Source: an uncultured Thermoplasmata archaeon (GTDB lineage Archaea > Thermoplasmatota > Thermoplasmata > RBG-16-68-12). From it: 64,000 bases of DNA. Shown one piece after another: positions 1-64,000 of the stretch. The translations under genes were made by a program, and so were the position numbers. Each line of letters begins with the position of its first letter. The first letter of the stretch is position 1. Below the pieces are notes generated by a model, which was not told the origin of the DNA, made no database searches, and saw nothing but the letters and a program-made list of their open reading frames with translations. The stretch spans positions 352,001-416,000 of the forward strand of contig CAVYJM010000006.1 in NCBI GenBank assembly GCA_963768855.1, read 5' to 3'.

Positions 1-728
1 TGCGCACCTCGACGCGCGCCCGTGATCGGATCGAGTTCATCCTGCGGGATCTCACGCGGAGGTACCTGCCGGGGCGGGACCTCCACCAGGGGGAGACCGC
101 CCTCGCGAAGCTCATTGCGGAGACGGAGGACCCGTTCCGGGTCCTCATCTCGACGATCCTCTCCCAGCGCACGCGGGACGAGATGACGGAGAAGGCGTCG
201 GCCCAGCTGTTCGCGAGGTACGACACCGCCGCGGCCCTTGCCGCCGCCCCGGTGGACGAGCTCGCCCGCCTCATCCACCCCGTGGGCTTCTACAACCAGA
301 AGGCCGTGCAGATTCGCAAGGTGAGCCAGGCCCTGGTCGAGCGCTACGGCGGGCGCGTCCCCCGCTCCTACGAGGAGCTCATCGAGCTCCCCCAGGTGGG
401 CCCGAAGACCGCGAACTGCGTCCTGGTGTACGGCTTCGGGGACCCGCGGATTCCCGTGGACACCCACGTCCACCGGGTCAGCAACCGCCTGGGCCTCGTG
501 ACGACGAAGACGCCGCAGGCCACGGAGCAGGTCCTCATGCGGGTCGTCCCCGAGGAGTGGTGGCTCCACGTGAACGAGCTCTTCATCCGGTTCGGGAAGG
601 ATCTCTGCCGGCCCATCGGCCCTCGGTGCGAGGCCTGCTCCTTCACGCCGTTCTGCCGCCACTACCGGACCGTCGTGTCGAAGAAGCCTCCAAGGCGCCG
701 TGCACGGCCGCGGCCATCGCGTCGATGA
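1..728 (+). CDS. nth: Endonuclease III (HhH-GPD glycosylase with 4Fe-4S cluster); start codon at or just before the window edge
   Basis: Frame open from base 3: DPFRVLISTILSQRTRDEMT, HhH motif LPQVGPKTA, VDTHVHR, C-terminal CRPIGPRCEACSFTPFC. Confidence 0.93.
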   Translation, partial: RTSTRARDRIEFILRDLTRRYLPGRDLHQGETALAKLIAETEDPFRVLISTILSQRTRDEMTEKASAQLFARYDTAAALAAAPVDELARLIHPVGFYNQKAVQIRKVSQALVERYGGRVPRSYEELIELPQVGPKTANCVLVYGFGDPRIPVDTHVHRVSNRLGLVTTKTPQATEQVLMRVVPEEWWLHVNELFIRFGKDLCRPIGPRCEACSFTPFCRHYRTVVSKKPPRRRARPRPSRR

Positions 729-1620
729 ACGCGGGGTCCGTGTTCAGGGACTCGGCCCGGTCGAAGGCCATCCCGAGCCGCTCCGCGATCCCCCTCGCCT
801 CGATGTCGAGGTCGTAAAGCAGTTCGAGGTGGTCCGAGATGAAGCCGAACGGGACGACGAGGACCGCGGTCTCCCCGACCTGGCCGAGCTCCTCGAGGAC
901 TTTCTCGAGCGGCGGTCCCAGCCACGGTTCCGGCGTCCTGCCCGCGCTCTGCCAGGCCATCCCCGACCGGAGGGGCGGGAGCCCCTTCAGGATGCGGGCC
1001 CTCGTCTCCTGCAACTCCTTCTCGTAGTCGTCGCCCTCCTCCATCAATCTCTTCGGAAGGCTGTGGGCGGTGAACAGGACCACGGGGTCGGCGTGGCCCC
1101 GTGCGGCCAGGCGAGCGAGGGCCTCCTGGATCTTCGCGACGAACGCGTCGATGAGGGCGGGCTCCGTGTTCCAGCTCTCGATCGTGGTGAGCTCCGTCGG
1201 GGCGGCCAGCTCCGCCCGGGCCTCTTGGACGGCTCGGAGATACGCTCCGACGCTCCGGCGCGAGTGGTAGGGGGTCAAGGGCAGGACGACGATCCGGTCG
1301 AGGCCATCCGACACCATCTGCGCATACACGTCCCGGATGCGCGGGGTCCAGTTCCTCATCCCCACGTAGCACCGGAACGGCCCGCCATCGCGGTTCAGGC
1401 GATCCTCGAGGGCCTTCGCCTGGGCCAACGAGATCTCGAGGAGCGGGGATTTCCCGCCGATCTTCGCGTAGCGTTCCCGGAATTCCGCCACGAGGTCGGG
1501 TGGCGTCGGCCGGCCTCCTCGGATGTCGAGCAGGAACGGGCCCACCTCGTCGAGGGAGTTCGGTCCGCCCACGGCCGTGAGCAGCACGCCGGTCGTCGCC
1601 TTCGCCTCCTGGGACGTCAT
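643..1620 (-). CDS. hemH: Ferrochelatase (HemH/CpfC)
   Basis: GGKSPL, YVGMRNWTP, LPLTPYHS, FTAHSLP, WQSAGRTPEPWLGP, PFGFISDHLELLYDLD; 3' end overlaps nth convergently by 86 bp. Confidence 0.93.
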   Translation of the reverse strand: MTSQEAKATTGVLLTAVGGPNSLDEVGPFLLDIRGGRPTPPDLVAEFRERYAKIGGKSPLLEISLAQAKALEDRLNRDGGPFRCYVGMRNWTPRIRDVYAQMVSDGLDRIVVLPLTPYHSRRSVGAYLRAVQEARAELAAPTELTTIESWNTEPALIDAFVAKIQEALARLAARGHADPVVLFTAHSLPKRLMEEGDDYEKELQETRARILKGLPPLRSGMAWQSAGRTPEPWLGPPLEKVLEELGQVGETAVLVVPFGFISDHLELLYDLDIEARGIAERLGMAFDRAESLNTDPAFIDAMAAAVHGALEASSTRRSGSGGRTA

Positions 1621-1632
1621 CGTGTCGCCTCG

Positions 1633-2655
1633 TCATTGCGCAGTCGATTCATGGACGAACGTGACGAGACCCTGGAGGTTCTCGATGGGTGTGTCGGGCA
1701 GGACGCCATGGCCGAGGTTGAAGATGTGGCCCACGCGTCCGTCCGCCCGTTTCAGGACGTCCGCGGCCCCGGTGCGCCACGTGTCGGGCGGGCCGAGGAG
1801 CGCCGCCGGATCGAGGTTCCCCTGGAGGCCTCGATCCACGCCGACCCGATGCCACGCCGCATCGAGAGGGATACGCCAGTCGATCCCGATCACGTCGCCT
1901 CCCGCGGCGGCGAAGCTCTCCAGGAATCCGGCGGTCCCGGTACCGAAGTGGATGACCGGGACGCCCATCTCGCGGAGACCCGCGAACAGCCGGCGGGTGT
2001 GCGGCAGCACGTGCGCCGCGTAGTCGTGCGGACTCAGTGCCCCGGCCCAGCTGTCGAAGACCTGCAACGCCTGAGCGCCCGCCTGGACCTGCGCCCTCAG
2101 GTAGTCCGCCATCCCATCCGCGAGGAGCCCGAGGAGCCGGCCCCACGCCTCCGGATAGCGGTAGAGGAACGTCTTCGTCGCGACGAAGTCCTTCGTGGCC
2201 CCACCCTCCAGGAGGTAGCTGGCCAGGGTGAACGGAGCGCCGCAGAAACCGATGAAGGGCACGCTGGCCTTCGCCCGGACACGGCGGATCGTCTCGAGGA
2301 CGAACGGGACGTCCCGTTCCGGGTCGAGCGGCTTCAGGCCGCCGACGTCCTCCGGGGTCCGAATGGGCCTCTCGATCACGGGACCCTCCCCCGCGGCGAT
2401 TCGCACGGGGACGCCCATCGCCTCCAGCGGGATGAGCAGGTCCGCGAACAGGATCGCAGCGTCCACGCCGAGTTCCCGCAACGGCTGGAGCGTCACCTGG
2501 GTCGCGACCTCGGGATTCTTCACCATGTCCAGGATCCCGTGCTTCTCGCGGAGGGCGCGGTAGGACGGCGAGGATCGCCCCGCCTGGCGCATGAACCAGA
2601 CGGGCGTGCGGTCCACGGGCTCCCGCCAGCACGCCCGGAGGAAGCGGTCCTTCAC
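1633..2655 (-). CDS. hemE: Uroporphyrinogen decarboxylase
   Basis: PVWFMRQAGR, DAAILFADLL, GAPFTLASY, QVFDSWAG, LQGNLDP, FNLGHG; GTG start. Confidence 0.96.
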   Translation of the reverse strand: MKDRFLRACWREPVDRTPVWFMRQAGRSSPSYRALREKHGILDMVKNPEVATQVTLQPLRELGVDAAILFADLLIPLEAMGVPVRIAAGEGPVIERPIRTPEDVGGLKPLDPERDVPFVLETIRRVRAKASVPFIGFCGAPFTLASYLLEGGATKDFVATKTFLYRYPEAWGRLLGLLADGMADYLRAQVQAGAQALQVFDSWAGALSPHDYAAHVLPHTRRLFAGLREMGVPVIHFGTGTAGFLESFAAAGGDVIGIDWRIPLDAAWHRVGVDRGLQGNLDPAALLGPPDTWRTGAADVLKRADGRVGHIFNLGHGVLPDTPIENLQGLVTFVHESTAQ

Positions 2656-3959
2656 GCGGCGGCCCCCAACTCGCGGAACGCTCCGGCAGCCGCCTCGATC
2701 GTGCGGTCGATGTCCGCCGCCGTGTGGGCCGTGGACAGGAAGGCGGTCTCGAAGGGAGCGGGCGGGAGGTACACGCCTCGACGGAGCATGGCCCAGAAGA
2801 ATCGGCCGTACGCGGTCTTGTCCATCCTCTGCGCGTCCTCCAGGTTGCGCACTGGACCATCGACGAAGAAGAGCCCCATCATGGATTCGACCCGCTGGAT
2901 CCGGATCGTGATCCCGGCATCGGCCGCCGCGTCGCGCATCCCGTCCTCGAGCCGCTTGGCGGAGGCATCGAGGCGCGTGTAGAGGGACGGCCGCACCTGC
3001 CCGAGCGCGGCGCGGCCCGCGGCCATCGCGAGCGGGTTCCCGGCGAGGGTTCCCGCCTGGTAGACGGGCCCGAGCGGGGCCACCCGCTCCATGACGTCTC
3101 GCCGGCCGCCGTACGCGGCCACGGGGAGCCCGTGGCCCAGGATCTTGCCCAGGCAGGTGAGATCCGGCCGGATGCCGAAGAGGGACTGGGCGCCGCCGGG
3201 GGCGACCCGGAATCCCGTGATGACCTCGTCGAAGATCAGGAGGGTGCCATGGGCCTGTGCGACCCGCTGGAGTCCCTCGAGGAAGCCGCGGTCCGGCGGG
3301 ACGACTCCCATGTTCCCCGCGACGGGTTCGACCAGGATGGCGGCGATCGAGTCGCCGTGCAAGGTGAAGAGCTCCTCGACGGCCTCGAGGTCGTTGTAGG
3401 GGGCCACGAGCGTGTCCTCGACGGTCCCTTCGGGCACGCCAGCGGAGCGCGGCATCCCGGTCGCGGCGATCCCCGACCCCGCTCGGACGAGGAACTGGTC
3501 CGCGTGGCCGTGGTATCCGCCCTCGAACACGAGGACGCGGTCCCGGCCCGTGAACCCCCGCGCGGCCCGCACCGCGGACATCGTGGCCTCCGTGCCGGAG
3601 TTGACGAAACGAAGGAGTTCGATGGAGGGCACGAGATCCTTCACCCGTTCCGCGAGGACGACCTCGGCCTCCGTCGCGGTCCCGAAGCTCGTGCCGCGGC
3701 CCGCGGCCTCCCGCACGGCCCGGACGACCGCGGGCTGGGCATGCCCGAGGAGGAGCGCGCCCCAGGAATTGCAGTAGTCGAGGTACGCCGTCCCGTCCAC
3801 GTCGGTGAGGCGGGACCCGCGCCCCCGCACGATGAACCGCGGCGTCCCTCCGACCGAGGCGAACGCGCGGACCGGGCTGTCGACCCCGCCGACCAGGCTC
3901 TTGCGGGCGCGGGCGAAGAGCCTCTCGGAACGCGGCGCCCTCGGAATCGGCGGGTCCAT
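2652..3959 (-). CDS. hemL: Glutamate-1-semialdehyde 2,1-aminomutase
   Basis: GGVDSPVRAF, FVNSGTEATM, FEGGYHGH, IFDEVITGFR, PLP lysine region LTCLGKILG, YQAGTLAGNP; start taken at ATG 3959 rather than the longer ORF-track start. Confidence 0.95.
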   Translation of the reverse strand: MDPPIPRAPRSERLFARARKSLVGGVDSPVRAFASVGGTPRFIVRGRGSRLTDVDGTAYLDYCNSWGALLLGHAQPAVVRAVREAAGRGTSFGTATEAEVVLAERVKDLVPSIELLRFVNSGTEATMSAVRAARGFTGRDRVLVFEGGYHGHADQFLVRAGSGIAATGMPRSAGVPEGTVEDTLVAPYNDLEAVEELFTLHGDSIAAILVEPVAGNMGVVPPDRGFLEGLQRVAQAHGTLLIFDEVITGFRVAPGGAQSLFGIRPDLTCLGKILGHGLPVAAYGGRRDVMERVAPLGPVYQAGTLAGNPLAMAAGRAALGQVRPSLYTRLDASAKRLEDGMRDAAADAGITIRIQRVESMMGLFFVDGPVRNLEDAQRMDKTAYGRFFWAMLRRGVYLPPAPFETAFLSTAHTAADIDRTIEAAAGAFRELGAAA

Positions 3960-3960
3960 C

Positions 3961-4692
3961 TCAGATCCCCAGCGCGTCGAGGAGCTGCTCCGGCGTCGAG
4001 AGCAGGCAGGTGAAAATCGGCGTCTCCCGCTCCGTGTACTTGCTCGCCTCGCTCGGCCGCAGGGCCATGATGAGGTCCAGGAAGTCGAGGGGCTCGTCCG
4101 TCTCGAAGGAGAGCATGAACTCCTGGTCGTCGAGTCCGAAGGAGTAGGCCGTATGGATCTTGACGCTCGGGAACTTGCGGCCGAGCCGGAAGTGGTCCCG
4201 CATGATTTCCTGGCGCTTCTCGAACGGGATTGCATACCATTCCCGTTTCTTCCAGAAAGGGTAGACGAACAGGTACCGCGAGCCCTTGGGGAGCGCCTTC
4301 GTGGCCGCGCGCTCCTCTGAGCCGGGGGAGGATCCGCCGAAGTACTCCGACGGACGGGTGGCGGCCAGGTACGCGTAGGAGGTTTCGAGGTAGTGCCCAA
4401 GCTCTATCGAGGCGATCCGCCGGGCCAGGTCGCGGAACGCCTCGAGGCGCGGGTCGATCGTCCAGAGCATGAGGTCCGCGTCCGCGCGGATGCCGACGAG
4501 GGAATAGGTGCGGAGAAGGATCTCGTCCTCGAGGTCATGGAGGAGCGCGGCGAACTCGGCCTTCTGCTTCTTCTTGACGTCCGCGGGCAGGAGGCGCCAC
4601 TCCGGACGGACTTTGTAGAATGTGTACTTCACGAACTCCCGGGGCTCGTCCTTGTCCCCGTGACCGTGCCGTCCCGCCTCGCCCTCAGGCAT
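3961..4692 (-). CDS. chdC: Chlorite dismutase-family protein, most likely coproheme decarboxylase (ChdC/HemQ)
   Basis: YPFWK motif with the ChdC-type Tyr, proximal His in [15 protein letters not shown]; VKIHTAYS has Ile where true chlorite dismutases have the catalytic Arg; lies inside the hem operon. Confidence 0.8.
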
Positions 4693-5683
4693 CGCCGTTC
4701 GACCTCCAGCGGGCGACGTCCTTCGTGTGGTACGTCAGGATGAGGTCGGCCCCCGCCCTCCGGATCGCGGTCAGCGTCTCCTCGACGACCGCCCGCTCGT
4801 CGATCCAGCCGCGCTCCGCGGCCGCCTTGATCAGGGCGTACTCCCCGCTGACCGCGTACGCGGCCAGGGGCGCGTCGAACCGCTGCCGCGCGGCGTGGAG
4901 CACGTCGAGGTACGGGAGCGCCGGCTTGACCATCACGATGTCCGCGCCCTCCTCCAGGTCCAGGGCGATCTCGCGCAGGGACTCGCGGAGGTTCGCGGGG
5001 TCTTTCTGGTAGCTGCGGCGGTCCCCGAACTGCGGGGTCGAACCGGCCGCCTCGCGGAAGGGGCCGTAGAACGCGGAGGCGTGCTTCGCCGCATACGCGA
5101 GGATGATCGTGTCTTCGAAGCCCGCGCGATCCAGGGCGGTCCGGATCGCGGCGACCTGGCCGTCCATCATCGCGCTCGGGGCGACCATGTCCGCGCCCGC
5201 CGCCGCTTGGCTGACGGCCGTGCGGGCCAAGAGCTCGAGGGAGGCGTCGTTGTCGATCCGGCCGCCCCGCACGACCCCGCAGTGCCCGTGGTCCGTGTAC
5301 TCGCAGAGGCAGACGTCCGCGAGGACGGTCAGGTCGGGGGCGGCGCGCTTCACGGCCCGAATCGCCTCCTGGACCACGCCGTCGTCCGCGTAGGCGCCCT
5401 GCGCGAGCGGATCCTTCTGGCTCGGCAGGCCGAAGAGGATGACCGCAGGGACGCCGAGGGCCGCGAGCTCCGTCGCCTCCCGCGCGACCTCCTCGACCGT
5501 GTGACGCCGGATGCCCGGGAGGGACGGGATGTCTGCGGGGATCGCGCCGTCCTCGCGAACGAACAGGGGTTGCACGAGGTGCGCGAGATCCGCGGTGGTC
5601 TCGCGGACGAGCGACCGGATCGCCGCGTTCTGTCGGAGACGCCGGAGCCGCTGCTTGGGCCGGGGGACTGAGAGGTCACTCAT
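4685..5683 (-). CDS. hemB: Porphobilinogen synthase (Zn-type)
   Basis: [49 protein letters not shown]; start ATG 5683. Confidence 0.96.
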
Positions 5684-6458
5684 GGGCACGCAGCTCCACG
5701 AGACTCTTGACGAGCCCCTCGATCGTGTGGTCCTGGGCGACCACCGCAATGCGGAAGCCGAGCATCCGCGCGGCCTCTGCGGTGACCGGGCCGATGGCCG
5801 CCGCGGGCGTCCTTTCCAGGAGGCGGGAGAAATCGCCTTCCGACATCAGCGATGCCAGATTCTCCGCGGAGGAGGCGCTCGTGAACACGACGTAATCGAA
5901 GCGGGAGCCCGGCACGGGACTCGGTGTCGAAGCGGCGGGCACCGCATCGTACGCGTCGACCTGGAGGACATCCGCGCCCCGCGCCCGGAGGGCGTCCGGC
6001 AGGGATTGGCGGGAGATGCGGGACCGCGGAAGCAGGATGCGCCGGCCTCGGATGTCGCCCAACAGTCCGGCAATGGCATCCGTGACGTATTCAGTGGGGA
6101 CCGCGTCGGCCGGCAGGCCGTTCCGCTGCAGGGCGGCCCGAGTCACCGGACCGACGGCCGCGATGCGGGCGCGGGTGTTCCTCAGGTTCACATGCAACGT
6201 GCGGGCACGGTTCGCGACCGCATCGACCCCATGGGCGCTCGTGAACACGATCCAGTCGAAGGAGGACCACTGCTGGAGGGCCTCGTCGAGGGGGTGGAAA
6301 TCCGAGGGGGGATTGATCCGGACCGTGGGGAAGGGCACGACCGCGGCTCCCTGATCCTGGAGGGCGTCGCGGAGCTTCGGGACGCGGTCCTCGGAGCCCG
6401 CGACGAGGATCGTGCGTCCGGAGAGCGGCTTGTCGTCCCTGTCCTCGGTCTCGTCCAT
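5676..6458 (-). CDS. hemD: Uroporphyrinogen-III synthase
   Basis: [43 protein letters not shown]. Confidence 0.92.
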
Positions 6459-7381
6459 CAGATCGCCTCCCGGAGGATGTCGTCCGCGCCCCCATCTCGG
6501 AGGCGGGACGCGACCGCGTCCGCAGTCGCGCGCCAGGCGTCGACGGGCGCCTGCACGACGGCGCGGACGACGCGCTGCCCGTCCGGGGACGCCACGACGG
6601 CCTGAAGCCGCAAGCCCTGCTCCTCGATCGTCGCGAGGGCCCCGAACGGGACGTTGCAGCCGCCGCCCAGGAGGGCGCTCACGGCTCGTTCGGCGTCGGT
6701 CGTCCGGCGGGCGTGTGGATCCTCAATCGCCCGGAGGATGGAACGGATCTCCGAGTCGGCCGCCCGGCTCTCCAGGGCGAGCGCTCCCTGGCCGGGCGCC
6801 GGAGTCAGGAACTCGGGCGCGATCGGTTGGGGCTGGCGGTCCCCGAGCCCCAGGCGGGTCAGTCCCGCTCCCGCGATGACGACCGCGTCGAAGTCCTTCG
6901 CGTCGAGACGCCGCAGGCGGGTGCCCACGTTGCCACGGAGATCGACCAGACGGAGGCCGGGCCACCGGGCCTTGAGCTGGGCGCGGCGCCGGAGGCTGCT
7001 CGTGCCCACGCGCGTGCCCTCGGGCATGTGATCCAGGGAGAGCCCGTCGTTCGCGATGAGGACGTCCCGCGGGTCCGCGCGCGCCGGGACGGCCGCGATC
7101 TCGAGTCCGGGCACCAGCTCCGTCGGCACATCCTTCAGGCTGTGGACCGCGAAGTCGATCGCCCCCTCGAGGAGCGCGTCCTCGATCCGCTTCGTGAAGG
7201 CGCGCTTGCCGTCGATCGGGACGCCGAGGTCCTCGCGGCGGCCCTCGTCGCCGTGCGTGCGGATCTCCACGGTCTCGAACACGAGATGCGGGTGCGCCAC
7301 GCGGAGCAGGGTGAGGGCCTCCTCGGTCTGGGCGAGGGCCAGCGGGCTCCCTCGCGTCCCGACCCGGAGGCGGTCGCTCAT
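6458..7381 (-). CDS. hemC: Hydroxymethylbilane synthase (porphobilinogen deaminase)
   Basis: LRVGTRGSPLALAQ, AVHSLKDVP, GTSSLRR, LRGNVGTRL, PAPGQGAL, GGGCNVP; ATGA overlap with the hemA stop. Confidence 0.96.
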   Translation of the reverse strand: MSDRLRVGTRGSPLALAQTEEALTLLRVAHPHLVFETVEIRTHGDEGRREDLGVPIDGKRAFTKRIEDALLEGAIDFAVHSLKDVPTELVPGLEIAAVPARADPRDVLIANDGLSLDHMPEGTRVGTSSLRRRAQLKARWPGLRLVDLRGNVGTRLRRLDAKDFDAVVIAGAGLTRLGLGDRQPQPIAPEFLTPAPGQGALALESRAADSEIRSILRAIEDPHARRTTDAERAVSALLGGGCNVPFGALATIEEQGLRLQAVVASPDGQRVVRAVVQAPVDAWRATADAVASRLRDGGADDILREAI

Positions 7382-8664
7382 CGGGTCTCGCCCCCCAGCC
7401 CGCGCATCAGCTCCCGGAGGATCTCGGCGCGCGTGGCCTCGGGGAGGGACCGCAGGCGTTCCGTGGGACCATGGAGGAACCGGTTCACGAGGCGCGTCGC
7501 GAGCTTGTCGACGACGGCCCGGTCCGTATCGCTGAGGGCCGGGAGGCGTTCGAGCGCCTCCTCGACCTCCGTGCGGCGGATCTGTTCGACGGCCATGCGC
7601 AGGGCGGCGATGTCCTCCGTCCCGGACGGCTGGAGGGACGCGACCACGCGCCCCGCCTCGTCCCGGATCTTCGCCTCCGCGCGGGCGAGGGCGGCGGGAG
7701 GGAGCGGCTGCGCACCCCACGGCGCGAGCGCGTCGATGTCGACGAGCGTGACGCCGGGGAGCGGCCCGCAGGCCGGGTCGATGTTCCGCGGGAACCCCAG
7801 GTCGATGAGCCAGAGCGGCCGCCCGTCCCGGTGGGCGAGGGCCCGCCGGAGGCGGTGCGAAGAGACGAGGGGCTTGCGCGAGCCCGTGGCCGCGAGCACG
7901 ACGTCCGCGGTCTCCAGGATCCGGTCGAGCGCGTCGAGGCCGAGTCCCTGACCCCCGAGGTCCCGGGCCACCTCCAGGGCGCGGTTCCGGTCCCGGTTCG
8001 CGACAAGGATCCGGGACGTCCCGCGGAGGGAGGCCGCGGCGATCCGCGCCATCTTCCCCGTCCCGAGCAGGGCAACGGTGGGATGGTCGATCGGGACGGA
8101 GGTGTGGAGGAACCGGAGGGCCGCGTGGCTCGCGGACGCGTCGACCTCGTCGAGCCCCGCGAGGGAACGGATGCGGGGAGCGGCCCGCGCCGCGCGCTCG
8201 AAGACATCCGCAAGGAGACGGGATCGTTGGAGACCTTTGGGACGCTCCGAGGGCGTCCTTCTCACCTGGGCCGTGATCTGGGCCTCTCCCTGCGCCAGGG
8301 AATCGAGGCCGCTGGCGACGCGGAAGAGATGGGCGGCCGCCTCGGCGTCCCGGAGGACGTAGACGGAGGGGGAGTCCGGGCGAACCTCGAAGGCCGCGGT
8401 GATCGCCTCCAGCGCGGCCCGGGGCGTCGCGCTGACCGCGTACGCCTCGATCCGGTTGCAGGTTGCGAGGAGGGCGAGGTCCTCCCAGGGAGGCGGGGAG
8501 CCACGGCCCCGCGTCAGGCGCGCATAGGTCGCGCGTCTCAGCAGCGGCTCTCGCTGGTCGAGGGGGCAGGTGCGGTGGTTCACGCCCACGAGCAGGAGCT
8601 GTCGCGGCCCCGCCTCGGACGTCCTCCGCGTTGATGCAGGAGCCCGGTCCCCCTCGGTGCTCAT
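7378..8664 (-). CDS. hemA: Glutamyl-tRNA reductase
   Basis: GVNHRT, catalytic TCNRIE, HLFRVASGLDS..GEAQI, Rossmann GTGKMA, IDLGFPRNID. Confidence 0.93.
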   Translation of the reverse strand: MSTEGDRAPASTRRTSEAGPRQLLLVGVNHRTCPLDQREPLLRRATYARLTRGRGSPPPWEDLALLATCNRIEAYAVSATPRAALEAITAAFEVRPDSPSVYVLRDAEAAAHLFRVASGLDSLAQGEAQITAQVRRTPSERPKGLQRSRLLADVFERAARAAPRIRSLAGLDEVDASASHAALRFLHTSVPIDHPTVALLGTGKMARIAAASLRGTSRILVANRDRNRALEVARDLGGQGLGLDALDRILETADVVLAATGSRKPLVSSHRLRRALAHRDGRPLWLIDLGFPRNIDPACGPLPGVTLVDIDALAPWGAQPLPPAALARAEAKIRDEAGRVVASLQPSGTEDIAALRMAVEQIRRTEVEEALERLPALSDTDRAVVDKLATRLVNRFLHGPTERLRSLPEATRAEILRELMRGLGGETR

Positions 8665-8694
8665 GGCCTTCTGCTCCGCCGCGATTCGTGGAGG

Positions 8695-8744
8695 CTATAA
8701 GAAGCTATGCGGAAGTTATTCGCAGTCCAATGATAATTTTGGAC
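8695..8744 (-). promoter_or_regulatory. Candidate hem operon promoter (TTATAG, minus strand) with upstream inverted repeat GTCCAA-N8-TTGGAC
   Basis: TATA-like element ~30 bp before hemA ATG; perfect 6-bp inverted repeat at 8725-8744 in the divergent intergenic region. Confidence 0.45.
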
Positions 8745-8820
8745 AACCGAAATCTCGAAGCGCGGCGACGAAGGCCGGCAGGGCTACGTTGATATCGGTG
8801 CGTGCACCTCCCTGGTCCGG

Positions 8821-9882
8821 ATGGAGATCGAGCTCATCGAGCACGCGGCCCTGACGATCCCGCGCAAGGAGCGCTTCACGATCGCCCGCGGCTCCTCGGA
8901 TGTGGCGGAGACCTCCTGGGTCTTCGTCCACTCCGGCGGCCTCGTGGGCCAGGGATGCGGCGCACCGAGCGAGGTGACCCGCGAGACGCCCATGACGATG
9001 AACGAGGCCCTCCGCACCCTCGTCAAGGGCCTCAAGGGGTTCGAGTTCCACCAGCCCCACGAGATCGCGGAGCGGATGGACAAGCTCGTCCCCGGGAACC
9101 CGTCCGCGAAGGCCGCGGTGGACATCGCCGTCCACGATCTGGCGGCCCAGGTCGCGGGCCTCCCGCTCTACCGCTACCTAGGCGGCACCAAGGACCGGAT
9201 GGCGACGGACATGACGATCGGGATCATGCCGACCCTCGCTGCGGTCGAGCACGCGAAGCGGTGGACGCGCGAAGGCTTTCGCGCGCTGAAAGTGAAGGTC
9301 GGGAAGGACCCGACGCTGGACCTCGAGCGCCTCGGGGCGATCCGGAACGCGGTCGGAAGCGGCGTCGAACTGCGGATCGATGGCAACGAGGGTTTCAGCT
9401 GGGGGCAGGCCCTCTCCTTCGCTCGCGCGGCTCGCGAGCTGAACATCGCCTTCTTCGAGCAGCCCGTGCACGCCACGGACTTCGAGGGGATGCGCGTCCT
9501 GGCGGAGTCCTCCCCGATTCCGATCATGGCGGACGAGATGGTCCTCACGCCCGAGGACGCGAAGAAGATCCGTTGGAGCAACGCGGCCAAGTCCGTGAAC
9601 CTGAAACTCATGAAGCATGGCGGGATCGCGCGGACGATGGAGGTCGACACGATCTGTTCGTCCGCGGGCTACCCCACCATGGTGGGCTGCATGAGCGAGC
9701 CGCAGCTGTCGATCGCCGCCGGGCTCCACTTCGCGCTTGCATCCCCGAACGTGAAGTGGCTGGACTTGGATTCCCACTTCAACATGGCCTCCGACCCGTC
9801 GTCGGGGATCGAGTTCAAGCACGGCCACCTCGTCGCCCCGAACAAGCCCGGTCTAGGCATCGACGTGCGGTGGCCCGGCTGA
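8821..9882 (+). CDS. Enolase-superfamily dipeptide epimerase (L-Ala-D/L-Glu epimerase-like)
   Basis: ALKVKVG (KxK), RIDGNEG, FEQP, IMADE, NLKLMKHGG, MVGCMSE, DLD. Confidence 0.85.
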   Translation: MEIELIEHAALTIPRKERFTIARGSSDVAETSWVFVHSGGLVGQGCGAPSEVTRETPMTMNEALRTLVKGLKGFEFHQPHEIAERMDKLVPGNPSAKAAVDIAVHDLAAQVAGLPLYRYLGGTKDRMATDMTIGIMPTLAAVEHAKRWTREGFRALKVKVGKDPTLDLERLGAIRNAVGSGVELRIDGNEGFSWGQALSFARAARELNIAFFEQPVHATDFEGMRVLAESSPIPIMADEMVLTPEDAKKIRWSNAAKSVNLKLMKHGGIARTMEVDTICSSAGYPTMVGCMSEPQLSIAAGLHFALASPNVKWLDLDSHFNMASDPSSGIEFKHGHLVAPNKPGLGIDVRWPG

Positions 9883-9883
9883 T

Positions 9884-12418
9884 TCAGCCTTCGGGCGGGG
9901 GCGCCGGCGGCGGGGGAGGCGCCGGGGCTGCGTCCGTCGCGCCCACCGCGGCCTCTTCTTCCCGAGAGCTCACGAGGCGCACGACCGCGGTCACCTTGTC
10001 GCCTTCGGCCAGCCGCTGGATCCGGACGCCCCGCGCGGAGCGGCCCGTCTCGCGGATGTCCTCGACCGGGCACCGGATCACGACGCCGACGACGGTCGTC
10101 ACGAGGATCTCGTCGCCCGGCTCGACCTCGACCGCGCCGACGACCGTGCTGCGGCCGACCTTCATGTTCGTCGTCACGACGCCCTGGCTCCCCCGCCGGG
10201 TCTTGCGGTACTCCTTGACTTTCGTCCGCTTCCCGTACCCGCTCTCGAGGAGGGTCAGGACCTCCGTCTCCGGGTTCTTCACGATGGCCATCGAGACCAC
10301 GCGGTCGCCCTTGCGGAGCCGCATGCCGCGGACCCCCGCCGCGGTCCGCCCCATGGACCGCACCTCGCTCAGGTTGAACCGGTTCGCGTAGCCGCCCGCG
10401 CTCGCGAGGACGACCTCCTCGTTCCCGTCCGCGAGGCGCGCCTCCACGAGCTCGTCGCCCTCGTTGAGGTCGATCGCACGGATCCCCCGGATGTTCGGAC
10501 GCTGGAAGGCGTCCAGGCGGGTCTGCTTGATTCTTCCCAGCTTCGTGGCGAAGACGATCGTCCGCAGCGGGTCGAACTCCTTCACGGCGATCATGTCGAG
10601 GATCTTTTCGTTCGGCTCGAGGCGGGGGAGGAGGTTCACGATGGGTTTGCCCTTCGCGTACCGCGACCCCACGGGGATCTTGTAGGTCTTGAGCCAGTAG
10701 CACTGGCCCTTGCTCGAGAAGAACAGGATGTAGTCGTGCGTCGAGGCGGTGAAGAGGTTGACGACGAAGTCCTCCTCCTTCGTCTCCATCCCCGTGACCC
10801 CCTTGCCGCCGCGCCGCTGCGTGCGGTACGTCTGCGTGGGCAGCCGCTTGATGTATCCCGTGTTCGTGATCGTGACGACGACGTCTTCCTCGGGGATGAG
10901 GTCCTCGACCTCCATGTCCGTCGCCTGGACCTCGATCGACGTCCGCCGCTTGTCCCCGAACTTCTCCTTCATCGCGGCGAGCTCGTCCTTGATGATCTGG
11001 AGGATCCGCTCGCGCGATGCGAGGATCGCCTCGAGTCCCTCGATCTTCTTCGTCAGGTCCCGCTGCTCCTGCCTCAGCTTCTCGATCTCCAGGCCGGTCA
11101 GCTGGCGCAGGGTCATCGACAGGATCGCGTTCGCCTGGAGGTCGCTCAGGAGATAGCGGCTCATCAGGCCGGCACGCGCCTCCTCCACGGTCTGCGAGTG
11201 GCGGATGAGGCGGATGACCTCGTCGATGTGGTCGACGGCGGTGATCAGGCCCTCGACGATGTGGAGGCGCTCGCGCGCCTTGCGGAGGTCGAACTCCGTC
11301 CGCCGGCGGACCATCGCGATGCGGTGGTCGATGTAGACCTGGAGCTCCTCCTTCAGGGGGAGGTACCTCGGCCTCCCGTCCACCAGGGCGAGGTTGATCA
11401 CGCCGAAGGTCGTCTCCATCTGGGTGTGGTGGTAGAGCTGGTTGAGGACGACATCCTCGATCGCATCCCGCTTAAGTTCGAGGACAATCCGCATGCCCTC
11501 GCGATCGCTCTCGTCGCGAAGATCGGTCACGCCCTCAATCTTCTTCGACTTGACCAACAACGCAATGGACTCGACCAGGGACGCCTTGTTGACCATGTAT
11601 GGGATTTCGGTGATCACGATCCGGACCTTCTCGCGCCCGGTTTCCTCGAACTTGGCCCGCGCGCGGATGGAGATCAGCCCGCGCCCGGAGCGGTAGGCCT
11701 CCGCGACGCCCTCGATCCCGTACAGGATGCCGCCCGTCGGGAAGTCGGGGCCCCGGATGGGCCCTTTCTCCGGGTCGAAGAGGTCCCGCAGCTCCGCCGC
11801 GGGGTTGTCGATGAGGATCGTGAGCGCGTCGACGACCTCGTTCAGGTTGTGGGGGGGCATGTTCGTCGCCATGCCGACCGCGATGCCGCTGGAGCCGTTG
11901 ACGAGGAGGTTGGGGAATTTGGACGGCAGGACGAGGGGCTCCTTGAGCGTCCCGTCGAAGTTGTCCATCCAGTCGACCGTGTCCTTCTCGATGTCCTCGA
12001 GCATGGCCTCGGCCGTCTTCGCGAGGCGGCACTCCGTGTACCGCATCGCGGCGGGCTCGTCCTCCGTGCTCCCCCAGTTGCCCTGGCCGTCGATGAGCGG
12101 GTAGCGCAGGGAGAAGTCCTGGACCATGCGGGCGGCCGTGTCGTAGATCGCGATGTCTCCGTGCGGGTGGTACTTGCCCAGGATTTCGCCGACCACCCGC
12201 GCGGCCTTCTTGTACTGGCCCCCCGCGCTCATCCCGAGCTCGTTCATCCCGTGGAGGATCCTGCGCTGGACGGGCTTCAGGCCGTCCCGTGCGTCCGGGA
12301 TCGCGCGGGAGACGATGACGGAGACGGCGTAGTCGATGTAGGAGCGCTGCATCTCGTCCTCGATGGGCTGCAGGATGACCCGCCGTTGGATTGGTTGCGG
12401 CGCTTCCTCGTCCGGCAT
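9884..12418 (-). CDS. gyrA: DNA gyrase subunit A
   Basis: [24 protein letters not shown], catalytic AAMRYTE, GyrA-box QRRGGKG, C-terminal pinwheel repeats. Confidence 0.98.
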
Positions 12419-12426
12419 GGCTCACC

Positions 12427-14358
<1,932 letters not shown>

Positions 14359-14438
14359 CTATTTCGAAACCTTCTTACGCGCGATTTTGTGGGCTCGTTT
14401 CGCCCATCCCTTCGGACGTCTGGAGTATACGCGGCCCA

Positions 14439-14446
14439 TTTATAAA
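14439..14446. promoter_or_regulatory. TATA box TTTATAAA upstream of gyrB
   Basis: Palindromic AT-rich octamer in a GC-rich intergenic region ~80 bp before the gyrB start. Confidence 0.5.
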
Positions 14447-14584
14447 CGTTCTCAGGCGGTTTCTATGGAGAAAAATGGGGTCGGGAAAAGGGGTCGTCTT
14501 TGGCTCATGGGCTTATATACTATAGCACGGGGTAGAACGCTGCATCATTCTCACGTTTGAGATCCAGTTGGCGGGGACCTCTCC

Positions 14585-14602
14585 GCATCCGCGTTCGGAT
14601 GC
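14585..14602 (-). terminator. Hairpin directly after the cysS stop
   Basis: GCATCCG-CGTT-CGGATGC, perfect 7-bp stem. Confidence 0.35.
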
Positions 14603-14603
14603 C

Positions 14604-16025
14604 TCACCGCCGCTTCCACCGGACCCCGTCGCGCGTGTCCTCGAGCACGATGCCGAGATCGTGGAGCTCGGTCCGGATCCGGTCCGCGGTGGCGAAGTCC
14701 TTGCGCTTCCGCGCGTCCTCGCGGGTCCGGATGAGGTCCTCGATCTTGCGTGCGTCGAGCCCCGCGCCGGTCCCCCGTCCGCGGAACAGGCCGAGGATCT
14801 GTCCGAAGCTTTCGAACGCATCCTTCACGCCGCCGAGCGCCGCGCGTCCCGCGCCGGCGCCGATGGCCCGGTTCACCTCTCGCGCGTATTCGAAGACCGC
14901 GGCCAGGGCCTCCCTCGTGTTGAAGTCGTCCGACATGGCCTCGTCGAACCGGGCGCGGGTCTTTCGGGTGGCCGAAGCGAGCGCCTCGTCGCCGGGGCCG
15001 ACCTCCGGGGGCGACCGGAGGGCCGCCTCGAGGTTCCTCAGGGTCTCGCGCAGGCGCTCGTAGGATCGGCCCGCCTCCTCGATGGCCTCGGGGCTGAAGT
15101 CGATCGGGGAGCGGTAGTGGGCGTTCACCAGGAAGAAACGGACGACCTCCGGGTCCCAGCGGGCGATCGCGTCCTTGATCGCCCAGAAGTTTCCGAGGGA
15201 CTTGTGCATCTCCTCGCCCTTGACCATGAGCATGCCGCCGTGCATCCAGTACCGGACGAACGGCTTCACGCCCGTGTAGGCCTCTGCCTGGGCGACCTCG
15301 GCCTCGTGGTGCGGGAACATCAGCTCCGTCGCGCCCCCGTGCAGGTCGTACTGCGGACCGAAGCGGCTGATCGTGATCGCGGTGTCCTCGATGTGCCACC
15401 CGGGTCGCCCCTTCCCCCACGGGCTGTCCCAAGCAGGCTCGCCAGGCTTCTGCGCCTTCCAGAGAGCGAAGTCCGCGGGGTTCCGTTTCGTCTCATCGAC
15501 CGCGACCCGCGCGCCGGGCCTCAGCTCCTCCATCTTCTGGCCGCTGAGCTTGCCCCAGTCCGCAAACTTCGTCGTGTCGTAGTACACGCCCGTCTCGGTC
15601 ACGTAGGCGTAGCCTCGATCCACGAGGCCTTGGATCTGCTGCAGGATCTCCGGGATGTGGTCCGTCGCGTACGCGTACACGTCGACCGACGTGCAGTTCA
15701 GGGCCTGCATGCCCTCCTGGTACTCGCCGTAGAAGTGACGGACGATCTCCTTCCAGTCCTTCCCGGTCTCCCGCATCTTGTCGATGATGCGGTCCTCGAT
15801 GTCCGTCACGTTCTGCAGGTAGAACACCGCGTAGCCGCGCGAGCGCAGGTATCGCGCGACGACGTCGAACGTGACGTAGGTCTTCGCGTGCCCGAGGTGC
15901 GCCTGGTCCTGCGGGGTGATGCCGCAGACGAACATGGAGACCTGCCGGTCGTGGAGCGGCGTGAAGAGCTCCTTCGATCGCGACAGGGTGTTGTACACCT
16001 GGATGGGCGGCACCTCGTCGGTCAT
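14604..16025 (-). CDS. cysS: Cysteine--tRNA ligase (class I)
   Basis: VCG..HLGH (HIGH), QNVTDIEDRII, DFALWK, GRPGWHIEDTA, FPHHEAE, EMHKSLGN, DDFNT. Confidence 0.95.
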   Translation of the reverse strand: MTDEVPPIQVYNTLSRSKELFTPLHDRQVSMFVCGITPQDQAHLGHAKTYVTFDVVARYLRSRGYAVFYLQNVTDIEDRIIDKMRETGKDWKEIVRHFYGEYQEGMQALNCTSVDVYAYATDHIPEILQQIQGLVDRGYAYVTETGVYYDTTKFADWGKLSGQKMEELRPGARVAVDETKRNPADFALWKAQKPGEPAWDSPWGKGRPGWHIEDTAITISRFGPQYDLHGGATELMFPHHEAEVAQAEAYTGVKPFVRYWMHGGMLMVKGEEMHKSLGNFWAIKDAIARWDPEVVRFFLVNAHYRSPIDFSPEAIEEAGRSYERLRETLRNLEAALRSPPEVGPGDEALASATRKTRARFDEAMSDDFNTREALAAVFEYAREVNRAIGAGAGRAALGGVKDAFESFGQILGLFRGRGTGAGLDARKIEDLIRTREDARKRKDFATADRIRTELHDLGIVLEDTRDGVRWKRR

Positions 16026-16108
16026 GGGCCCGTGTTGATGCGGGGCGGCTCTATTAAAGTTCCTCCGGGCCGACGGGACTTAAGAGACGCCCCGTCCATT
16101 CGGGACCC

Positions 16109-16792
16109 GTGACGATCCCGATGACGGCCCCGGGACGCACCGTCGAGACGCTCCGCGTCGCGGCCCGACGGCGGCTCCTCTTCGCGGCGTCGTTCCTCGC
16201 CCTCGGCGCGTTGTTCGTCGCGGTCGCCCAGGCGTTCCTCCTGATCTTCGCGCCCGTGGGGGTGGTCTCCGCGCTCATCGTGGGCGCGCTCCTCCTGGTC
16301 CTCGGCCTGAGCTCCGGGGCGTACGGCGCCGTCGTGTTCAGCCGCGCGTTCCCCCTGAGCGAGTCGGGCCGGTCCGGGCGCTTCGCGCTGCTCGCCTCCC
16401 TCCTGGTCGTGCTGCCGATCTCGACGGCGGTCACCGCGCTGTACGTCCTCTTCATCCTCCCGGAGGTTCCCGTCGAGGCGCCGACCGCGCTCGTCCTGAT
16501 CCCCGCGATCCCGTTCTTCTGGGGGCCGGTCTCTTCGGTCGCCGCGGTCGGGTTTGTGTACGCGGCGCGCGAGCTGGCGTCCGAGCGCATGGCGGTGACC
16601 GCGGCGGTCGGATGCGGCGCGATCATCGCCGTCTCTCTGTCTGCGGTCGGCGGGGCCCTCGCCGAGCCCGTGCGAGCCCTCCGGAGCGCGCGGCTCACGG
16701 AGGATCTGCTCCTGGTCGCGCTCGGGTTCCTCGCGATCGCGCTCGCCTTCCAGGTGGACGCGTGGGTCGCGCGTTCGCGGCGCGCGCCGTGA
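16109..16792 (+). CDS. Hypothetical multi-pass membrane protein (~6 TM)
   Basis: Alternating long hydrophobic segments; host-like codon usage. Confidence 0.7.
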   Translation: MTIPMTAPGRTVETLRVAARRRLLFAASFLALGALFVAVAQAFLLIFAPVGVVSALIVGALLLVLGLSSGAYGAVVFSRAFPLSESGRSGRFALLASLLVVLPISTAVTALYVLFILPEVPVEAPTALVLIPAIPFFWGPVSSVAAVGFVYAARELASERMAVTAAVGCGAIIAVSLSAVGGALAEPVRALRSARLTEDLLLVALGFLAIALAFQVDAWVARSRRAP

Positions 16793-16853
16793 CGGGTTGA
16801 CAGCGCCTTGTCAAAAGACTTATCCCCCGCAGGCCCGGATGCACGGCCTCACC

Positions 16854-17600
16854 ATGGCGGGAACCTCCCCCACCCTCCGTGCCCCCCGCGTGCGAGCGCT
16901 CTGGCCCCGCCAGCTGCACCGCGCCGCGATCTGCCTGTCCGCGGGGTCCGTGCTGTACTGGTTCGCCTTCGCGTTCAGCGGCTGGGCGATATGGATTGAC
17001 CACGTCGGGATTGTCTACATGGACCTGCTCCTCGCCTGGGTCGGGGTGCTGCTCAACGCCCTCGCCTGGCCGGACCTGTGGGATGGGTTGAAGGGCCTCG
17101 TGGCCTCCCACCCCGGCAAGGTCGACGCGCTCGTCGCGCGACGGTCGTTCTACGTGAGCCTCGGGCTCGTCGCGGCCGCCGTCGCGATCCTCCCGGTCCA
17201 GTACCGCGGCATCGGCCCGACGGGACTCTGGGTCCTCGTCCTCTACATCAGCGCGTTCCCCTACCTCGCGTGGCTCTTCGTGCCCACCCTTGCGCTCCAC
17301 GGTATCCTCTTCGGCCGCGTCGGGAACTTCCTCGACGGCCCGTCGCGGCGCCTCACGGACGTGGGCGCGATGGTCTTGTTCGCCGTCGCGGCGGCCACCA
17401 CCGCGATCGTCCTCCAGTCCCCCACCGCGAGCGTGTTCCTTCAGTCCTGGAGCGTCGGCTACGGGGTCCTGCCCGCCGCTGCGTGCGTGGGCTACGTCTT
17501 GGTCGCAGCGGGCCTCACGATGCACTCGCTCCCGGAGCCCGTCCCGACGCGCGGATGGGGCGCCGCGAAGACGCCGCGGGCGCCCGAGCGTTGGGCCTAG
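16854..17600 (+). CDS. Hypothetical multi-pass membrane protein (~6 TM)
   Basis: Hydrophobic segments; BRE/TATA-like caaaagacttatc ~30 bp upstream supports ATG 16854 (alternative ATG 16839). Confidence 0.7.
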   Translation: MAGTSPTLRAPRVRALWPRQLHRAAICLSAGSVLYWFAFAFSGWAIWIDHVGIVYMDLLLAWVGVLLNALAWPDLWDGLKGLVASHPGKVDALVARRSFYVSLGLVAAAVAILPVQYRGIGPTGLWVLVLYISAFPYLAWLFVPTLALHGILFGRVGNFLDGPSRRLTDVGAMVLFAVAAATTAIVLQSPTASVFLQSWSVGYGVLPAAACVGYVLVAAGLTMHSLPEPVPTRGWGAAKTPRAPERWA

Positions 17601-18721
17601 GCGAGCACCCGGCCCAGGTCCTCGAGGATGTCGTCCACATCCTCGATCCCGACGGAGAACCGAACGAGCCCGTCCGTGATGCCCTGTTTCAGCCGTTGGT
17701 CCTTCGGGACGCTGGCGTGAGTCATCGAGTCAGGGTGCTCGATGAGGGACTCGACGCCGCCGAGACTCTCCGCCAGGGTGAGGATCTGCACGCGGCGCAG
17801 GCGCTCGACCGCGTGGGCGGCGTCCTTGAGCTCGAAGCTCAGCATGCCGCCGAAGCGTCGCATCTGCTTCTTCGCGATCGCGTGACCCGGATCGTCGAGC
17901 AGGCCCGGGTAGTGGACTTTGGAGACCGCCGGGTGGCCGTGGAGGAACTTCGCGACGGCCTCCGCGTTGTCGCAGTGCCGCTCCATGCGGACCGGGAGGG
18001 TCTTGATCCCGCGCAGGACGAGCCACGCGTCGAACGCCCCGGGCACGGCGCCGAGGGCGTTCTGCGCGAACTTGAGCTTCTCGAACAGGTCCTCGCGGTC
18101 CATGACCAGGGCGCCGCCGAGGACGTCCGCGTGGCCGCCGAGGTACTTCGTCATGCTGTGCACGACCAGGTCCGCGCCAAGGCGTAGCGGGTTCTGCAGG
18201 GCGGGCGAGGCGAACGTGTTGTCACAGACGCTGATCGCCTCGTGGGCCTTCGCGATCACTGCGAGCTCCCGGATGTCCACGACCTTCATGAGCGGGTTCG
18301 TCGGGGACTCCATCCAGAGCATCCGGGTCTCCGGACGGAACGCGTCCTCCACGTCCACGAGGTCCCGCAGGTCGAGGAAGCTCGTCTCGATCCCGTAGTT
18401 CGCCATGAAGCGCGTGAAGATCCGGTAGACGCCGCCGTAGCAGTCGTCCGAGATGACGACGTGGTCCCCCTTCTTCAGGAGGCTCAGTGCGGTCGTGATG
18501 CCGCCCATCCCGCTCGAGAAAGCGAGCGCGTGCTTCGCGTCCTCGAGCGCGGCCAGGTTCGTCTCGAGCGCCGCCCGCGTCGGGTTGATCCCCCGCGCGT
18601 AGTCGTACTCCTTCTGCTCCTTCTGGGAGTATGTCGACGTCATGTAGATGGGCGGGGTCACGGCCCCGGTCCTGGGCTCCGGTTCCTGGCCGGCGTGGAT
18701 GGCCTTCGTCGCGAATCGCAT
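17597..18721 (-). CDS. Cystathionine gamma-lyase/synthase (Cys/Met metabolism PLP enzyme)
   Basis: MRFATKAIHAGQEP, PPIYMTSTY, FSSGMGG, ESPTNP, DNTFASP, HSMTKYLGGH, LAESLGGVESL; start ATG 18721. Confidence 0.93.
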   Translation of the reverse strand: MRFATKAIHAGQEPEPRTGAVTPPIYMTSTYSQKEQKEYDYARGINPTRAALETNLAALEDAKHALAFSSGMGGITTALSLLKKGDHVVISDDCYGGVYRIFTRFMANYGIETSFLDLRDLVDVEDAFRPETRMLWMESPTNPLMKVVDIRELAVIAKAHEAISVCDNTFASPALQNPLRLGADLVVHSMTKYLGGHADVLGGALVMDREDLFEKLKFAQNALGAVPGAFDAWLVLRGIKTLPVRMERHCDNAEAVAKFLHGHPAVSKVHYPGLLDDPGHAIAKKQMRRFGGMLSFELKDAAHAVERLRRVQILTLAESLGGVESLIEHPDSMTHASVPKDQRLKQGITDGLVRFSVGIEDVDDILEDLGRVLA

Positions 18722-18766
18722 CGAGATCGCCGGAGCGAGACTCACCCGCCCGGCGTAAAAGGTTTG

Positions 18767-18792
18767 CTGAGTCCCCGCGCGCGGGGACTCAG
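18767..18792. repeat. Perfect 26-bp palindrome (terminator-like hairpin)
   Basis: CTGAGTCCCCGCGCGCGGGGACTCAG equals its own reverse complement; followed by caaacctttt on the minus strand. Confidence 0.75.
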
Positions 18793-18813
18793 GGGTCGAC
18801 CGGGTGGGCGACC

Positions 18814-19569
18814 TCACCACGTGCGGGATTGGGCCGCGCGGTGGTCCCCGGAGTTTCCCGGGTCTGAGGCCCGAAGGTCGGCGACGTGCCCGTGGATCTG
18901 CAGAAGTGCGATAGCCGGGTCCGCGAGGTGGCCCTTGGCGTCCTTCTTCATCTGGCCGTACGTCTCGTTGTGCTCGCACCGCGCACGCACTCCGTGGGCG
19001 GGCGCCGACTCCGGGATGTCCGGGCAGGCCGCATGGGCCCATCCCGGCGGGACCTGGTGCCCGTTGCCGCCCGGCGGGGGCGGAGTCGCCGGGGCCGTCG
19101 TCTTGAAGGTGAGCGGGCTGCCCGTCACGAAGCCGCCACCGAGCGCCCACGCCCGGAAGTAGTACGTCGTGTTCGAACTGAGCCCCGTGAGGACGGAGCT
19201 GAGCCCTCCGGCGGCCGTTCGCGGGCCCACGGTCAGGTTCGTCATGCCCCCGAAATCCGCGAGCTCGGAGTACTGGAACCCGACGGTCACCGAGGTCGCG
19301 GTGCCCAGGCTGGTGAGATCTCCGTTCAGGGTCGCGCCGGTCAGCCCGATCGCGGTCGCAGCCTTCGTGGCGACGCCCGGCGGGGTCACCGTCGGCGGGG
19401 TCACGGGCGGGTTGTTCGTGTTGTTCCCGCCTCCGGGGGTACCCGGGTTGTTCGGGACCGTGCTCGTCGGGATCGGTTGCTGCAGCAGGAGAACCGCGAG
19501 GATCACAATCATCGCGCCAATGATCGCGGTGGTCACATAGGTCAAACGCCGCTTCTTCGTCGGATCCAT
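18814..19569 (-). CDS. Membrane-anchored protein with Pro/Thr linker and fibronectin-III-like domain
   Basis: N-terminal TM helix, NPPVTPPTVTPP linker, ATLNG..VGFQY..LTGLSSNTTYYFRAWA (FN3-like), His-rich tail. Confidence 0.7.
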   Translation of the reverse strand: MDPTKKRRLTYVTTAIIGAMIVILAVLLLQQPIPTSTVPNNPGTPGGGNNTNNPPVTPPTVTPPGVATKAATAIGLTGATLNGDLTSLGTATSVTVGFQYSELADFGGMTNLTVGPRTAAGGLSSVLTGLSSNTTYYFRAWALGGGFVTGSPLTFKTTAPATPPPPGGNGHQVPPGWAHAACPDIPESAPAHGVRARCEHNETYGQMKKDAKGHLADPAIALLQIHGHVADLRASDPGNSGDHRAAQSRTW

Positions 19570-19830
19570 GGTATGCCCTCATCCATCGGGCTGAGGCCGG
19601 GACACACCGCAGGAACCCCTCATCGCGATGCGGCCGGTGCTCGAAGCGCAGAATACGGCAGAAGATGCCTCAAGCTTCCCGTCCCACCTTGCCCGCGAAG
19701 GACAGCGGCTCCCCCCACTCAAGCGTTTCGGTCGAAAAGGGCCGTTTCCACTGGAGGAATGCTCGAAAACGGGCCTACCCCTGGGCAGGGCGTCCCCCCC
19801 GCGGAGCGCGCCGGGCCCCGCCCGGGACCG

Positions 19831-21201
19831 TCAGTCTCGTCCCGCGAGGTACTGGATGATGTCGCTGCGGGTGATGATCCCCTCGAGGCGGTTCTCCGAT
19901 CCGACGACGACCGCCGGGTTCCCGTGCAGGAGGAGCTTGTAGACCGTGTCGAGGTCGGCGCCGGGCTCCACGACCGGGAAGGGCTTATCCATGACCTTGG
20001 CGACGTGGTCGTCGTACATCCTCGGATTCTCGAGGAGGGCCTTCATCAGGACCTCCTCGCGCAGCGAGCCGACCATGATCCCGGTGTCGAGGACCGGGAG
20101 CTGGGAGATGCCGTACTGGCTCATGACGTCGACCGCCTCGCGGACCTTCGCGGCCACGTCGATCGTGATGACGCCGGGGAACTGGCCCGACTTCGAGTGC
20201 ACGATCGTGAGGAGCGGGGCGAGCGGTTCTTCGAGATAACCTTGCTCCTTGAGCCATTCCTCGTTGTGCGCCTTCGAGAGGTAGCGCAGGCCGCTGTCGG
20301 GCAAGAGGACGACGAGGACGTCGTCGGGCCCCAGGGTCTCCGCGACCCGCCTCGCGCCGACGAGCGCGGCCCCGCTCGAGCTCCCCGCCAGGAGGCCCTC
20401 TTCGCGGGTGAGCCGCCGCGTCATCAGGTACGCCTCTTTGTCCGAGACCTTCTCGACATCGTCGATGTACTGGAACCACGTGGTCCCCGGGATGAAGTCC
20501 TCGCCGATTCCCTCGATCATGTAGGGATGGCCTTTCGTTCGCTCCTTCTTGTAGAAATAGTCCTTTAGAATGGAGCCGAGCGGATCGACCCCGATGACCT
20601 TGACCCGGGGGTTCTTCTCCTTGAGGAACTTGCCGACCCCGCTGATCGTGCCGCCCGTCCCCATCCCGCACACGAAGTGCGTCACCTTGCCGTCCGTGTC
20701 CCGCCAGATCTCCGGCCCCGTCGTCTCGTAGTGGGCCTGCGGGTTCATCGGGTTCGCGTACTGGTTGGGCAGGATGGAGTTCGGCGTCTCCTTGTGGATG
20801 CGGGCCGCGACGCTGTAGTAGGACTCGGGATGCTCGGGCGCGACCGCGGTCGGCGTCACGACCACGCGGGCGCCGAAGGCCTTGAGCGCGTCAATTTTCT
20901 CGCGGCTCATCTTGTCCGGAATCGTGAACACCATCCGGTAGCCTCGGATGGCGCCGACCATCGCGAGGCCCGTGCCGGTGTTCCCGCTCGTGGGCTCGAC
21001 GATCGTGCCGCCCGCTTTCAGGTCGCCCCGCTTCTCGGCGTCCTCGATCATCTTCTGGCCGATGCGGTCCTTCACGCTGCCGCCCGGGTTGAACATCTCG
21101 AGCTTCGCGAGGACAAGCCCTTTCGTCCCCGCGAAGAGCTTCGGGAGTTTGACGAGCGGCGTGTTCCCGATCGTCTCCAGGATGCTGTTGTAGTACCGCA
21201 T
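19831..21201 (-). CDS. cbs: Cystathionine beta-synthase with C-terminal CBS pair
   Basis: IGNTPLV, KLEMFNPGGSVKDR, EPTSGNTG, GMGTGGT, IEGIGEDF, GSSSG, LPDSG; two CBS repeats; start ATG 21201. Confidence 0.92.
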   Translation of the reverse strand: MRYYNSILETIGNTPLVKLPKLFAGTKGLVLAKLEMFNPGGSVKDRIGQKMIEDAEKRGDLKAGGTIVEPTSGNTGTGLAMVGAIRGYRMVFTIPDKMSREKIDALKAFGARVVVTPTAVAPEHPESYYSVAARIHKETPNSILPNQYANPMNPQAHYETTGPEIWRDTDGKVTHFVCGMGTGGTISGVGKFLKEKNPRVKVIGVDPLGSILKDYFYKKERTKGHPYMIEGIGEDFIPGTTWFQYIDDVEKVSDKEAYLMTRRLTREEGLLAGSSSGAALVGARRVAETLGPDDVLVVLLPDSGLRYLSKAHNEEWLKEQGYLEEPLAPLLTIVHSKSGQFPGVITIDVAAKVREAVDVMSQYGISQLPVLDTGIMVGSLREEVLMKALLENPRMYDDHVAKVMDKPFPVVEPGADLDTVYKLLLHGNPAVVVGSENRLEGIITRSDIIQYLAGRD

Positions 21202-21263
21202 GGAGGCCCGATGCTCCCCCGACAAACTTGCCCATGCCCCGGGCGCTATAAGAACGTGCGCGG

Positions 21264-21926
21264 CTAGGCCGCTGGCATCGCGGGAGGCCAGGTCTGGTAG
21301 GTGGCCCAGCCGATTGCGAGGTCTCCGCCTAGGTAGGACGAACTGATGGACAGGCTGATGCGGGTCCCTGCGGGTCCGCTGTAGAAGACCCACAGGCTGG
21401 GCGGGCCCGTGCAGTTGGAGGGCTGGGCCGTGCAATTCGTGGACACCATCATCGTGGGACTCGTGTCGGGGAATACGGAGGGGCGCGGAACCGCGGACAC
21501 GGTCGTCTCGATGGTCGCCGAACCCGTGAAGCGGACGAAGAGGCCGCGCCCCTTCGGCGTGTCGACGAGACTCCAGTTCGCCGTCCCGGAGGTGAGATGG
21601 AGTCCTCCGAGGAGGCTCTCGTCCTTGGCAATTGGGGCGACAAGCGATTCGGGCGCGGTGCCGTTTCCCTGGATGGCCAGGGAGTAGCCGAAGGTCCAGG
21701 TGTTCTGGGCCACGTACGACTGGTACGCGCTGTACACGGACAGGCCGGTGACCGTGGCGAGCCCCAGAGCCAGGGCGACGATGGCGACGGCCGTGCCCCG
21801 CCGAGGTGTCCGTTGGTATCTGAAGACGGCGACCAAGAGGCCGACGAGGAGGATGGCGGCAAGGACGAGGGGCAAGGCCAATCCGAAAGCCGATTGCATC
21901 GGCGGGGCGGCCGGGGACACGGGCAT
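21264..21926 (-). CDS. Hypothetical membrane protein (2 N-terminal TM helices plus extracellular domain)
   Basis: Hydrophobic LALPLVLAAILLVGLLVAVF and AVAIVALALGLATVTG, then a Ser/Thr-rich beta domain. Confidence 0.65.
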   Translation of the reverse strand: MPVSPAAPPMQSAFGLALPLVLAAILLVGLLVAVFRYQRTPRRGTAVAIVALALGLATVTGLSVYSAYQSYVAQNTWTFGYSLAIQGNGTAPESLVAPIAKDESLLGGLHLTSGTANWSLVDTPKGRGLFVRFTGSATIETTVSAVPRPSVFPDTSPTMMVSTNCTAQPSNCTGPPSLWVFYSGPAGTRISLSISSSYLGGDLAIGWATYQTWPPAMPAA

Positions 21927-22006
21927 GCCTCCGAGTGCACAGGCGCCGCCGGGACCATGAAAGCTTCTAGATTGTTCGGTTCCGGCCGACGCCGGCCGCC
22001 GTGCCA

Positions 22007-22079
22007 TGCCGGGGGAGGGAGTCGAACCCTCTGGATACCGATCTGCAGTCGGTCACATTAGCCGCTCTGTCACCCCGGC
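22007..22079 (-). tRNA. trnC: tRNA-Cys(GCA)
   Basis: Cloverleaf: acceptor GCCGGGG/CCCCGGC, D arm ACA..TGT, anticodon arm ACCGA-CTGCAGA-TCGGT, T arm GAGGG-TTCGACT-CCCTC; CCA not encoded; base 73 reads A. Confidence 0.95.
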
Positions 22080-22366
22080 TCCCGCGGCCCATCCGGGCCA
22101 TGGTAATTGAATCTTGTCAAAAAGGTGTGCTTGACAACCTACGGGAATCCGGACCTCCGGAGGCCGTTCGGGCGGGCAGCAAGCCAGTGCAGGAGCGAAT
22201 CCCGACACCGAACGCCGCCCGGCATAGCCCTTCCGGCCGCTCGGTGGGTTGTCAAATCGAGACCGATGATTGAATTTTTTCGAAGGACGATTCGCCTCCG
22301 GGCGAGTTGCATCCAGCCTACGCGCTCGAACAAGGTATTTATGACCCGGGCCTCTGTGCGAGTGCG

Positions 22367-23650
22367 ATGGCGGGCCCGAAGACGATCGTCGACGCGGTCC
22401 ATGGCACGATCCGCCTCGAGCCGCTGATTCTCGATCTGCTCGAGACGCTCGAGATCCAGCGGCTCAACTCGATCCGCCAGCTCGGGCTCACGTACCTCGT
22501 CTTCCCCGGCGCGAACCACTCTCGGATCGAGCACTGCCTCGGGGTGAGCTGGGTGGCCAACGAGATGGCCCGCGCGCTCGACCTGCCCGAGGAGGAGCGC
22601 AAGCTCGTGCAGGCCGCCGGCCTGCTGCATGACGTCGGCCACGGACCGTACTCCCACACCCTCGAGCACGTCCTGAGCCGCGAGCTCGCGGTCGACCACA
22701 TGCACCTCACCCAGCGGCTCATCACGGGCGAGGACGACAACGTCGGGGCGGAGGACCGGAAGGCCTTCCCCGACGTGCCGCGGATCCACGAGGTCCTCCA
22801 GGAGCACGGGGTCTCGCCGAAGGAGGTCGCCGCGCTGATCCGGGGACCGTCCGACTCGGGTGGACTTTTCGGCAAGTCGACCCGGGACGACCACCGCTAC
22901 CTGGGCCAGATCATCCACAGCCCGATGGATGCGGACCAGATCGACTACCTGTTGCGGGACGCCCACTACACGGGCGTGAGCCAGGGCCGCATCGACATCG
23001 CCCGTCTCCTGCTGACCTTGCGGCTCCACCATGGGTCCCTGGCGCTGGACCGCAAGGGCCTCCCCGCCCTCGAGGGCATGCTCGTGGCTCGAGGCCTCAT
23101 GTACTCGTCCGTCTACTTCCACAAGACCGTGCGAATCGCGGAGCAGATGCTCGCCCGCTCCGTCGAGCGCTCGGAGGCCTCCATCGCGGACGTCCAGAAG
23201 ATGGTGGACCACGAACTGCTGGCGTGGCTCATGCACCAAGGGAAGTTCCAGCGGGAGATCGCGCTCCGCGTGCGCTACCGCAAGCTGTACAAGCGCGTCC
23301 TCGCGCTCGACAAGGACGAGCTGTCGGAGGACGCGAAGGCCACCCTGGCGTCCTTCAAGGACGCGCGCGCGCGACGGCGGTTGGAGGACCGGATCGCGCG
23401 CCGGGCCGGGCTCGAGCCCGGCCAGGTCCTCGTCGACGTCCCGCTGCCGGAACTGCTGATCAGCGAGCCGCGGATCGCGAAGACGGAGGTCATGATCCTG
23501 GACGACGGCGAGGCGAGGCCCTTTTCCCGCGTCAGCCCACTCGGCCGCGCGCTCCAGATTCGCCAGGTCACGGATTGGGTCGTCATGGTCGCCGCGCCGC
23601 CCCAGGCGGTGGACGCCGTCCGGAAGGCGTGCCAGGCCACGTTCCTCTAG
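22367..23650 (+). CDS. HD-domain phosphohydrolase (dNTPase/SAMHD1-like, COG1078 type)
   Basis: DAVHG, QRLNSIRQLG, HSRIEHCLG, LLHDVGHGPYSH, DADQIDYLLRD, VYFHKT; start ATG 22367. Confidence 0.9.
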   Translation: MAGPKTIVDAVHGTIRLEPLILDLLETLEIQRLNSIRQLGLTYLVFPGANHSRIEHCLGVSWVANEMARALDLPEEERKLVQAAGLLHDVGHGPYSHTLEHVLSRELAVDHMHLTQRLITGEDDNVGAEDRKAFPDVPRIHEVLQEHGVSPKEVAALIRGPSDSGGLFGKSTRDDHRYLGQIIHSPMDADQIDYLLRDAHYTGVSQGRIDIARLLLTLRLHHGSLALDRKGLPALEGMLVARGLMYSSVYFHKTVRIAEQMLARSVERSEASIADVQKMVDHELLAWLMHQGKFQREIALRVRYRKLYKRVLALDKDELSEDAKATLASFKDARARRRLEDRIARRAGLEPGQVLVDVPLPELLISEPRIAKTEVMILDDGEARPFSRVSPLGRALQIRQVTDWVVMVAAPPQAVDAVRKACQATFL

Positions 23651-23754
23651 CGGGATTCGGACGATTCGGACCGAGACCCAAAGGCAGAATAGCGAGTGCC
23701 GGCCTTGCGGTCCGCCGCCGACCTCCCGCGAGGCCGGACCGCAGGAAGCATCCC

Positions 23755-24060
23755 TTGGCGAGCGACTCGGACCCGCAACGACCGACGCGCGTGTTCCGCT
23801 CCTTCAAGGAGCGGTACGAAGCGGACCGCGAATTCGACGCGAAGGCGCCGTGGCGGGACTGGGTGCGCCAGCGCTATGCGAAGCAGTGGTACGCGTTCGG
23901 TTGTGCCCTCCTCGACGTGATGGTCGTGGGCACGATCCTCCAGGTTGCGGATCTGTCGCAACTCTGGCCGTACGGTTTGTCCATCACGATCGTCGTCGGC
24001 TTGACGTATCTGGAGCTCAAAGGCCTCCAGCGTTTCTGGCCGCGAAAACCTCCTGTGTGA
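23755..24060 (+). CDS. Small membrane protein (~101 aa, 2 TM)
   Basis: TTG start after gcaggaag; [13 protein letters not shown] followed by two hydrophobic helices. Confidence 0.5.
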
Positions 24061-24184
24061 CGCGCGTCCGGATGGGCCCTTTGTCAAATCGGCGGACGTT
24101 CGTCAGACACTTTTAAATAGCGTGCGAAGAATACGAGCCCACCTTGCGGGATGGGATGAACTCGCTCAAGCTGCAGGTGACGCA

Positions 24185-25279
24185 ATGAACTCCATGCTAG
24201 AGGACGTGCTGGCCCGCGAAGGCGGAACCCCCGCCTTCGAAGACACCCGTGTCGACTCTGAGCTCGAAGACATGCTCAGCAAGATGAAGACCAACATCAA
24301 GATCGTCGGCCTCGGAGGCGGCGGTTCGAACACGATTGCCCGGATCTACAACGAGGGCATCGTGGGCGCGGAGCTGTACGCGTGCAACACAGACGCGCAG
24401 CACCTGCTCCACATCACCGCCCCCAAGAAGATCCTCCTGGGCCGCCGGGTGACGAAGGGCCTCGGCGCCGGTGCCCTGCCCCAGATCGGCGAGGAAGCCG
24501 CGCGCGAGGCGGAAGAGGAGCTGCGCACGATCCTCCACGGTTCCGACATCGTGTTCACCACCTGCGGCCTCGGCGGCGGGACCGGGACGGGCTCCTGCGG
24601 CTACGTCGCGCGCCTGGCCAAGGAGATGGGCGCGCTGACGATCGCGGTCGTCACCCTGCCCTTCCGCGGCGAGGGGAAGCTGCGCATGGAGAGCGCCGAG
24701 TGGGGCCTCGAGCGCCTGCGCGACGCGGCGGACACGGTCATCACGATCCCGAACGACAAGCTCCTCGACCTCGTGCCCCGGATGTCCCTGAACAACGCGT
24801 TCAAGTTCGCGGACGAGGTCCTGATGCGGTCCATCAAGGGTCTGACGGAGATCATCACGAAGCCCGGCCTCGTGAACCTCGACTTCAACGACGTGAAGAC
24901 GATCATGAAGGGCGGCGGCGTCGCGATGATCGGCCTGGGCGAGAGCCAGGCGATGGGCGAGAACCGCGCGGTCGAGGCGATCGAGGAAGCGATCAACAGT
25001 CCCCTCCTCGAGGTCGACGTGTCCTCGGCGCACGGCGTCCTGATCAACGTCACCGGCGGGAACGACATGACGATCGCCGAGGCGGAGCGCGTCGCCGAGG
25101 TCGTGCAGTCGAAGGTCTCCCCGACGGCCCGGATCATCTGGGGCGCCACGGTGGACCCGACCCTCGAGCACACCCTGCGCGTCATGCTCGTCGCCACGGG
25201 CGTGCGGTCCAAGCAGATCGTCGGCCGACGCGACCCCGCCGAGGAACGCGCGAGGGTGGGCGTGGACGTCATCCGCTGA
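24185..25279 (+). CDS. ftsZ: Cell division protein FtsZ (first tandem copy)
   Basis: [30 protein letters not shown]7 loop NLDFND; TATA ttttaaata at 24111-24119. Confidence 0.96.
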
Positions 25280-25410
25280 GGTCGTTTTCCTCCGAGAGAA
25301 TTCCGGTACGGGTGGCCCGCCGGTCACCCGGAAACCTTTATTAGCGCCCCTTTGCTACCTGCCCTTCGCGGCTGCTTCGACCAGCGTTTCGCGTAGCCGG
25401 AGGCCCAATC

Positions 25411-26520
25411 ATGGACTCCATTGTTAGGGAAGTCGTCACCCGAGCGGCGGACGAGCCGCGCGTCCCCGAATCGCCCACCGCGGCGTTCGGGATGGGGACC
25501 GAGGATGCCGAACTCGAGCGCATCCTCGCGAGCCTTCGCACCAACATCAAGATAGTCGGCATCGGCGGGGGCGGCTGCAACACGATCGACCGCCTCGTCG
25601 AGGGCGGCATCGTGGGCGCCGAGCTCTACGCGTGCAACACGGACGCGCAGCACCTACTGATCATCCGCGCGCCGCACAAGCTCCTCCTCGGGCGCCGTTC
25701 GACGCGGGGCCTCGGGGCGGGCGCGCTCCCCCAGGTCGGGGAAGAGGCCGCGCGGGAGGCGGGCGACGAGCTTCGGACCGTCGTCCAGGGCGCAGACATG
25801 GTCTTCATCGTCTGCGGCCTCGGTGGCGGCACGGGCACGGGTGGCGCACCGATCATCGCTCAGATGGCCAAGGAGGCGGGCGCCCTCACGATCGCCATCA
25901 CCACGTTCCCCTTCAAGGCGGAGGGCGCGATCCGCGCGGAAAACGCGGAGTACGGCCTCGAGAAGCTCCGCAGCTTCGCGGACACGGTCGTCGTCATCCC
26001 GAACGACAAACTCCTTGAACTCGTGCCGCGTCTCGCCCTGAATGCGGCCTTCAAGGTCGCGGACGACGTGCTCATGCGCGCGATCAAGGGGATCACCGAG
26101 GTCATCACGAAGCCCGGGCTCGTCAACCTGGACTTCAACGACATCAAGACGATCATGAAGGGCGGCGGGGTCGCGATGATCGGCCTCGGCGAGTCCGACT
26201 CGGAGAACCGGGCCGAGGAGGCCATCGAGGAGGCCATCAACTCCCCGCTCATCGACGTCGACATCAGCGCCGCGACGGGCGCCCTCGTCAACGTCACGGG
26301 CGGCGTGGACATGAGCGTCGCCGAAGCCGAAAAGGTCGCGGAGATCGTCCAGGGCCGAATCAGCAGCAACGCCCGGATCATCTGGGGCGCAGCGGTCGAC
26401 CAGGCGCTCGAGCACAAGCTCCGCGTCATGCTTATCCTGACCGGCGTGCGGTCCAAGCAGATCCTCGGACCGGGGGAGCACATCCGCGGCCCCTCGGCCG
26501 GCGTCGACATCGTGCGGTGA
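25411..26520 (+). CDS. ftsZ: Cell division protein FtsZ (second tandem copy)
   Basis: [32 protein letters not shown]; own BRE/TATA ggaaacctttatta upstream. Confidence 0.96.
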   Translation: MDSIVREVVTRAADEPRVPESPTAAFGMGTEDAELERILASLRTNIKIVGIGGGGCNTIDRLVEGGIVGAELYACNTDAQHLLIIRAPHKLLLGRRSTRGLGAGALPQVGEEAAREAGDELRTVVQGADMVFIVCGLGGGTGTGGAPIIAQMAKEAGALTIAITTFPFKAEGAIRAENAEYGLEKLRSFADTVVVIPNDKLLELVPRLALNAAFKVADDVLMRAIKGITEVITKPGLVNLDFNDIKTIMKGGGVAMIGLGESDSENRAEEAIEEAINSPLIDVDISAATGALVNVTGGVDMSVAEAEKVAEIVQGRISSNARIIWGAAVDQALEHKLRVMLILTGVRSKQILGPGEHIRGPSAGVDIVR

Positions 26521-26532
26521 GGGTTCTCAATC

Positions 26533-26772
26533 ATGGCCGACATCATGGAGAAGGGCTGGGAGGTCCAGCGGCGGGTCGAGGAGCGGCTCAAGCGGGTCGG
26601 CAAAGGCAAGTACGGTCGCATCTTGAAGATGGCCCGGAAGCCGACGCCGGACGAGTACAGCAAGGTCCTCATCATCACGGGACTCGGCCTCGTCGCGATC
26701 GGGGCGCTCGGGTTCTTCATCTACTTCGTGATGCGGTACGGCGGCTCGTTCTTCACCGGACTCTTCGGATGA
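26533..26772 (+). CDS. secE: Protein translocase SecE/Sec61-gamma
   Basis: YGRILKMARKPTPDEY, one TM helix, conserved position between ftsZ and spt5. Confidence 0.92.
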   Translation: MADIMEKGWEVQRRVEERLKRVGKGKYGRILKMARKPTPDEYSKVLIITGLGLVAIGALGFFIYFVMRYGGSFFTGLFG

Positions 26773-26790
26773 TCTGAGGGAGCGGAGACC

Positions 26791-27735
26791 ATGGGGCTGC
26801 TCGACGACCTGGCCAAGGGCGCGGAAAAGAAACCGGAACCGAAGCCGGAGGAACGTCCGCCCGTGGGCCACCGCGGGGTCAAGCTCGAGCTCCAGGAGGA
26901 GAAGATCTCGCTCACCGCCGGCCAGGTCAAGGAGTACGCCCTCGTCGTGACGAACACGGGCACAGACGACGACATGGTCCGGATCAAGGTCGACCTCGTC
27001 TACGGCTCCGAGATCCCCGACCCGCCCGAATGGGGGATCAAGATCTGGGGCGTCGAGGACAAGCCCTGGGACGTCACGTACACGAAGGTCATCGAGAAGG
27101 AGTTCCTCCTCATCCCGGAGGGTCAGCGCGAGCTGACCGTCCAGATCACCTGTCCGAAGGGCGCCCGCTTCGGCGACCGCCTGAACGTCGTCCTGAACGG
27201 GATCTCGAAGGCCGATCCGACCGCCTCGGACGTCAAGACGCTGAGCTTCACGGCCCGCCAGGCCGTCCTCGCGGTCAAGTGCTCCATCGGCCACGAGCGG
27301 ACCGTCGCCGACTCGCTCTACGCGCGGGCGAAGGGCAAGGACCTCGGCGTCTTCGCGATCCTCGTGCCCGCAAACCTGCGCGGGTATGTGTTCGTCGAGT
27401 CGATGAACCCGGACCGGCTCGAGGAACTCGTCCGCGGCGTCCGCCGCGCGCGCGGTGTCGTGAAGGGCGAGGGCGAGAAGGCCGGCATCAGCTTCTCCGA
27501 CATTGACCTCTACCTGACCCCGAAGCCCGTGGTCAGTGGCATCATGGAAGGCGACATCGTCGAGCTCGTCGCCGGCCCGTTCAAGGGCGAGAAGGCGCGG
27601 GTCCAGAAGATCGACGAGACGAAGGAAGAGATCACGGTCGAGCTGTTCGAGGCGATGGTCCGAATCCCGGTGACGGTCCGCGGCGACCACGTCCGCGTGC
27701 TCCAGAAGGAGAAGGACGAGCGCCGGGAAGCGTAG
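26791..27735 (+). CDS. spt5: Transcription elongation factor Spt5 (NGN+KOW) with ~155-aa N-terminal extra domain
   Basis: NGN (GHERTVAD, LRGYVFVE) and KOW (EGDIVELVAGPFKGEKARV) occupy only the C-terminal half. Confidence 0.92.
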   Translation: MGLLDDLAKGAEKKPEPKPEERPPVGHRGVKLELQEEKISLTAGQVKEYALVVTNTGTDDDMVRIKVDLVYGSEIPDPPEWGIKIWGVEDKPWDVTYTKVIEKEFLLIPEGQRELTVQITCPKGARFGDRLNVVLNGISKADPTASDVKTLSFTARQAVLAVKCSIGHERTVADSLYARAKGKDLGVFAILVPANLRGYVFVESMNPDRLEELVRGVRRARGVVKGEGEKAGISFSDIDLYLTPKPVVSGIMEGDIVELVAGPFKGEKARVQKIDETKEEITVELFEAMVRIPVTVRGDHVRVLQKEKDERREA

Positions 27736-27826
27736 CCCGCCTCCCGCTCGCGCTCCGGATCTCCATGGAGCGGCCCGTCGAGTGTATGTACTAGTCTATG
27801 CCTCGAATTAAGTATGCGGTACCCGG

Positions 27827-29470
27827 ATGCCCCCGTCGGGAGTGGGGGTTGTTTTGGCTACTCAGAGTGAGAACCCTTCCGGCGATTCTGGTTCGCTATA
27901 TGTGAGGCGAAGTTCCGGCCTTGTTCGGGCGGTCAGCTCCCGCCAGGCCCTCATTGCGAACCTTGTGAGCATGGGCATCATGGGACCGATGTTGTACGTG
28001 TGGTTCGCCGTGCTGACGGCACCCAACGCGGACATCCCGCTGACGACCTTCCTGGGCCTGGCAATCGTCCTCATGGTGGGCTTCGTGTACTGGATGTTCT
28101 CCACGAGCATGCCCCGTACCGGAGGCGACTACGTCTGGGTGTCGCGAGTTCTCCATCCGTACTTAGGTTTCCTGGAGAGCTCGATGATCCTGTTCGTGAT
28201 GATCTCCTCGTTCGTCGCGTACGACATCGTCCTGGCCGTCCAGTACGGCTTCTCGTACATGTTCATCAACTTCGGATTCCTCGCGAAGGACGCGGGGCTC
28301 GTCACAATCGGGACGAACCTGATGACCGACAAGACGCAGCTGCTCCTCGTTTCGCTCGCGATCTCGGCCCTCGTCATCGCCGTCATGTTGCTGCCCATTA
28401 AGCGGGTCGTGAACGTCCTCGTCGGCGGCTTCTTCGTGATGCTGGCCATCTTCGCGGTGTACATCGGGTTGCTCCTCGTCAACGGGAACGCGGGATTCAT
28501 CAGCAACTTCAACGCGGCCTCGGGCACCACCTACGGCGACGTCCTGGCCACGATGACGCCCGGTGCGTTCAACTACACGCTGGACGGGACCCTGTTCCTC
28601 GGCCTCGTCTTCGTGATGTTGAGTTACATCGGGCTGGTGAATAGCTCGTACTTCGCCGGCGAGGTGAGCGGGAACCCCTTCAAGTCCCAGGGGATCGCCA
28701 TCTTCGGCTCCCCCCTGATCTACGGGGCGTTCCTCTTCACGATCTACTTCACCCAGTTCACGGTCTACGGACACGACTTCCTGGCCGCGGCGGCCGGACC
28801 GGGCGCCTCCCTCCTGCCCGTACCCGGCGCCGGGTATCCCTCGGGCGTGTTCCTGGTGAACTTCCTGACGACGAACCCGTGGATTGCCGCACTCGTGGCG
28901 TTCGGGATGGGCCTGCAGCTGGTCATGTGGTCGATGGCCTTCTACCTCGCCCCGACGCGGTACATCTTCTCCTGGTCCTTCGACCGGATCCTCCCGCTCG
29001 GGCTCTCGAAGACCTCGAAGAAGGGCGTCCCGTACTACGCCGTACTGCTCTACGGGCTCGTCACGGTGGCCTTCGTCTTCCTGACGATCTTCACGACGAT
29101 CGGCGCCTTCTACATCTACGCGATCTTCGGCTTCTACTTCTCCACGACGATCGTCCTGATTGCCGGCGCTCTCTTCCCGTTCCGCAGGAAGGAGATCTTC
29201 GAGTCGTCCCACCGGTACGTCAAGGCGAAGGTCGGACCCGTCCCCGTGATCACGATCGTGGGCCTCGTCGGCGCGGTCTTCACTGCGATCGTGATGGTGT
29301 CGGTCGTGCTCCCCGCGTACACGCATCAAGCGCAGTTCGACTTCGTGGCGTTCTCCCCGATCATCCTGATGTTGATCTTCGCCACCTTCGTGTACTGGGG
29401 CTCGTACTTCTACCAGAAGGGCCACGGCCTGCCTGTGGAACTCGTAGGGAAGCAGATCCCGCCCCTGTAG
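27827..29470 (+). CDS. APC-family amino acid/polyamine permease
   Basis: LYVRRSSGLVR, SMPRTGGDYVWVSR, FAGEV, RYIFSWSFDRILP; ~12-14 TM segments. Confidence 0.9.
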   Translation: MPPSGVGVVLATQSENPSGDSGSLYVRRSSGLVRAVSSRQALIANLVSMGIMGPMLYVWFAVLTAPNADIPLTTFLGLAIVLMVGFVYWMFSTSMPRTGGDYVWVSRVLHPYLGFLESSMILFVMISSFVAYDIVLAVQYGFSYMFINFGFLAKDAGLVTIGTNLMTDKTQLLLVSLAISALVIAVMLLPIKRVVNVLVGGFFVMLAIFAVYIGLLLVNGNAGFISNFNAASGTTYGDVLATMTPGAFNYTLDGTLFLGLVFVMLSYIGLVNSSYFAGEVSGNPFKSQGIAIFGSPLIYGAFLFTIYFTQFTVYGHDFLAAAAGPGASLLPVPGAGYPSGVFLVNFLTTNPWIAALVAFGMGLQLVMWSMAFYLAPTRYIFSWSFDRILPLGLSKTSKKGVPYYAVLLYGLVTVAFVFLTIFTTIGAFYIYAIFGFYFSTTIVLIAGALFPFRRKEIFESSHRYVKAKVGPVPVITIVGLVGAVFTAIVMVSVVLPAYTHQAQFDFVAFSPIILMLIFATFVYWGSYFYQKGHGLPVELVGKQIPPL

Positions 29471-29659
29471 AGGTCAAGACGATTCAGCGGTCTCCTCCCC
29501 TTTGGCGCGGGAGGAGGCCTACCTTTCCCGCCTGGGTCAGCGGGGACCTCGGCTCGCCGATCATTCGGCCAGCCGAACGTCTCGCGGACGCGTGCAACAC
29601 GCGAGGCGCAAACCGTCCCGTTCTCGGAGGGCGCCCTCGACGGCTCTCCTGAAAACGTA

Positions 29660-29673
29660 AGAACCGCGGTTCT
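29660..29673. promoter_or_regulatory. 14-bp perfect palindrome abutting a TATA-like TAAATA, candidate operator
   Basis: AGAACCGCGGTTCT ~30 bp upstream of the metallophosphoesterase ATG. Confidence 0.45.
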
Positions 29674-29702
29674 AAATATCGCGCTCCGGCTCCATCTAAT
29701 TC

Positions 29703-30659
29703 ATGAAGAAACTCACCCGGGTCCTCTTCATTTCTGACGTGCACGGATCCACGCCCGTCTTCACCAAGGCGTTGGGCGCCGCCGCAGCGTACAAGGCGGA
29801 GACGCTGGTCCACGGCGGGGACATCATTGGCAAGTACATCACGCCGTTTTTCCACACGGACCACACCGTCGAGACGGAGATCATGGGGGCGAAGCGCCTC
29901 CCGAAGAACGACACGGAGATCCGGGAGGCGGAGGCCGAGGTATCGCGGATCGGCTCGTACGCATATCACACAACGCGGGATGGATGGAAGGAGCTCCGCG
30001 CGAAGCCCGAGGCGATGACGGACGTCTTCTTCAAGCTCGCGAACGAGCGCCTCGCCTCCTGGGTTCGTCTGGCGGAGGAGAAGCTCAAGCCGCTCGGCAT
30101 CAAGCTCTTCCTGAACATCGGCAACGACGACTTCCAGGATCTGGGGAAGACGATCGAGGCGTCCAGCTACGTGGTCTATCCCAACAACAAGGTCCTCCTC
30201 CTCGACGACGACCACGAGATGCTCAGCCTCGGCAACACAAACATCACCCCGTGGAAGTGCGAGGGCGACCTGGAGGAGCCGGACCTGCAGCGCATGCTCG
30301 ACGTCTTGGCCTCGACGGTCCAGCATCCCGAACGCGCGCTATTCAACCTGCACTGTCCTCCCGTGGACACGAAGCTCGACGTCGCGCCGCTCCTCGATGC
30401 AGAGCTTCGTCCCGTGTATCTCCCGGGCGGCGAGCCGCAGATGGTCCACGTCGGATGCAAGGCGGTTCGCGCGTTGCTGCAGCGGGTGCAGCCCATGGCG
30501 GGCCTCCATGGGCACATCCATGAGTCCCGTGGCTACGAGAAGATCGGTCGGACGATGTGCTTCAACCCGGGCAGCGAATACACGATCGGCGTCCTGAGCA
30601 GCCTGTTGCTCAACCTGTCCCGGGACAAGGTCGAGTCCTTCATGTTCCTGAGCGCGTAG
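29703..30659 (+). CDS. Calcineurin-like metallophosphoesterase (Icc-related)
   Basis: SDVHG, GGDIIGK, GNDD, HCPP, GLHGHIHES, NPGS. Confidence 0.88.
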   Translation: MKKLTRVLFISDVHGSTPVFTKALGAAAAYKAETLVHGGDIIGKYITPFFHTDHTVETEIMGAKRLPKNDTEIREAEAEVSRIGSYAYHTTRDGWKELRAKPEAMTDVFFKLANERLASWVRLAEEKLKPLGIKLFLNIGNDDFQDLGKTIEASSYVVYPNNKVLLLDDDHEMLSLGNTNITPWKCEGDLEEPDLQRMLDVLASTVQHPERALFNLHCPPVDTKLDVAPLLDAELRPVYLPGGEPQMVHVGCKAVRALLQRVQPMAGLHGHIHESRGYEKIGRTMCFNPGSEYTIGVLSSLLLNLSRDKVESFMFLSA

Positions 30660-30754
30660 GGATTCCCACCCGGCGCTCGCCCGAGGCCCGCCGCGGGGTC
30701 ATTACAACAATGCCGGGTGTTTGAAGTGGGGACATCCTCCATCGCGAGGGTTGA

Positions 30755-31597
30755 ATGTGGGGCCCCGGCAGCAAGTCCGTCCACCTCGGTGAGACCGAGT
30801 TCTGCGCGCAGTCGGTCGAGCTCGTGAAGCGAGCCCAGGACCTGCAGCTCCCCCTCCGCATCCTCGGCGCGATGGCCGTCTACATCCACTCAAGCCACCG
30901 GCCCGAGCTCCTCGCCCGCTACCGGGCCCTGGAGCGGCTGGGCCCCGGCCGTCCTCTCTTCACGGACCTCGATGTGGTCGGGTACGGTGACCGCCAGAAG
31001 GAAACCGCGCGGTTCTTCCAGGAGACGATGAAGTTCACGCCCGATTTCCACGTGAACGCCCTGTTCTCCGGACGGCGCAACGTCTTCCGCCACCCGGACG
31101 GCCTGTTCGACGTGGATGTGTTCTACGATCTCCTGGGCTTCAGCCACGAGGTCCTCTTCCGCGGATCGGTCAGCGGGGATCGGCTGGAGCTCGACTTCCC
31201 GACGATCGCCCTGGCGGACATCGTCCTCGAGAAACTGCAAATCCACCGCATCAACCGGAAGGACCTCGTGGACCTCTTCATGCTCCTCAGCGCACACGAC
31301 GTCAATTCCGGGCCGGAGCCGGACCGAATCGACGGAGCGTACATCGCGCAGGTCCTCAGCCGGGACTGGGGTTTCGAGTACGACGCGCGGTCGAACCTGC
31401 AGAAGCTGCGGGGGCTTGCCGACCACGAGGTGGCCGAAGGCCATGCGACGGCGGACGAACGAGGGCGCGTCGAGATCGGCATCCGGCACCTCGTTCAACT
31501 CGTCGATCACGAGCCGAAGTCCAAGGAGTGGCAGAAGCGGGCCAAGAAGGGGACCTCGAAACCCTGGTTCAACGAGGTGGACGAGATCGAACGCTGA
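30755..31597 (+). CDS. Uncharacterised protein with nucleotidyltransferase-like motifs
   Basis: RILGAMAV (hG[GS]-like), TDLDVV (DxD), VDVF third acidic residue, KLQI..KDLVD. Confidence 0.6.
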   Translation: MWGPGSKSVHLGETEFCAQSVELVKRAQDLQLPLRILGAMAVYIHSSHRPELLARYRALERLGPGRPLFTDLDVVGYGDRQKETARFFQETMKFTPDFHVNALFSGRRNVFRHPDGLFDVDVFYDLLGFSHEVLFRGSVSGDRLELDFPTIALADIVLEKLQIHRINRKDLVDLFMLLSAHDVNSGPEPDRIDGAYIAQVLSRDWGFEYDARSNLQKLRGLADHEVAEGHATADERGRVEIGIRHLVQLVDHEPKSKEWQKRAKKGTSKPWFNEVDEIER

Positions 31598-31627
31598 AAG
31601 GCGTTGGCGGATGAAGGTGGGGGACAC

Positions 31628-32587
31628 ATGTTGGGGTCGCATGAGGGTCTGGTGAAGTTGCGAAAGATCAGCCAGGACGAGAAGCCCGTCCTGACCATCC
31701 AGCCGGGGGAGACCCTGGAGTTCGAGATGCCCGATTTCAGCGGCGGGGCGATCACGAAGAAGTCCACCGCGGCGGACATCAAGGCCCTCCAGTTCTCGAA
31801 GGGCTACGCCCTCGCGGGGCCGATCTGGGTCGAGGGCGCGGAGAAGGGCGACCTGCTCGAGGTGGAACTCCTCGGGTTCGAGGACCACGGCTGGGGCTAC
31901 ACCGCGATCTTCCCCGAGGTGGAGCAGTTCAACCTCGCGGACTACCCCGAGGAGCGGTTCGAACCGTTCATCGCGTTCTGGGACGTCCAGGGGGGCGTCG
32001 CAGTCTGGAAGAAGTTCAACGTCCACGTGCCGCTCCACCCCTTCCTCGGTGTGGTCGGCACCGCGCCGTTCCTGACCGGTTCCTTCAACCCGCTGCCGCC
32101 CCGCGAGTGCGGCGGAAACCTCGACTGCAAACACCTCACCGCGGGCGCGAAGCTCTACCTGCCCGTGCACACGAAGGGCGCGCTGCTCTTCCTCGGAGAC
32201 CCGCATCTCGCCATGGGGGACGGCGAGGTGTACTCGAGCGCGATCGAGGCGCCCCTCAAGGTGAAGGTGCGCGTGAATGTGCGGAAGGATTTGAAGCACA
32301 TCGACCCTCCTGCCTTCGTGGTCGAGAGGGCCCAGGTCCAGGACGTCTTCGACGGCGGCTACATCGGCTTCATGGGCGTCGCCCGGACCTTGGACGAGGC
32401 CACGGAGATCGCCGCCCGCAAGGCGCTGGGCTACTTCTGCAAGAAGCTCGGGATGACGCCCGCGGAGGCCGCGATCCTCCTGGGCGTCACGCTCGACCTC
32501 ACGATCAGTGAGATACCGGACCTGCCGATGAAGGTCGTCAGCGGCCTCGTGCCGTTCTCGTACTTCCCCGGCGTGTCCTTCCCGTGA
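31628..32587 (+). CDS. Acetamidase/formamidase family protein
   Basis: LAGPIWVEGAEKGDLLEVE, HPFLGVVG, CGGNLD, GDPHLAMGDGEV..AIE; alternative TTG start at 31604. Confidence 0.9.
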   Translation: MLGSHEGLVKLRKISQDEKPVLTIQPGETLEFEMPDFSGGAITKKSTAADIKALQFSKGYALAGPIWVEGAEKGDLLEVELLGFEDHGWGYTAIFPEVEQFNLADYPEERFEPFIAFWDVQGGVAVWKKFNVHVPLHPFLGVVGTAPFLTGSFNPLPPRECGGNLDCKHLTAGAKLYLPVHTKGALLFLGDPHLAMGDGEVYSSAIEAPLKVKVRVNVRKDLKHIDPPAFVVERAQVQDVFDGGYIGFMGVARTLDEATEIAARKALGYFCKKLGMTPAEAAILLGVTLDLTISEIPDLPMKVVSGLVPFSYFPGVSFP

Positions 32588-33807
32588 AGGAGATGGAAAC
32601 CATGGATGCGAAGTACTACATCGGACTGGACGAGACATACGGTGCGCACAACTACCACCCGCTCCCCGTCGTCATCTCGAAGGCGAAGGGCGTCTGGGTG
32701 TGGGACGTCGAGGGAAAGAAGTACATCGACATGCTGAGCTCGTACTCGGCGATCAACCAGGGCCACCTGCACCCGCGGATCGTCAAGGCGGCGAAGGACC
32801 AGATGGACCGCGTGACGCTGACGTCGCGGGCCTTCTGCAACGACCGGATGGGGCCGTTCCTGAAGAAGCTCTGCGAGGTCACCGGGATGGACGTCGCCCT
32901 GCCGATGAACACCGGCGCGGAGGCCGTCGAGACCTCGATCAAGGTGGCCCGTCGCTGGGCGCATCAGACGAAGGGAATCCCGGAGGACGAGGGCGACATC
33001 ATCGTCATGGAGAACAACTTCCACGGCCGCACGACGACCATCATCAGCTTCTCGAGCGATCCCGACTCGAAGGCGGGGTTCGGCCCCTTCACGCCGGGCT
33101 TCGTCATGGTGCCGTACAACGACGTCCGCGCGGTCGAGAAGGCGATCACGCCGAAGACGGTCGGCATCCTGGTCGAGCCGATCCAGGGAGAGGCCGGGAT
33201 CAACATCCCGTCGCCGGGGTACCTCAAGGAGTTGCGCCGCCTCTGCGACGAGCACAAGATCCTCCTCATCCTGGATGAGATCCAGACGGGCTGGGCCCGC
33301 ACCGGGAAGATGTTCGCGTTCGAGCACGAGGGGATCAAGCCCGACGTGCTCTGCGTCGGCAAGGCGCTCGGCGGCGGTCTCTACCCGGTGTCCGCGTCGC
33401 TGGCCCGCAAGGACATCATGGCCGTGTTCACCCCCGGGAGTCACGGGAGCACGTTCGGCGGCAACCCCTTGGCCGCGGCGATCGGCGAGGCCGCGATCGA
33501 CGTCCTCGTCGAGGAGAAGCTCGCGGAGAACGCGGCGAAGATGGGGGCCTACTTCGCGAAGCGGCTCGGGGAGATCCGGAACCCGAAGATCAAGGAGATC
33601 CGCCAGAAGGGCCTCCTGATTGGCGTGGAGTTCCACCTCGGGAAGGACGAGACCGTGCGGCCGATCTGCGAGAAGCTCATGGCAAAGGGGGTCCTTGCGA
33701 AGGACACGCACGAGAAGACGGTACGCTTCGCTCCGCCGCTCGTCATCACGAAGGAGGACATCGACTGGGCCATCGAGCGGATCAAGCCCGTGTTCGAGAC
33801 CACCTAG
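32584..33807 (+). CDS. rocD: Ornithine--oxo-acid aminotransferase
   Basis: GAHNYHPLP, SYSAINQGH, MNTGAEAVE, NFHGRT, EPIQGEAG, DEIQTG, GKALGGG, HGSTFGGNPL. Confidence 0.92.
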   Translation: MKEMETMDAKYYIGLDETYGAHNYHPLPVVISKAKGVWVWDVEGKKYIDMLSSYSAINQGHLHPRIVKAAKDQMDRVTLTSRAFCNDRMGPFLKKLCEVTGMDVALPMNTGAEAVETSIKVARRWAHQTKGIPEDEGDIIVMENNFHGRTTTIISFSSDPDSKAGFGPFTPGFVMVPYNDVRAVEKAITPKTVGILVEPIQGEAGINIPSPGYLKELRRLCDEHKILLILDEIQTGWARTGKMFAFEHEGIKPDVLCVGKALGGGLYPVSASLARKDIMAVFTPGSHGSTFGGNPLAAAIGEAAIDVLVEEKLAENAAKMGAYFAKRLGEIRNPKIKEIRQKGLLIGVEFHLGKDETVRPICEKLMAKGVLAKDTHEKTVRFAPPLVITKEDIDWAIERIKPVFETT

Positions 33808-33820
33808 GAGACCGGGCCCA

Positions 33821-34438
33821 TCAAGCCGGTCCGATGCGGAAGATCCGCCACGCGTTCCATGCGGCCCAGCCCAAACCCGCGAACACGGTGAAATGCTCGA
33901 GGGCGTTCGACACGGTCCCGCCCGCGATCGGCGCGTTCGCGACGCTCTCGAACAGGACGGTGACGATGAAGAGCAGGGCGAACCCGCTCGCCACGACGGA
34001 CAGGATGCCCGACACCTTCCCGTAGCGCGGGTCGCGCCACATCGCGACCGCGTAGTGGCTAATCGCCATCATGAAGAGGAGGAAGAACAGGGCGGAGAAG
34101 ATGAAGTGCAGGTTGTAGGGCGACTCCTCGTGGAACACGCCGAGGAGGATCAGGAAGACGGCCGCGAGGGAGAGCAGGTACGTCCCGACGCGGCGCATCC
34201 AGAGCCGCATCCCCGCCCCGAGGGCCCACGCGTACGGCAGGAAGAACAGGCCCGCGAGGATGCAGGCGGAGTTGAAGGCCCATGACGCCGGCGCGCTCGG
34301 GTTCCCGAGGTCGCTCAGGCGGTTCCCCGTGATCGTGTAGCCGGGCGTCGAGAGGGCGGCGACGAGGTACAGGGCGACCCAGGAGGCGACCGCGGCCCCG
34401 CCGAACAGGGCGCCCGTCCGCGTCTCGATCCGCACCAC
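33821..34438 (-). CDS. DUF998-like membrane protein
   Basis: PGY..NRLSDLG, FN..CILAG, LGVFHE, LHFIFS; 5 TM. Confidence 0.7.
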   Translation of the reverse strand: MVRIETRTGALFGGAAVASWVALYLVAALSTPGYTITGNRLSDLGNPSAPASWAFNSACILAGLFFLPYAWALGAGMRLWMRRVGTYLLSLAAVFLILLGVFHEESPYNLHFIFSALFFLLFMMAISHYAVAMWRDPRYGKVSGILSVVASGFALLFIVTVLFESVANAPIAGGTVSNALEHFTVFAGLGWAAWNAWRIFRIGPA

Positions 34439-34545
34439 GGGATTCGCGATGCGCCGTGCGCGGTTAATGCTTGCTCTCCGCCCCCCCGCCGCCGAAACGT
34501 TTATGGCCGTCGAACCGGTCAGGCGGGCCCACTGAGGTTTCCTTC

Positions 34546-35025
34546 ATGGCGGAGAAACTTGATGTCCTCGTCGACGGAGGCAAGGCCACGCCCGGCGCGC
34601 CCTTGGGCCCCGCCCTCGGCCCCCTCGGCGTGAACATCGTCGAGATCATCAAGGCGATCAACGAGAAGACGAAGGCCTTCGAGGGGATGAAGGTCCCCGT
34701 CACCCTCGTCGTCGACCCGAAGACGAAGGCCTACACGATCACGGTCGGCACGCCGCCGACCTCCGCGCTGATCACGAAGGAGCTCGGGATCGAGAAGGGC
34801 TCCGGCGACGCGGGCAAGACGCGCGTCGGCAACATGACCCTCGCCCAGGCGATCAAGGTCGCGAAGATGAAGGAGGGCGTCATGCAGGGGAAGACGCTCA
34901 AGTCCCGCGTCCTCGAGGTCGTCGGCACGGCCGTCTCGATGGGCGTGAGCGTCGAGGGCAAGCCCGCGAAGGAGACGGCCAAGGAGATCAAGGCGGGCAA
35001 GTTCGACGCGAAGCTCGCCGGATAG
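34546..35025 (+). CDS. rpl11: 50S ribosomal protein uL11
   Basis: GGKATPGAPLGPALGPLGVN, GTPPTSAL, EVVGTAVSMG; own BRE/TATA cgaaacgtttatg. Confidence 0.97.
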   Translation: MAEKLDVLVDGGKATPGAPLGPALGPLGVNIVEIIKAINEKTKAFEGMKVPVTLVVDPKTKAYTITVGTPPTSALITKELGIEKGSGDAGKTRVGNMTLAQAIKVAKMKEGVMQGKTLKSRVLEVVGTAVSMGVSVEGKPAKETAKEIKAGKFDAKLAG

Positions 35026-35055
35026 TCCTCCTGCGCCAGGCGGTCGTTCCATTCC

Positions 35056-36501
35056 CTAGAGCGGGGCTGGCTCCGTCTCCGCGTAGGGGCGGAGCAAGGC
35101 GTCGCCCTTCTCCCGGATGTCCCGGTCCAGCGGCTCGACCTGGTGTTCGCGGAGCGTCTTCCGCACGACCTCCCGCGCGTCCGCCACCATCCGATCCGAC
35201 ATCGTCGCCCCGTAGGTCTGGGCCTTCTTGTTCCGGAAGAAGAGCTGGCTTCGGAAGTTCTTCGTCGTGTGGGGATGGCTGAGGAACGAGCCCCCGGGGC
35301 CGACCTCGCGGATCACGTCCAGGGACGCGGTCGTCTCGTCCACGGAGAAGTGCCTCATGTACGCGCGGAAGTCCTCCCAGTTGACCGCATCGATGACCAT
35401 CTGCTCCAGGGAGCAGCCTGCGTCGAGGTTGAGCCCGCCGATCCCGGAGCACAGGTCCGTCCCCGACATGGTCGTGAGCATGAGGGCCGCGAGTTCGCCG
35501 AAGGGGATGTCCACGCCCGGGCGGGGTGCGTCGACCCCGATGATGCCCGTCATTCGCGGCAAGCCGTACCGCCGCGCCATCTGGGCCGCCGCCGCGAAGA
35601 TCATGGGCGCCTCCGGCCCGCGGTACCCAATGTAACCCGAAGCCATGTCCGCCATCGTGGCCTCGGAGCAGTAGATGTGCGGCGCCCCGGACGCGGCGGT
35701 CTGCGTGATCACGAGGCTCGCGAGGGCCTCGGCATTCAGGGTGACGATCGTCCCGGCGAGGGTGACAGGCGCGGTGATCCCGCCCATGGCCATGGACATG
35801 CCGATGACCGGGATGCCCGCCCGCGCGTACTCGATCTGCGCCTCGACCGCGCCGGTCTCGAAGGAGAGCGGTGCGATGGGACAGCTCAGGACGGAGAACA
35901 GCGGGTGCTTCTTCAGCGCCTCCCTTCCTCCCGCCACGAGGGCCCCGAGGGCGATCTGGATCTTCGCGTCGGGCACGCCCAGCGTCCCCGATCCCGCGGA
36001 GCCGAGGATGTGCTTCGTCGTGTTCTGGAGGCACACCCAGAGTTCGTTCGCGAACTGCGCATGGGCCGGCACGTCCGACGTCGTCACGAGCGGCCAGACC
36101 GCGTCGATCGGGTCGAGCGCATCCGCGAGGCGCGCGATGTCCGCGAGGTCCTTCGTGGTCGCGGGGCGCGGCTTCCCGGTCTCCAAATCGGTGATGGAGA
36201 GGGTCACGCCGCCCGTGGACACGTACGGCGGGCCGCTCACCGGGATTCGGAGGTCGCGGTGCGGGTCCCGGGCGCCGAGGACGAAGGACTTCGGTGCCGT
36301 GAGGATCGAACTGGCCACGAGGGCCTCCGGGAGTTTCACGAGCTCCGTGCTGCGGCCGATCTGGGCGCCCGCGTCCGCGAGCATCTTCCGGACGCTCGCG
36401 CTGTGGACGAGCACGCCCACCGACTCGAGGCACTCCACGCTCTGCGCGTGGATGAGATCCTCTTCCGCCTTGTCCAGGAACCGGAGACCTAAGACCGCCA
36501 T
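35056..36501 (-). CDS. MttB-superfamily (trimethylamine methyltransferase-like) protein, non-pyrrolysine
   Basis: IHAQSVECLESVGV, APKSFVLGARDP, APVTLAGTIVTLNAEAL, LEQMVID, EVGPGGSFLSHPHT; no in-frame TAG; start ATG 36501. Confidence 0.88.
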   Translation of the reverse strand: MAVLGLRFLDKAEEDLIHAQSVECLESVGVLVHSASVRKMLADAGAQIGRSTELVKLPEALVASSILTAPKSFVLGARDPHRDLRIPVSGPPYVSTGGVTLSITDLETGKPRPATTKDLADIARLADALDPIDAVWPLVTTSDVPAHAQFANELWVCLQNTTKHILGSAGSGTLGVPDAKIQIALGALVAGGREALKKHPLFSVLSCPIAPLSFETGAVEAQIEYARAGIPVIGMSMAMGGITAPVTLAGTIVTLNAEALASLVITQTAASGAPHIYCSEATMADMASGYIGYRGPEAPMIFAAAAQMARRYGLPRMTGIIGVDAPRPGVDIPFGELAALMLTTMSGTDLCSGIGGLNLDAGCSLEQMVIDAVNWEDFRAYMRHFSVDETTASLDVIREVGPGGSFLSHPHTTKNFRSQLFFRNKKAQTYGATMSDRMVADAREVVRKTLREHQVEPLDRDIREKGDALLRPYAETEPAPL

Positions 36502-36654
36502 GGGATATCCCTGCGCTGCGCGGGGTAGCCGTCTGGGGGGCTTCATGGCTGAGTAAGGGGTGTAACGACTTTCACGCCCAGGGAAAGGGTACAGGGTGGG
36601 GTGATCCATGCGCTTGAGGCGAAGGGTCAAGCGCCGCTCTCTGTTCGTCACGAC

Positions 36655-37089
36655 ATGGCCCTCGAACTCAGCGCCGTGATCCCTGCGACCCCGGACCAGG
36701 TGTTCTCCATCCTCTCGGACCTGAACCAGGCCCGGGAATGGATGCCCGCGATCCAGAGGATCGAACGCTTGGACGACAAGCCGTTCGGCGTCGGGACGTC
36801 TTGGCGGGAGACGCGCCAGGCCGGCAAGCGGACGATGGAGTCGACGATCCACGTGGTCGCCTGCGAGCGCGGGTCGCGAATCGGGCTCCGCGTGGAGTCC
36901 TCCGCCATGGAAGGCGACATGGAGTTCCTCCTGAAGCCCACAGGGCCCGGGACAGAGGTGCAGTACCGCGCCCAAATGAAGGGCCGCGGGGTCATGCGGC
37001 TCATGGGCGGCACGATCAACAGGATGATGGCCGAGGAGGACGCGGACCTCCTCATGCGGCTCGAGAAGCAGGTCTCGAAGAACCGCTGA
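36655..37089 (+). CDS. SRPBCC/polyketide cyclase-like protein
   Basis: ATPDQVFSILSD..WMP, GVGTSWRETR; ATG 36655. Confidence 0.8.
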   Translation: MALELSAVIPATPDQVFSILSDLNQAREWMPAIQRIERLDDKPFGVGTSWRETRQAGKRTMESTIHVVACERGSRIGLRVESSAMEGDMEFLLKPTGPGTEVQYRAQMKGRGVMRLMGGTINRMMAEEDADLLMRLEKQVSKNR

Positions 37090-37118
37090 TGCGATCCCGC
37101 CTCCGGCCGCGGGACGGC

Positions 37119-37628
37119 TCAGTGGTCTTCCGTCGTGTCGTACTTCTCCGATTCCGACCTCAAGTCGTAGGGTCTCCACTCGTAGGGCCACCACATCACC
37201 GCCGCGATCGTCATCATAACGGCCCCAACCTGGAAGAGGACGAAGTTCATGAGCGACCCAGGTTTGGCCTGGAGGACGGCGCCCTCCATGGAGAATCCCA
37301 CGACGAAGACGATTAGGGCGATGGTCGCCACGACCTCATCCTCAAGGGGGTGCTTGGTGTGGGTGACCGGGTGGCGGTCTACCGGGCCGCCAACGGCTCG
37401 GTTGCTCGTGCGCGCACGCTTCCGCAGGGCCCGACGGCGACGCGCCTCCAGGTAGATGGCCGCGTCGACGAAGCCCACGACGACGAGGCCCGCCGGTCCG
37501 ATCCAATAGGGAATGGCGAATTGCAGGAGAAACAGGAGGAGGATTCCCAGGGTAATGCCGCCTACGACCCCGGCGGCGCGCAGCCGCCCCCAGAAGCTCC
37601 GCCTTCGCGCCACAGGTGAGCCAAGCAC
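37119..37628 (-). CDS. Small hypothetical membrane protein (4 TM); start uncertain
   Basis: Two pairs of hydrophobic helices separated by a basic loop. Confidence 0.55.
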   Translation of the reverse strand: MLGSPVARRRSFWGRLRAAGVVGGITLGILLLFLLQFAIPYWIGPAGLVVVGFVDAAIYLEARRRRALRKRARTSNRAVGGPVDRHPVTHTKHPLEDEVVATIALIVFVVGFSMEGAVLQAKPGSLMNFVLFQVGAVMMTIAAVMWWPYEWRPYDLRSESEKYDTTEDH

Positions 37629-37787
37629 GCTTAAGCGGATAGAGATTTCCGGGGAACTCCTCGCTGCGCGGGATCAAGACGGCGGCCTCGCTCACGCGGT
37701 AGGGAATGAAAAGGAAGGGTCGAAAGAAAAGGGAGAAGGGTTCAAAGGACGGCCGGTTCCGGTACTATGTGCTCGCGTCAGAGGACA

Positions 37788-37916
37788 TCACGACTCCTTG
37801 AGCGAGCGGCGCTCCAATCCGAACGCCCGCCGGTCCGAATCAAAGATCCGGTTCGGGTATTCGGATGGAAGCACCTGGTGGCGCCGGAACAGTTCAAGTT
37901 CGAGCACACCGGGCAA
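37788..37916 (-). CDS. Putative 42-aa small protein
   Basis: TTG start 4 nt after a perfect GGAGGTGA Shine-Dalgarno (37921-37928); MPGVLELELFRRHQVLPSEYPNRIFDSDRRAFGLERRSLKES. Confidence 0.5.
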   Translation of the reverse strand: MPGVLELELFRRHQVLPSEYPNRIFDSDRRAFGLERRSLKES

Positions 37917-38161
37917 CTTCTCACCTCCCTTTTCCTGGTTCACACTAGTGCAGACCCCGACGTCGGGGCCGGATGAGATGGAGGACGCGTTCGAGATCAC
38001 GGAGGATTCCTTTCCCTGTTCGGCGACCCTTCCTTGGGAGCCGCCCCTATTTCAATCCTTGTCAGCGACTCTTCCGAATGGACAAAGCCGCCTCCCACAA
38101 CGGTATATGGATGCCCGTTTCCGGCCACCCATTCCCCGGTACAGCGTCGGCCGGGCAGGGG

Positions 38162-38983
38162 TCAGGGTTCGGGCGCGCGGGCGACCTTCATCTCGCGGCC
38201 GGCGTCCTCGCCGACGTGCTCGAGCATCGCCTCGAGCTGGATCCGGACGAAGTCCATGTCCCCGACCCACAGCCCCTGGATCTTGTCGCTCACGAGGACG
38301 CCATCGCGGTAGAAGGAGTTCACGATGAAGACCTCCTGGTCGCTCGGGAAGACGTAGCTGTGGGCGAGGCGGGTCTTCGGCAGGGGCCGGTCGGGGAAGC
38401 GGAACGAGACGCGGACGTTGCGGCCCAGGATGGCGCCGAGCTCGGGCAGGTCCTTCTTGTTCCCTTCGTTCAGGACGACGCGCACGACGCGCCGCGACCG
38501 GCTCAGGGCGTCGAACAGGAGTCGGAGGACCTCGGGGGCCACGGGGAACGGGCAGACGCAGAGGATCTGGTTCGTGCTCGACAGCACGATCTCCCGCATC
38601 TTTCGGCCGATGCCCTCCGCACCCTTGTAGATCCAGAGGTCCCCGTCCGTCTCCCGCGCGTGCGGGACGGCGGGCTCGCGGAGCGTGGCGACGAGCTCCG
38701 AGGCGGCGGACAAGTCGTCCGTCCGGACCTGGCGGGCCTCCTCCGCGACGATCCGCGGCGCCCGAGCTCGGTAGCGGTTGGGCCGCTCCTGCGAGACCTC
38801 GATCCACCCCTTCGTCTGGAGGGACTGAAGGATGCGGTAGACTGCGGGATACTGCACCTCCAGCAACGCGCTGACTTGCTGCGCCGTCGACACGCCGTTC
38901 CGCAGCAGGGCCAGATAGGCCCGGGCCTCTTTCCCGGTGAGGCCGAGGGCCTCGAAGGCCCTCGTCGCTTCCTCCTCTCGCAC
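38162..38983 (-). CDS. TrmB-family transcriptional regulator
   Basis: LGLTGKEARAYLALL, YRILQSLQTKGWIE, PNRYRA, LWIYKG; GTG start at 38983. Confidence 0.88.
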   Translation of the reverse strand: MREEEATRAFEALGLTGKEARAYLALLRNGVSTAQQVSALLEVQYPAVYRILQSLQTKGWIEVSQERPNRYRARAPRIVAEEARQVRTDDLSAASELVATLREPAVPHARETDGDLWIYKGAEGIGRKMREIVLSSTNQILCVCPFPVAPEVLRLLFDALSRSRRVVRVVLNEGNKKDLPELGAILGRNVRVSFRFPDRPLPKTRLAHSYVFPSDQEVFIVNSFYRDGVLVSDKIQGLWVGDMDFVRIQLEAMLEHVGEDAGREMKVARAPEP

Positions 38984-39024
38984 GACGGACCATGGGGAGG
39001 CCCGATACAAAAGGCTTCGCGTTC

Positions 39025-39045
39025 TTATCATTGCCCGGCTGATAA
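39025..39045. promoter_or_regulatory. Inverted repeat TTATCA-N9-TGATAA, candidate TrmB operator
   Basis: Perfect 6-bp arms ~40 bp upstream of the trmB-like start. Confidence 0.45.
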
Positions 39046-39296
39046 TGCGCGGCGTCCGCGTTGGCGGGGCGGTTCATCCGTCGCGAGAAGATGCAGCGAT
39101 AGGGACGAGGTCTCCTTTGACGAGGCGTTCAGTCCCTCCGCTTCCTTTCGGGCGTTCATGCAGGGGGCCAGCCGGGGGCGACTCGGAGCCCCTGCAGCAT
39201 GCAGGCTCCGACTGTTTCGGTCAACCTAAATCCTGAGAATTGTGTTCGCCACGTATATATCTCCGAGGGCGACATGGACCGACCGGCAACGAAGGG

Positions 39297-39734
39297 ATGC
39301 CTTTGGACCTGGTGATCCTTGGATTCGAGATCGCGTTCGAGGGCAGCCTGGTCGGCGTGGGCGTCCTCCTGCTCGCGACGTTCCTGGCCTTCGCTCGGAT
39401 GAACAAGGACGTCCGTCGTGCTCGCATGTTCATCATGGCGGACCGCGTGAAGCGGTTCCTCGGGGCGTTCACCCTTGGCTTCCTGGCCATCGCTGCGGAT
39501 TCGATCTTCTCGATCGCCGGCTTCCCCGCTCCGCCGGCGGTTTCCGTCAGCGTCATCTTCGTGTTCCTTGCGTCCATCGTCTTTGGGAGTCTCGAGCTGT
39601 TCCTGATCGTGCGGCCACCGCGCTCGCGGTTGCGCTCGCTGCGGCCGGCGATCGGCCGTCGGGGCGGATCGCGTGCTCGCGAGGCGGCGTCGTCCGAGGA
39701 CCCGCCCGAAGGAGAGACCCATGCCGCGCGGTGA
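39297..39734 (+). CDS. Hypothetical membrane protein (3 TM)
   Basis: Three hydrophobic helices; TATA gtatatat upstream; overlaps the next gene. Confidence 0.65.
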   Translation: MPLDLVILGFEIAFEGSLVGVGVLLLATFLAFARMNKDVRRARMFIMADRVKRFLGAFTLGFLAIAADSIFSIAGFPAPPAVSVSVIFVFLASIVFGSLELFLIVRPPRSRLRSLRPAIGRRGGSRAREAASSEDPPEGETHAAR

Positions 39735-40549
39735 GGTCGAGGACGCGCACGAAACCGTCTCGACGGGAGAGGAGCCCGCGCTCGAGAACCAGCTCGAGCA
39801 GATTCTCCTCCAGCTCCGGCGACGGGCCCGCGGGGTGCGGGGCTCGGTCATCGCCGACGCGAACGGGCTCGCGGTGGCCGGGGACATCCGGGGCGGCATG
39901 AGCTCCGGCGTGCTCTCGGCGATGAGCACCCTCATCGCGCAGTCGGCGGGGGGCGTCTTCGAGAACCTGAGCATGCCGAACCCCGATTTCATCCTCATGG
40001 AGGCCCCTCTCGCCAACGTCGCGGTCATCACGATGTCCGGCGGGGAGCTCAGCCTCCTCGCGCTCGTGGACAAGGCGACGAACCTGGGGGTCCTGAAGAT
40101 CGAGATGAAGCGGGCCGCACGCGGGATCGCGGAAGCCCTCGGCCTCGCCTTCGGCGGCCGGGCGGACATCTCCGAGCTCTTCGTCCTCCACAAGAGCGGC
40201 CTCCTCCTCCGCCACTACTCCGATTCCCTGCAGGACCGACATCGACCGCGACATCCTCGGCGGGATGCTCGTCGGGGTGCAGGACTTCGTGAAGCAGACC
40301 CTCGCGACGAAGGAGGGCAGTCTGGACCAGATGCGGTACGGCGACTACACGATCTTCTTCGTGCGCGGCACGGACGTGATCGCGGCCGCGGTGGTCCGGG
40401 AGGGCGACGCCGAGAGCGTCCAGTATCAGGTCATGGACGCGCTCCAGGAGTTCGAGGAGCGCTACCGGACGACCCTGAAGTCGTGGACGGGGGACGCGAA
40501 CGCCTTCCCGGGCATCGACGCGTGCTTCGAGAAAGTCCTGCGGGCCTGA
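39721..40549 (+). CDS. Roadblock/LAMTOR2 domain fused to a longin-like domain (one +1 frameshift near 40232)
   Basis: GSVIADANGLAV..SAMS..LKIEMKRAA (Roadblock), then ELFVLHKSGLLLRH / DIDRDILGGMLVGVQDFVKQ..MRYGDYTIFFVRG; removing one base joins the two ORFs. Confidence 0.7.
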
Positions 40550-40570
40550 AGGACGCCCTCGGCTCCGCGG

Positions 40571-41023
40571 CTACGGGGCTGGCGTGAGGCCTGCATCACA
40601 CGGCGGATTCGGACAAGCCATGATCTCCTGCTGGATGAGCCAGACCGTCACCCCGGTCTGGGGACACTGCGTCACTTGGATGGACTGCATCATCCCCGGC
40701 CCCCACGTGACGGCTACGTGCTTGGTGGTGTTGGAGTGGACGAGCTGGTTCGTGTCTCCCGTCCAATCGCCCGTGTAGGCCACGGACGCCACCACGTCGG
40801 TCCAGTACGTGCTCGTGAGGTTGAACTGGAGGACGCCCTGCAGGTAGGGCGGTTGTGACGACAGGCCGCACGAAAACCCGACGCCGGAAAGCTCCAAGTC
40901 TTGTGCGAATCGGTTGATCGTCGGCGGGCCTGCGGGCCTTTGCAGCGTATACCCGATGAGGAAACCTCCCAATCCCGACAGCACGAGGGCCCCAACGACG
41001 GCTAGAACGACGAGTCCCTTCAC
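40571..41023 (-). CDS. Hypothetical secreted or membrane-anchored protein
   Basis: N-terminal hydrophobic helix, Cys-containing beta domain. Confidence 0.6.
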   Translation of the reverse strand: MKGLVVLAVVGALVLSGLGGFLIGYTLQRPAGPPTINRFAQDLELSGVGFSCGLSSQPPYLQGVLQFNLTSTYWTDVVASVAYTGDWTGDTNQLVHSNTTKHVAVTWGPGMMQSIQVTQCPQTGVTVWLIQQEIMACPNPPCDAGLTPAP

Positions 41024-41092
41024 GCAAGCATGCCTCCACCGCTGTATTGCCTGACCCGGCTTTAGGTCCGCGGGTCCGGCGGTCCGCTCCGC

Positions 41093-41177
41093 AAAACCTT
41101 AATAAGGGTCGGCTCTTTCGTCGGCTTCCCTCTGCAGGAGGCCGCGATGGCCGTCTGCACTGCAGGAGGCGACATCC
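41093..41177 (+). promoter_or_regulatory. rpl1 promoter and structured leader
   Basis: caaaaccttaataa BRE/TATA; hairpin TGCAG-GA-GGCC-gcgat-GGCC-GT-CTGCA; direct repeat CTGCAGGAGG whose second copy holds the SD. Confidence 0.45.
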
Positions 41178-41816
41178 TTGGCGGAAAAGCACTCCATCGA
41201 CACGGTGAAGAAGGCCCTCGAGGTGGCCAAGCCTCGGACCTTCAAGGAGACCGTCGAGGTCGCGCTGAACCTCCGCGAAGTGGACCTGTCCGTCCCGAAG
41301 AACCGGATCGACGAGGAGGTCGTCCTGCCCAAGGGACGCGGCAAGCAGGTCCGGATCTGCGTCTTCGCCTCCGGCGAGCTGGCCACGAAGGTGCGCCCGG
41401 TCGCCGACCTCGTCATCCAGCCTCAGGAGATCGAGGAGTATGCGGGCAACAAGCGCAAGGCGCACCTCCTCGCCCGCGATTTCGACTTCTTCGTCGCCGA
41501 GGCCCCGCTCATGCCCGTGATCGGCAGGCGGCTCGGCGTCGTCCTGGGCCCGCGGGGCAAGATGCCCCGGCCCGTGCCGCCCACCGCGGACCCGACGAAC
41601 CTGATCCGGAACATGCGGAACACGGTCCGCGTCCGGTCCAAGGACCGCCGGACGTTCCACGCCGCGATCGGGACGCGCGACATGCAGCCTGAAGACATCG
41701 CCGAGAACCTGGACGCGCTCGTGCGGCGCGTGATGGGTCGTCTCGAGCACGGACGCGACAACATCGCCTCGGCCTACGTCAAGACGACGATGGGCCCGGC
41801 CGTGAGGTTCCTGTAA
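41178..41816 (+). CDS. rpl1: 50S ribosomal protein uL1
   Basis: RTFKETVEVALNL, LPKGRGK, LGPRGKMP, VYVKTTMGP-like AYVKTTMGP; TTG start after GGAGG. Confidence 0.96.
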   Translation: MAEKHSIDTVKKALEVAKPRTFKETVEVALNLREVDLSVPKNRIDEEVVLPKGRGKQVRICVFASGELATKVRPVADLVIQPQEIEEYAGNKRKAHLLARDFDFFVAEAPLMPVIGRRLGVVLGPRGKMPRPVPPTADPTNLIRNMRNTVRVRSKDRRTFHAAIGTRDMQPEDIAENLDALVRRVMGRLEHGRDNIASAYVKTTMGPAVRFL

Positions 41817-41820
41817 GGGG

Positions 41821-42709
41821 ATGACCATGGCCCACGTCGCTCCGTACAAGCAGGAAATCGTGAAGGACCTCGTCTCCCGCTTCGAGAAGTCCAAGGTCGT
41901 CGGCCTGGCGAACATCCACGGCATCCCGGCACCCCAGTTCCAGGGGATCCGCAAGAGAGCTCGCCGGACGCGTCGCGATCACGGTCGCGAAGAACAACCT
42001 GATCAAACTCGCTCTCAAGGAGGCCGGCGCGAAGCGCAAGGGCCTCGACGCGCTCGCCGCAGACATCGACGGCCAGACGGCCGTCATCACGGCGGACGTG
42101 AACCCGTTCAGGCTGTTCAAGGAGCTCGAGAAGACGAAGACGCCCTCTCCCGCACGGGGCGGCGAGCGAGCGCCCGAGGACATCTGGGTTCGCGAGGGCG
42201 ACACGCCGTTCAAGCCTGGGCCGATTGTCGGCGAGCTGCAGAAGGCCGGCCTGCCGGCGGCGATCGAGAAGGGCAAGGTCATCATCAAGAAGGACAAGCT
42301 CGTCGTCAAGGCGGGGGACAAGATCCCGCGCGAGGTCGCGCAGGTGCTCGCCCGCCTCGAGATCTTCCCGCTCATCGTCGGACTCGACCTGAAGGGCGCG
42401 TACGAGGACGGCATGGTCTACCACCGGGACGCCCTCGCGGTCGACGAGACCGTGATCCGCGGGCAGATCAGCACTGCGAGCCGCCAGGCTCTCGGGCTGG
42501 CGCTCGAGATCGGCTACGCGACGAAGGCGACGGTCCAGCCCCTGCTCGCAAAGGCGTTCCAGAACGCGCTCTCCCTCTCCGTCGAATCGGGATTCCCGAC
42601 GAAGGAGAGCCTCAAGCTCCTTCTCGCGAGGGCCCAGGCCCAGGCGCTCGCCCTGTCGAGCCACGTGCCGGCGGCTCCCGCGGAGGAAGCGAAGAAGGAT
42701 TCAGGCTGA
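41821..42709 (+). CDS. rpl10: 50S ribosomal protein uL10/P0 (one +1 frameshift near 41955, probable sequencing error)
   Basis: HVAPYKQEIV..IPAPQFQGIRK, then in the other frame LAGRVAITVAKNNLIKLAL..NPFRLF..GDTPFKPGP. Confidence 0.93.
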
Positions 42710-42737
42710 TCAAGAGAAAACCAGGAGGTGACACACC

Positions 42738-43046
42738 ATGGAATACGTATATGGGGCGCTGGTCCTGCACGCGGCCGGCCAGCCGGTGAACGAGGCGAAC
42801 CTGAAGAAGGTCCTGACCGCCGCCGGCGTGAAGGTGGACGAGACGCGCGTGAAGGCCCTGACCGCCGCACTCGAGGGCGTGAACATCGACGAGGCGCTGA
42901 AGGCCGCCGCCGCGATGCCCGCCGCTCCCGCGGCCGCACCCGCAGCCGAGAAGAAGGACGAGAAGAAGAAGGAAGAGAAGAAGGAAGAGGAGAAGGTCTC
43001 GGAGGAAGAGGCCGCTGCGGGCCTGGGTGCGCTCTTCGGCCTGTAG
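42738..43046 (+). CDS. rpl12: Archaeal stalk protein P1/L12
   Basis: [11 protein letters not shown], Ala-rich hinge, [21 protein letters not shown]; SD GGAGGTGA. Confidence 0.97.
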
Positions 43047-43305
43047 GCCGGAGTCCGCACCTCACCTGCTTTTTCCATTTCCTTCGAGGAGTAGCGGGAG
43101 CGCTGAGGCACCGTCAACGAGTCGTGACATTTTCCATGAGTCTGTGGTTTGACCGAGGCGACTCGCGTTCGACTCCTTTGGTGACTTTAATCGATGGGAC
43201 GTGCCTCGGGGTTGATGCGAAGTGGCCATCGTGCGGGCCCAACGCTCAGACCACTTCACCTCGGCGCGCTCTGTGCGAGAGCCCATGCATGTTGCTTGAG
43301 TTGCT

Positions 43306-44601
43306 TCACAGACGCTCGAGGGAATCACACCATTTCTTGAGTTGACTCGTAGGAACCCCTAGAGTCGCGGCAGATTTCCTCTCCCCATGCTGACGGTCCG
43401 ACTCAAGCGATCGAAGAGAAGCAGCCTTGGTCGAGCTCCCGTAGAGCTGCAGTTCCTGCGCCCTGATGCGCATGAAATGTCTGCCAGCCAGTGCCCGGTC
43501 GAGTAGATCGAATGCCTCGGCAATCTTGGCGGAAGCGCCCCTCGCAGTCGTAGTGTTCAGGAGGGAGCGGCAAACAGAGCACTTGCAGAATTCGCTCGGA
43601 TTCGCTGCATAGTAAGTGATTGCATTCGCTTTTACGACCTTCGTGTGTGCCCAAGGGACATAATAGCGAATGGGGGGGCCCCCGCCGCTTGCCTGGCGGG
43701 CAACGCCTTTCCATTCTGCGTAGCAGACGCCTGAAGACACTCCCTTCAACCCCGCGGCGGAAAGCATCAAGGCGTAGAACCCCCCATAGAGGGCCATCGG
43801 AGCGACCCCCCGCTCTGCGAGTTGCTGAACCAGACGTCCGTAGCCCATGAGCTGTGTTTCCGAGGAATGTGATTCGTCGAACTCGGAAATCCACAAAAGG
43901 ACACTTGGGAACTCGGCGTAGTCTGCGACAACTTGGTCGATGGAATCCTCGTCCAACAAGACGCGATCAGACAGGCAGATGACTGGGACAGTTAGTTCGG
44001 TTTTCCGCCGCGAGGCCGCACACTTTGCCATCTCGAGCGAAATAGAATACCATTCATCATCAATGGATGATGCATGGAAATAGGGTGCCACGAGGAACTC
44101 CGGTTCCAGTTGGGGGATCTCAGAACTCTCTCCAATCATTTGGAGATAGTCGGAAATCCTCCGCTGTGTCGATTCGCCTCGGGAGAGAGCAGTAAGTTCG
44201 AATGACAAGACTCTGTCAACCCATTCACGACCCGCAGCATTCAGCCTGCCGTTCTCGAAGAAATCGCGCGGCCTCAGCGGCCGCTTGCCAGCGATGGTGG
44301 GGAGTATGCCACCATATTCTTCGATTAGCTGGACATATGACTGTCGAAGGTCGTCCTCTTTCAGGACCATGCTCGGATCTTGAGCGAAGATGTAGGTCAT
44401 CGGGTCGATAAAGAATGGCTTCCGTGTCCTACCCAAAAGACCCGCGGCCCAGGATTGCCCCCACGCAGCAACGTTGGCGCCTATTACGATTCCATAGTAG
44501 CTGGGTGCTTCGGCCTCAAGGGGACCTGCGTCAGGCGCTATCCCCAATCGGTAGTAGATACGCAGGCTGCCGGACTTCCGAGGCAATTGGGCATCACCCA
44601 C
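43306..44601 (-). CDS. Uncharacterised 431-aa protein, probable TIM-barrel of the TGT/DpdA/beta-protein-like group with a C-terminal Zn site
   Basis: FFIDPMTY, LVAPYF, alternating beta/alpha pattern, GGGPPIRYY, CKCSVC-x30-H; GTG start overlaps the upstream stop. Confidence 0.6.
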   Translation of the reverse strand: MGDAQLPRKSGSLRIYYRLGIAPDAGPLEAEAPSYYGIVIGANVAAWGQSWAAGLLGRTRKPFFIDPMTYIFAQDPSMVLKEDDLRQSYVQLIEEYGGILPTIAGKRPLRPRDFFENGRLNAAGREWVDRVLSFELTALSRGESTQRRISDYLQMIGESSEIPQLEPEFLVAPYFHASSIDDEWYSISLEMAKCAASRRKTELTVPVICLSDRVLLDEDSIDQVVADYAEFPSVLLWISEFDESHSSETQLMGYGRLVQQLAERGVAPMALYGGFYALMLSAAGLKGVSSGVCYAEWKGVARQASGGGPPIRYYVPWAHTKVVKANAITYYAANPSEFCKCSVCRSLLNTTTARGASAKIAEAFDLLDRALAGRHFMRIRAQELQLYGSSTKAASLRSLESDRQHGERKSAATLGVPTSQLKKWCDSLERL

Positions 44602-45007
44602 GAGTCATTACCTGACTCCTCACCGCGGCAAGGAAGGCGGGGTACAGAACCTTGGATGTTTGAGCCCGCATCTCGACCTTAGCAATTCCATCGACTGCCA
44701 TGAGTCCGATTCCGTACTTCGCCAAAAGCTCTAGATCGACGCTCGGTACGTGCCGGGCCGAAACCGCGAGAAAGGCCTCGTGAGCGCAGAGCCTGTACGG
44801 GAGGACTTGTTGCAGACCCTGCCGCCAGTGGTCGACTTTTGCCTCGACGGCGACAACGTGCCCTGTGCGCGGAAGGACTCCGACTAAATCGATTCGCTTT
44901 GACAGAAAAGGAACCTCTGCCCGGACGCGATACCCAGCCTCGGCAAGGTAGCGTCGCACCCGCCATGTGACTTGCGTTTCCTTTTGCGGGTCATTTGTGG
45001 TCTTCAA
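44594..45007 (-). CDS. Small PD-(D/E)XK nuclease-fold protein (MmcB/sce7726-like)
   Basis: E..V..YL..GY.V..EV...RIDLV...VAVEAK...QGLQQ...Y. Confidence 0.75.
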   Translation of the reverse strand: MKTTNDPQKETQVTWRVRRYLAEAGYRVRAEVPFLSKRIDLVGVLPRTGHVVAVEAKVDHWRQGLQQVLPYRLCAHEAFLAVSARHVPSVDLELLAKYGIGLMAVDGIAKVEMRAQTSKVLYPAFLAAVRSQVMTRG

Positions 45008-45395
45008 TCACAAGCGTCTCCTTCCATTTCTTGAAGCCGTGGTCGCACGATAAAACCTTTCCTCCCCGCTCATGGCGGGCCAGCACAAGGAGGGTACAAT
45101 CGACCATACTAAGGCCCTTGGCTTTGGGATCAGCCAGCAGCCGGCCTATCTCGGCGACGATGGACTCGGGGATTTGAGTCTCGATGCGACTAAGGGTCCG
45201 AATGCGATCGGTGTCCTTTTCGTATCCCTCATGAGAGATGCCTGACTTGGCGTAGTGTTTCTTCAGCTCTACGAGGACGAGCGCATGGGTAACGTTGTAA
45301 TCGGCGCCGATGAGGTGGTCTCTAATCTTCTTCCCGCGGCCGGGCTCTCGGAAGAACGCTATCCATGCTGAGGTGTCCACAATCAACACACGCAA
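44991..45395 (-). CDS. PIN-domain (VapC-like) ribonuclease
   Basis: VDTSAW, LVELK, LSMVDC..L..AR, VLSCDHGF; TTG start approximate. Confidence 0.85.
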   Translation of the reverse strand: MRVLIVDTSAWIAFFREPGRGKKIRDHLIGADYNVTHALVLVELKKHYAKSGISHEGYEKDTDRIRTLSRIETQIPESIVAEIGRLLADPKAKGLSMVDCTLLVLARHERGGKVLSCDHGFKKWKETLVIEDHK

Positions 45396-45411
45396 GCATT
45401 GGACACTCCGG

Positions 45412-45981
45412 TCATGTCGCCCTCTCGAGATCAGGTCGGCTTCCGACGCCAAGCACATCGTCGAGGATTTTTGACTTTACCGTCATCCCTCTATAGTTGG
45501 CGTAAACATACTTCAACAACTCACTGAGCGGAACTCGGTTGAACCGTGTCTTGAGGCGTTCGAGAGCCCGCCTCTCTTCCGGCGTCAACTGGGCGAATAC
45601 CTTCTCTCCGACTTGGAGGCCGCGATCCGTCAGCCGATAAATCTCGACCTTCCCTGGTTCTCCCCCCGCATTCACCGATCCGGTCGCTGCTACCGCGTCA
45701 AGCATGTCGCGGTGGCTTTCAAACTTCTCCACATCAACCGCCAGTAGGTTTGCCTGCTTGAGCGCCTCGAGGTAATCGACGACCTCCTTAGAGTAGGGTC
45801 CGAGCTCGTAGGGCTTGTATGCGTATTCGGTCTTCGCCTCCTCAAAGCCTCCCTCCTCGAGAGCGAGGAAGACGAGCTTCTCAAGCCTTGTCACCCCTCG
45901 AATTGGCTCTCCCACGTGCTTGCTAGCCCCCTTGGCATAGAGAAGGCCCACTAGCAGGTCGAGTCCGAGGTTCCTTGCCAT
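45412..45981 (-). CDS. Panacea/SocA (DUF4065)-like wHTH protein
   Basis: GVTRLEKLVFL, YKPYELGPYSKEV..L, IYRLTDRG, FN..PLSELLKYVY..Y; TATA tttaaga ~33 bp upstream. Confidence 0.72.
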   Translation of the reverse strand: MARNLGLDLLVGLLYAKGASKHVGEPIRGVTRLEKLVFLALEEGGFEEAKTEYAYKPYELGPYSKEVVDYLEALKQANLLAVDVEKFESHRDMLDAVAATGSVNAGGEPGKVEIYRLTDRGLQVGEKVFAQLTPEERRALERLKTRFNRVPLSELLKYVYANYRGMTVKSKILDDVLGVGSRPDLERAT

Positions 45982-46155
45982 TTTCCCTCACGTTTCATAG
46001 ACCGCCGTGCTTGTCTTAAAGGTGCCTGAGGGGCCTGAGAATCGCATTGTCGCGACGCAATATTCCACGCCACTCTGACGGTTTCTGAGCCTCTCCTGAG
46101 GAACTTGACCCTACGTAACGTAGCCGGCGCTTATTGGGTCTGGGAATCCTCGGAA

Positions 46156-46440
46156 TTACAGTCCGTGTCCGCTCTCCGTCAGATTCCGCAGCCGCTGCAG
46201 GAACATCGCCACGGCCGCCCCGTCGACCACGTCGTGGTCGAACACGATCGTCATCCCGAGGAACTCGCAGGCCTCCACGCGGTCCTCCACCACCGCGGGC
46301 TTCTGCGCGATCGCCTCGAGCGCCACGCTCAGCGGGTGGGACTCGACCGGGATGCCCCTGCTGCTCCCGCCCGAGACCTTCCCGAACATCCCCACGGACG
46401 TCACGCGGACCGTCCCCATCGTCCGCTTCATGCGGAACGG
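46156..46440 (-). pseudogene. C-terminal remnant of a 2-oxoacid dehydrogenase E2 (acyltransferase)-like gene
   Basis: MGTVRVTSVGMFG..FDHDVVDGA..F..RL; N-terminal part missing, fused to the end of the upstream gene. Confidence 0.7.
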
Positions 46441-47186
46441 GCCGCGTCCGGTTGGGCCACGGCAGCGTGCCCCGCACGCCAGTACACGAGGCTCATCATT
46501 GTTCCGGAAGCGATGAGCACGATCCAGTTGATCGTAAGGATCGTGACCTCGAAGGCGACGATGTCTTGCGCCGCGACCGCCAGGGCGACGAAGGCGACGA
46601 CCGCCAAGACGAAGCCCGCGACGAAGAGCCAGCGGACGGCCCGCTCCGCGCGTCCTCCCTCGAACACCGGCGCGGTGAAGAGGAAGGCCACTGTCATGAG
46701 CAAGTAGCCGAGCGCCTCGAACACGATGAAGAACCCATGGGGATTGTACTGCGTGAACAGGGAGAGCCCGGCCGTCTCGCCGGCCTGGAGGCTTGGCACG
46801 ACGATTGCGAGCTGGATAGCGTAGTCCACTAGGATGACGGCGGCGTAGAGCAGGGCGAAGGACAGTCCGATGCGGCTGAAGACCTTCTTGCCCTCTGCGG
46901 CGTACGCATGGATGCAGGCCATGAGAACGACGAACGTGGGCGCCAACAGGATCCCTGGGACGAGCCAGACGTAGTCCTGGGGGATGAACGCGGCCACGTC
47001 CGTATAGGGGTACGGAACACAGGCGGTCCCGCAGAACGGGCCGCTCCTAGGGGGCGTCGAGATGCCCATGACCATGAACACCGCGGCCAGCACGGCCGTC
47101 AGGAAAGCCGACCAGAATCCCAGCCGGAATGCGTTAGTCGTGGCGAACGCCTCCGTCTCGGTATCAGGCGTAGCCGCCGTGGCCAT
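46428..47186 (-). CDS. Conserved hypothetical multi-pass membrane protein
   Basis: ~6-7 TM helices; CGTACVPYPY loop, QYNPHGFFIVFEALGY. Confidence 0.75.
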   Translation of the reverse strand: MATAATPDTETEAFATTNAFRLGFWSAFLTAVLAAVFMVMGISTPPRSGPFCGTACVPYPYTDVAAFIPQDYVWLVPGILLAPTFVVLMACIHAYAAEGKKVFSRIGLSFALLYAAVILVDYAIQLAIVVPSLQAGETAGLSLFTQYNPHGFFIVFEALGYLLMTVAFLFTAPVFEGGRAERAVRWLFVAGFVLAVVAFVALAVAAQDIVAFEVTILTINWIVLIASGTMMSLVYWRAGHAAVAQPDAARSA

Positions 47187-47381
47187 CTCTTCCTTCCCCC
47201 GAAACTCTCAGCGACGTTCGACCTCGCGAGCGCGCGGGAATCATGGGGTCCGCCGAAGTACCTTCTGTATGTATGCTAGGGAGGCAATCGCTCAAGCCAG
47301 ATGTCGGTCGCGGGTCACGGGCGCCAGTAGATCGTGTCCGGGGGGCGGCTCCCGCCTCGTCCGCGGAGGTCGCGCGCGAAC

Positions 47382-48344
47382 CTACGCGTCCACGAAGGGA
47401 CGATAGGAATCGAGGTGCGGCGTCGAGACGTTCAGCCGGTGTCCGGCCTCGATCACCTCGTCGTAGATCTGTCGGAACTCGGCCGCGTACTCCGGCTGGG
47501 TCTGGGACATGCGGCGGGTGACGGGCTGGGCAAGAGCGCGTCGCATGAGGGGCGCCGCGACGAGCGGCGCGGTCATGAACACTCGGGCGTCAGGAATCTT
47601 GCGGACGTCCACGCCCCGAGCCGCGCAGATGTCCATGGCCTCGCGGCCTGCGAGCAACGCCTCGTGGATCGCCTTCTTGTTCTCCGCGAAGGCGTCGTAC
47701 CCGCCCTCTTTCGCATTGGCGCCGGTGTACACCGCCGTGCTGGCGAAGTGGACCCAGTACCAGTGCACCATGTTCTCCGTGGTCTCGACCTCGAACCCCG
47801 CAGGGCGGAAGAGGCCCGAGACGAAGTCCAGGTTCTTGCGGGCTCCCCCTTCCACGACCGGCGGCGTCGGGCGGCCGCTCGTGCTCAGGCCGAGGTTCAC
47901 CTTGCCCTCGAACGCGCCGTCGAGGACGCCTTTCGACAGGACGCCTCCCGCCCGCGGCATCCCGAGGACGTACTGCTCCTTGGTCAGGGTGCGGTCGATC
48001 AGGTCGAGCCCGTGCCAGTTCTGATGGAAGAAGAGGACCACGGCGTTGCCCCGGTTCTTCGCGATCTCCGGGAGGACGGCCTCGGCCTGCGTGTAGCGCA
48101 CCGCATCGACGATCAGGTCGTACCCGTCTTCAGGGCCGAATGCGTTCACGACGTACGGGCGGTAGAGGACCTTGGTCTCCTCCGTGCGGCCCTCGCGGCC
48201 GTCCAGGATTCGGAGCGCGACTCCGTCCGCCCAGCGGCCCTCGTGACCCGGTCGCACCAGGAGGGACACGTTGTGGCCCGTTCGCTCGAACGCCCACGCA
48301 TGCATCGTCCCGATGACGCCGGCTCCGAACACGAGGATCTTCAC
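47382..48344 (-). CDS. Ketopantoate reductase (PanE/ApbA)-family oxidoreductase
   Basis: MKILVFGAGVIG, YDLIVDAVRY, FFHQNW, GMPRAGG. Confidence 0.8.
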   Translation of the reverse strand: MKILVFGAGVIGTMHAWAFERTGHNVSLLVRPGHEGRWADGVALRILDGREGRTEETKVLYRPYVVNAFGPEDGYDLIVDAVRYTQAEAVLPEIAKNRGNAVVLFFHQNWHGLDLIDRTLTKEQYVLGMPRAGGVLSKGVLDGAFEGKVNLGLSTSGRPTPPVVEGGARKNLDFVSGLFRPAGFEVETTENMVHWYWVHFASTAVYTGANAKEGGYDAFAENKKAIHEALLAGREAMDICAARGVDVRKIPDARVFMTAPLVAAPLMRRALAQPVTRRMSQTQPEYAAEFRQIYDEVIEAGHRLNVSTPHLDSYRPFVDA

Positions 48345-48532
48345 GGTTTCCCTACTGCTTCGTGGCTCCCGGGGTCCGTGAATGCGATTGAGGCGTACTT
48401 ATGGTCGAGGGTCCCCCACGCCACGCGGTTCTGGGCCCCGGAACGCCGCCAAACGCGCGCAGCCCTCGGTATCAATCGCGTCTATTACCCAGGAAGGTTC
48501 TTTTGGCGTCGCTCCTCACGGGGACTCCCAGC

Positions 48533-49453
48533 ATGCTGCTCGTGGCCATCGTCGGGGATCGCGGGTCCGGGAAGACGACCTTCCTCGGTCTCCTCTACGC
48601 GGCGCTCGTGAGCTCCGGCTCGGACAAGGAGGACGACCTCCGCTTCCACGTGGCCTACGAATCCCTCGATGAGATCACGGCCCTCTACCAGCGGCTCATG
48701 TCCGGTGGCTTCCCCGATTCCGCGACGAAGGAGGGGATTCACGAGCTCCGCGTCGAGCTCGGGGCCGGCAGCTCCGGTCGCGGGTTCCTCTCGCGGCTCG
48801 GGTCCCGGAAGGGGGCCGCCGGCGCGTCCACGACGATCCGCTTCACCTTGCCGGGGAATCTCGACGAGGCGGCCCATGGGTTCGATCAAGGGAGCACGTT
48901 CGGCACGGGACCGTGGCGGGAGGCCCTCGATGCGGACGTCCTCCTCATCGTGGCAGACAGCACGAAGCTCACTCCCAAGGCCGAGGACCCCAAGCCGGGG
49001 CCCATGGCGACCTACGACGACCAGATTGACTCCCTGTTCACTGCGATTCGCCGATGGCGGGCGCGAGGGGGACGCGAGGTCGTGCACCCCGTCTTCGTCC
49101 TTTCCAAGTTCGATTCCGTGGCCCCCGCGGTGCTGACCGCTGCGGAGCTCGAGCCCACCCCGCCGGACGCCTCCAAGCCGGGCCCTCGAGCCGCGTACGC
49201 GAGGGCCCTCCTGGATCCCAACCTCCCGCGGACTCTCGCAACCCTCCGGGAGACGGGCAAGGCCCGGCCCCGGCTCGCCGAGGCGCGCTACTTCTTCAGC
49301 TCCGTGCATACGAAGGCAGGCGCCCCCGGGCAACTGCCGAAGATCAAGCTTCGGGGTGGCGGCCACGGCGGCTGGGAACCGGACTATTCGAAAGACGAAC
49401 ACCTTGCTCTCTTGGAGAGGCTCGCGGAGATCGCGGCGGAGACGAAAGCCTGA
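48533..49453 (+). CDS. TRAFAC-class GTPase paralog 1 (degenerate G3)
   Basis: G1 GDRGSGKTT, FPDSAT, TLPG in place of DxxG, ADSTK, G4 SKFD; start ATG 48533. Confidence 0.78.
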   Translation: MLLVAIVGDRGSGKTTFLGLLYAALVSSGSDKEDDLRFHVAYESLDEITALYQRLMSGGFPDSATKEGIHELRVELGAGSSGRGFLSRLGSRKGAAGASTTIRFTLPGNLDEAAHGFDQGSTFGTGPWREALDADVLLIVADSTKLTPKAEDPKPGPMATYDDQIDSLFTAIRRWRARGGREVVHPVFVLSKFDSVAPAVLTAAELEPTPPDASKPGPRAAYARALLDPNLPRTLATLRETGKARPRLAEARYFFSSVHTKAGAPGQLPKIKLRGGGHGGWEPDYSKDEHLALLERLAEIAAETKA

Positions 49454-49541
49454 GGCAGACGGCCCCTCCGGCGGCGCGTCCTTTGCAAGATTGATAATTC
49501 CCAAGCAGGGTTTAAGTACGCAAGCGCCGGGTGAGGCCCTC

Positions 49542-50549
49542 ATGCCCTGCGCTCTCTTGGGGGATCGAGCCTCCGGTAAAACGACCTTCTTGGGCCTCCT
49601 GTATTCCGCTCAGGTGAAGTACGGTACGGGCGTGCATGATGACTTCCGTTTCCATGCGCCCATGGCCTCCCTGAACGTCATGTCGGCCGTCTACGAAGGG
49701 ATGAAGGACGCTCGCTTCCCGAGCGCCACCCTGAAGGAAGAAATCACGGAGCTCAGCTTCATCTTCGGTTACCTGCGGAAGGTCCAAGGCAAGCTCCCGT
49801 ACTACATCCGCCAGCAGAACTGGGCGAAACCCTTCTCCACCCTGAGATTCTCCGCCTACGACGTGTCCGGCGAAGACATCGAGGAGTTCATCGAGAGCGG
49901 CATCGCGTCGCGTCCCCTCATCCAACAGCTTCTGAAGAGCGTGGTCGTGGTCGTGCTCGTGGACTGCAGCAAGATGACGACGGACATCGACACGCCTCCG
50001 TACAAGAAGATGCTGCGGTACGACAGCACGGTCGCCAAGCTGCTCGTGGCCTTCCAGACGTACAAGAAGCAGGAGTATGACCGGCTCAAGGACTCCGGTG
50101 TCAACCCGGAACCGCCGATGATCTACCCCGCCTTCGTCCTCTCCAAGTTCGACACCCTCCGCGACGACGTGCTCGCGCGGCTGGGCTTGCACCAGGGCTT
50201 CCCCGAGGACAAGCGCGCCCGGAAAGAATACGCCGAGGCCCTGCTCCGGGTCTTCGTCCCCCAGACCCTCTCTCAGATCCGCGGCGGAAAGGTCGCGGGC
50301 GTGAGCATGGACAAGGCCGCGTACTTCCTCAGCTGGGTCCGCACGGAGACCCAGGAGGGCATGGAGCCCGTCGGCCAGCCGCGGATCGTGCGGACCGGAT
50401 TCCGGCCCGAGGGCGGCGGGGAGCCCGACTTCTCGTACGACGAGTACGTGAACTTCATCGAGCACTTCCGCCACATCGCGAACAAGATCCCCGATGAGAT
50501 CCTCGAAGCGGAGAAGTTCCAGGCCCAGTCCCTCATCCGACCGAACTAG
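49542..50549 (+). CDS. TRAFAC-class GTPase paralog 2
   Basis: G1 GDRASGKTT, FPSAT, G3 DVSGE, VDCSK, G4 SKFD; TATA tttaagta at 49511-49518. Confidence 0.85.
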   Translation: MPCALLGDRASGKTTFLGLLYSAQVKYGTGVHDDFRFHAPMASLNVMSAVYEGMKDARFPSATLKEEITELSFIFGYLRKVQGKLPYYIRQQNWAKPFSTLRFSAYDVSGEDIEEFIESGIASRPLIQQLLKSVVVVVLVDCSKMTTDIDTPPYKKMLRYDSTVAKLLVAFQTYKKQEYDRLKDSGVNPEPPMIYPAFVLSKFDTLRDDVLARLGLHQGFPEDKRARKEYAEALLRVFVPQTLSQIRGGKVAGVSMDKAAYFLSWVRTETQEGMEPVGQPRIVRTGFRPEGGGEPDFSYDEYVNFIEHFRHIANKIPDEILEAEKFQAQSLIRPN

Positions 50550-50555
50550 GGGGCA

Positions 50556-51421
50556 GTGCCGCGGCGCCCACGAAGCCCTCCGCATCGTCCACTACCGGGG
50601 ACGTCGCCCAATTCGACCATTGGATCTATGCGGTCGTTCCGAACGTTGGCTACACCACGAAAGCCCTCTCCCGAGGGTTCGATGCCGGCCTGTTCGACCC
50701 TTACCTCCGCGGGCATTACACCCCGATCCGCGCGGCTGCCGCCCAGGACATCGACGGCGAGGTCGACCTGCGGATGATCCACCCCATCCGGACCGGGCGG
50801 GAGGTCCTCCTGTCGCGCATCACGCGAGGCATCCCGGACGAGGCAGGCCGGCCGACGTTCACGAACCACACGGTCGTCGCACGTGTGGATCTCCTTCGGT
50901 CCGGTCGGGTTACCCTGGAAAGGACCTTCCGGGCGATCTCCGAGTTCGACGCGAAATCCTCCGGCGCCCAGGGGGAAGTCGACCTGCTGAGGGTTCCCAT
51001 GCGGCCCGAAGACGAAGGTCCGCCGCGCTATGGGGAGGGGATCCACAAGCATCTCACCTTCGCGGCCCTCGAGACCCTCGCGACCCGAGTCATGAAGGAC
51101 GCGACGAGCCGGACCCTCCTCCTGTGCCGCAACTCCACGGCCGAGGCCCGGAACGCGACCCTCATCCTGATCGTCGAGCTCCTGGCATGGAAGTGTGGGC
51201 TCCCTCTCTTCACCGCGATCAGCGACCCGCCCAGGGCGTCCGCGCTGAACCACTTCAACCTCGTGATCGCGCAACGAGGCGTCCGCGCGGATTCCAGCTG
51301 GGCCATCCTTGAAAGCGCCCTCACGGAACACGTTCTCCCCCGCGTGCCGGACCGCGAGGAAGTCTACCGGGCGCTGAGCGCGGCCGTTCGTCAATCGGCC
51401 GACGGCGGGCGCGCCGAGTAG
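50556..51421 (+). CDS. GTPase-associated protein with GAP1-N-like N-terminal domain (start probably masked by a 1-bp deletion near 50558)
   Basis: The frame of ORF 50774 stays open upstream: QFDHWIYAVVPNVGYTTKALSRG..MIHP..DEAGRPTFTNHTVV; the GTG at 50556 is out of frame with it. Confidence 0.6.
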
Positions 51422-52764
51422 ACGCGTACTGCGCCCGGCCGGATCTCTCGAGTCACCGTCCAACGGCGGCCGATCGTCCAGGTACCGTCGTGGGAGGCGC
51501 GGTCGGCATGATGGGGGTCGATGTGATCGAGTTCCGCCTCCAGGTAGTCGCTGTCCGTGTCCACCTCCGGGATCCAGGTGCCCTGAGACAGGACTTCGAC
51601 CAGTAGCGGCAAGCCGCTGGGTCTCCCCTTCCAACGGACGGCCAGGAAAGCCTTCCTTGCGGAGGCATCCGAGATCAGGAGATCCCTCAAGGCGAGATAG
51701 GATTCCCGCTCCCGGTGGTTCTCGGCCGGGGGCGCGTCGAGTCGTGCCTTGCGCTTCTCGAGGGCCTTGAGGAGCTTGAGCCACTCCTTGTCCGTCATCC
51801 CCTGTCGTTCCCAGGGCGAGGGGGGAGCCGCTTCGCTCGAGTCGTCGCGCGCGGCACTGGATTCCCGTGCCCGGCTGACGGCACTCTGAATCAGATCGTA
51901 CGTCGACGGCTCCTCGGTGTTCTTCGCAGGCACGACCCGGATGATCACGGCGTTCATCCCCGGATGGAACCGCGGATCAACGACGGTGAGGGTGCGGTTG
52001 TTCTCCGGGTGGAAGAGCTCCGCCAGGGTGTTGTTCACCTCCGCCGAACCGTTGCGCTTGGCGACGTCGCTCAGATGCTCGAGCGGCACAGACGTGTCGC
52101 CGTTGCGAGGGTTCGCCGCGAGGTCATCCAGATAGGCCTGGGCCACCTGCTGGGTCAGGCGGGGTCGTTTGGATCCCAGCGCGAATTGGACGACGCTCTT
52201 CACGTTCTTCGAGCCGCGGAACATGCCGCCGAAGCCCGCGCGGAGGACGGCGGTTGTGCCGCTCGCGTTCACGCACTCGTTGATCAGGTCCACCAACCGC
52301 GTGGACAGCCTCCGACGCAGCCGGCCTCCGGGCGCCCTCGACGCGTAGAAGATACCGCCCCAGCGGAGCGGTGTGTCCTCCGCCCAATCCGGGTCCGCGG
52401 CGCTCTTGCGATACCAGGCCAAGGTCTTGTCGGAAAGGATGGCCCCGACGAGCAGCGGGTCCTCCGTTTCGGCCCGGACGCGAGGCAGCAGCGCCTCGGC
52501 GGTTCGCACGGCCTCCCGTAGGAGTTGCTTGTCCTGGCGAGCCTCCTTCACCAGGGCGTGCGTATCGATCGAGTTGACGGCTTCGAGATCGAACCCTTCC
52601 TCGGGGGTCATCCGGAGGAAGGCCTTGAGTTCGCTGGTTCCCGTGACGGTGGCCCGTCGAACGATCTCGTTCCCTGTCAGGCCGCTAGCCTCCTGCTTGG
52701 CTGCCTCGTGCGGAGGTACCAAGGCGAGGAGGACCGCTGATGCCACCGGCGTGATGCCCCCCAT
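51391..52764 (-). CDS. Hypothetical ~457-aa soluble protein, no family recognised
   Basis: Long open frame with protein-like composition; 3' end overlaps the GAP1-like gene; start uncertain. Confidence 0.6.
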   Translation of the reverse strand: MGGITPVASAVLLALVPPHEAAKQEASGLTGNEIVRRATVTGTSELKAFLRMTPEEGFDLEAVNSIDTHALVKEARQDKQLLREAVRTAEALLPRVRAETEDPLLVGAILSDKTLAWYRKSAADPDWAEDTPLRWGGIFYASRAPGGRLRRRLSTRLVDLINECVNASGTTAVLRAGFGGMFRGSKNVKSVVQFALGSKRPRLTQQVAQAYLDDLAANPRNGDTSVPLEHLSDVAKRNGSAEVNNTLAELFHPENNRTLTVVDPRFHPGMNAVIIRVVPAKNTEEPSTYDLIQSAVSRARESSAARDDSSEAAPPSPWERQGMTDKEWLKLLKALEKRKARLDAPPAENHRERESYLALRDLLISDASARKAFLAVRWKGRPSGLPLLVEVLSQGTWIPEVDTDSDYLEAELDHIDPHHADRASHDGTWTIGRRWTVTREIRPGAVRVYSARPPSAD

Positions 52765-53029
52765 TGCGGTGCGGCGGAGTGCAGTGGGCGTCAATAAGCC
52801 TGCGGCGCCCTTTATCGTTAGTGATAGGCGGCGCGCACCTCGTTCTTGAAGCTGTTGTGTTCCGGCCACTGAGATCGGGGACGATGGGCGGAACGGCTTC
52901 GGTCGGTCCGAACTCGGGATGTCTTCGCCCCGGGGATAGCAGTCTCCGAGCACCGGGCCTCGTGGTACTCTCTTGACGGAGTCGCATCGGGTGCAAGGGA
53001 GACCGGGGTCAGAGTCCGTACCCGCTCTC

Positions 53030-53138
53030 CATGAATTCCCGCAGCCAGGATCACCGTCACGACGTCGCTGGCAGCGAGCCTCCGGGACGTGGTGCGGCCC
53101 ATGTTGCCCGTGGCACCCAGGACGAGGGTCTTCGTGAG
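53030..53138 (-). pseudogene. Remnant Rossmann N-terminus (saccharopine dehydrogenase-like)
   Basis: KTLVLGATGNMGRTTSRRLAASDVVTVILA, then loses protein-like character. Confidence 0.45.
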
Positions 53139-53230
53139 CAGCCTTGCGGGGCTCCCCTCAACCCCACCCACGCTGCCCGCCTCAAACGCTATTACAAACC
53201 CCTGTGATTCTAAGCCGAAGGGGAGTCGCC

Positions 53231-53668
53231 ATGGTCCGATTCACGGCCGAGGTCGTCATCGCCCGCCCGGTTGAGGCTGTCTTCTCCTTCGTGGTCCGCG
53301 CGGAGAATGGATCGAAGTGGAATTCAGCCGTTCGCGAGGTGAGGAAAACGTCGGAAGGCCCGGTGGGGGTCGGAACGGAATACTCGATGTCCCGACACCT
53401 TCCACAGGGTCGTGTGGAGAACACCCTGCAAGTCGTGGAATTCGAGTCCAACGAGAGGTACGCGATTCGGGTCACCTCGGGGCCGACGCCGTTCTTCTAC
53501 CGATACACGTTCGAACCGCTCGGGGACCGGACGCGGATGTCCCTCTCTGCTGAAGGAGCATTGGGAGGCGCTGCAGATCTGCTTTCGCCGATTGCATCAA
53601 TCGCAGTCAAGAGAGGGGTTCAGGCCAATTTCCAGACGCTAAAGACCCTTCTGGAGTCGGGACTCTGA
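53231..53668 (+). CDS. SRPBCC family protein
   Basis: VVIARPVEAVFSF..KWNS, GPVGVGT; ATG 53231. Confidence 0.82.
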   Translation: MVRFTAEVVIARPVEAVFSFVVRAENGSKWNSAVREVRKTSEGPVGVGTEYSMSRHLPQGRVENTLQVVEFESNERYAIRVTSGPTPFFYRYTFEPLGDRTRMSLSAEGALGGAADLLSPIASIAVKRGVQANFQTLKTLLESGL

Positions 53669-53727
53669 GGACATACTGGACCACCGCATGAGGCGTCGGC
53701 AGGGCGCGGCCAGCCGAGAGGCGCCGC

Positions 53728-54765
53728 TCAAGTCCCCTCGTCGCCGGTTTCGTTCACGAGGACGATACGGTACCGCGCCTGGTTCTCCTTCAGCCTCTGG
53801 ATGGCCTCGTTGACCTGGGCCATGGGCATCAATTCCACCCGGGGTTTGACGTGCTTGGTCTGCGCGACCGAGAGCATCTCCCGCATCGTCGCCCGGTTGC
53901 CCAGGAAGGAGCCCGTGATGGAATACTGGTGCACGACGAGCTCCTGCGCGTCGAACGTCACGTTGGCGGCAGGGAAACCGATCACGACGAGGCGGCCGTT
54001 GTTCCGGAGCGTGTAGAGCACGCGGGTCCAATCGGGAACGCCGTGGGAGGTGTACAGGATGAGATCGAGGCTGAGGACCATCTTCTTCAGCCCCGCCACG
54101 TCGCCTACCATGAGGAAGTGGTCCGCCCCGAAGGCGTGCGCCTGTTCCTCCTTGTCGGGCGAGGACGAGAGGACGGTGACCTCGCAGCCGAGGGCGTGGG
54201 CGAACTGGATCGCGAGATGGCCGAGACCGCCCACCCCCAGGACCCCGACCTTGGTGGAGGGTCCCGCCCGATATGCCCGTAGCGGCGAGTAGGTCGTGAG
54301 CCCGGCACACAGGAGTACCGCGGCGTCCTCGGAGGGCATCCCCTCGGGGAGCGGGAAGGCGAACCGCTCGTCGACCGCGACGGACGAGGCGAAGCCGCCG
54401 TAGGGAGTCCACATGCCGTTGTCCTCGACCTCCTTGCAGAGGTGGTCATCCCCGCGGAGGCAGTCCTCGCACCGACCGCAGGACCGGGCCTGCCATCCGA
54501 TGCCCACCCGGGCCCCTTCCCTGTGCTCGGTGACCCCGGGGCCGACCTCGGACACGAACCCCACGATCTCATGACCGGGGACGAAGGGATACTTCGTGAT
54601 CCCGTAGTCGTCGTCGATCGCCTGGAGGTCGCTGTAGCAGATGCCGCAATGCGTGACGGCAACGCGTACCTCACGGTCCTTCAGCTTCGGCGGTTCGTAT
54701 GCAAACCTCTCCAGCGTCCGCCCTTTCGCTGGCGCGGCATATCCCCTGATGGTCGACGAAGACAT
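53728..54765 (-). CDS. Zn-dependent alcohol/aldehyde dehydrogenase (cinnamyl-ADH-like MDR)
   Basis: CGICYSD, PGHE, structural CGRCEDC..C, LLCAG, GVGGLGH. Confidence 0.92.
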   Translation of the reverse strand: MSSSTIRGYAAPAKGRTLERFAYEPPKLKDREVRVAVTHCGICYSDLQAIDDDYGITKYPFVPGHEIVGFVSEVGPGVTEHREGARVGIGWQARSCGRCEDCLRGDDHLCKEVEDNGMWTPYGGFASSVAVDERFAFPLPEGMPSEDAAVLLCAGLTTYSPLRAYRAGPSTKVGVLGVGGLGHLAIQFAHALGCEVTVLSSSPDKEEQAHAFGADHFLMVGDVAGLKKMVLSLDLILYTSHGVPDWTRVLYTLRNNGRLVVIGFPAANVTFDAQELVVHQYSITGSFLGNRATMREMLSVAQTKHVKPRVELMPMAQVNEAIQRLKENQARYRIVLVNETGDEGT

Positions 54766-54989
54766 TCGATGTCCCTCCCCCAGACGAGTCGCGACCGTTC
54801 AGCGGGGTACTAGAAGTCGTGAGCGTCAATCTGCCGAACATACCGGCCGCCGGGGTGCCGGAACGGGACGTCGGGCTCTCTCGCGGTGAAGTGTGGGGCC
54901 CAGGATCGCCGTAGCTCTTCCGGAGTCCTGCGCAGGGTGAAATACTACGTACCCACGTACTCGGGAGAACCCCACGAAGGCTCGAACCC

Positions 54990-56030
54990 ATGGCGACCCG
55001 GAAACCCGACAACATGGAGGATGCGCTCGCGGCGGCGCGGGAGATCCTCACCACGCAGGACCAGGACCTGCGTTCCATGCTCTACCGGGACATCCTCCTC
55101 AACGCGCTGAAGTGCAAGCGGGACGACCTCGACATCCTCGACCTCAAGGTGATCAACCGGGCCGTCGCGGAGTTCCGACACGCCGCGCGCGTCTTCAAGC
55201 CGTACCGGGGCGTCCGGAAGGTCTCCATCTTCGGGTCCGCCCGGGAGAAGAAGGGCAGCCCGAACTACGAGGAGGCCGTCCGGTTCGGCCGCTCCCTGGT
55301 CGAGCGAGGCTTCATGGTCATCACGGGCGCCGCGGAAGGCATCATGCGGGCCGGGGTGGAGGGGGCCGGAGCCGAGAACAGCTTCGGCGTGAACATCCTC
55401 CTGCCCTTCGAGAAGGGACCCAACCAAGTCCTCCACGACGATCCCAAGGTGGTCCGGTTCAAGTACTTCTTCGTGCGCAAGGTGTTCTTCGTCATGGAGG
55501 CGGACGCGGTCGCGCTGTTCCCCGGCGGATTCGGGACGCACGACGAGGGGTTCGAGGTGCTGACGCTCCTGCAGACGGGGAAGGCGCCGCCCATGCCCGT
55601 GGTCCTCATGGAGCTCCCCGGGCAGCGCTACTGGGAGAGCTGGGACCGATTCGTCCGGCAGGAGCTCCTGGCCCGCGGTTTCGTCAATCCGGAAGACCTC
55701 ACGTTATATCGGATCGTGCGTTCGTCGGAGGAAGCGACGGACTGGATCGCCTCCTACTACTCCACGTACCACTCCCAGCGCCAGGTCGGGAACCGCCTGG
55801 TCATCCGGCTGGAGAAGGAGCTCTCGGACGGTCAGGTCGCGACGCTGAATGCCACGTTCCGGGACCTCGTGGCCTCGGGCAAGATCTCCAAGACGGCACC
55901 CCTGCGCGAGGAGGCGGACGAACCCGAGCTTCGGTCCAAGCCGCGGATCATGTTCGCGTACGACCGGGGCCGCGCGGGGCGCCTGAACGAGCTGATCCTG
56001 GCGATCAACCGGATGGGCCGCACCATCTGA
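54990..56030 (+). CDS. LOG-family nucleotide monophosphate nucleosidase (long form)
   Basis: VSIFGSAR, ITGAAEGIM, YFFVRK, PGGFGTHDE. Confidence 0.9.
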   Translation: MATRKPDNMEDALAAAREILTTQDQDLRSMLYRDILLNALKCKRDDLDILDLKVINRAVAEFRHAARVFKPYRGVRKVSIFGSAREKKGSPNYEEAVRFGRSLVERGFMVITGAAEGIMRAGVEGAGAENSFGVNILLPFEKGPNQVLHDDPKVVRFKYFFVRKVFFVMEADAVALFPGGFGTHDEGFEVLTLLQTGKAPPMPVVLMELPGQRYWESWDRFVRQELLARGFVNPEDLTLYRIVRSSEEATDWIASYYSTYHSQRQVGNRLVIRLEKELSDGQVATLNATFRDLVASGKISKTAPLREEADEPELRSKPRIMFAYDRGRAGRLNELILAINRMGRTI

Positions 56031-56265
56031 CCTTTCGCTGCTAAGTGTGATCGAACTGATCCCACCCAGGTTTCCACCGGCTTGACCGGACTCCGCCGAT
56101 CCGCGACGGCACCTGGATCCACCGACGGGGATTGATGGCTCTCGGTTCCGGGACCGGCGGAGGACAGTCCGGAGCCCAACCGAAGCGCGCATGAGGCCTT
56201 CGCGGGCTTCCGGCTGCGCCCGTCTGTCGAGGATATTCCCCCTGAGGCCCGATCCGGGTGCTGTC

Positions 56266-57591
56266 TCACCCAGGCGGAGGGGGCGTCGGGGGCCCGGGCG
56301 TCTGAGGCTCGGATTTCTTTCGCCCGCGCCGTCTCAGGAGAAGGATTGCCACCGTGACGCCGGCCGCGATCACCACCGCCGCGATTCCCGCGTAGGCCAC
56401 CGCTCCGAACGACTCCAGCGGGCTCGGGCTCGCCACGGTGATCGGGGCGAGCGTCGTCGTGTTTGTCGCTCCCGTCGCGTCCCGAACTGTCACCGTCGGG
56501 GTGTATGTTCCCGGGTTCTCGTACGCGTGCGCCACGGTCAGTCCCGCGCTCGTGCTTCCATCGCCGAAATCCCAGATGATCGTGTATGGTGCGCCGGCGC
56601 CTCCGGTCGCGGATGTCGTGAAGGTGACGTTGGTCCCCGGTCGGGCGGACGCCGCGGACTCCAGTGCGGTGACCACCAGGAGCGCGATAGTCACGGTCCG
56701 GTTCGCCGATCCGTGCCCCCCGACGGAATCGGTTACCGTGACCGTCGCAGTGAAGTTCCCTGGAGAGGAGTACGCGTGCGACGCCGTCACTCCGGAGGCC
56801 GACGCCCCGTCGCCGAACGTCCATGCGTACGTGTAGCCCCCGGAGCCCCCGGAGGCGGACGCGGAGAACGCCAGGGGCACCCCGGGTGCCGCGGCCGTAC
56901 GGTTCGCGGACGCCGTGACGGACGGCGGAGAGTTGACGGTGACGATCACGGAGTACGTGCCTTGCGAGCCGACTCCATCTGTCGCGGTGACCTCTGCCGG
57001 GTACGATCCCGCCTGGGTGTAGGTGTGTGTCACGGGCGTGCCCGATCCCGTGGCCCCGTCTCCGAACGTCCAGGCGTATGTGTAGGGAGAAGTCCCGCCG
57101 GAAGCCGCGGCGTTGAAGGTCACCGTCATTGGGGCGTCGCCCAAGGTCGCCGAAGCGACAGCAGTCACGGCGGGACCAGGCGTGACGGAGAACGGAGCGG
57201 GGCCAAAGAGGCATGTGTCTCCGACCGTGTCGCTGCTCGCTTTGCCGTACACGCTGATGTAGATTGAACCGCTCCCGGCGCCCGTCGGCAGGGTGACCGC
57301 CTGGGTGAAGTCCCAGGATCCGTAGCCCGGAATGACGGTGCCTCCGAGGTTTGTGCTGCCGGACGACCAGCTGTAGCTGACGTCGAACTCGTACAGGTCG
57401 AGCAGGTCGGAATTGTAGTTGTCGAATGTGTACGTCATCGTGATCTGGCTTCCCGCCTCCCCCCGGGTCGGGGAGTAGTAGATGATCGCGAGGGAACACC
57501 ACAGGCTCTGGGCGGCGACAGGCGGGGCTACGGCCAGGACCGGAAGAGTCAACGAAACGGCAAGCACTAGGGTGACAAGACGGAGCCTCAT
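56266..57591 (-). CDS. Cell-surface protein with three PKD domains and a C-terminal TM anchor
   Basis: Signal peptide after SD GGAGG, three WTFGDG/WDFGDG..HxY..G.Y...VTVTD repeats, TM helix, Pro-rich tail. Confidence 0.88.
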   Translation of the reverse strand: MRLRLVTLVLAVSLTLPVLAVAPPVAAQSLWCSLAIIYYSPTRGEAGSQITMTYTFDNYNSDLLDLYEFDVSYSWSSGSTNLGGTVIPGYGSWDFTQAVTLPTGAGSGSIYISVYGKASSDTVGDTCLFGPAPFSVTPGPAVTAVASATLGDAPMTVTFNAAASGGTSPYTYAWTFGDGATGSGTPVTHTYTQAGSYPAEVTATDGVGSQGTYSVIVTVNSPPSVTASANRTAAAPGVPLAFSASASGGSGGYTYAWTFGDGASASGVTASHAYSSPGNFTATVTVTDSVGGHGSANRTVTIALLVVTALESAASARPGTNVTFTTSATGGAGAPYTIIWDFGDGSTSAGLTVAHAYENPGTYTPTVTVRDATGATNTTTLAPITVASPSPLESFGAVAYAGIAAVVIAAGVTVAILLLRRRGRKKSEPQTPGPPTPPPPG

Positions 57592-57760
57592 CTCCTCCCT
57601 CCGGACTCGTGTACGCGCTTGGCGGGTACATATGCCTTCCCCAAGCCTGCTGTCCTGGAGAAGGCTCCGCGGACCCCGTTGGGCCAAGTCGCGATGTACA
57701 GAACCAGGGCCAAACCCTTAAGCGGGGTCGAAAGGGTCCATTCATCAAGAGGGCTTCCGC

Positions 57761-58699
57761 GTGGCACTGATCAAGTCGGCATCCGAACTGATGGACCAGG
57801 GCCACGACTACCTGCTCCGCGGCGACTTCGCCAGCGCCCTGAACAAGTACAACGACGCGGTGCGGAAGTTCCAGAAGGTCGGCGACATGAACGGCGCGAC
57901 GCAGGCCTTCGCCTACGCCTCGGTCATGAACCTCGCCCAGGCCCCTCGTGATCCCGCGGCTTATCACGCGGCCTCCCAGGCCCTCCGCGCCCTCGGCGAC
58001 ACGCCCATGAAGCTCGGCCTCCGCGAGTCCACGGGCAACGCGCTCGCCCGCGAGGCGGACATCCTCGCCAGCGAGGCGGAATGGATCGGCCTCCAGCCCA
58101 CCTCCGTGGACCAGTACAAGCAAAAGGCCCAGGCCCTCCGCCAGGTGGCCACCGCGATCCGCTCCGAGATCGGCAGCAACATCCTCGTCCTCCCCGAGCT
58201 CCTCAAGCAGGGGTCCATGACGGGCGAGTCCCACGCGCTCGCCCTCGCGGCCCAGTCCGAGGAGGCCATGGCGGAATCCCTGCTGTCGACGGACCCCAAG
58301 GCCGCCGCGGAGCACTACCAGACCGCGCGGCTGTGGTGGTCCCAGGCCGGGGACGCCGGCCAGGCGGACGCGGCCCTCGCCCGCGTGAACATGTACGGCA
58401 AGTCCGCCAAGTGCTGGTTCTGCGGCCGCGAAGTCGCCGGCGAGAACATCCACTTCGTCCCCATGACCAGCGACCTCACGGACCTCGTCAAGGCGGCGGA
58501 CAAGGACAGCCCGCTCCCCTCCTTCGACCCGGCGTCCGGCAACGTCTACGCGTGCAAGGGATGCCACGGGGCCGTCTACCATCTCGCCGACGATCTCGCG
58601 GTGAAGCGAACCGCCGAGCTCGATGCGAAGATCCAACCCCAGATCCAGGACCTGAAGAACCAGATCCAGGCGATCAAGAATCGCGTGAACATGATGTGA
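57761..58699 (+). CDS. Helical-repeat (TPR/SNAP-like) protein with a Zn finger and C-terminal coiled coil
   Basis: Ala-rich helical repeats, CWFC...CKGC, IQDLKNQIQAIKNRV. Confidence 0.75.
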   Translation: MALIKSASELMDQGHDYLLRGDFASALNKYNDAVRKFQKVGDMNGATQAFAYASVMNLAQAPRDPAAYHAASQALRALGDTPMKLGLRESTGNALAREADILASEAEWIGLQPTSVDQYKQKAQALRQVATAIRSEIGSNILVLPELLKQGSMTGESHALALAAQSEEAMAESLLSTDPKAAAEHYQTARLWWSQAGDAGQADAALARVNMYGKSAKCWFCGREVAGENIHFVPMTSDLTDLVKAADKDSPLPSFDPASGNVYACKGCHGAVYHLADDLAVKRTAELDAKIQPQIQDLKNQIQAIKNRVNMM

Positions 58700-58710
58700 G
58701 GTCGAAGACC

Positions 58711-60324
58711 ATGGCCGCCGCCGCTACCGAATCCGCCTCGCCCCTGACCCTGATGGCCCTCCGCTGCCGCGCATGCACCGCGCCGCTCAACGTCACGAGC
58801 CCGGACGAGGTCGTCATCCGCTGCCCGAGTTGCGGCACGAGCCAGAAGGTCGTGGACGCGCGGGCGTTCCTGGACCAGATCATGCTCCAGGTGAACGCCT
58901 GGGTGCGGCAGGCCATCCCGATGGGCATGGAGACCTACGCGAACCAGACGGTCGATCCGATCGCGCGGCAGAGCGTCTTCATGAACTACGTCAAACCGCG
59001 CCTGACGACGGAGTACCAGGAGTACCGCTTCAACTTCCTCAACCTCCTCTCCCATCCCCTCGGCGTCCTGCCCTTCATGGTGGAGCGCGGCCTGCCCGCG
59101 TCGAACACCCCCGCGAACGTCTTCCTCTTCCAGGCGAAGGTCCAGTCGATCGCTCCGCTCGCCATGGACCAGGAAGGCAAGCTGGGGGTCGCGGAGACCG
59201 CGGGAGCCGCGACCGCGTACGCGTACCTCCTGAACAACGCCGCCCTGGCCGCGGACACGAAGCCCGAGCGGTACTACCTGATGAGCAAGAACTTCGCCGC
59301 CGCGGCGGAGTCCCTCAAGAACGTGCCCCGGTACGCCGCCCTGACGGACCGCTTCCAGGCCCTCGCCGACTTGAACACGGGCCTGGACCAGGCGATGAAC
59401 CTGAAGTTCTTCGATGCGCCCGGTCCGCTCGACACGGCAAAGGCCGGACTCGAGGCGGCTCGGGCGAAGGTCGCCCAGGACTTTGACCTCGCGATTATGA
59501 GCCAGGCGATCGACAAGGAGCTCTCCCTCGTCCGCGCGACCGGTTCGATCGTCCGCAGCGCCTCGATGGACCCGACCGGGAACGCCGCCACGTCCATGTC
59601 GTCGATGGGTAGGCTCCTCGCCCTCCTCGGCGCCCTCCGAGACGCCCCGTACCCGCAATGGCGCCCGAGGTTCGCGGACGTCTCCCACTCCGAGGAAATC
59701 CTGCGGTACGTGGAGGACATCCGGAACGCGCAGCGGGGATCCCCTACGCTGAAGGTGATGCCCGGGCAAGGTACCGTGCTCCTCCCGTTCTGGGCCGTCG
59801 ATATCCCGTATACCTTCCAGACGGGCGCCCTCTGGCGGACGCAGGGCGTCGAGGTGACAGAGGCCATGCTCGTCGCCGCGACCTTCCCTCTCGATGGGAA
59901 CGCCTTCTCGGGGACGGACGTTTCGACTGTCCTCACGGACGTCTTCACGGCCCGCGAGCGCACGGGGTTCTTCAACGACGCGATGAAGCGCGCCTCCGGG
60001 AAGGAGACGAGCATCAGCGGCGGGGGTCCTGTGCGGGACGCGATCGCGCGGGCTGCGATGGCCCCTGCGGGCGCGGTCAAGGTCGTCCCGCCCATCACGA
60101 CGGGACCGGATGCCGCGACCCTCGTCCAGAACTACCTGTTGCGGGTGCGCCAGGTGGACCGGACGATCGACAAGCAGCTGCGGCTCAGCTCGCCTCGCGT
60201 CTCCGGGCTCCTGTACGCCTTCGGCGCTCCGACCGGAATGCAGGCGAACGTCATGCCGTGGCTCGGCGGCCTCGCGCCGCGGTCCGTGGGCGACCTGAAC
60301 GCCATCGCCGCCATCGCTCTCTAG
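58711..60324 (+). CDS. Zn-ribbon protein with a large helical body (~537 aa)
   Basis: CRAC-x15-CPSC at the N-terminus; starts 11 bp after the upstream stop. Confidence 0.75.
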   Translation: MAAAATESASPLTLMALRCRACTAPLNVTSPDEVVIRCPSCGTSQKVVDARAFLDQIMLQVNAWVRQAIPMGMETYANQTVDPIARQSVFMNYVKPRLTTEYQEYRFNFLNLLSHPLGVLPFMVERGLPASNTPANVFLFQAKVQSIAPLAMDQEGKLGVAETAGAATAYAYLLNNAALAADTKPERYYLMSKNFAAAAESLKNVPRYAALTDRFQALADLNTGLDQAMNLKFFDAPGPLDTAKAGLEAARAKVAQDFDLAIMSQAIDKELSLVRATGSIVRSASMDPTGNAATSMSSMGRLLALLGALRDAPYPQWRPRFADVSHSEEILRYVEDIRNAQRGSPTLKVMPGQGTVLLPFWAVDIPYTFQTGALWRTQGVEVTEAMLVAATFPLDGNAFSGTDVSTVLTDVFTARERTGFFNDAMKRASGKETSISGGGPVRDAIARAAMAPAGAVKVVPPITTGPDAATLVQNYLLRVRQVDRTIDKQLRLSSPRVSGLLYAFGAPTGMQANVMPWLGGLAPRSVGDLNAIAAIAL

Positions 60325-60407
60325 CGAGGCACGTCCGACCGGCCGCGTTTTGGAGTGCGTTCAAATACGGCGTCCGGGTAGGCGTTGTCCTAGGGAGGCT
60401 GTGCCTC

Positions 60408-60842
60408 ATGGTGCACGTTCGAGACGAAGGCGCGACGTTCGACGCTCCGGTCGATGTGGTCTGGAAGTATCTGAACTCGGGTCCGACCCACGCGGAAGCC
60501 CACCGCTCGATTCGCAACCGCACGACACAGCCCGCAGGCGAGAACGCGATGATCGCGACGATGGAGAGGAACTGGAACGGCGAGTGGGTCAAGGTCGTGA
60601 GCCGCATGACGCGCCTCCTGCCCCTTGGCATGGTCCAGGAATTCCTCGAGGGCCCGTTCGCCGGCTCCAAAGCGGTCCTCGTGTACTCACCGCAGGGCAC
60701 GAAGACCCGAGTGGACGTCTACGGAGAGTTCACCTCCCCGACGATTCCAGAGGATCAGATCGAGAAGGCCGCGCTCAAGTGGCTCGCGCAGTCGTACGAC
60801 GAGGACGCGCCTGCGGTCAAGGCCTTCGGGGCGAAAAAGTAG
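60408..60842 (+). CDS. SRPBCC-like protein
   Basis: FDAPVDVVWKYL..H, EFLEGPFAGS; SD GGAGG. Confidence 0.7.
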   Translation: MVHVRDEGATFDAPVDVVWKYLNSGPTHAEAHRSIRNRTTQPAGENAMIATMERNWNGEWVKVVSRMTRLLPLGMVQEFLEGPFAGSKAVLVYSPQGTKTRVDVYGEFTSPTIPEDQIEKAALKWLAQSYDEDAPAVKAFGAKK

Positions 60843-60909
60843 GTCCGTGGCAGGCTCCTGAGCTACCTGCCCATGGAGGCCCGATTCGCGTTCCTTTCGA
60901 GTCGCAGGC

Positions 60910-61440
60910 CTACGCTGCGGTCACGGAGAGGATGGACAGGTGGTAGGTCGAGCCGCTCGGGGGACAGCTCGACAGGGATGCGGTGACCGAATAGGGCGTC
61001 GAGCTCCCCACGGCCGCGTAGTAGCTGCCGCTCGTGACTTGGATATCGTTCAGGTAGAACCCGATCTCGGCGTTGGCGTTCAAGGATCCGGTGTTGACCA
61101 CGGTGAACAGGAAGGTCTCCGTCGGCGCTCCCGAAGTCGGACACCGGTGGCTCGCGGAGGTGTTCGTGACGTCAATGCTCGGCTGATTCCCGGACGGACC
61201 TGGGTTCGTCAGGAAGTCGAGCGCGCCCGAGAAGATCAGGATCGCCACGACGAACACGATCACGAAGACCGCGACGGCGGCCTTCGGAGGCCCCTTCCGG
61301 GGCTGAGGTTGCGATGAGGGCGGGGCGCCGGCGGGCGATGGCGTGAACGTCAGCCCTGTCTGGGCGCTGTAGGTTTGCTGATACGGCGAGGGCGGCAATG
61401 GGGACGCTGGCAGGGGCGACGGTCCACCGGAAGGCTGCAT
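60910..61440 (-). CDS. Membrane-anchored protein with Pro-rich N-terminus and Ig/CARDB-like domain
   Basis: Pro/Gln-rich region, TM helix, FTVVNTG..A..GFYLN. Confidence 0.65.
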   Translation of the reverse strand: MQPSGGPSPLPASPLPPSPYQQTYSAQTGLTFTPSPAGAPPSSQPQPRKGPPKAAVAVFVIVFVVAILIFSGALDFLTNPGPSGNQPSIDVTNTSASHRCPTSGAPTETFLFTVVNTGSLNANAEIGFYLNDIQVTSGSYYAAVGSSTPYSVTASLSSCPPSGSTYHLSILSVTAA

Positions 61441-61675
61441 GATCTCCCTCAGACTCGTGATCTGGGTGTCTGGGATAGTCTGCTTCGTGCATGTCCTTCA
61501 ATGTATCTCCACGAGTTCACCGTTTGAGAGATTCGACTGTCATTGCGAGTCACGGGGTTCGACGCGCGTCGTCCACCATTCTATGCGTTGAACGCGGTGC
61601 CGGCGATATCGCATTCTCGTCTGCGACCCGCCCTTTCCGCATAGACTTATCCGCCGCAGGCCTTACTCCCGGTTC

Positions 61676-62861
61676 GTGAGTTCCAAGACCAAGGTCGTCA
61701 TCGCCGGCGCGGCCCGCACGCCGATCGGCAAATTCAGGGGTGCCTTCTCCGAGGTGCCCGCCCCGCGCCTCGGTGCCGTCGCGGTGAAGGAGGCCATTCG
61801 AAGGGCGAGGATCGAGCCGAAGGACGTCAGCGAGTTGTTCTTTGGGTGCGTGATTCAGGCGGGACTGTATCAGAACTGCGCGCGGCAGGTCGTCATCTTC
61901 TCGGGGATCCCGGAGAGCGTGAGCGGGACGACCCTCAACATGGTCTGCGGGAGCGGGATGCAGGCCATCGCCCAGGGCGTCCGTGCGATCCAAGATGACC
62001 CTGAGGCGATCGTGGTGGCCGGAGGAACGGAGAACATGACCCGGGCCCCCTACCTGCTGCCTCGCGGACGCCAGGGATTCAACCTCGGGCACGCGGAGGT
62101 CCTCGACTCAATGATCACGGACGGCCTCTGGGACGTCTACAACGACTTCCACATGGCCATGGGCGGGGAGATCATGGCCGAGCGGCTGAAGCTGAGTCGG
62201 GAGATGTGCGACGAGTACGCCCTGCGCTCCCAGACTTTCGCGCTCAAGGCCACGGAGTCCGGTCGGTTCGCGAAGGAGATTGTGCCCGTGGGGGTGGAGA
62301 TCCGCGGGAAGAAGGTCCTCGTTGAGCGCGACGAGGGGATTCGACCGGACACGACGCTCGCGGCCCTTGCGCGGCTCCCGCCCGTGTTCAAGGAGAACGG
62401 CGTGCTCACCGCGGGCAACTGCTCCCAGATTTCCGACGGCGCGAGCGCAACAGTCTTGATGAGCGAGCAGAAGGCGCGGGACCTCGGCGTCGAACCCCTC
62501 GGGACGATCGGGGACTTCTGCTCCCAGGCCGTGAAGCCGGAGGACGTAATGTTCGCGCCAATCCCCTGCGTGCGGAAGCTGATGAAGCGGACGGGTCTCC
62601 GGATCGGCGACTTCGACCTGGTCGAGCACAACGAGGCGTTCTCCTCGGCGAGCGTCGGGGTGAGGAAGGAGCTCGACATCCCGTGGGACGTGTTCAACCT
62701 CTGCGGGGGCGCGGTCGCCCTCGGGCACCCCATCGGATGCTCGGGCAACCGCATCGTGGTCACGCTCCTGTCACTCGATGAAGGAGAAGGACGCCCACCG
62801 CGGGCTCGCGACCCTCTGCATCGGAGGCGGGGACGCGATGGCGATGGTGCTCGAGCGCTAG
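61676..62861 (+). CDS. Acetyl-CoA acetyltransferase (thiolase), +1 frameshift near 62775
   Basis: RTPIG, NMVCGSGM, NEAF, GHPIGCSG; the terminal LCIGGGDAMAMVLER* motif lies in the shifted frame. Confidence 0.92.
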
Positions 62862-63097
62862 GGACCCGTGGGGCCGCGCGCGAGGACGAATCCAAGGAGC
62901 GGCTCCTAGACCAAGATGCGGCGCGTGACGCGGAACCGCGAGGGCCCCGTTGCCACATCCACGGAGCCGCTCGGGCGTCCGTCAATCTTCGCGTCTGCGA
63001 TGTACCAGCCGGATAGCACGGCCGGCCGCGTGCCGGGTCGAGGTCGTGATAGGACTCATCGAGGTCCTCTCTCTCGGTCATCACGGCCGTTTCAGCG

Positions 63098-63443
63098 TTA
63101 TCTCGGCACTCGCTTGCGGGTCAGGCGGTGCTGCCGTGCGAGCGTCTTCGTGTTGATCTTCCGGAAGATGTCGATCACGTCGTAGATCTCGGGCTGGGCG
63201 ACACGGTAGTAGACCGTGGTCCCTGCCTGTCGGCGTTCAAGCACGCCGGTCTCCCAGAGGAACTTCAGATGGATGGAAAGGTTCGGCTGGCTCACGTGGG
63301 TCAGGGAGACCAGCTCCTTCACGGATCTTCTCGCCTTTCCGCAGCAGGTCCAGGACTCTCAGGCGGACGGGACTCGAAAGGGACTTGCACACCTGTGCGT
63401 GAAGCTCGTAGGCTGCGTCGTTCACGGCTCGGGAATCGTTCAT
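63098..63443 (-). CDS. ArsR/SmtB-family regulator, +1 frameshift near 63326
   Basis: CKSLSSPVRLRVLDLL..GEK / SVKEL..SQPNLSIHLKFLWETGVL..RQAGTTVYY. Confidence 0.85.
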
Positions 63444-63459
63444 TTGATCAATTTAAATA

Positions 63460-63507
63460 TTTGGATGAGACCAAAGAACATTCGGAATATGCTTCGCAGT
63501 CGAATGT
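63460..63507. promoter_or_regulatory. Two inverted repeats in the arsR/dsrE divergent promoter
   Basis: TTTGG-N6-CCAAA (63460-63475) and ACATTCG-N16-CGAATGT (63478-63507), next to TTTAAATA. Confidence 0.5.
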
Positions 63508-63556
63508 ATAGACGACCCTTATCACCCACCTGGTTCGTGCATTCCACGGTGAGATC

Positions 63557-63974
63557 GTGGCTCGAAAGCTGTCGATCGTCGTGTACTCCGGAACTGTGGA
63601 CAAACTGATGCCTGTGGCGATCATGACCGCAGGTGCCGTCGCGATGGACATGGAAGTGAACCTCTTCGTGACGTTCTACGGAATATATTCCTTCCGGAAG
63701 GACCAAGTCCAGAAGAACATGCGATTCAGCAAGGACTTCGAGGACATGGCGCCCTCGATGATGAAGACCATGGAGGAGATGCACGTCCCCTCCTGGTACG
63801 ACATGCTCAAGGAAGCCAAGGCCTCGGGCAAGGTTCGGATTGTGGCCTGTTCGACGAGCGGGCGGGGTCATGCACGTCAAGAAAGAGGACCTGGTCGGCA
63901 TCGTCGACGAGGTCGTCGGCGTCGGCACCTACCTCGATGCTGCGGCGGGATCCGACATCACCCTCTTCATCTGA
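63557..63974 (+). CDS. DsrE/DrsE-like (DsrE2-type) sulfur carrier, frameshift near 63860
   Basis: KLSIVVYSGTVDKL, AMDMEVNLFVTFYG, ACST / MHVKKEDL..GVGTYL..A..SDITLFI. Confidence 0.82.
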
Positions 63975-63988
63975 GGGAGGCGGAAGAC

Positions 63989-64000
63989 ATGGCGCAACTC
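63989..64000 (+). CDS. Start of the next gene (truncated by the window)
   Basis: GGAGG SD followed by ATGGCGCAACTC. Confidence 0.4.

Follow-up and report, generated by a model that had tools for sequence, protein, structure and literature searches.

Several defence systems, among them Lamassu, CBASS, Thoeris, retrons, SIR2-HerA and DSR, combine a sensor core with swappable effectors. In the PanAT type II toxin-antitoxin systems PanA swaps its partners, and in DarTG the C-terminal domain of DarG likewise binds the toxin (Kurata et al., 2022, PMC8832971; Ernits et al., 2023, PMC10440598). The GPV signature or GP motif of Panacea is reported to be critical for neutralisation (PMC8832971). The published Panacea survey left out operons with more than three genes, and the pNG400 homologue of the Panacea-like protein described below (WP_049938427.1) is classified there as "no_PanT", that is, as having no partner. 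Precedents for TGT-family proteins in defence are DpdA of the Dpd system and Cap10 of type IV CBASS (10.1101/2025.04.06.647259). Here we describe an archaeal operon that encodes a Panacea-like protein together with a PIN protein, a PD-(D/E)XK nuclease-like protein and a predicted member of the TGT superfamily.

The window analysed is a stretch of 64,000 nucleotides from an uncultured Thermoplasmata archaeon. The initial annotation, made from the sequence alone, described four tightly packed minus-strand genes at 43306-45981 behind one TATA box. The open reading frames are indeed found at these positions (Table 1), and direct reading of the sequence locates a TATA-like element (TTTAAG) approximately 35 nt upstream of the ATG of gene A. 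Gene C overlaps with gene B by 17 nt and gene D with gene C by 8 nt (GTGGGTGA). The distance between genes A and B depends on the start codon of gene B: the TTG at 45395 leaves a spacing of 16 nt and the ATG at 45458 results in an overlap of 47 nt. Alignment with homologues makes the TTG the likely start, which yields a protein of 134 aa. The operon was also scanned for promoters and terminators of the bacterial type, which gave nothing above shuffled controls; the sigma-70 scan is not applicable to this host.

Table 1. Features of the operon and its surroundings (positions in the window).
Feature	Position	Strand	Description
Gene A	45412..45981	-	189 aa; Panacea (SocA/DUF4065)-like winged-helix protein with C-terminal helical extension
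Gene B	44991..45458	-	155-aa ORF; PIN-domain RNase, the exchangeable effector in the window copy
Gene C	44594..45007	-	137 aa; putative minimal PD-(D/E)XK nuclease-like protein, core component
Gene D	43306..44601	-	431 aa; predicted TGT-superfamily (beta/alpha)8 barrel, core component, no Pfam family
TATA-like box CCTTTAAGAC	46012..46021	-	putative single operon promoter, read from the sequence
Islet of foreign composition, ~3.1 kb	43060..46150		contains the operon; synteny breakpoint after rpl12

The low GC content reported for the operon was borne out: it is 0.53-0.59 compared with 0.64-0.70 in the surroundings, and GC3 is 0.62-0.68 compared with 0.8-0.95 in the adjacent genes. An insertion right after rpl12 had likewise been proposed, and when four genomes from the genus were compared, synteny proved to break exactly there. 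The rpl12 gene (42732-43046) is located on the plus strand and ends approximately 260 nt from the stop codon of gene D; thus, the operon is convergent with rpl12 and not co-directional. Metabolic genes are the immediate neighbours of the operon in the window. Searches for direct repeats flanking the islet and for an integrase within the non-syntenic region found neither, and a mobile element around the chromosomal cassette was not detectable. A search of sequencing runs gave a single matching DNA run, from a metagenome of freshwater sediment (0.47 of the sampled words), and no matching RNA run.

Scans of the four window proteins against Pfam, NCBIfam, PADLOC and PHROG put a name only to the PIN protein. 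The gene A protein itself has no match in Pfam (hmmscan with E<=1; genome-wide search for PF13274 with E<=10), and PF13274 is matched by 16 of its 25 close homologues, with a best value of 3.8e-7. RefSeq labels the homologues from Haloarcula as SocA-domain antitoxins. The best structural match of the gene A model (pLDDT 79) is the DarT-binding C-terminal domain of DarG (7yk3_D, Z 10.8, rmsd 4.6), aligned over 146 residues that span residues 3-177, followed by generic winged helices with Z <= 8.6; Foldseek also ranks the DarG domain first. A GPY motif is located at residues 61-63, of which G61 and P62 are invariant in 25 sequences. By fold and motif, gene A encodes a Panacea/DarG-C-terminal-like protein, in line with the Panacea(SocA)-like call of the initial annotation.

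Whether the Panacea-like protein contacts the PIN protein was addressed by complex prediction. The predicted A-B complex has an ipSAE of 0.58 compared with 0.01 for the best control (partner pLDDT >= 88; runs shared at least 84% of the contacts), which the grading of the tool counts as weak support; in the calibration only 7 of 80 solved complexes passed at <=0.60, and the two that passed among 110 mismatched pairs were both at <=0.60. Conservation of gene A is high (mean column identity 52%) although its supposed effector ligand varies, so that binding of C, D or DNA fits at least as well.

Gene B matches PF01850 with 45.4 bits (1.5e-11; cut-off 23.6), and its four acidic residues D7, E43, D99 and D118 (counting from the TTG codon) do not vary among eight orthologues. 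The VapC equivalog NF047959 of NCBIfam is matched with 22 bits, below the cut-off of 80. Gene B is therefore a PIN protein, as first noted, that is not filed as a canonical VapC.

For gene C the evidence comes from its catalytic motif: E10, D40, E55 and K57 are invariant in 29 orthologues, and order and spacing (E-D-ExK) are as in PD-(D/E)XK proteins. The profile matches are all sub-threshold; they include PF18741 REase_MTES_1575 (20.3 bits, below the cut-off of 38.2), the PHROG endonuclease phrog_12193 (1.7e-5) and the Hjc resolvase 1gef (E 0.85). Its atlas features lie near Mrr_cat/MmcB-like clusters. Taken from the invariant motif, gene C probably encodes a minimal PD-(D/E)XK nuclease-like protein, in agreement with the original assignment.

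The gene D protein had been called a TGT-like zinc protein, and structure prediction points to the same fold. Searching 48,161 chains with its AlphaFold2 model (pLDDT 93) gave TGT-family proteins as the top five matches, namely ArcTGT (1iq8, Z 21.7), bacterial TGT (3unt, Z 20.6), QTRT2 (6fv5, Z 16.9), DpdA (7ui4, Z 16.4) and Cap10 (9ntn, Z 15.4); generic TIM barrels come next with Z <= 12.9. With Foldseek the probability is 1.0 and the TM score about 0.5. A Cys3-His zinc motif is conserved: of 40 sequences, 38-39 have C339, C341 and C344, and all 40 have H375; the motif is missing from the D protein of the Arthrobacter pSI-1 copy. Conserved acidic residues are D66, E243, E296 (35 of 40 sequences) and E383, and a low-confidence alignment with TGT places E296 near the position of the nucleophile.

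At the level of sequence the relationship of gene D to TGT enzymes is confined to the zinc site. A search of the host genome with PF01702 found three other genes, D being absent even at E<=1, and phmmer against the PDB sequences returned nothing. Using hhalign, D aligns with the ArcTGT or TGT alignment with a probability of 9-41%, confidently only over the zinc motif. Neither the DSGG base-binding motif nor the GxDxFD nucleophile motif is recognisable in the sequence or in the profile alignment. Since these motifs and a Pfam TGT match are lacking, enzymatic activity of D is uncertain; the host genome also encodes a canonical archaeosine TGT (ArcTGT). We conclude that gene D is predicted to encode a TGT-superfamily TIM barrel with a zinc site. 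The public gene call for D comprises 354 aa and looks N-terminally truncated; the homologues are 412-466 aa long, and their alignments begin at residue 3-16. Clustered at 50% identity, the D family amounts to about 1,200 representatives. No homologue was found in the phage collection, and a search for fused, longer forms of D, which is weak evidence, found none.

The co-occurrence of these genes in other genomes, on which the initial annotation had made its proposal depend, was readily found. About 50 loci, distributed over many phyla of archaea and bacteria, have genes A, C and D in one and the same order. Searching with D alone yielded 47 non-redundant loci, essentially all of which have A, C and D in this order, and starting from A homologues gave three loci, all three with A, C and D. 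The carriers comprise Archaea (Thermoplasmata, Halobacteria, Methanosarcinales, Asgard, Nitrososphaerota) and many bacterial phyla, including MAGs of Patescibacteria, Woesebacteria and Zambryskibacteria. The three genes are also located on three plasmids of cultured strains: pSI-1 of Arthrobacter sp. AK-1, pHsi540 of Haloarcula sinaiiensis and pNG400 of H. marismortui.

The claim that the four genes form a unit could be upheld only in part. A, C and D are constant, and the PIN gene is only one of at least three types of fourth gene. A PIN gene lies between A and C in 12 loci, which is the arrangement of the window; 19 loci have a small membrane protein with 2-4 TM segments in the same slot; 12 have a SIR2 NADase after D; and four loci were left unclassed. 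The PIN loci contain two PIN families and the membrane-protein loci several unrelated families. In 12 loci A is directly followed by C, and all loci without a gene between A and C have SIR2 after D. The SIR2 effectors retain the GAGFS, NWD and HGS motifs and match the defence SIR2 models of PADLOC; in the Haloarcula pHsi540 copy this position is taken by a SIR2 of a different lineage. For the pNG400 copy, an effector gene is not obvious at the locus. The conserved unit is thus A-C-D, not four genes, and the fourth gene is an exchangeable effector of at least three interchangeable types. The initial annotation had both nucleases acting as effectors, which does not hold well for gene C: since the PIN gene is exchangeable and C stays in the constant core with D, it is unlikely that C merely serves as another effector next to PIN.

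The distribution is sporadic. Strong matches were obtained in five of 401 sampled genomes of the class and in at most two of 28 of the genus, and the cassette was not found in 26 of the 27 other genomes of the genus that were searched. A further 15 of the 20 class-level matches were weak (E 1e-4 to 1e-5) and were discounted as unrelated TIM barrels; four of these were inspected and have no A or C neighbours, and the one scanned with Pfam is an amidohydrolase. A quick tree of D intermixes phyla and both domains. Recurrent neighbours related to mobility are serine recombinases, IS110 transposases and integrases, and the pSI-1 cassette adjoins a relaxase. Further recurrent neighbours are genes of Type III and IIG restriction-modification systems, Hma, PD-T4-6, a Type I S subunit and mad6; the association with defence islands is moderate, and many loci lie amid housekeeping genes. 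Judged from these sequence comparisons, the cassette is horizontally mobile, and the operon in the window appears to be an acquired copy.

Fixed linkage of A, C and D, swapping of the effector, intact active sites, mobility, the logic of Panacea proteins and the precedent of TGT folds in defence together suggest that the operon was acquired horizontally and represents one copy of a widespread conflict cassette with four components and no name, of the defence or abortive-infection type. We regard this reading as somewhat probable. The translationally coupled C and D would form the unit that recognises or processes the nucleic acid of an invader. D retains a zinc subdomain, which is a feature of the TGTs acting on nucleic acids and is lost in the protein-modifying Cap10. 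A might bind the effector and hold it inactive, just as toxins are bound by Panacea antitoxins and by the C-terminal domain of DarG. Upon a trigger sensed by C-D the effector would be released or activated, and cleavage of RNA, damage of the membrane or depletion of NAD+ would then stop growth and lead to abortive infection. That the TGT-like protein senses or marks nucleic acid and that the Panacea protein restrains the effector, both suggested at the outset, are inferences.

Other explanations have to be weighed against this. If the operon served the host in tRNA or rRNA modification or repair, the TGT-like fold of D and the adjoining ribosomal protein genes would be accounted for, but not the foreign composition, the patchy occurrence within the genus, the convergent orientation to rpl12 or the linkage to toxic effectors, and the host already has its canonical ArcTGT; such a housekeeping function is extremely improbable. 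It is very improbable, too, that an ordinary PanA-VapC pair (A-B) and a separate C-D pair have become neighbours by chance. A and B alone do resemble a standard Panacea-PIN pair, and the overlap of C and D is tighter than that with B; however, A is tied to C-D in about 50 loci whether PIN is present or absent, including the 12 in which C follows A directly.

The presence of the cassette on plasmids and beside recombinases and transposases, with a Panacea-type antitoxin adjoining classical toxin types, is what would be seen with a module serving mobile elements purely for addiction or stabilisation, i.e., a multi-component toxin-antitoxin system without antiviral role, the loss of which kills the cell. 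A plain toxin-antitoxin pair, however, needs no two additional invariant enzymes, a constant core with a swappable effector is a hallmark of sensor-effector immune systems, and the cassette in the host genome is chromosomal with no mobile element detectable around it. We therefore consider an addiction module unlikely. Quite unlikely is a compact analogue of Dpd that works like restriction-modification, in which D would exchange or insert a base in the DNA or RNA of the host as a self mark, C would cut unmarked invader DNA, and A with the effector would provide addiction or back-up. The nearest folds to D are base-exchanging enzymes, including the DNA preQ0 insertase DpdA, the zinc site is retained in D, the nuclease motif of C is complete, C and D are coupled in translation, and the archaeosine TGT of the host suggests that preQ0 is available. 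Against such an analogue speak the motifs for base binding and nucleophile that are not recognisable in D, the lack of a QueC-like gene, a DpdB-like ATPase and other Dpd genes in the cassette, and the obligatory suicide-type effector (PIN, TM or SIR2), which is atypical of restriction-modification. The cassette is moreover found in Patescibacteria, Woesebacteria and Zambryskibacteria, and lineages of the patescibacterial type usually lack 7-deazaguanine synthesis.

Within the preferred reading of a defence-type conflict cassette we tentatively put forward, as a possibility, that the TGT-fold protein D and the minimal PD-(D/E)XK protein C are the sensor of a new archaeal and bacterial immune system. 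D might recognise, excise or exchange a base of the invader, e.g., hypermodified guanines, or conjugate a base to protein as Cap10 does, upon which the Panacea adaptor would release the PIN, membrane or SIR2 suicide effector. If true, immunity would make use of the TGT fold in a third, mechanistically distinct way, and for the first time a Panacea protein would act as the relay within a multi-component system instead of as a simple antitoxin. Should the cassette be a defence system of any kind, it would constitute a widespread, so far unrecognised immune module common to archaea and bacteria. The recently discovered role of queuosine-pathway folds in immunity (DpdA, Cap10, QatC) would thereby be extended, and the "hyperpromiscuous" Panacea domain would gain a place in a multi-component sensor-effector machine. 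Through the three cultured carriers of pSI-1, pHsi540 and pNG400 the cassette is directly testable, and the Haloarcula carriers may permit tests in archaeal hosts, in which tests of defence systems other than CRISPR and restriction-modification are few.

The statement that no named system has the four genes together agrees with our searches. The combination of A, C and D with an effector is not described in PADLOC, Pfam or the literature searched, including that on Panacea in anti-phage contexts, and the core proteins match no validated PADLOC defence model. PADLOC gave only a partial match of gene A to a candidate, PDC-M19A: the C-terminal ~50 residues of the window protein match positions 79-131 of the 294-position model (E 1.6e-11), and this partial match is present in nine of nine A proteins tested. 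The matched part amounts, however, to no more than a fifth of the model, neither C nor D has any match in PADLOC, and no text mentioning PDC-M19 was found in the literature searched.

With PanAT the cassette shares the Panacea fold and the GP motif of A, whose gene immediately precedes those of toxins with unrelated folds (PIN, membrane proteins), resembling the partner swapping of PanA. The likeness to DarTG lies in the best structural match of A, the toxin-binding domain of DarG. PanAT systems consist of two and occasionally three genes, whereas in the cassette the invariant C and D always accompany A, and in the SIR2 class the effector is not adjacent to A. As in Dpd and type IV CBASS, a protein predicted to have the (beta/alpha)8 fold of the TGT superfamily is encoded within a mobile multi-gene conflict locus. 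D is, however, closer in structure to ArcTGT and bacterial TGT than to DpdA and Cap10, it retains a zinc site, which is absent from Cap10, its partner is a PD-(D/E)XK protein, and sequence-level likeness does not extend beyond the zinc motif. Genes for DpdB-K, CD-NTase and Cap9/QueC are absent from the operon and from all of the roughly 50 related loci, and a PADLOC search with D gave no match. The architecture is that of the sensor-effector systems: a constant core is combined with alternative PIN, transmembrane or SIR2 effectors, and the cassette is sporadic and mobile, with restriction-modification and recombinase genes as neighbours. In place of the SMC-like, CD-NTase, TIR, RT and HerA cores of those systems it has a core of its own, made up of a Panacea protein, a probable PD-(D/E)XK protein and a predicted TGT-like protein.

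The operon consists of four tightly packed minus-strand genes, which code for a Panacea/SocA-like protein (A), a PIN RNase (B), a minimal PD-(D/E)XK protein (C) and a TGT-superfamily zinc protein (D). B and C overlap by 17 nt, C and D by 8 nt, and a TTTAAG box is located approximately 35 nt 5′ of the ATG of A, which confirms the arrangement behind one TATA-like box described in the initial annotation. Because rpl12 is encoded on the plus strand, the operon is convergent with it. Alignment with orthologues points to an internal TTG as the likely start of B. The public call for D (P0001) comprises 354 aa; homologues of 412-466 aa and a fold that is confident from residue 11 indicate that GTG 44601 is the correct start and that this call lacks 77 residues.

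The composition of this cassette is clearly foreign, as had been proposed, with a GC content of 0.53-0.59 compared to 0.64-0.70 in the flanks and a GC3 of 0.62-0.68 compared to 0.8-0.95. A break directly after rpl12 was likewise borne out: gene order up to rpl12 is shared with four genomes of the same genus, and the gene directly following rpl12 there is found approximately 48 kb away here. Deviant composition within this stretch is confined to the 3.1-kb cassette, and no integrase was found in it. With the rest host-like and no integrase found, the stretch has the appearance of a rearrangement or of an old variable region rather than of a single island. No flanking repeats were found either.

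Positions of the cassette genes and of neighbouring features in the window
Feature	Position	Strand	Length (aa)
Gene A	45412-45981	-	189
Gene B	44991-45458	-	155 as ORF; 134 from TTG 45395
Gene C	44594-45007	-	137
Gene D	43306-44601	-	431
ORF between D and rpl12	43062-43328	-	88
ORF with partial PF00198 match	46156-46431	-	91
ORF upstream of the 91-aa ORF	46428-47186	-	252
P-loop protein, DO-GTPase-like	48401-50549	+	
P-loop protein, DO-GTPase-like	50774-51421		
LOG-like/SLOG protein	54990-56030	+	346
Gene adjacent to next in relatives	34468-35022		
Gene adjacent to previous in relatives	38165-39073		
Suggested second insertion	35300-37900		
Non-syntenic stretch (contig 395050-443530)	43050 to ~91500, past window end		

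The immediate neighbours of the cassette in the window are metabolic genes. The gap between D and rpl12 is filled by an 88-aa ORF of low GC3 (0.56), which shares 23 nt with the 3′ terminus of D; it has no Pfam match and no counterpart was seen in the related loci, so that it represents either an additional small gene or a spurious ORF. The match of a 91-aa ORF to the 2-oxoacid dehydrogenase acyltransferase catalytic domain is limited to the C-terminal third (PF00198 positions 148-225 of 232), and the 252-aa ORF that overlaps it upstream has no Pfam match; this pair may represent a gene that was frameshifted or truncated, at the very edge of the inserted cassette. Two adjacent P-loop proteins, encoded 2.4 kb from the cassette promoter, have sub-threshold Pfam matches to DO-GTPase1 and DO-GTPase2, which are families of Double-GTPase conflict systems, and may form a small defence islet with the cassette. 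Downstream of the cassette, the non-syntenic region also encodes a protein with Lysine_decarbox (LOG-like) and SLOG cluster4 domains. Two further genes, neighbours in the same-genus relatives (L070, L071, L073), are approximately 3 kb apart here, which suggests a second insertion in the window.

Close relatives of D are few (42 matches in a word-indexed search); a profile search yielded 1,215 representative clusters, of which 660 reach E<=1e-30. The same layout is present in the gene neighbourhoods of D homologues with 24-64% identity. Scanning 185,579 species genomes with a degenerate pattern gave 41 loci, and iterated HMM searches against all ORFs of the loci found the order A, C, D preserved in essentially all of them, the exceptions being one cut by a contig end and one without detectable C. 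In the reverse direction, all three A homologues picked for long contigs lie in the same cassette.

The fourth gene is exchangeable. A PIN protein of one of two families (PF01850 and PF13470) is encoded between A and C in 12 loci, and a 160-280-aa protein with 2-4 predicted TM helices, from several unrelated families, occupies this position in 19. Twelve loci have no gene between A and C, but a SIR2-like protein of approximately 400 aa right after D, which carries GAGFS, NWD and HGS motifs and matches PF13289, PF02146 and the PADLOC SIR2 models; the effector class of four further loci is unassigned. In a quick tree of D the effector classes are clustered, yet at least eight changes are needed, and clades mix phyla and even domains. 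From the varying fourth gene beside a constant A-C-D it follows that selection acts on A-C-D together with one toxic effector. PIN RNases, small membrane proteins and SIR2 NADases typically serve as suicide effectors in abortive infection. The expected recurrence of all four genes is seen in the PIN loci, and A, C and D recur beyond these with a TM protein or SIR2 in place of PIN. With C in the constant core and PIN swappable, the initial annotation's scheme of two nuclease effectors is unlikely to hold; its multi-component conflict module is very likely.

B matches PF01850 with 45.4 bits (cut-off 23.6) and scores under the VapC equivalog threshold; all four acidic residues are invariant, and by these features B is a bona fide PIN domain. 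C has E10, D40, E55 and K57 invariant in 29 orthologues. Its profile matches, to restriction-endonuclease-like families and Hjc, are all sub-threshold, and judged by its motif it is a minimal PD-(D/E)XK protein. Throughout the family C and D are translationally coupled.

D belongs to no Pfam family. Its predicted fold (pLDDT 93, pTM 0.91) was compared exhaustively with 48,161 PDB chains, and the five best matches all belong to the TGT superfamily: ArcTGT (Z 21.7), bacterial TGT (20.6), QTRT2 (16.9), the DNA preQ0 insertase DpdA (16.4) and Cap10 of type IV CBASS (15.4). Generic TIM barrels follow at Z 12.9 or less, and Foldseek concurs. The conserved CxCxxC...H zinc motif is the only segment alignable to TGT in sequence, and the Pfam TGT model, which detects the host's ArcTGT plus two further genes of this genome, misses D. 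D66, E243, E296 and E383 are conserved acidic residues; the first two are located at or just past the C-terminal ends of predicted beta strands, where TIM-barrel active sites lie, and these residues may form a TGT-like pocket. In Bacillota proteins of 665-683 aa from ESM Atlas clusters, a Ser/Thr protein kinase domain is joined to a domain matching the D structure at TM 0.77-0.78. Sequence searches did not find them, the likeness being structural only, and they may represent a sensor kinase built by fusion with the D fold.

The Panacea model PF13274 does not match A of the window and matches 16 of 25 close homologues; RefSeq labels the Haloarcula orthologues as SocA-domain antitoxins. The best structural match of the AlphaFold2 model (pLDDT 79) over its whole length is the toxin-binding C-terminal domain of DarG (7yk3; Z 10.8 over 146 residues), compared to Z 8.6 or less for generic winged helices. 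The Panacea signature "GPV" is reported to be critical for neutralisation (PMC8832971), and its GP is invariant in the A family, as GPY. All four earlier domain calls are thus retained, A as DarG-like/Panacea.

The cassette is sporadic. Strong D matches occur in only 5 of 401 genomes sampled in the class, and of the 28 genomes of the genus no more than 2 have one. Four weaker class-level matches were fetched; they lack A and C as neighbours, and the one that was scanned proved to be an amidohydrolase. Serine recombinases, IS110 transposases, integrases, DNA methylases and ResIII are the commonest families among 103 flanking proteins, and individual neighbours have very strong PADLOC matches to Type IIG and Type III restriction enzymes, HmaB, PD-T4-6, Type I S subunit and mad6. 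Three plasmids of cultured organisms carry the cassette: pSI-1 of Arthrobacter sp. AK-1 (A-TM-C-D, adjoining a relaxase), pHsi540 of Haloarcula sinaiiensis (A-C-D, then a SIR2 of a different lineage) and pNG400 of H. marismortui (A-C-D at 5078-7314 of the record, without obvious effector). The pNG400 copy, which has no same-strand PIN, TM or SIR2 gene, is flanked by an HNH endonuclease/ParA pair on one side and by small ORFs of opposite orientation on the other; it could be effector-less or degenerate, or use an unrecognised effector. Altogether, the cassette is very probably a real, mobile, multi-component conflict system, and an antiviral or abortive-infection role is likely.

The PIN protein is too small for a sensor of its own and would therefore have to be controlled by a partner. 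A, whose gene immediately precedes that of the PIN or TM effector, has the fold of toxin-binding, toxin-silencing domains. A predicted A-B complex reached an ipSAE of 0.58 compared to 0.01 in the best control (partner pLDDT >= 88, contacts agreeing by >= 84% across runs), which the tool graded as weak support. A is highly conserved, which a constant partner (C, D or DNA) would explain no less well than the variable effector. The zinc subdomain helps to stabilise nucleic-acid binding in QTRT1-type TGTs and is lost in the protein-modifying Cap10 (10.1101/2025.04.06.647259); unlike Cap10, D retains it. Because C and D are coupled, D keeps this subdomain and A has a toxin-binding fold upstream of the effector, C-D might sense or process invader nucleic acid and A might relay the signal to the effector, although we regard this specific mechanism as tentative and rather doubtful.

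Neither C nor D has a model in PADLOC v2, and A matches the candidate PDC-M19A only partially, so that no full system is matched, as expected for a novel one. The Panacea survey was limited to operons of at most three genes and lists the pNG400 protein WP_049938427.1 as "no_PanT" (PMC8832971); neither TGT nor SIR2 appears in the network paper that followed it up, and no description of the cassette was found in the published literature searched. The cassette differs from Dpd and from type IV CBASS in that the partner genes of both are absent. We class it as a Panacea-containing conflict system with a swappable effector, the core of which uses a new TGT-superfamily lineage.

Follow-up and report, generated by a model that had tools for sequence, protein, structure and literature searches.

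A four-gene cassette in a Thermoplasmata archaeon is probably a divergent branch of the DO-GTPase/GAP1-N2 systems

What kind of system is formed in an archaeon by two adjacent paralogous GTPases, one of which has lost its G3 motif, and a GAP1-like protein encoded directly downstream? The locus that raises this question comes from an uncultured Thermoplasmata archaeon (RBG-16-68-12; assembly GCA_963768855.1, contig CAVYJM010000006.1), of which we analysed positions 352,001–416,000 of the forward strand (64,000 nt, referred to here as the window). The initial annotation of the locus described a unit of three genes ending at position 51421, and the sequence features it quoted for the two GTPases and the third reading frame were all found where it had placed them; the unit does not end there, however, as a fourth conserved gene is found in convergent orientation at 51391–52764. 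We refer to the four conserved genes of the cassette as A, B, C and D, and consider the cassette to be, most probably, a divergent form in archaea of the 'GTPase-centric' DO-GTPase/GAP1-N2 systems. These systems are computer-predicted (Kaur, Burroughs, Iyer and Aravind 2020, eLife 9:e52696; PMC7159879), are covered by the Pfam families PF19975, PF19993, PF20013, PF20014 and PF20052, were already known in 'a few archaea' including a member of the Thermoplasmata, and have GTPases whose Walker B motif (DxxGE) contains a conserved glutamate. The literature we searched held no experimental test of any DO-GTPase/GAP1 system.

Gene A (48533–49453, plus strand) encodes a degenerate DO-GTPase paralog of 306 aa, and gene B (49542–50549, plus strand) a 335 aa protein predicted to be an active DO-GTPase. 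The motifs GDRGSGKTTFLGLLY, FPDSAT, TLPG and SKFD are found in A and GDRASGKTTFLGLLY, FPSAT, DVSG(ED) and SKFD in B, with the Walker A (GxxxxGK[ST]) and NKxD-like G4 features common to both (GDR[GA]SGKT, which is GDRGSGKT in A and GDRASGKT in B, and SKFD). The two proteins are paralogs, as had been proposed (32% identity over 314 residues, E 9e-40, BLASTP), and the proposal that one keeps G3 and the other has lost it proved true family-wide when the A and B families were aligned. YDV[SA]GED (YDVSGED in the window) is present in all aligned B-family sequences, i.e. Walker B/G3 is kept together with the DxxGE glutamate, whereas the Asp..Gly-Glu of Walker B/G3 is missing from the A family in every lineage examined (TLPGN here and LLRT in relatives) and the P-loop lysine is also gone in some A-family members. 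Against Pfam, A reached 27.0 bits with the DO-GTPase2 model, which is equal to the cut-off and covers only residues 3–28 (the P-loop region), and B reached 23.3 bits with the Pfam DO-GTPase model, which is under the cut-off of 27. At the family level, DO-GTPase2 (PF19993) was matched by 22 of the 23 B-family members and DO-GTPase1 (PF19975) by 13 of them at E ≤ 1e-3, with no other Pfam family matched, and the B-family profile had no match among PDB sequences. These motifs and alignments indicate that A and B are P-loop GTPase paralogs, one of active type and one degenerate, throughout the family.

We suggest that B is a working GTPase, given its intact P-loop, Walker B aspartate and family signature glutamate, and that A is an ancient paralog of B which probably still holds nucleotide and would be unable to hydrolyse it, with the two acting as an asymmetric pair. 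The arrangement of two adjacent paralogous GTPases followed by a GAP1 gene is present in the gene maps, and the 88 nt spacer between A and B (49454–49541, plus strand) contains an AT-rich stretch, TTGATAATT, and GGTGAGG just 5' of the ATG of B, which could be an internal promoter and a ribosome-binding site, respectively. Scanning for sigma-70 promoters and terminators gave no information, as the models are of bacterial type and not applicable to archaea. A low-GC cluster containing PIN lies 2.5 kb upstream of the cassette in the same genome.

Gene C (50561–51421, plus strand) has 286 codons beginning with GCG and encodes a predicted minimal GAP1 protein (GAP1-N2 plus GAP1-M, no GAP1-C). The motifs first noticed in this frame, GYTTKALS and DEAGRPTFTNHTVV, are both there, while the length of ~288 aa originally given should read 286 aa, the family length. 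G30, Y31, R97 and H103 show little or no variation in an alignment of 37 C-family sequences, and conservation across the family is found at GY, R97, H103, R197 and W247. The suggested likeness to GAP1 N-terminal domains was borne out by hhalign, in which the C family matched five PF20013-positive archaeal GAP1 proteins from the same class with a probability of 96% (E 3.8e-9, 189 columns), the GY and D..GR..H motifs being in register and the match ending at around residue 212. The model of C likewise aligned with bacterial GAP1-N2/M/C atlas clusters at TM 0.63–0.70 over 240–255 of its 286 residues, these being clusters that bear GAP1-N2 plus GAP1-M, and its language-model neighbours carry GAP1-N2. 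In a direct scan C had no Pfam match, GAP1-M included; the Pfam GAP1-N2 model had no match in the whole genome and weak matches in only two of the 37 C-family members, and the C-family profile found nothing among PDB sequences at E ≤ 10. GAP1-C is absent, as C stops at residue 286. On profile–profile and predicted-structure comparison, C is a GAP1-N2 relative.

The start of C differs between lineages, with GCG at 50561 in the window and at the same position in two relatives (L022 and L024), and ATG or GTG in all other species. The first canonical in-frame start in the window is an ATG at 50774–50776 (plus strand), there being no in-frame ATG, GTG or TTG 5' of this, and gene callers report 215 aa products that would lack the first longin strands (P0080, P0104, P0105, P0115 and P0121). 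These observations could mean that C has become a decaying pseudogene in this lineage, or a truncated 215 aa product, through loss of its start and that the system is inactive here, but we regard this as very improbable. The 71 codons upstream of the ATG show 11–13 synonymous and 2–3 non-synonymous differences between the three GCG assemblies, a cleaner ratio than that of the remaining codons (34–36 synonymous and 15–22 non-synonymous); the frame is still open, a GGGGG run is kept 7 nt 5' of the position of the start codon in homologs (50549–50553, plus strand; Shine-Dalgarno-like, with a putative function), and A, B and D are intact. The N-terminus of C remains under purifying selection in the GCG lineage, and a lost start combined with a selected N-terminus provides a concrete case for studying non-canonical initiation in archaea. 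Two other possibilities were considered and rejected. For a –1 frameshift joining B to C, whose frame is that of B minus one and is open upstream, no slippery heptamer is present, and sister species have the stop codon of B in C's frame, just 5' of the normal start; initiation at the GTG at 50556 would use a codon in the frame of B and not of C.

The DENN domain was long held to be specific to eukaryotes, until it was recognised in the Asgard archaea as well. A resemblance of the third protein to longin and DENN domains had been proposed from its sequence, and structural comparison recovered it at the level of the predicted fold. The AlphaFold model of C (pLDDT 91.3) has two predicted lobes, a longin lobe at residues ~14–150 and a DENN-like α/β lobe at residues ~156–282. 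Foldseek gave TagF as the best match (E 2e-5, TMq 0.48), DENND1A/B–Rab35 at E 1e-4 to 3e-4, and further matches to FLCN, DENND10, SMCR8 and the Lst4 longin domain. In structural alignments that included an exhaustive VIA-align search of 48,161 chains, the N-terminal half of C matched a Lokiarchaeota longin domain (Z 8.5–8.7, 124–127 residues aligned), the VAMP7 longin domain (Z 8.1) and the longin domains of Lst4, Nprl, FNIP2 and TRAPP (Z 6.5–7.4). Both lobes were aligned with TagF (Z 8.2, 244 residues), DENND1A/B (Z 8.1–8.5, 225–234 residues, rmsd 5.3–5.8 Å) and DENND10 (Z 7.3), and among the matches listed by the exhaustive search TagF, DENND1A and DENND10 were the only ones with alignments across both lobes (225–244 residues), almost all of the remaining top matches being to longin or roadblock partners of GTPases. 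The Lokiarchaeota longin domain (Z 8.5), TagF, DENND1A (Z 8.1, 225 residues) and the VAMP7 longin domain headed that list. The C-terminal DENN domain of folliculin matched residues 156–280 (Z 5.5). The model has no d-DENN helical lobe, with only one short C-terminal helix (residues 266–277) following the α/β lobe, and no Pfam match to the DENN, uDENN or longin families. We conclude that C is predicted to contain an N-terminal longin-fold domain, and that its DENN likeness is borderline and at the level of fold only, with Z ~8 being borderline by the alignment tool's own notes and the two-lobe rmsd 5–6 Å. The longin/DENN fold is not mentioned in PMC7159879.

Gene D (51391–52764, minus strand) is convergent on the GTPase operon and encodes a 457 aa protein that belongs to no known family, recognised here by its linkage to the cassette. 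C and D overlap by 31 nt at their convergent 3' ends (51391–51421), as they do in the relatives L001, L003, L022, L024 and L025. D had no match in Pfam, PADLOC or NCBIfam, and for A–D together PADLOC returned nothing meaningful and NCBIfam nothing. The AlphaFold model of D is poor (pLDDT 47, with values >70 only at residues ~315–457), and gave only generic helical-bundle matches on low-confidence residues in an exhaustive VIA-align search, none against the PDB at E ≤ 0.001 with Foldseek, and no usable match in the atlas feature searches; its sequence profile also had no PDB match. Comparison by hhalign with the C-terminal parts of canonical GAP1 proteins and with the convergent 438 aa gene of locus L020 gave probabilities of 0.3% and 0.4%, respectively, and FNIII domains were found neither in D nor in neighbouring window genes. 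No toxic or enzymatic domain could be recognised in D, which is strongly conserved, not hypervariable, and is confined to genomes that also have C (7/401). Stand-alone D paralogs occur in one genus (four of these had no Pfam match). The initial annotation was literally right in giving the cassette no fused effector, but overlooked this conserved fourth gene. We suggest that D may be a clade-specific sensor or output, because it fills a slot held elsewhere by an FGE-sulfatase protein and because other C-family proteins carry AAA+ and TIR fusions.

The expectation that the two GTPases and the third protein would be conserved together was upheld, with A, B and C linked across several Thermoplasmatota families. 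The order A–B–C with a convergent D is found in the window and in L001, L003, L022 and L025, and D remains with the cassette even after rearrangement of the gene order in L016 (B–C–A, with D again convergent). The cassette is present in 12 of 401 genomes of the phylum, in 17 of the 24 species of the genus and in two of 16 other genomes of the order, and within the genus close relatives have the same ApbA and SRPBCC neighbours. An FGE-sulfatase protein takes the place of D in L018, the fourth part in L019 is a PG-binding/CAP protein, and L015 has a single B-like GTPase followed by C in fusion with AAA+ and DUF835; other C-family fusions are HerA-like+C and TIR+C, and in certain variant loci the place of an FNIII-repeat protein is taken by Ig-like, PG-binding or FGE-sulfatase proteins. 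This pattern of a constant core with variable fourth parts and fusions agrees with that described in PMC7159879. Contigs over A–D at ~88–99% identity were found in wetland and sediment DNA runs and in one soil metatranscriptome (no run contained more than a third of the sampled words); these contigs belong to relatives and can reveal neither transcription nor transcript ends nor editing at the GCG codon.

By analogy with the way in which longin/DENN proteins regulate Rab, Rag and Arf GTPases, A and B may form a heterodimer on which C docks, with the longin face of C bearing the family-invariant GY and D-x-x-G-R...H residues, and C might then set the nucleotide state as a GAP or GEF, or relay it. 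When A, B and C were co-folded, C being treated as the partner, the scores were 0.11 and 0.00 (mark 0.32), which is not evidence either way. In its strongest form this analogy would make the GAP1-type proteins, C included, true homologs of the eukaryotic longin–DENN module regulating an active/pseudo-GTPase heterodimer, which we think rather unlikely; if true, prokaryotes other than the Asgard archaea would have a counterpart to Rag-heterodimer/FLCN-type control, DENN architecture would have arisen in prokaryotic GTPase-centred (conflict) systems, and the invariant arginine of the D..GR..H loop would be an arginine finger or exchange wedge. A generic origin of the resemblance, from a longin/roadblock-like sheet placed beside a Rossmann-like α/β domain, with C an adaptor or a small enzyme acting through the invariant Asp/Arg/His and not a GEF or GAP, would be in keeping with the low Z-scores and high two-lobe rmsd, with the match of the C-terminal lobe alone to helicase RecA-like domains (Z 5–6), with the missing d-DENN lobe and sequence-level DENN signal, and with conserved residues (GY, R97, H103, R197 and W247) that are not known DENN motifs. 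We nonetheless find it unlikely, given that every listed match to both lobes is to TagF, DENND1A or DENND10, that the rest of the top list is almost entirely longin/roadblock GTPase partners, that the folliculin DENN domain matches the C-terminal lobe by itself, and that C-family genes adjoin or are fused with P-loop NTPases.

A different objection accepts the parts as described and places the cassette in housekeeping or cell biology, as a GTPase switch comparable to MglA/MglB or Rag/FLCN that would act, for instance, in membrane, envelope or polarity control, and not in conflict or defence. The frequency of the cassette within the genus and its conserved flanking genes in close relatives point this way, and on commonness and synteny a stable cellular function fits as well as defence; the same direction is indicated by B being up to 97% identical across metagenomes, by a well-conserved D that lacks a toxin-like domain, by the absence of a PADLOC match and, weakly, by the ~90%-identical contigs in one soil metatranscriptome library (these are from relatives and DNA carry-over is possible). 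The cassette is rare, however, in the phylum and in the rest of the order, its fourth component is swapped between lineages, and members of the C family are fused to TIR, AAA+ and HerA-like modules; it also shares homology with systems that PMC7159879 describes as mobile and linked to conflict, and the PIN-containing cluster lies nearby. We consider the housekeeping role doubtful, if a distinct possibility, and return to the DO-GTPase/GAP1-N2 reading as the probable one.

Knowledge of the DO-GTPase/GAP1 systems rests on one computational survey, and the cassette described here is a small, soluble version which should be tractable, consisting of four proteins without membrane segments or zinc ribbons. 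The pairing of active and dead GTPases, conserved in all lineages examined, offers a clean model for pseudo-GTPase partners. Should GAP1 proteins indeed have the predicted longin plus DENN-like fold, the regulators of Rab, Rag and Arf would have an architecture in common with a large family of dedicated GTPase partners in prokaryotes, and this would bear on the origin of those regulators in eukaryotes.

The cassette resembles the systems of Kaur et al. in having two adjacent paralogous TRAFAC GTPases with a glutamate after the Walker B glycine, a GAP1 gene directly downstream in which the GY and D..GR..H motifs are present, a constant core with lineage-variable extras (FGE-sulfatase, TIR and AAA+), and a patchy distribution. 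It differs from them in that C is predicted to be cut to N2+M (286 aa compared with ~560 aa or more) and lacks GAP1-C, that the GTPases lack zinc ribbons and TM segments, and that the FNIII-repeat protein typical of N2-type systems is missing; these differences count against assigning the cassette to the DO-GTPase/GAP1-N2 systems, as do the strong conservation of D, its want of a toxic or enzymatic domain and its stand-alone paralogs, and the weakness of the direct Pfam matches for A, B and C, with Pfam models barely detecting or missing the proteins here. One GTPase paralog is also systematically degenerate, and the fourth component, D, comes from a family outside Pfam.

In its predicted two-lobe form, longin then α/β, C is like the DENN module GEFs (DENND1A/B–Rab35, PDB 6EKK and 3TW8; DENND10) and the FLCN–FNIP and C9orf72–SMCR8 complexes, and it is encoded with its presumed client GTPases, the asymmetric pair recalling the Rag heterodimer. 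Unlike eukaryotic DENN modules, C has no detectable sequence similarity to them, no d-DENN lobe and a Z of only ~8, and its clients would be DO-GTPases and not Rab, Rag or Arf; both its regulatory role and the equivalence of R97 to the arginine finger of longin GAPs are putative. TagF, a T6SS accessory protein (PDB 9T0N, 6IZ8 and 2QNU), is prokaryotic and shares the two-lobe shape, but is not encoded with GTPases and acts on T6SS assembly, whereas C has no T6SS context and no sequence similarity to TagF. An archaeal parallel in layout is found in the Asgard operons of roadblock, Rab-like GTPase and DENN-domain genes (Liu et al., bioRxiv 10.1101/2020.10.19.343400), which also combine a small GTPase with a DENN-type protein; there the GTPase is Rab-like and the DENN domain is recognised at the sequence level, whereas the present system has DO-GTPases, is found in the Thermoplasmatota, and is related to bacterial GAP1.

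The window is GC-rich (~0.65), and its GTPase locus contains three genes in one orientation, namely those for the two adjacent GTPases A (48533–49453, + strand, 306 aa) and B (49542–50549, + strand, 335 aa), followed by a third frame for protein C which ends at 51421 (+ strand, 286 codons from 50561). Translation of these ORFs recovered all of the motifs quoted in the initial annotation, with GDRxSGKTTFLGLLY, FPxxAT and SKFD common to A and B, GYTTKALS and DEAGRPTFTNHTVV in C, and the YDVSGED of B replaced by FTLPGNL at the matching place in A. The paralogy of A and B is also clear (32% identity over 314 residues, E 9e-40). The only Pfam families matched by A and B are the two Double-GTPase families, and these weakly (27.0 bits for A against DO-GTPase2, which is exactly the cut-off and covers the P-loop alone, and 23.3 bits for B). 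When the B family was searched (n = 23; E ≤ 1e-3), DO-GTPase2 was matched by 22 members and DO-GTPase1 by 13, with no other Pfam family found at this threshold. By the definition of Kaur et al. (2020; PMC7159879), DO-GTPases are TRAFAC GTPases whose Walker B carries a conserved Glu, and they are frequently present as a pair of paralogs.

The suggestion that one GTPase had kept G3 (DVSG in B) and the other had lost it (TLPG in A) was found to hold across a motif table of 34 sequences from several Thermoplasmatota families. YDV[SA]GED is present in every B-family member, whereas the Asp..Gly-Glu motif occurs in no A-family member of the table, where LLRT, LPGN, GGIS and others are seen instead; the P-loop Lys has also gone in some A members (GSGLT, GPAFS), and [ST]K[FY]D is mostly retained in both families. 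The pairing of an active with a degenerate GTPase is thus both systematic and old.

We note that C has an unusual start, as codon 50561 is GCG in the window, and two further independent metagenome assemblies from its lineage (L022 and L024) also have GCG there, with ATG or GTG at the equivalent codon in all other species of the genus. No canonical start occurs in the C frame for 71 codons past the GCG, and a Shine-Dalgarno-like GGGGG is still present upstream of it (the whole region being 50549–50776). Amongst the three GCG assemblies these 71 codons show 11–13 synonymous differences but only 2–3 non-synonymous ones, and they therefore appear to be still translated.

Homologs of C number in the hundreds, are 286 aa long and were found exclusively in Thermoplasmata/Thermoplasmatota MAGs, and the family is small, since only 63 clusters (E ≤ 1e-3) came out of an exhaustive profile search across 1.84 billion representatives. 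Direct scans of C against Pfam gave no match; three independent lines nevertheless identify it as a GAP1 protein without GAP1-C, reduced to the N2 and probably the M part, bearing out the GAP1-N likeness originally proposed. Language-model neighbours of C are clusters with PF20013 GAP1-N2 (scores 0.90–0.95). An hhalign comparison of the C family with a reference alignment of five PF20013-matched archaeal proteins gave a probability of 96% (E 3.8e-9, 189 columns) with the GY...S.G and D-x-x-G-R...H motifs in register, and an AlphaFold model of C (37-sequence input alignment; pLDDT 91.3, pTM 0.88) matched ESM-Atlas bacterial GAP1-N2 + GAP1-M + GAP1-C proteins with TM 0.63–0.70 over 240–255 residues. 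The reference proteins came from a PF20013 search of the phylum, which found ~560-aa proteins above the Pfam cut-off in a different family of the class. These GAP1 proteins of canonical length (contigs L026–L031; genomes G356, G308, G290, G317 and G188), two of which exceed the PF20013 cut-off, served solely as the GAP1-N2 reference, and each have an upstream ORF of 430–490 aa with a hydrophobic-looking N-terminus.

The predicted fold of C bears on the further proposal of a longin/DENN likeness. Foldseek matched the model to TagF (E 2e-5, TMq 0.48) and DENND1A/B–Rab35 complexes (E 1e-4 to 3e-4, TMq 0.39–0.45) in the PDB, followed by folliculin, DENND10, C9orf72/SMCR8 and the Lst4 longin domain. 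A VIA-align re-check and an exhaustive Foldseek-independent search were concordant, with matches that are borderline by the tool's own grading of Z and have an rmsd of 5–6 Å: a Lokiarchaeota longin domain came top (Z 8.5–8.7, residues 13–150), with DENND1A (Z 8.1–8.5, 225–234 aligned), TagF (Z 8.2, 244 aligned), the VAMP7 longin domain (Z 8.1), DENND10 (Z 7.3, 241 aligned) and, lower in the list, many longin and roadblock GTPase partners. Amongst the listed matches, the two-lobe alignments (225–244 residues) are all to DENN-module proteins or TagF, and the folliculin C-terminal DENN domain aligns with C residues 156–280 (Z 5.5). The model has no d-DENN lobe, and these matches carry no sequence signal to the solved structures. 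The predicted longin lobe is thus well supported, and the DENN-like lobe moderately so, at the level of fold. The Lokiarchaeota protein that gave the top match is a Roadblock-Longin protein. Elsewhere in the window, a Roadblock/LC7-like ORF is found at 39673–40587 (+ strand), the downstream part of which carries on as a 94-aa ORF in a different frame (40265–40549, + strand).

The unit does not end with C at 51421, as had been supposed, but includes a fourth gene, D (51391–52764, − strand, 457 aa), which is convergent on C and conserved in relatives. Contigs of relatives likewise have A-B-C followed by this convergent gene. The two convergent genes share exactly 31 nt at their 3' ends in the window (51391–51421) and in all close relatives (L001/L003 8831–8861, L022 4618–4648, L024 939–969 and L025 3831–3861), which may point to a constraint or to antisense interplay at this site. 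D shares 57–84% identity with 219 homologs, all in MAGs of the same kind as that of the window. Searches of Pfam, PADLOC, NCBIfam, PDB sequences and the atlas gave no match to D, and its predicted-structure model is poor. In a survey of 401 genomes of the phylum, C was found in 12 and D in seven, all seven of which also have C. HMM searches showed that A, B and C occur together in several Thermoplasmatota families in variable order, confirming the expected co-conservation of the trio, with D still convergent on B-C-A in another family of the class (L016) and on A'-B-C in a third (L021). D-like domains also stand alone in one genus, where the GTPase and C neighbours are absent, and D is thus not exclusive to the GTPase cassette. 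In this genus there are 2–4 such domains per genome, some with in-frame stops, lying in longer open frames of 614–982 codons (L042 5866–8070, L043 5960–7801, L044 2106–4748 and L045 5076–8021).

Within the window's genus, 17 of 24 species have C, as do 2 of 16 genomes from elsewhere in the order. ApbA-like and SRPBCC genes flank the cassette in the window and in close relatives, and the flanks are unrelated in more distant ones. Near-identical or related DNA is present in wetland and freshwater-sediment metagenomes, and related contigs in one soil metatranscriptome library give a weak hint that the cassette is expressed. A low-GC cluster of four genes (43306–45981, − strand; GC 0.56 against ~0.66) lies 2.5 kb upstream of A and resembles an inserted islet of toxin-antitoxin or defence genes, encoding a PIN-domain protein, a 189-aa PADLOC PDC-M19A match, a small protein weakly matching REase_MTES_1575 and a 431-aa orphan.

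What is shown for the four genes is what they encode, how they are related and linked, and how their products are predicted to fold. The earlier interpretation of a GTPase switch is supported, now widened from three genes to four. We suggest that A and B would act as an asymmetric pair in which B alone hydrolyses GTP, with C docking via the longin lobe in the manner of longin/DENN proteins on Rab, Rag and Arf, and with D as a putative clade-specific sensor or output. In the C model the start of the second strand holds the invariant GY, and D..GR..H occupies the loop preceding the fifth strand and the start of that strand. Longin-type GAPs are described with a conserved motif ahead of the second strand, adjoining an arginine finger (PMC12290439), of which R97 of C would be the candidate counterpart.

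In more distant variants the two GTPases and C are constant and other components differ, including an 839-aa Ig-like + FGE-sulfatase protein convergent on C (L018), an upstream PG-binding/CAP protein (L019) and an unrelated convergent 438-aa gene (L020). In L015 (4994–8655) only one GTPase gene, B-like and with 45% identity to B, precedes a fusion of C with an AAA+ ATPase, a RuvB-like winged helix and DUF835, and further C-family fusions involve HerA-like ATPases and a TIR domain. In the last (protein P0400, L014 884–2239), TIR_2 is N-terminal to the minimal GAP1 domain and a TrkA_N + RyR-domain protein follows (2259–4154), with no GTPase gene seen on this 4.2 kb contig. The survey of Kaur et al. 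(PMC7159879) makes no mention of longin or DENN, and we found no later papers on the DO-GTPase/GAP1 families in the literature searched. For such systems the survey lists effectors of the FGE-sulfatase ('FGS') and TIR kinds, as well as peptidoglycan-binding domains, amongst the components. Systems of this kind are already known, purely by prediction, and the cassette in the window is a fresh, four-gene variant of them.
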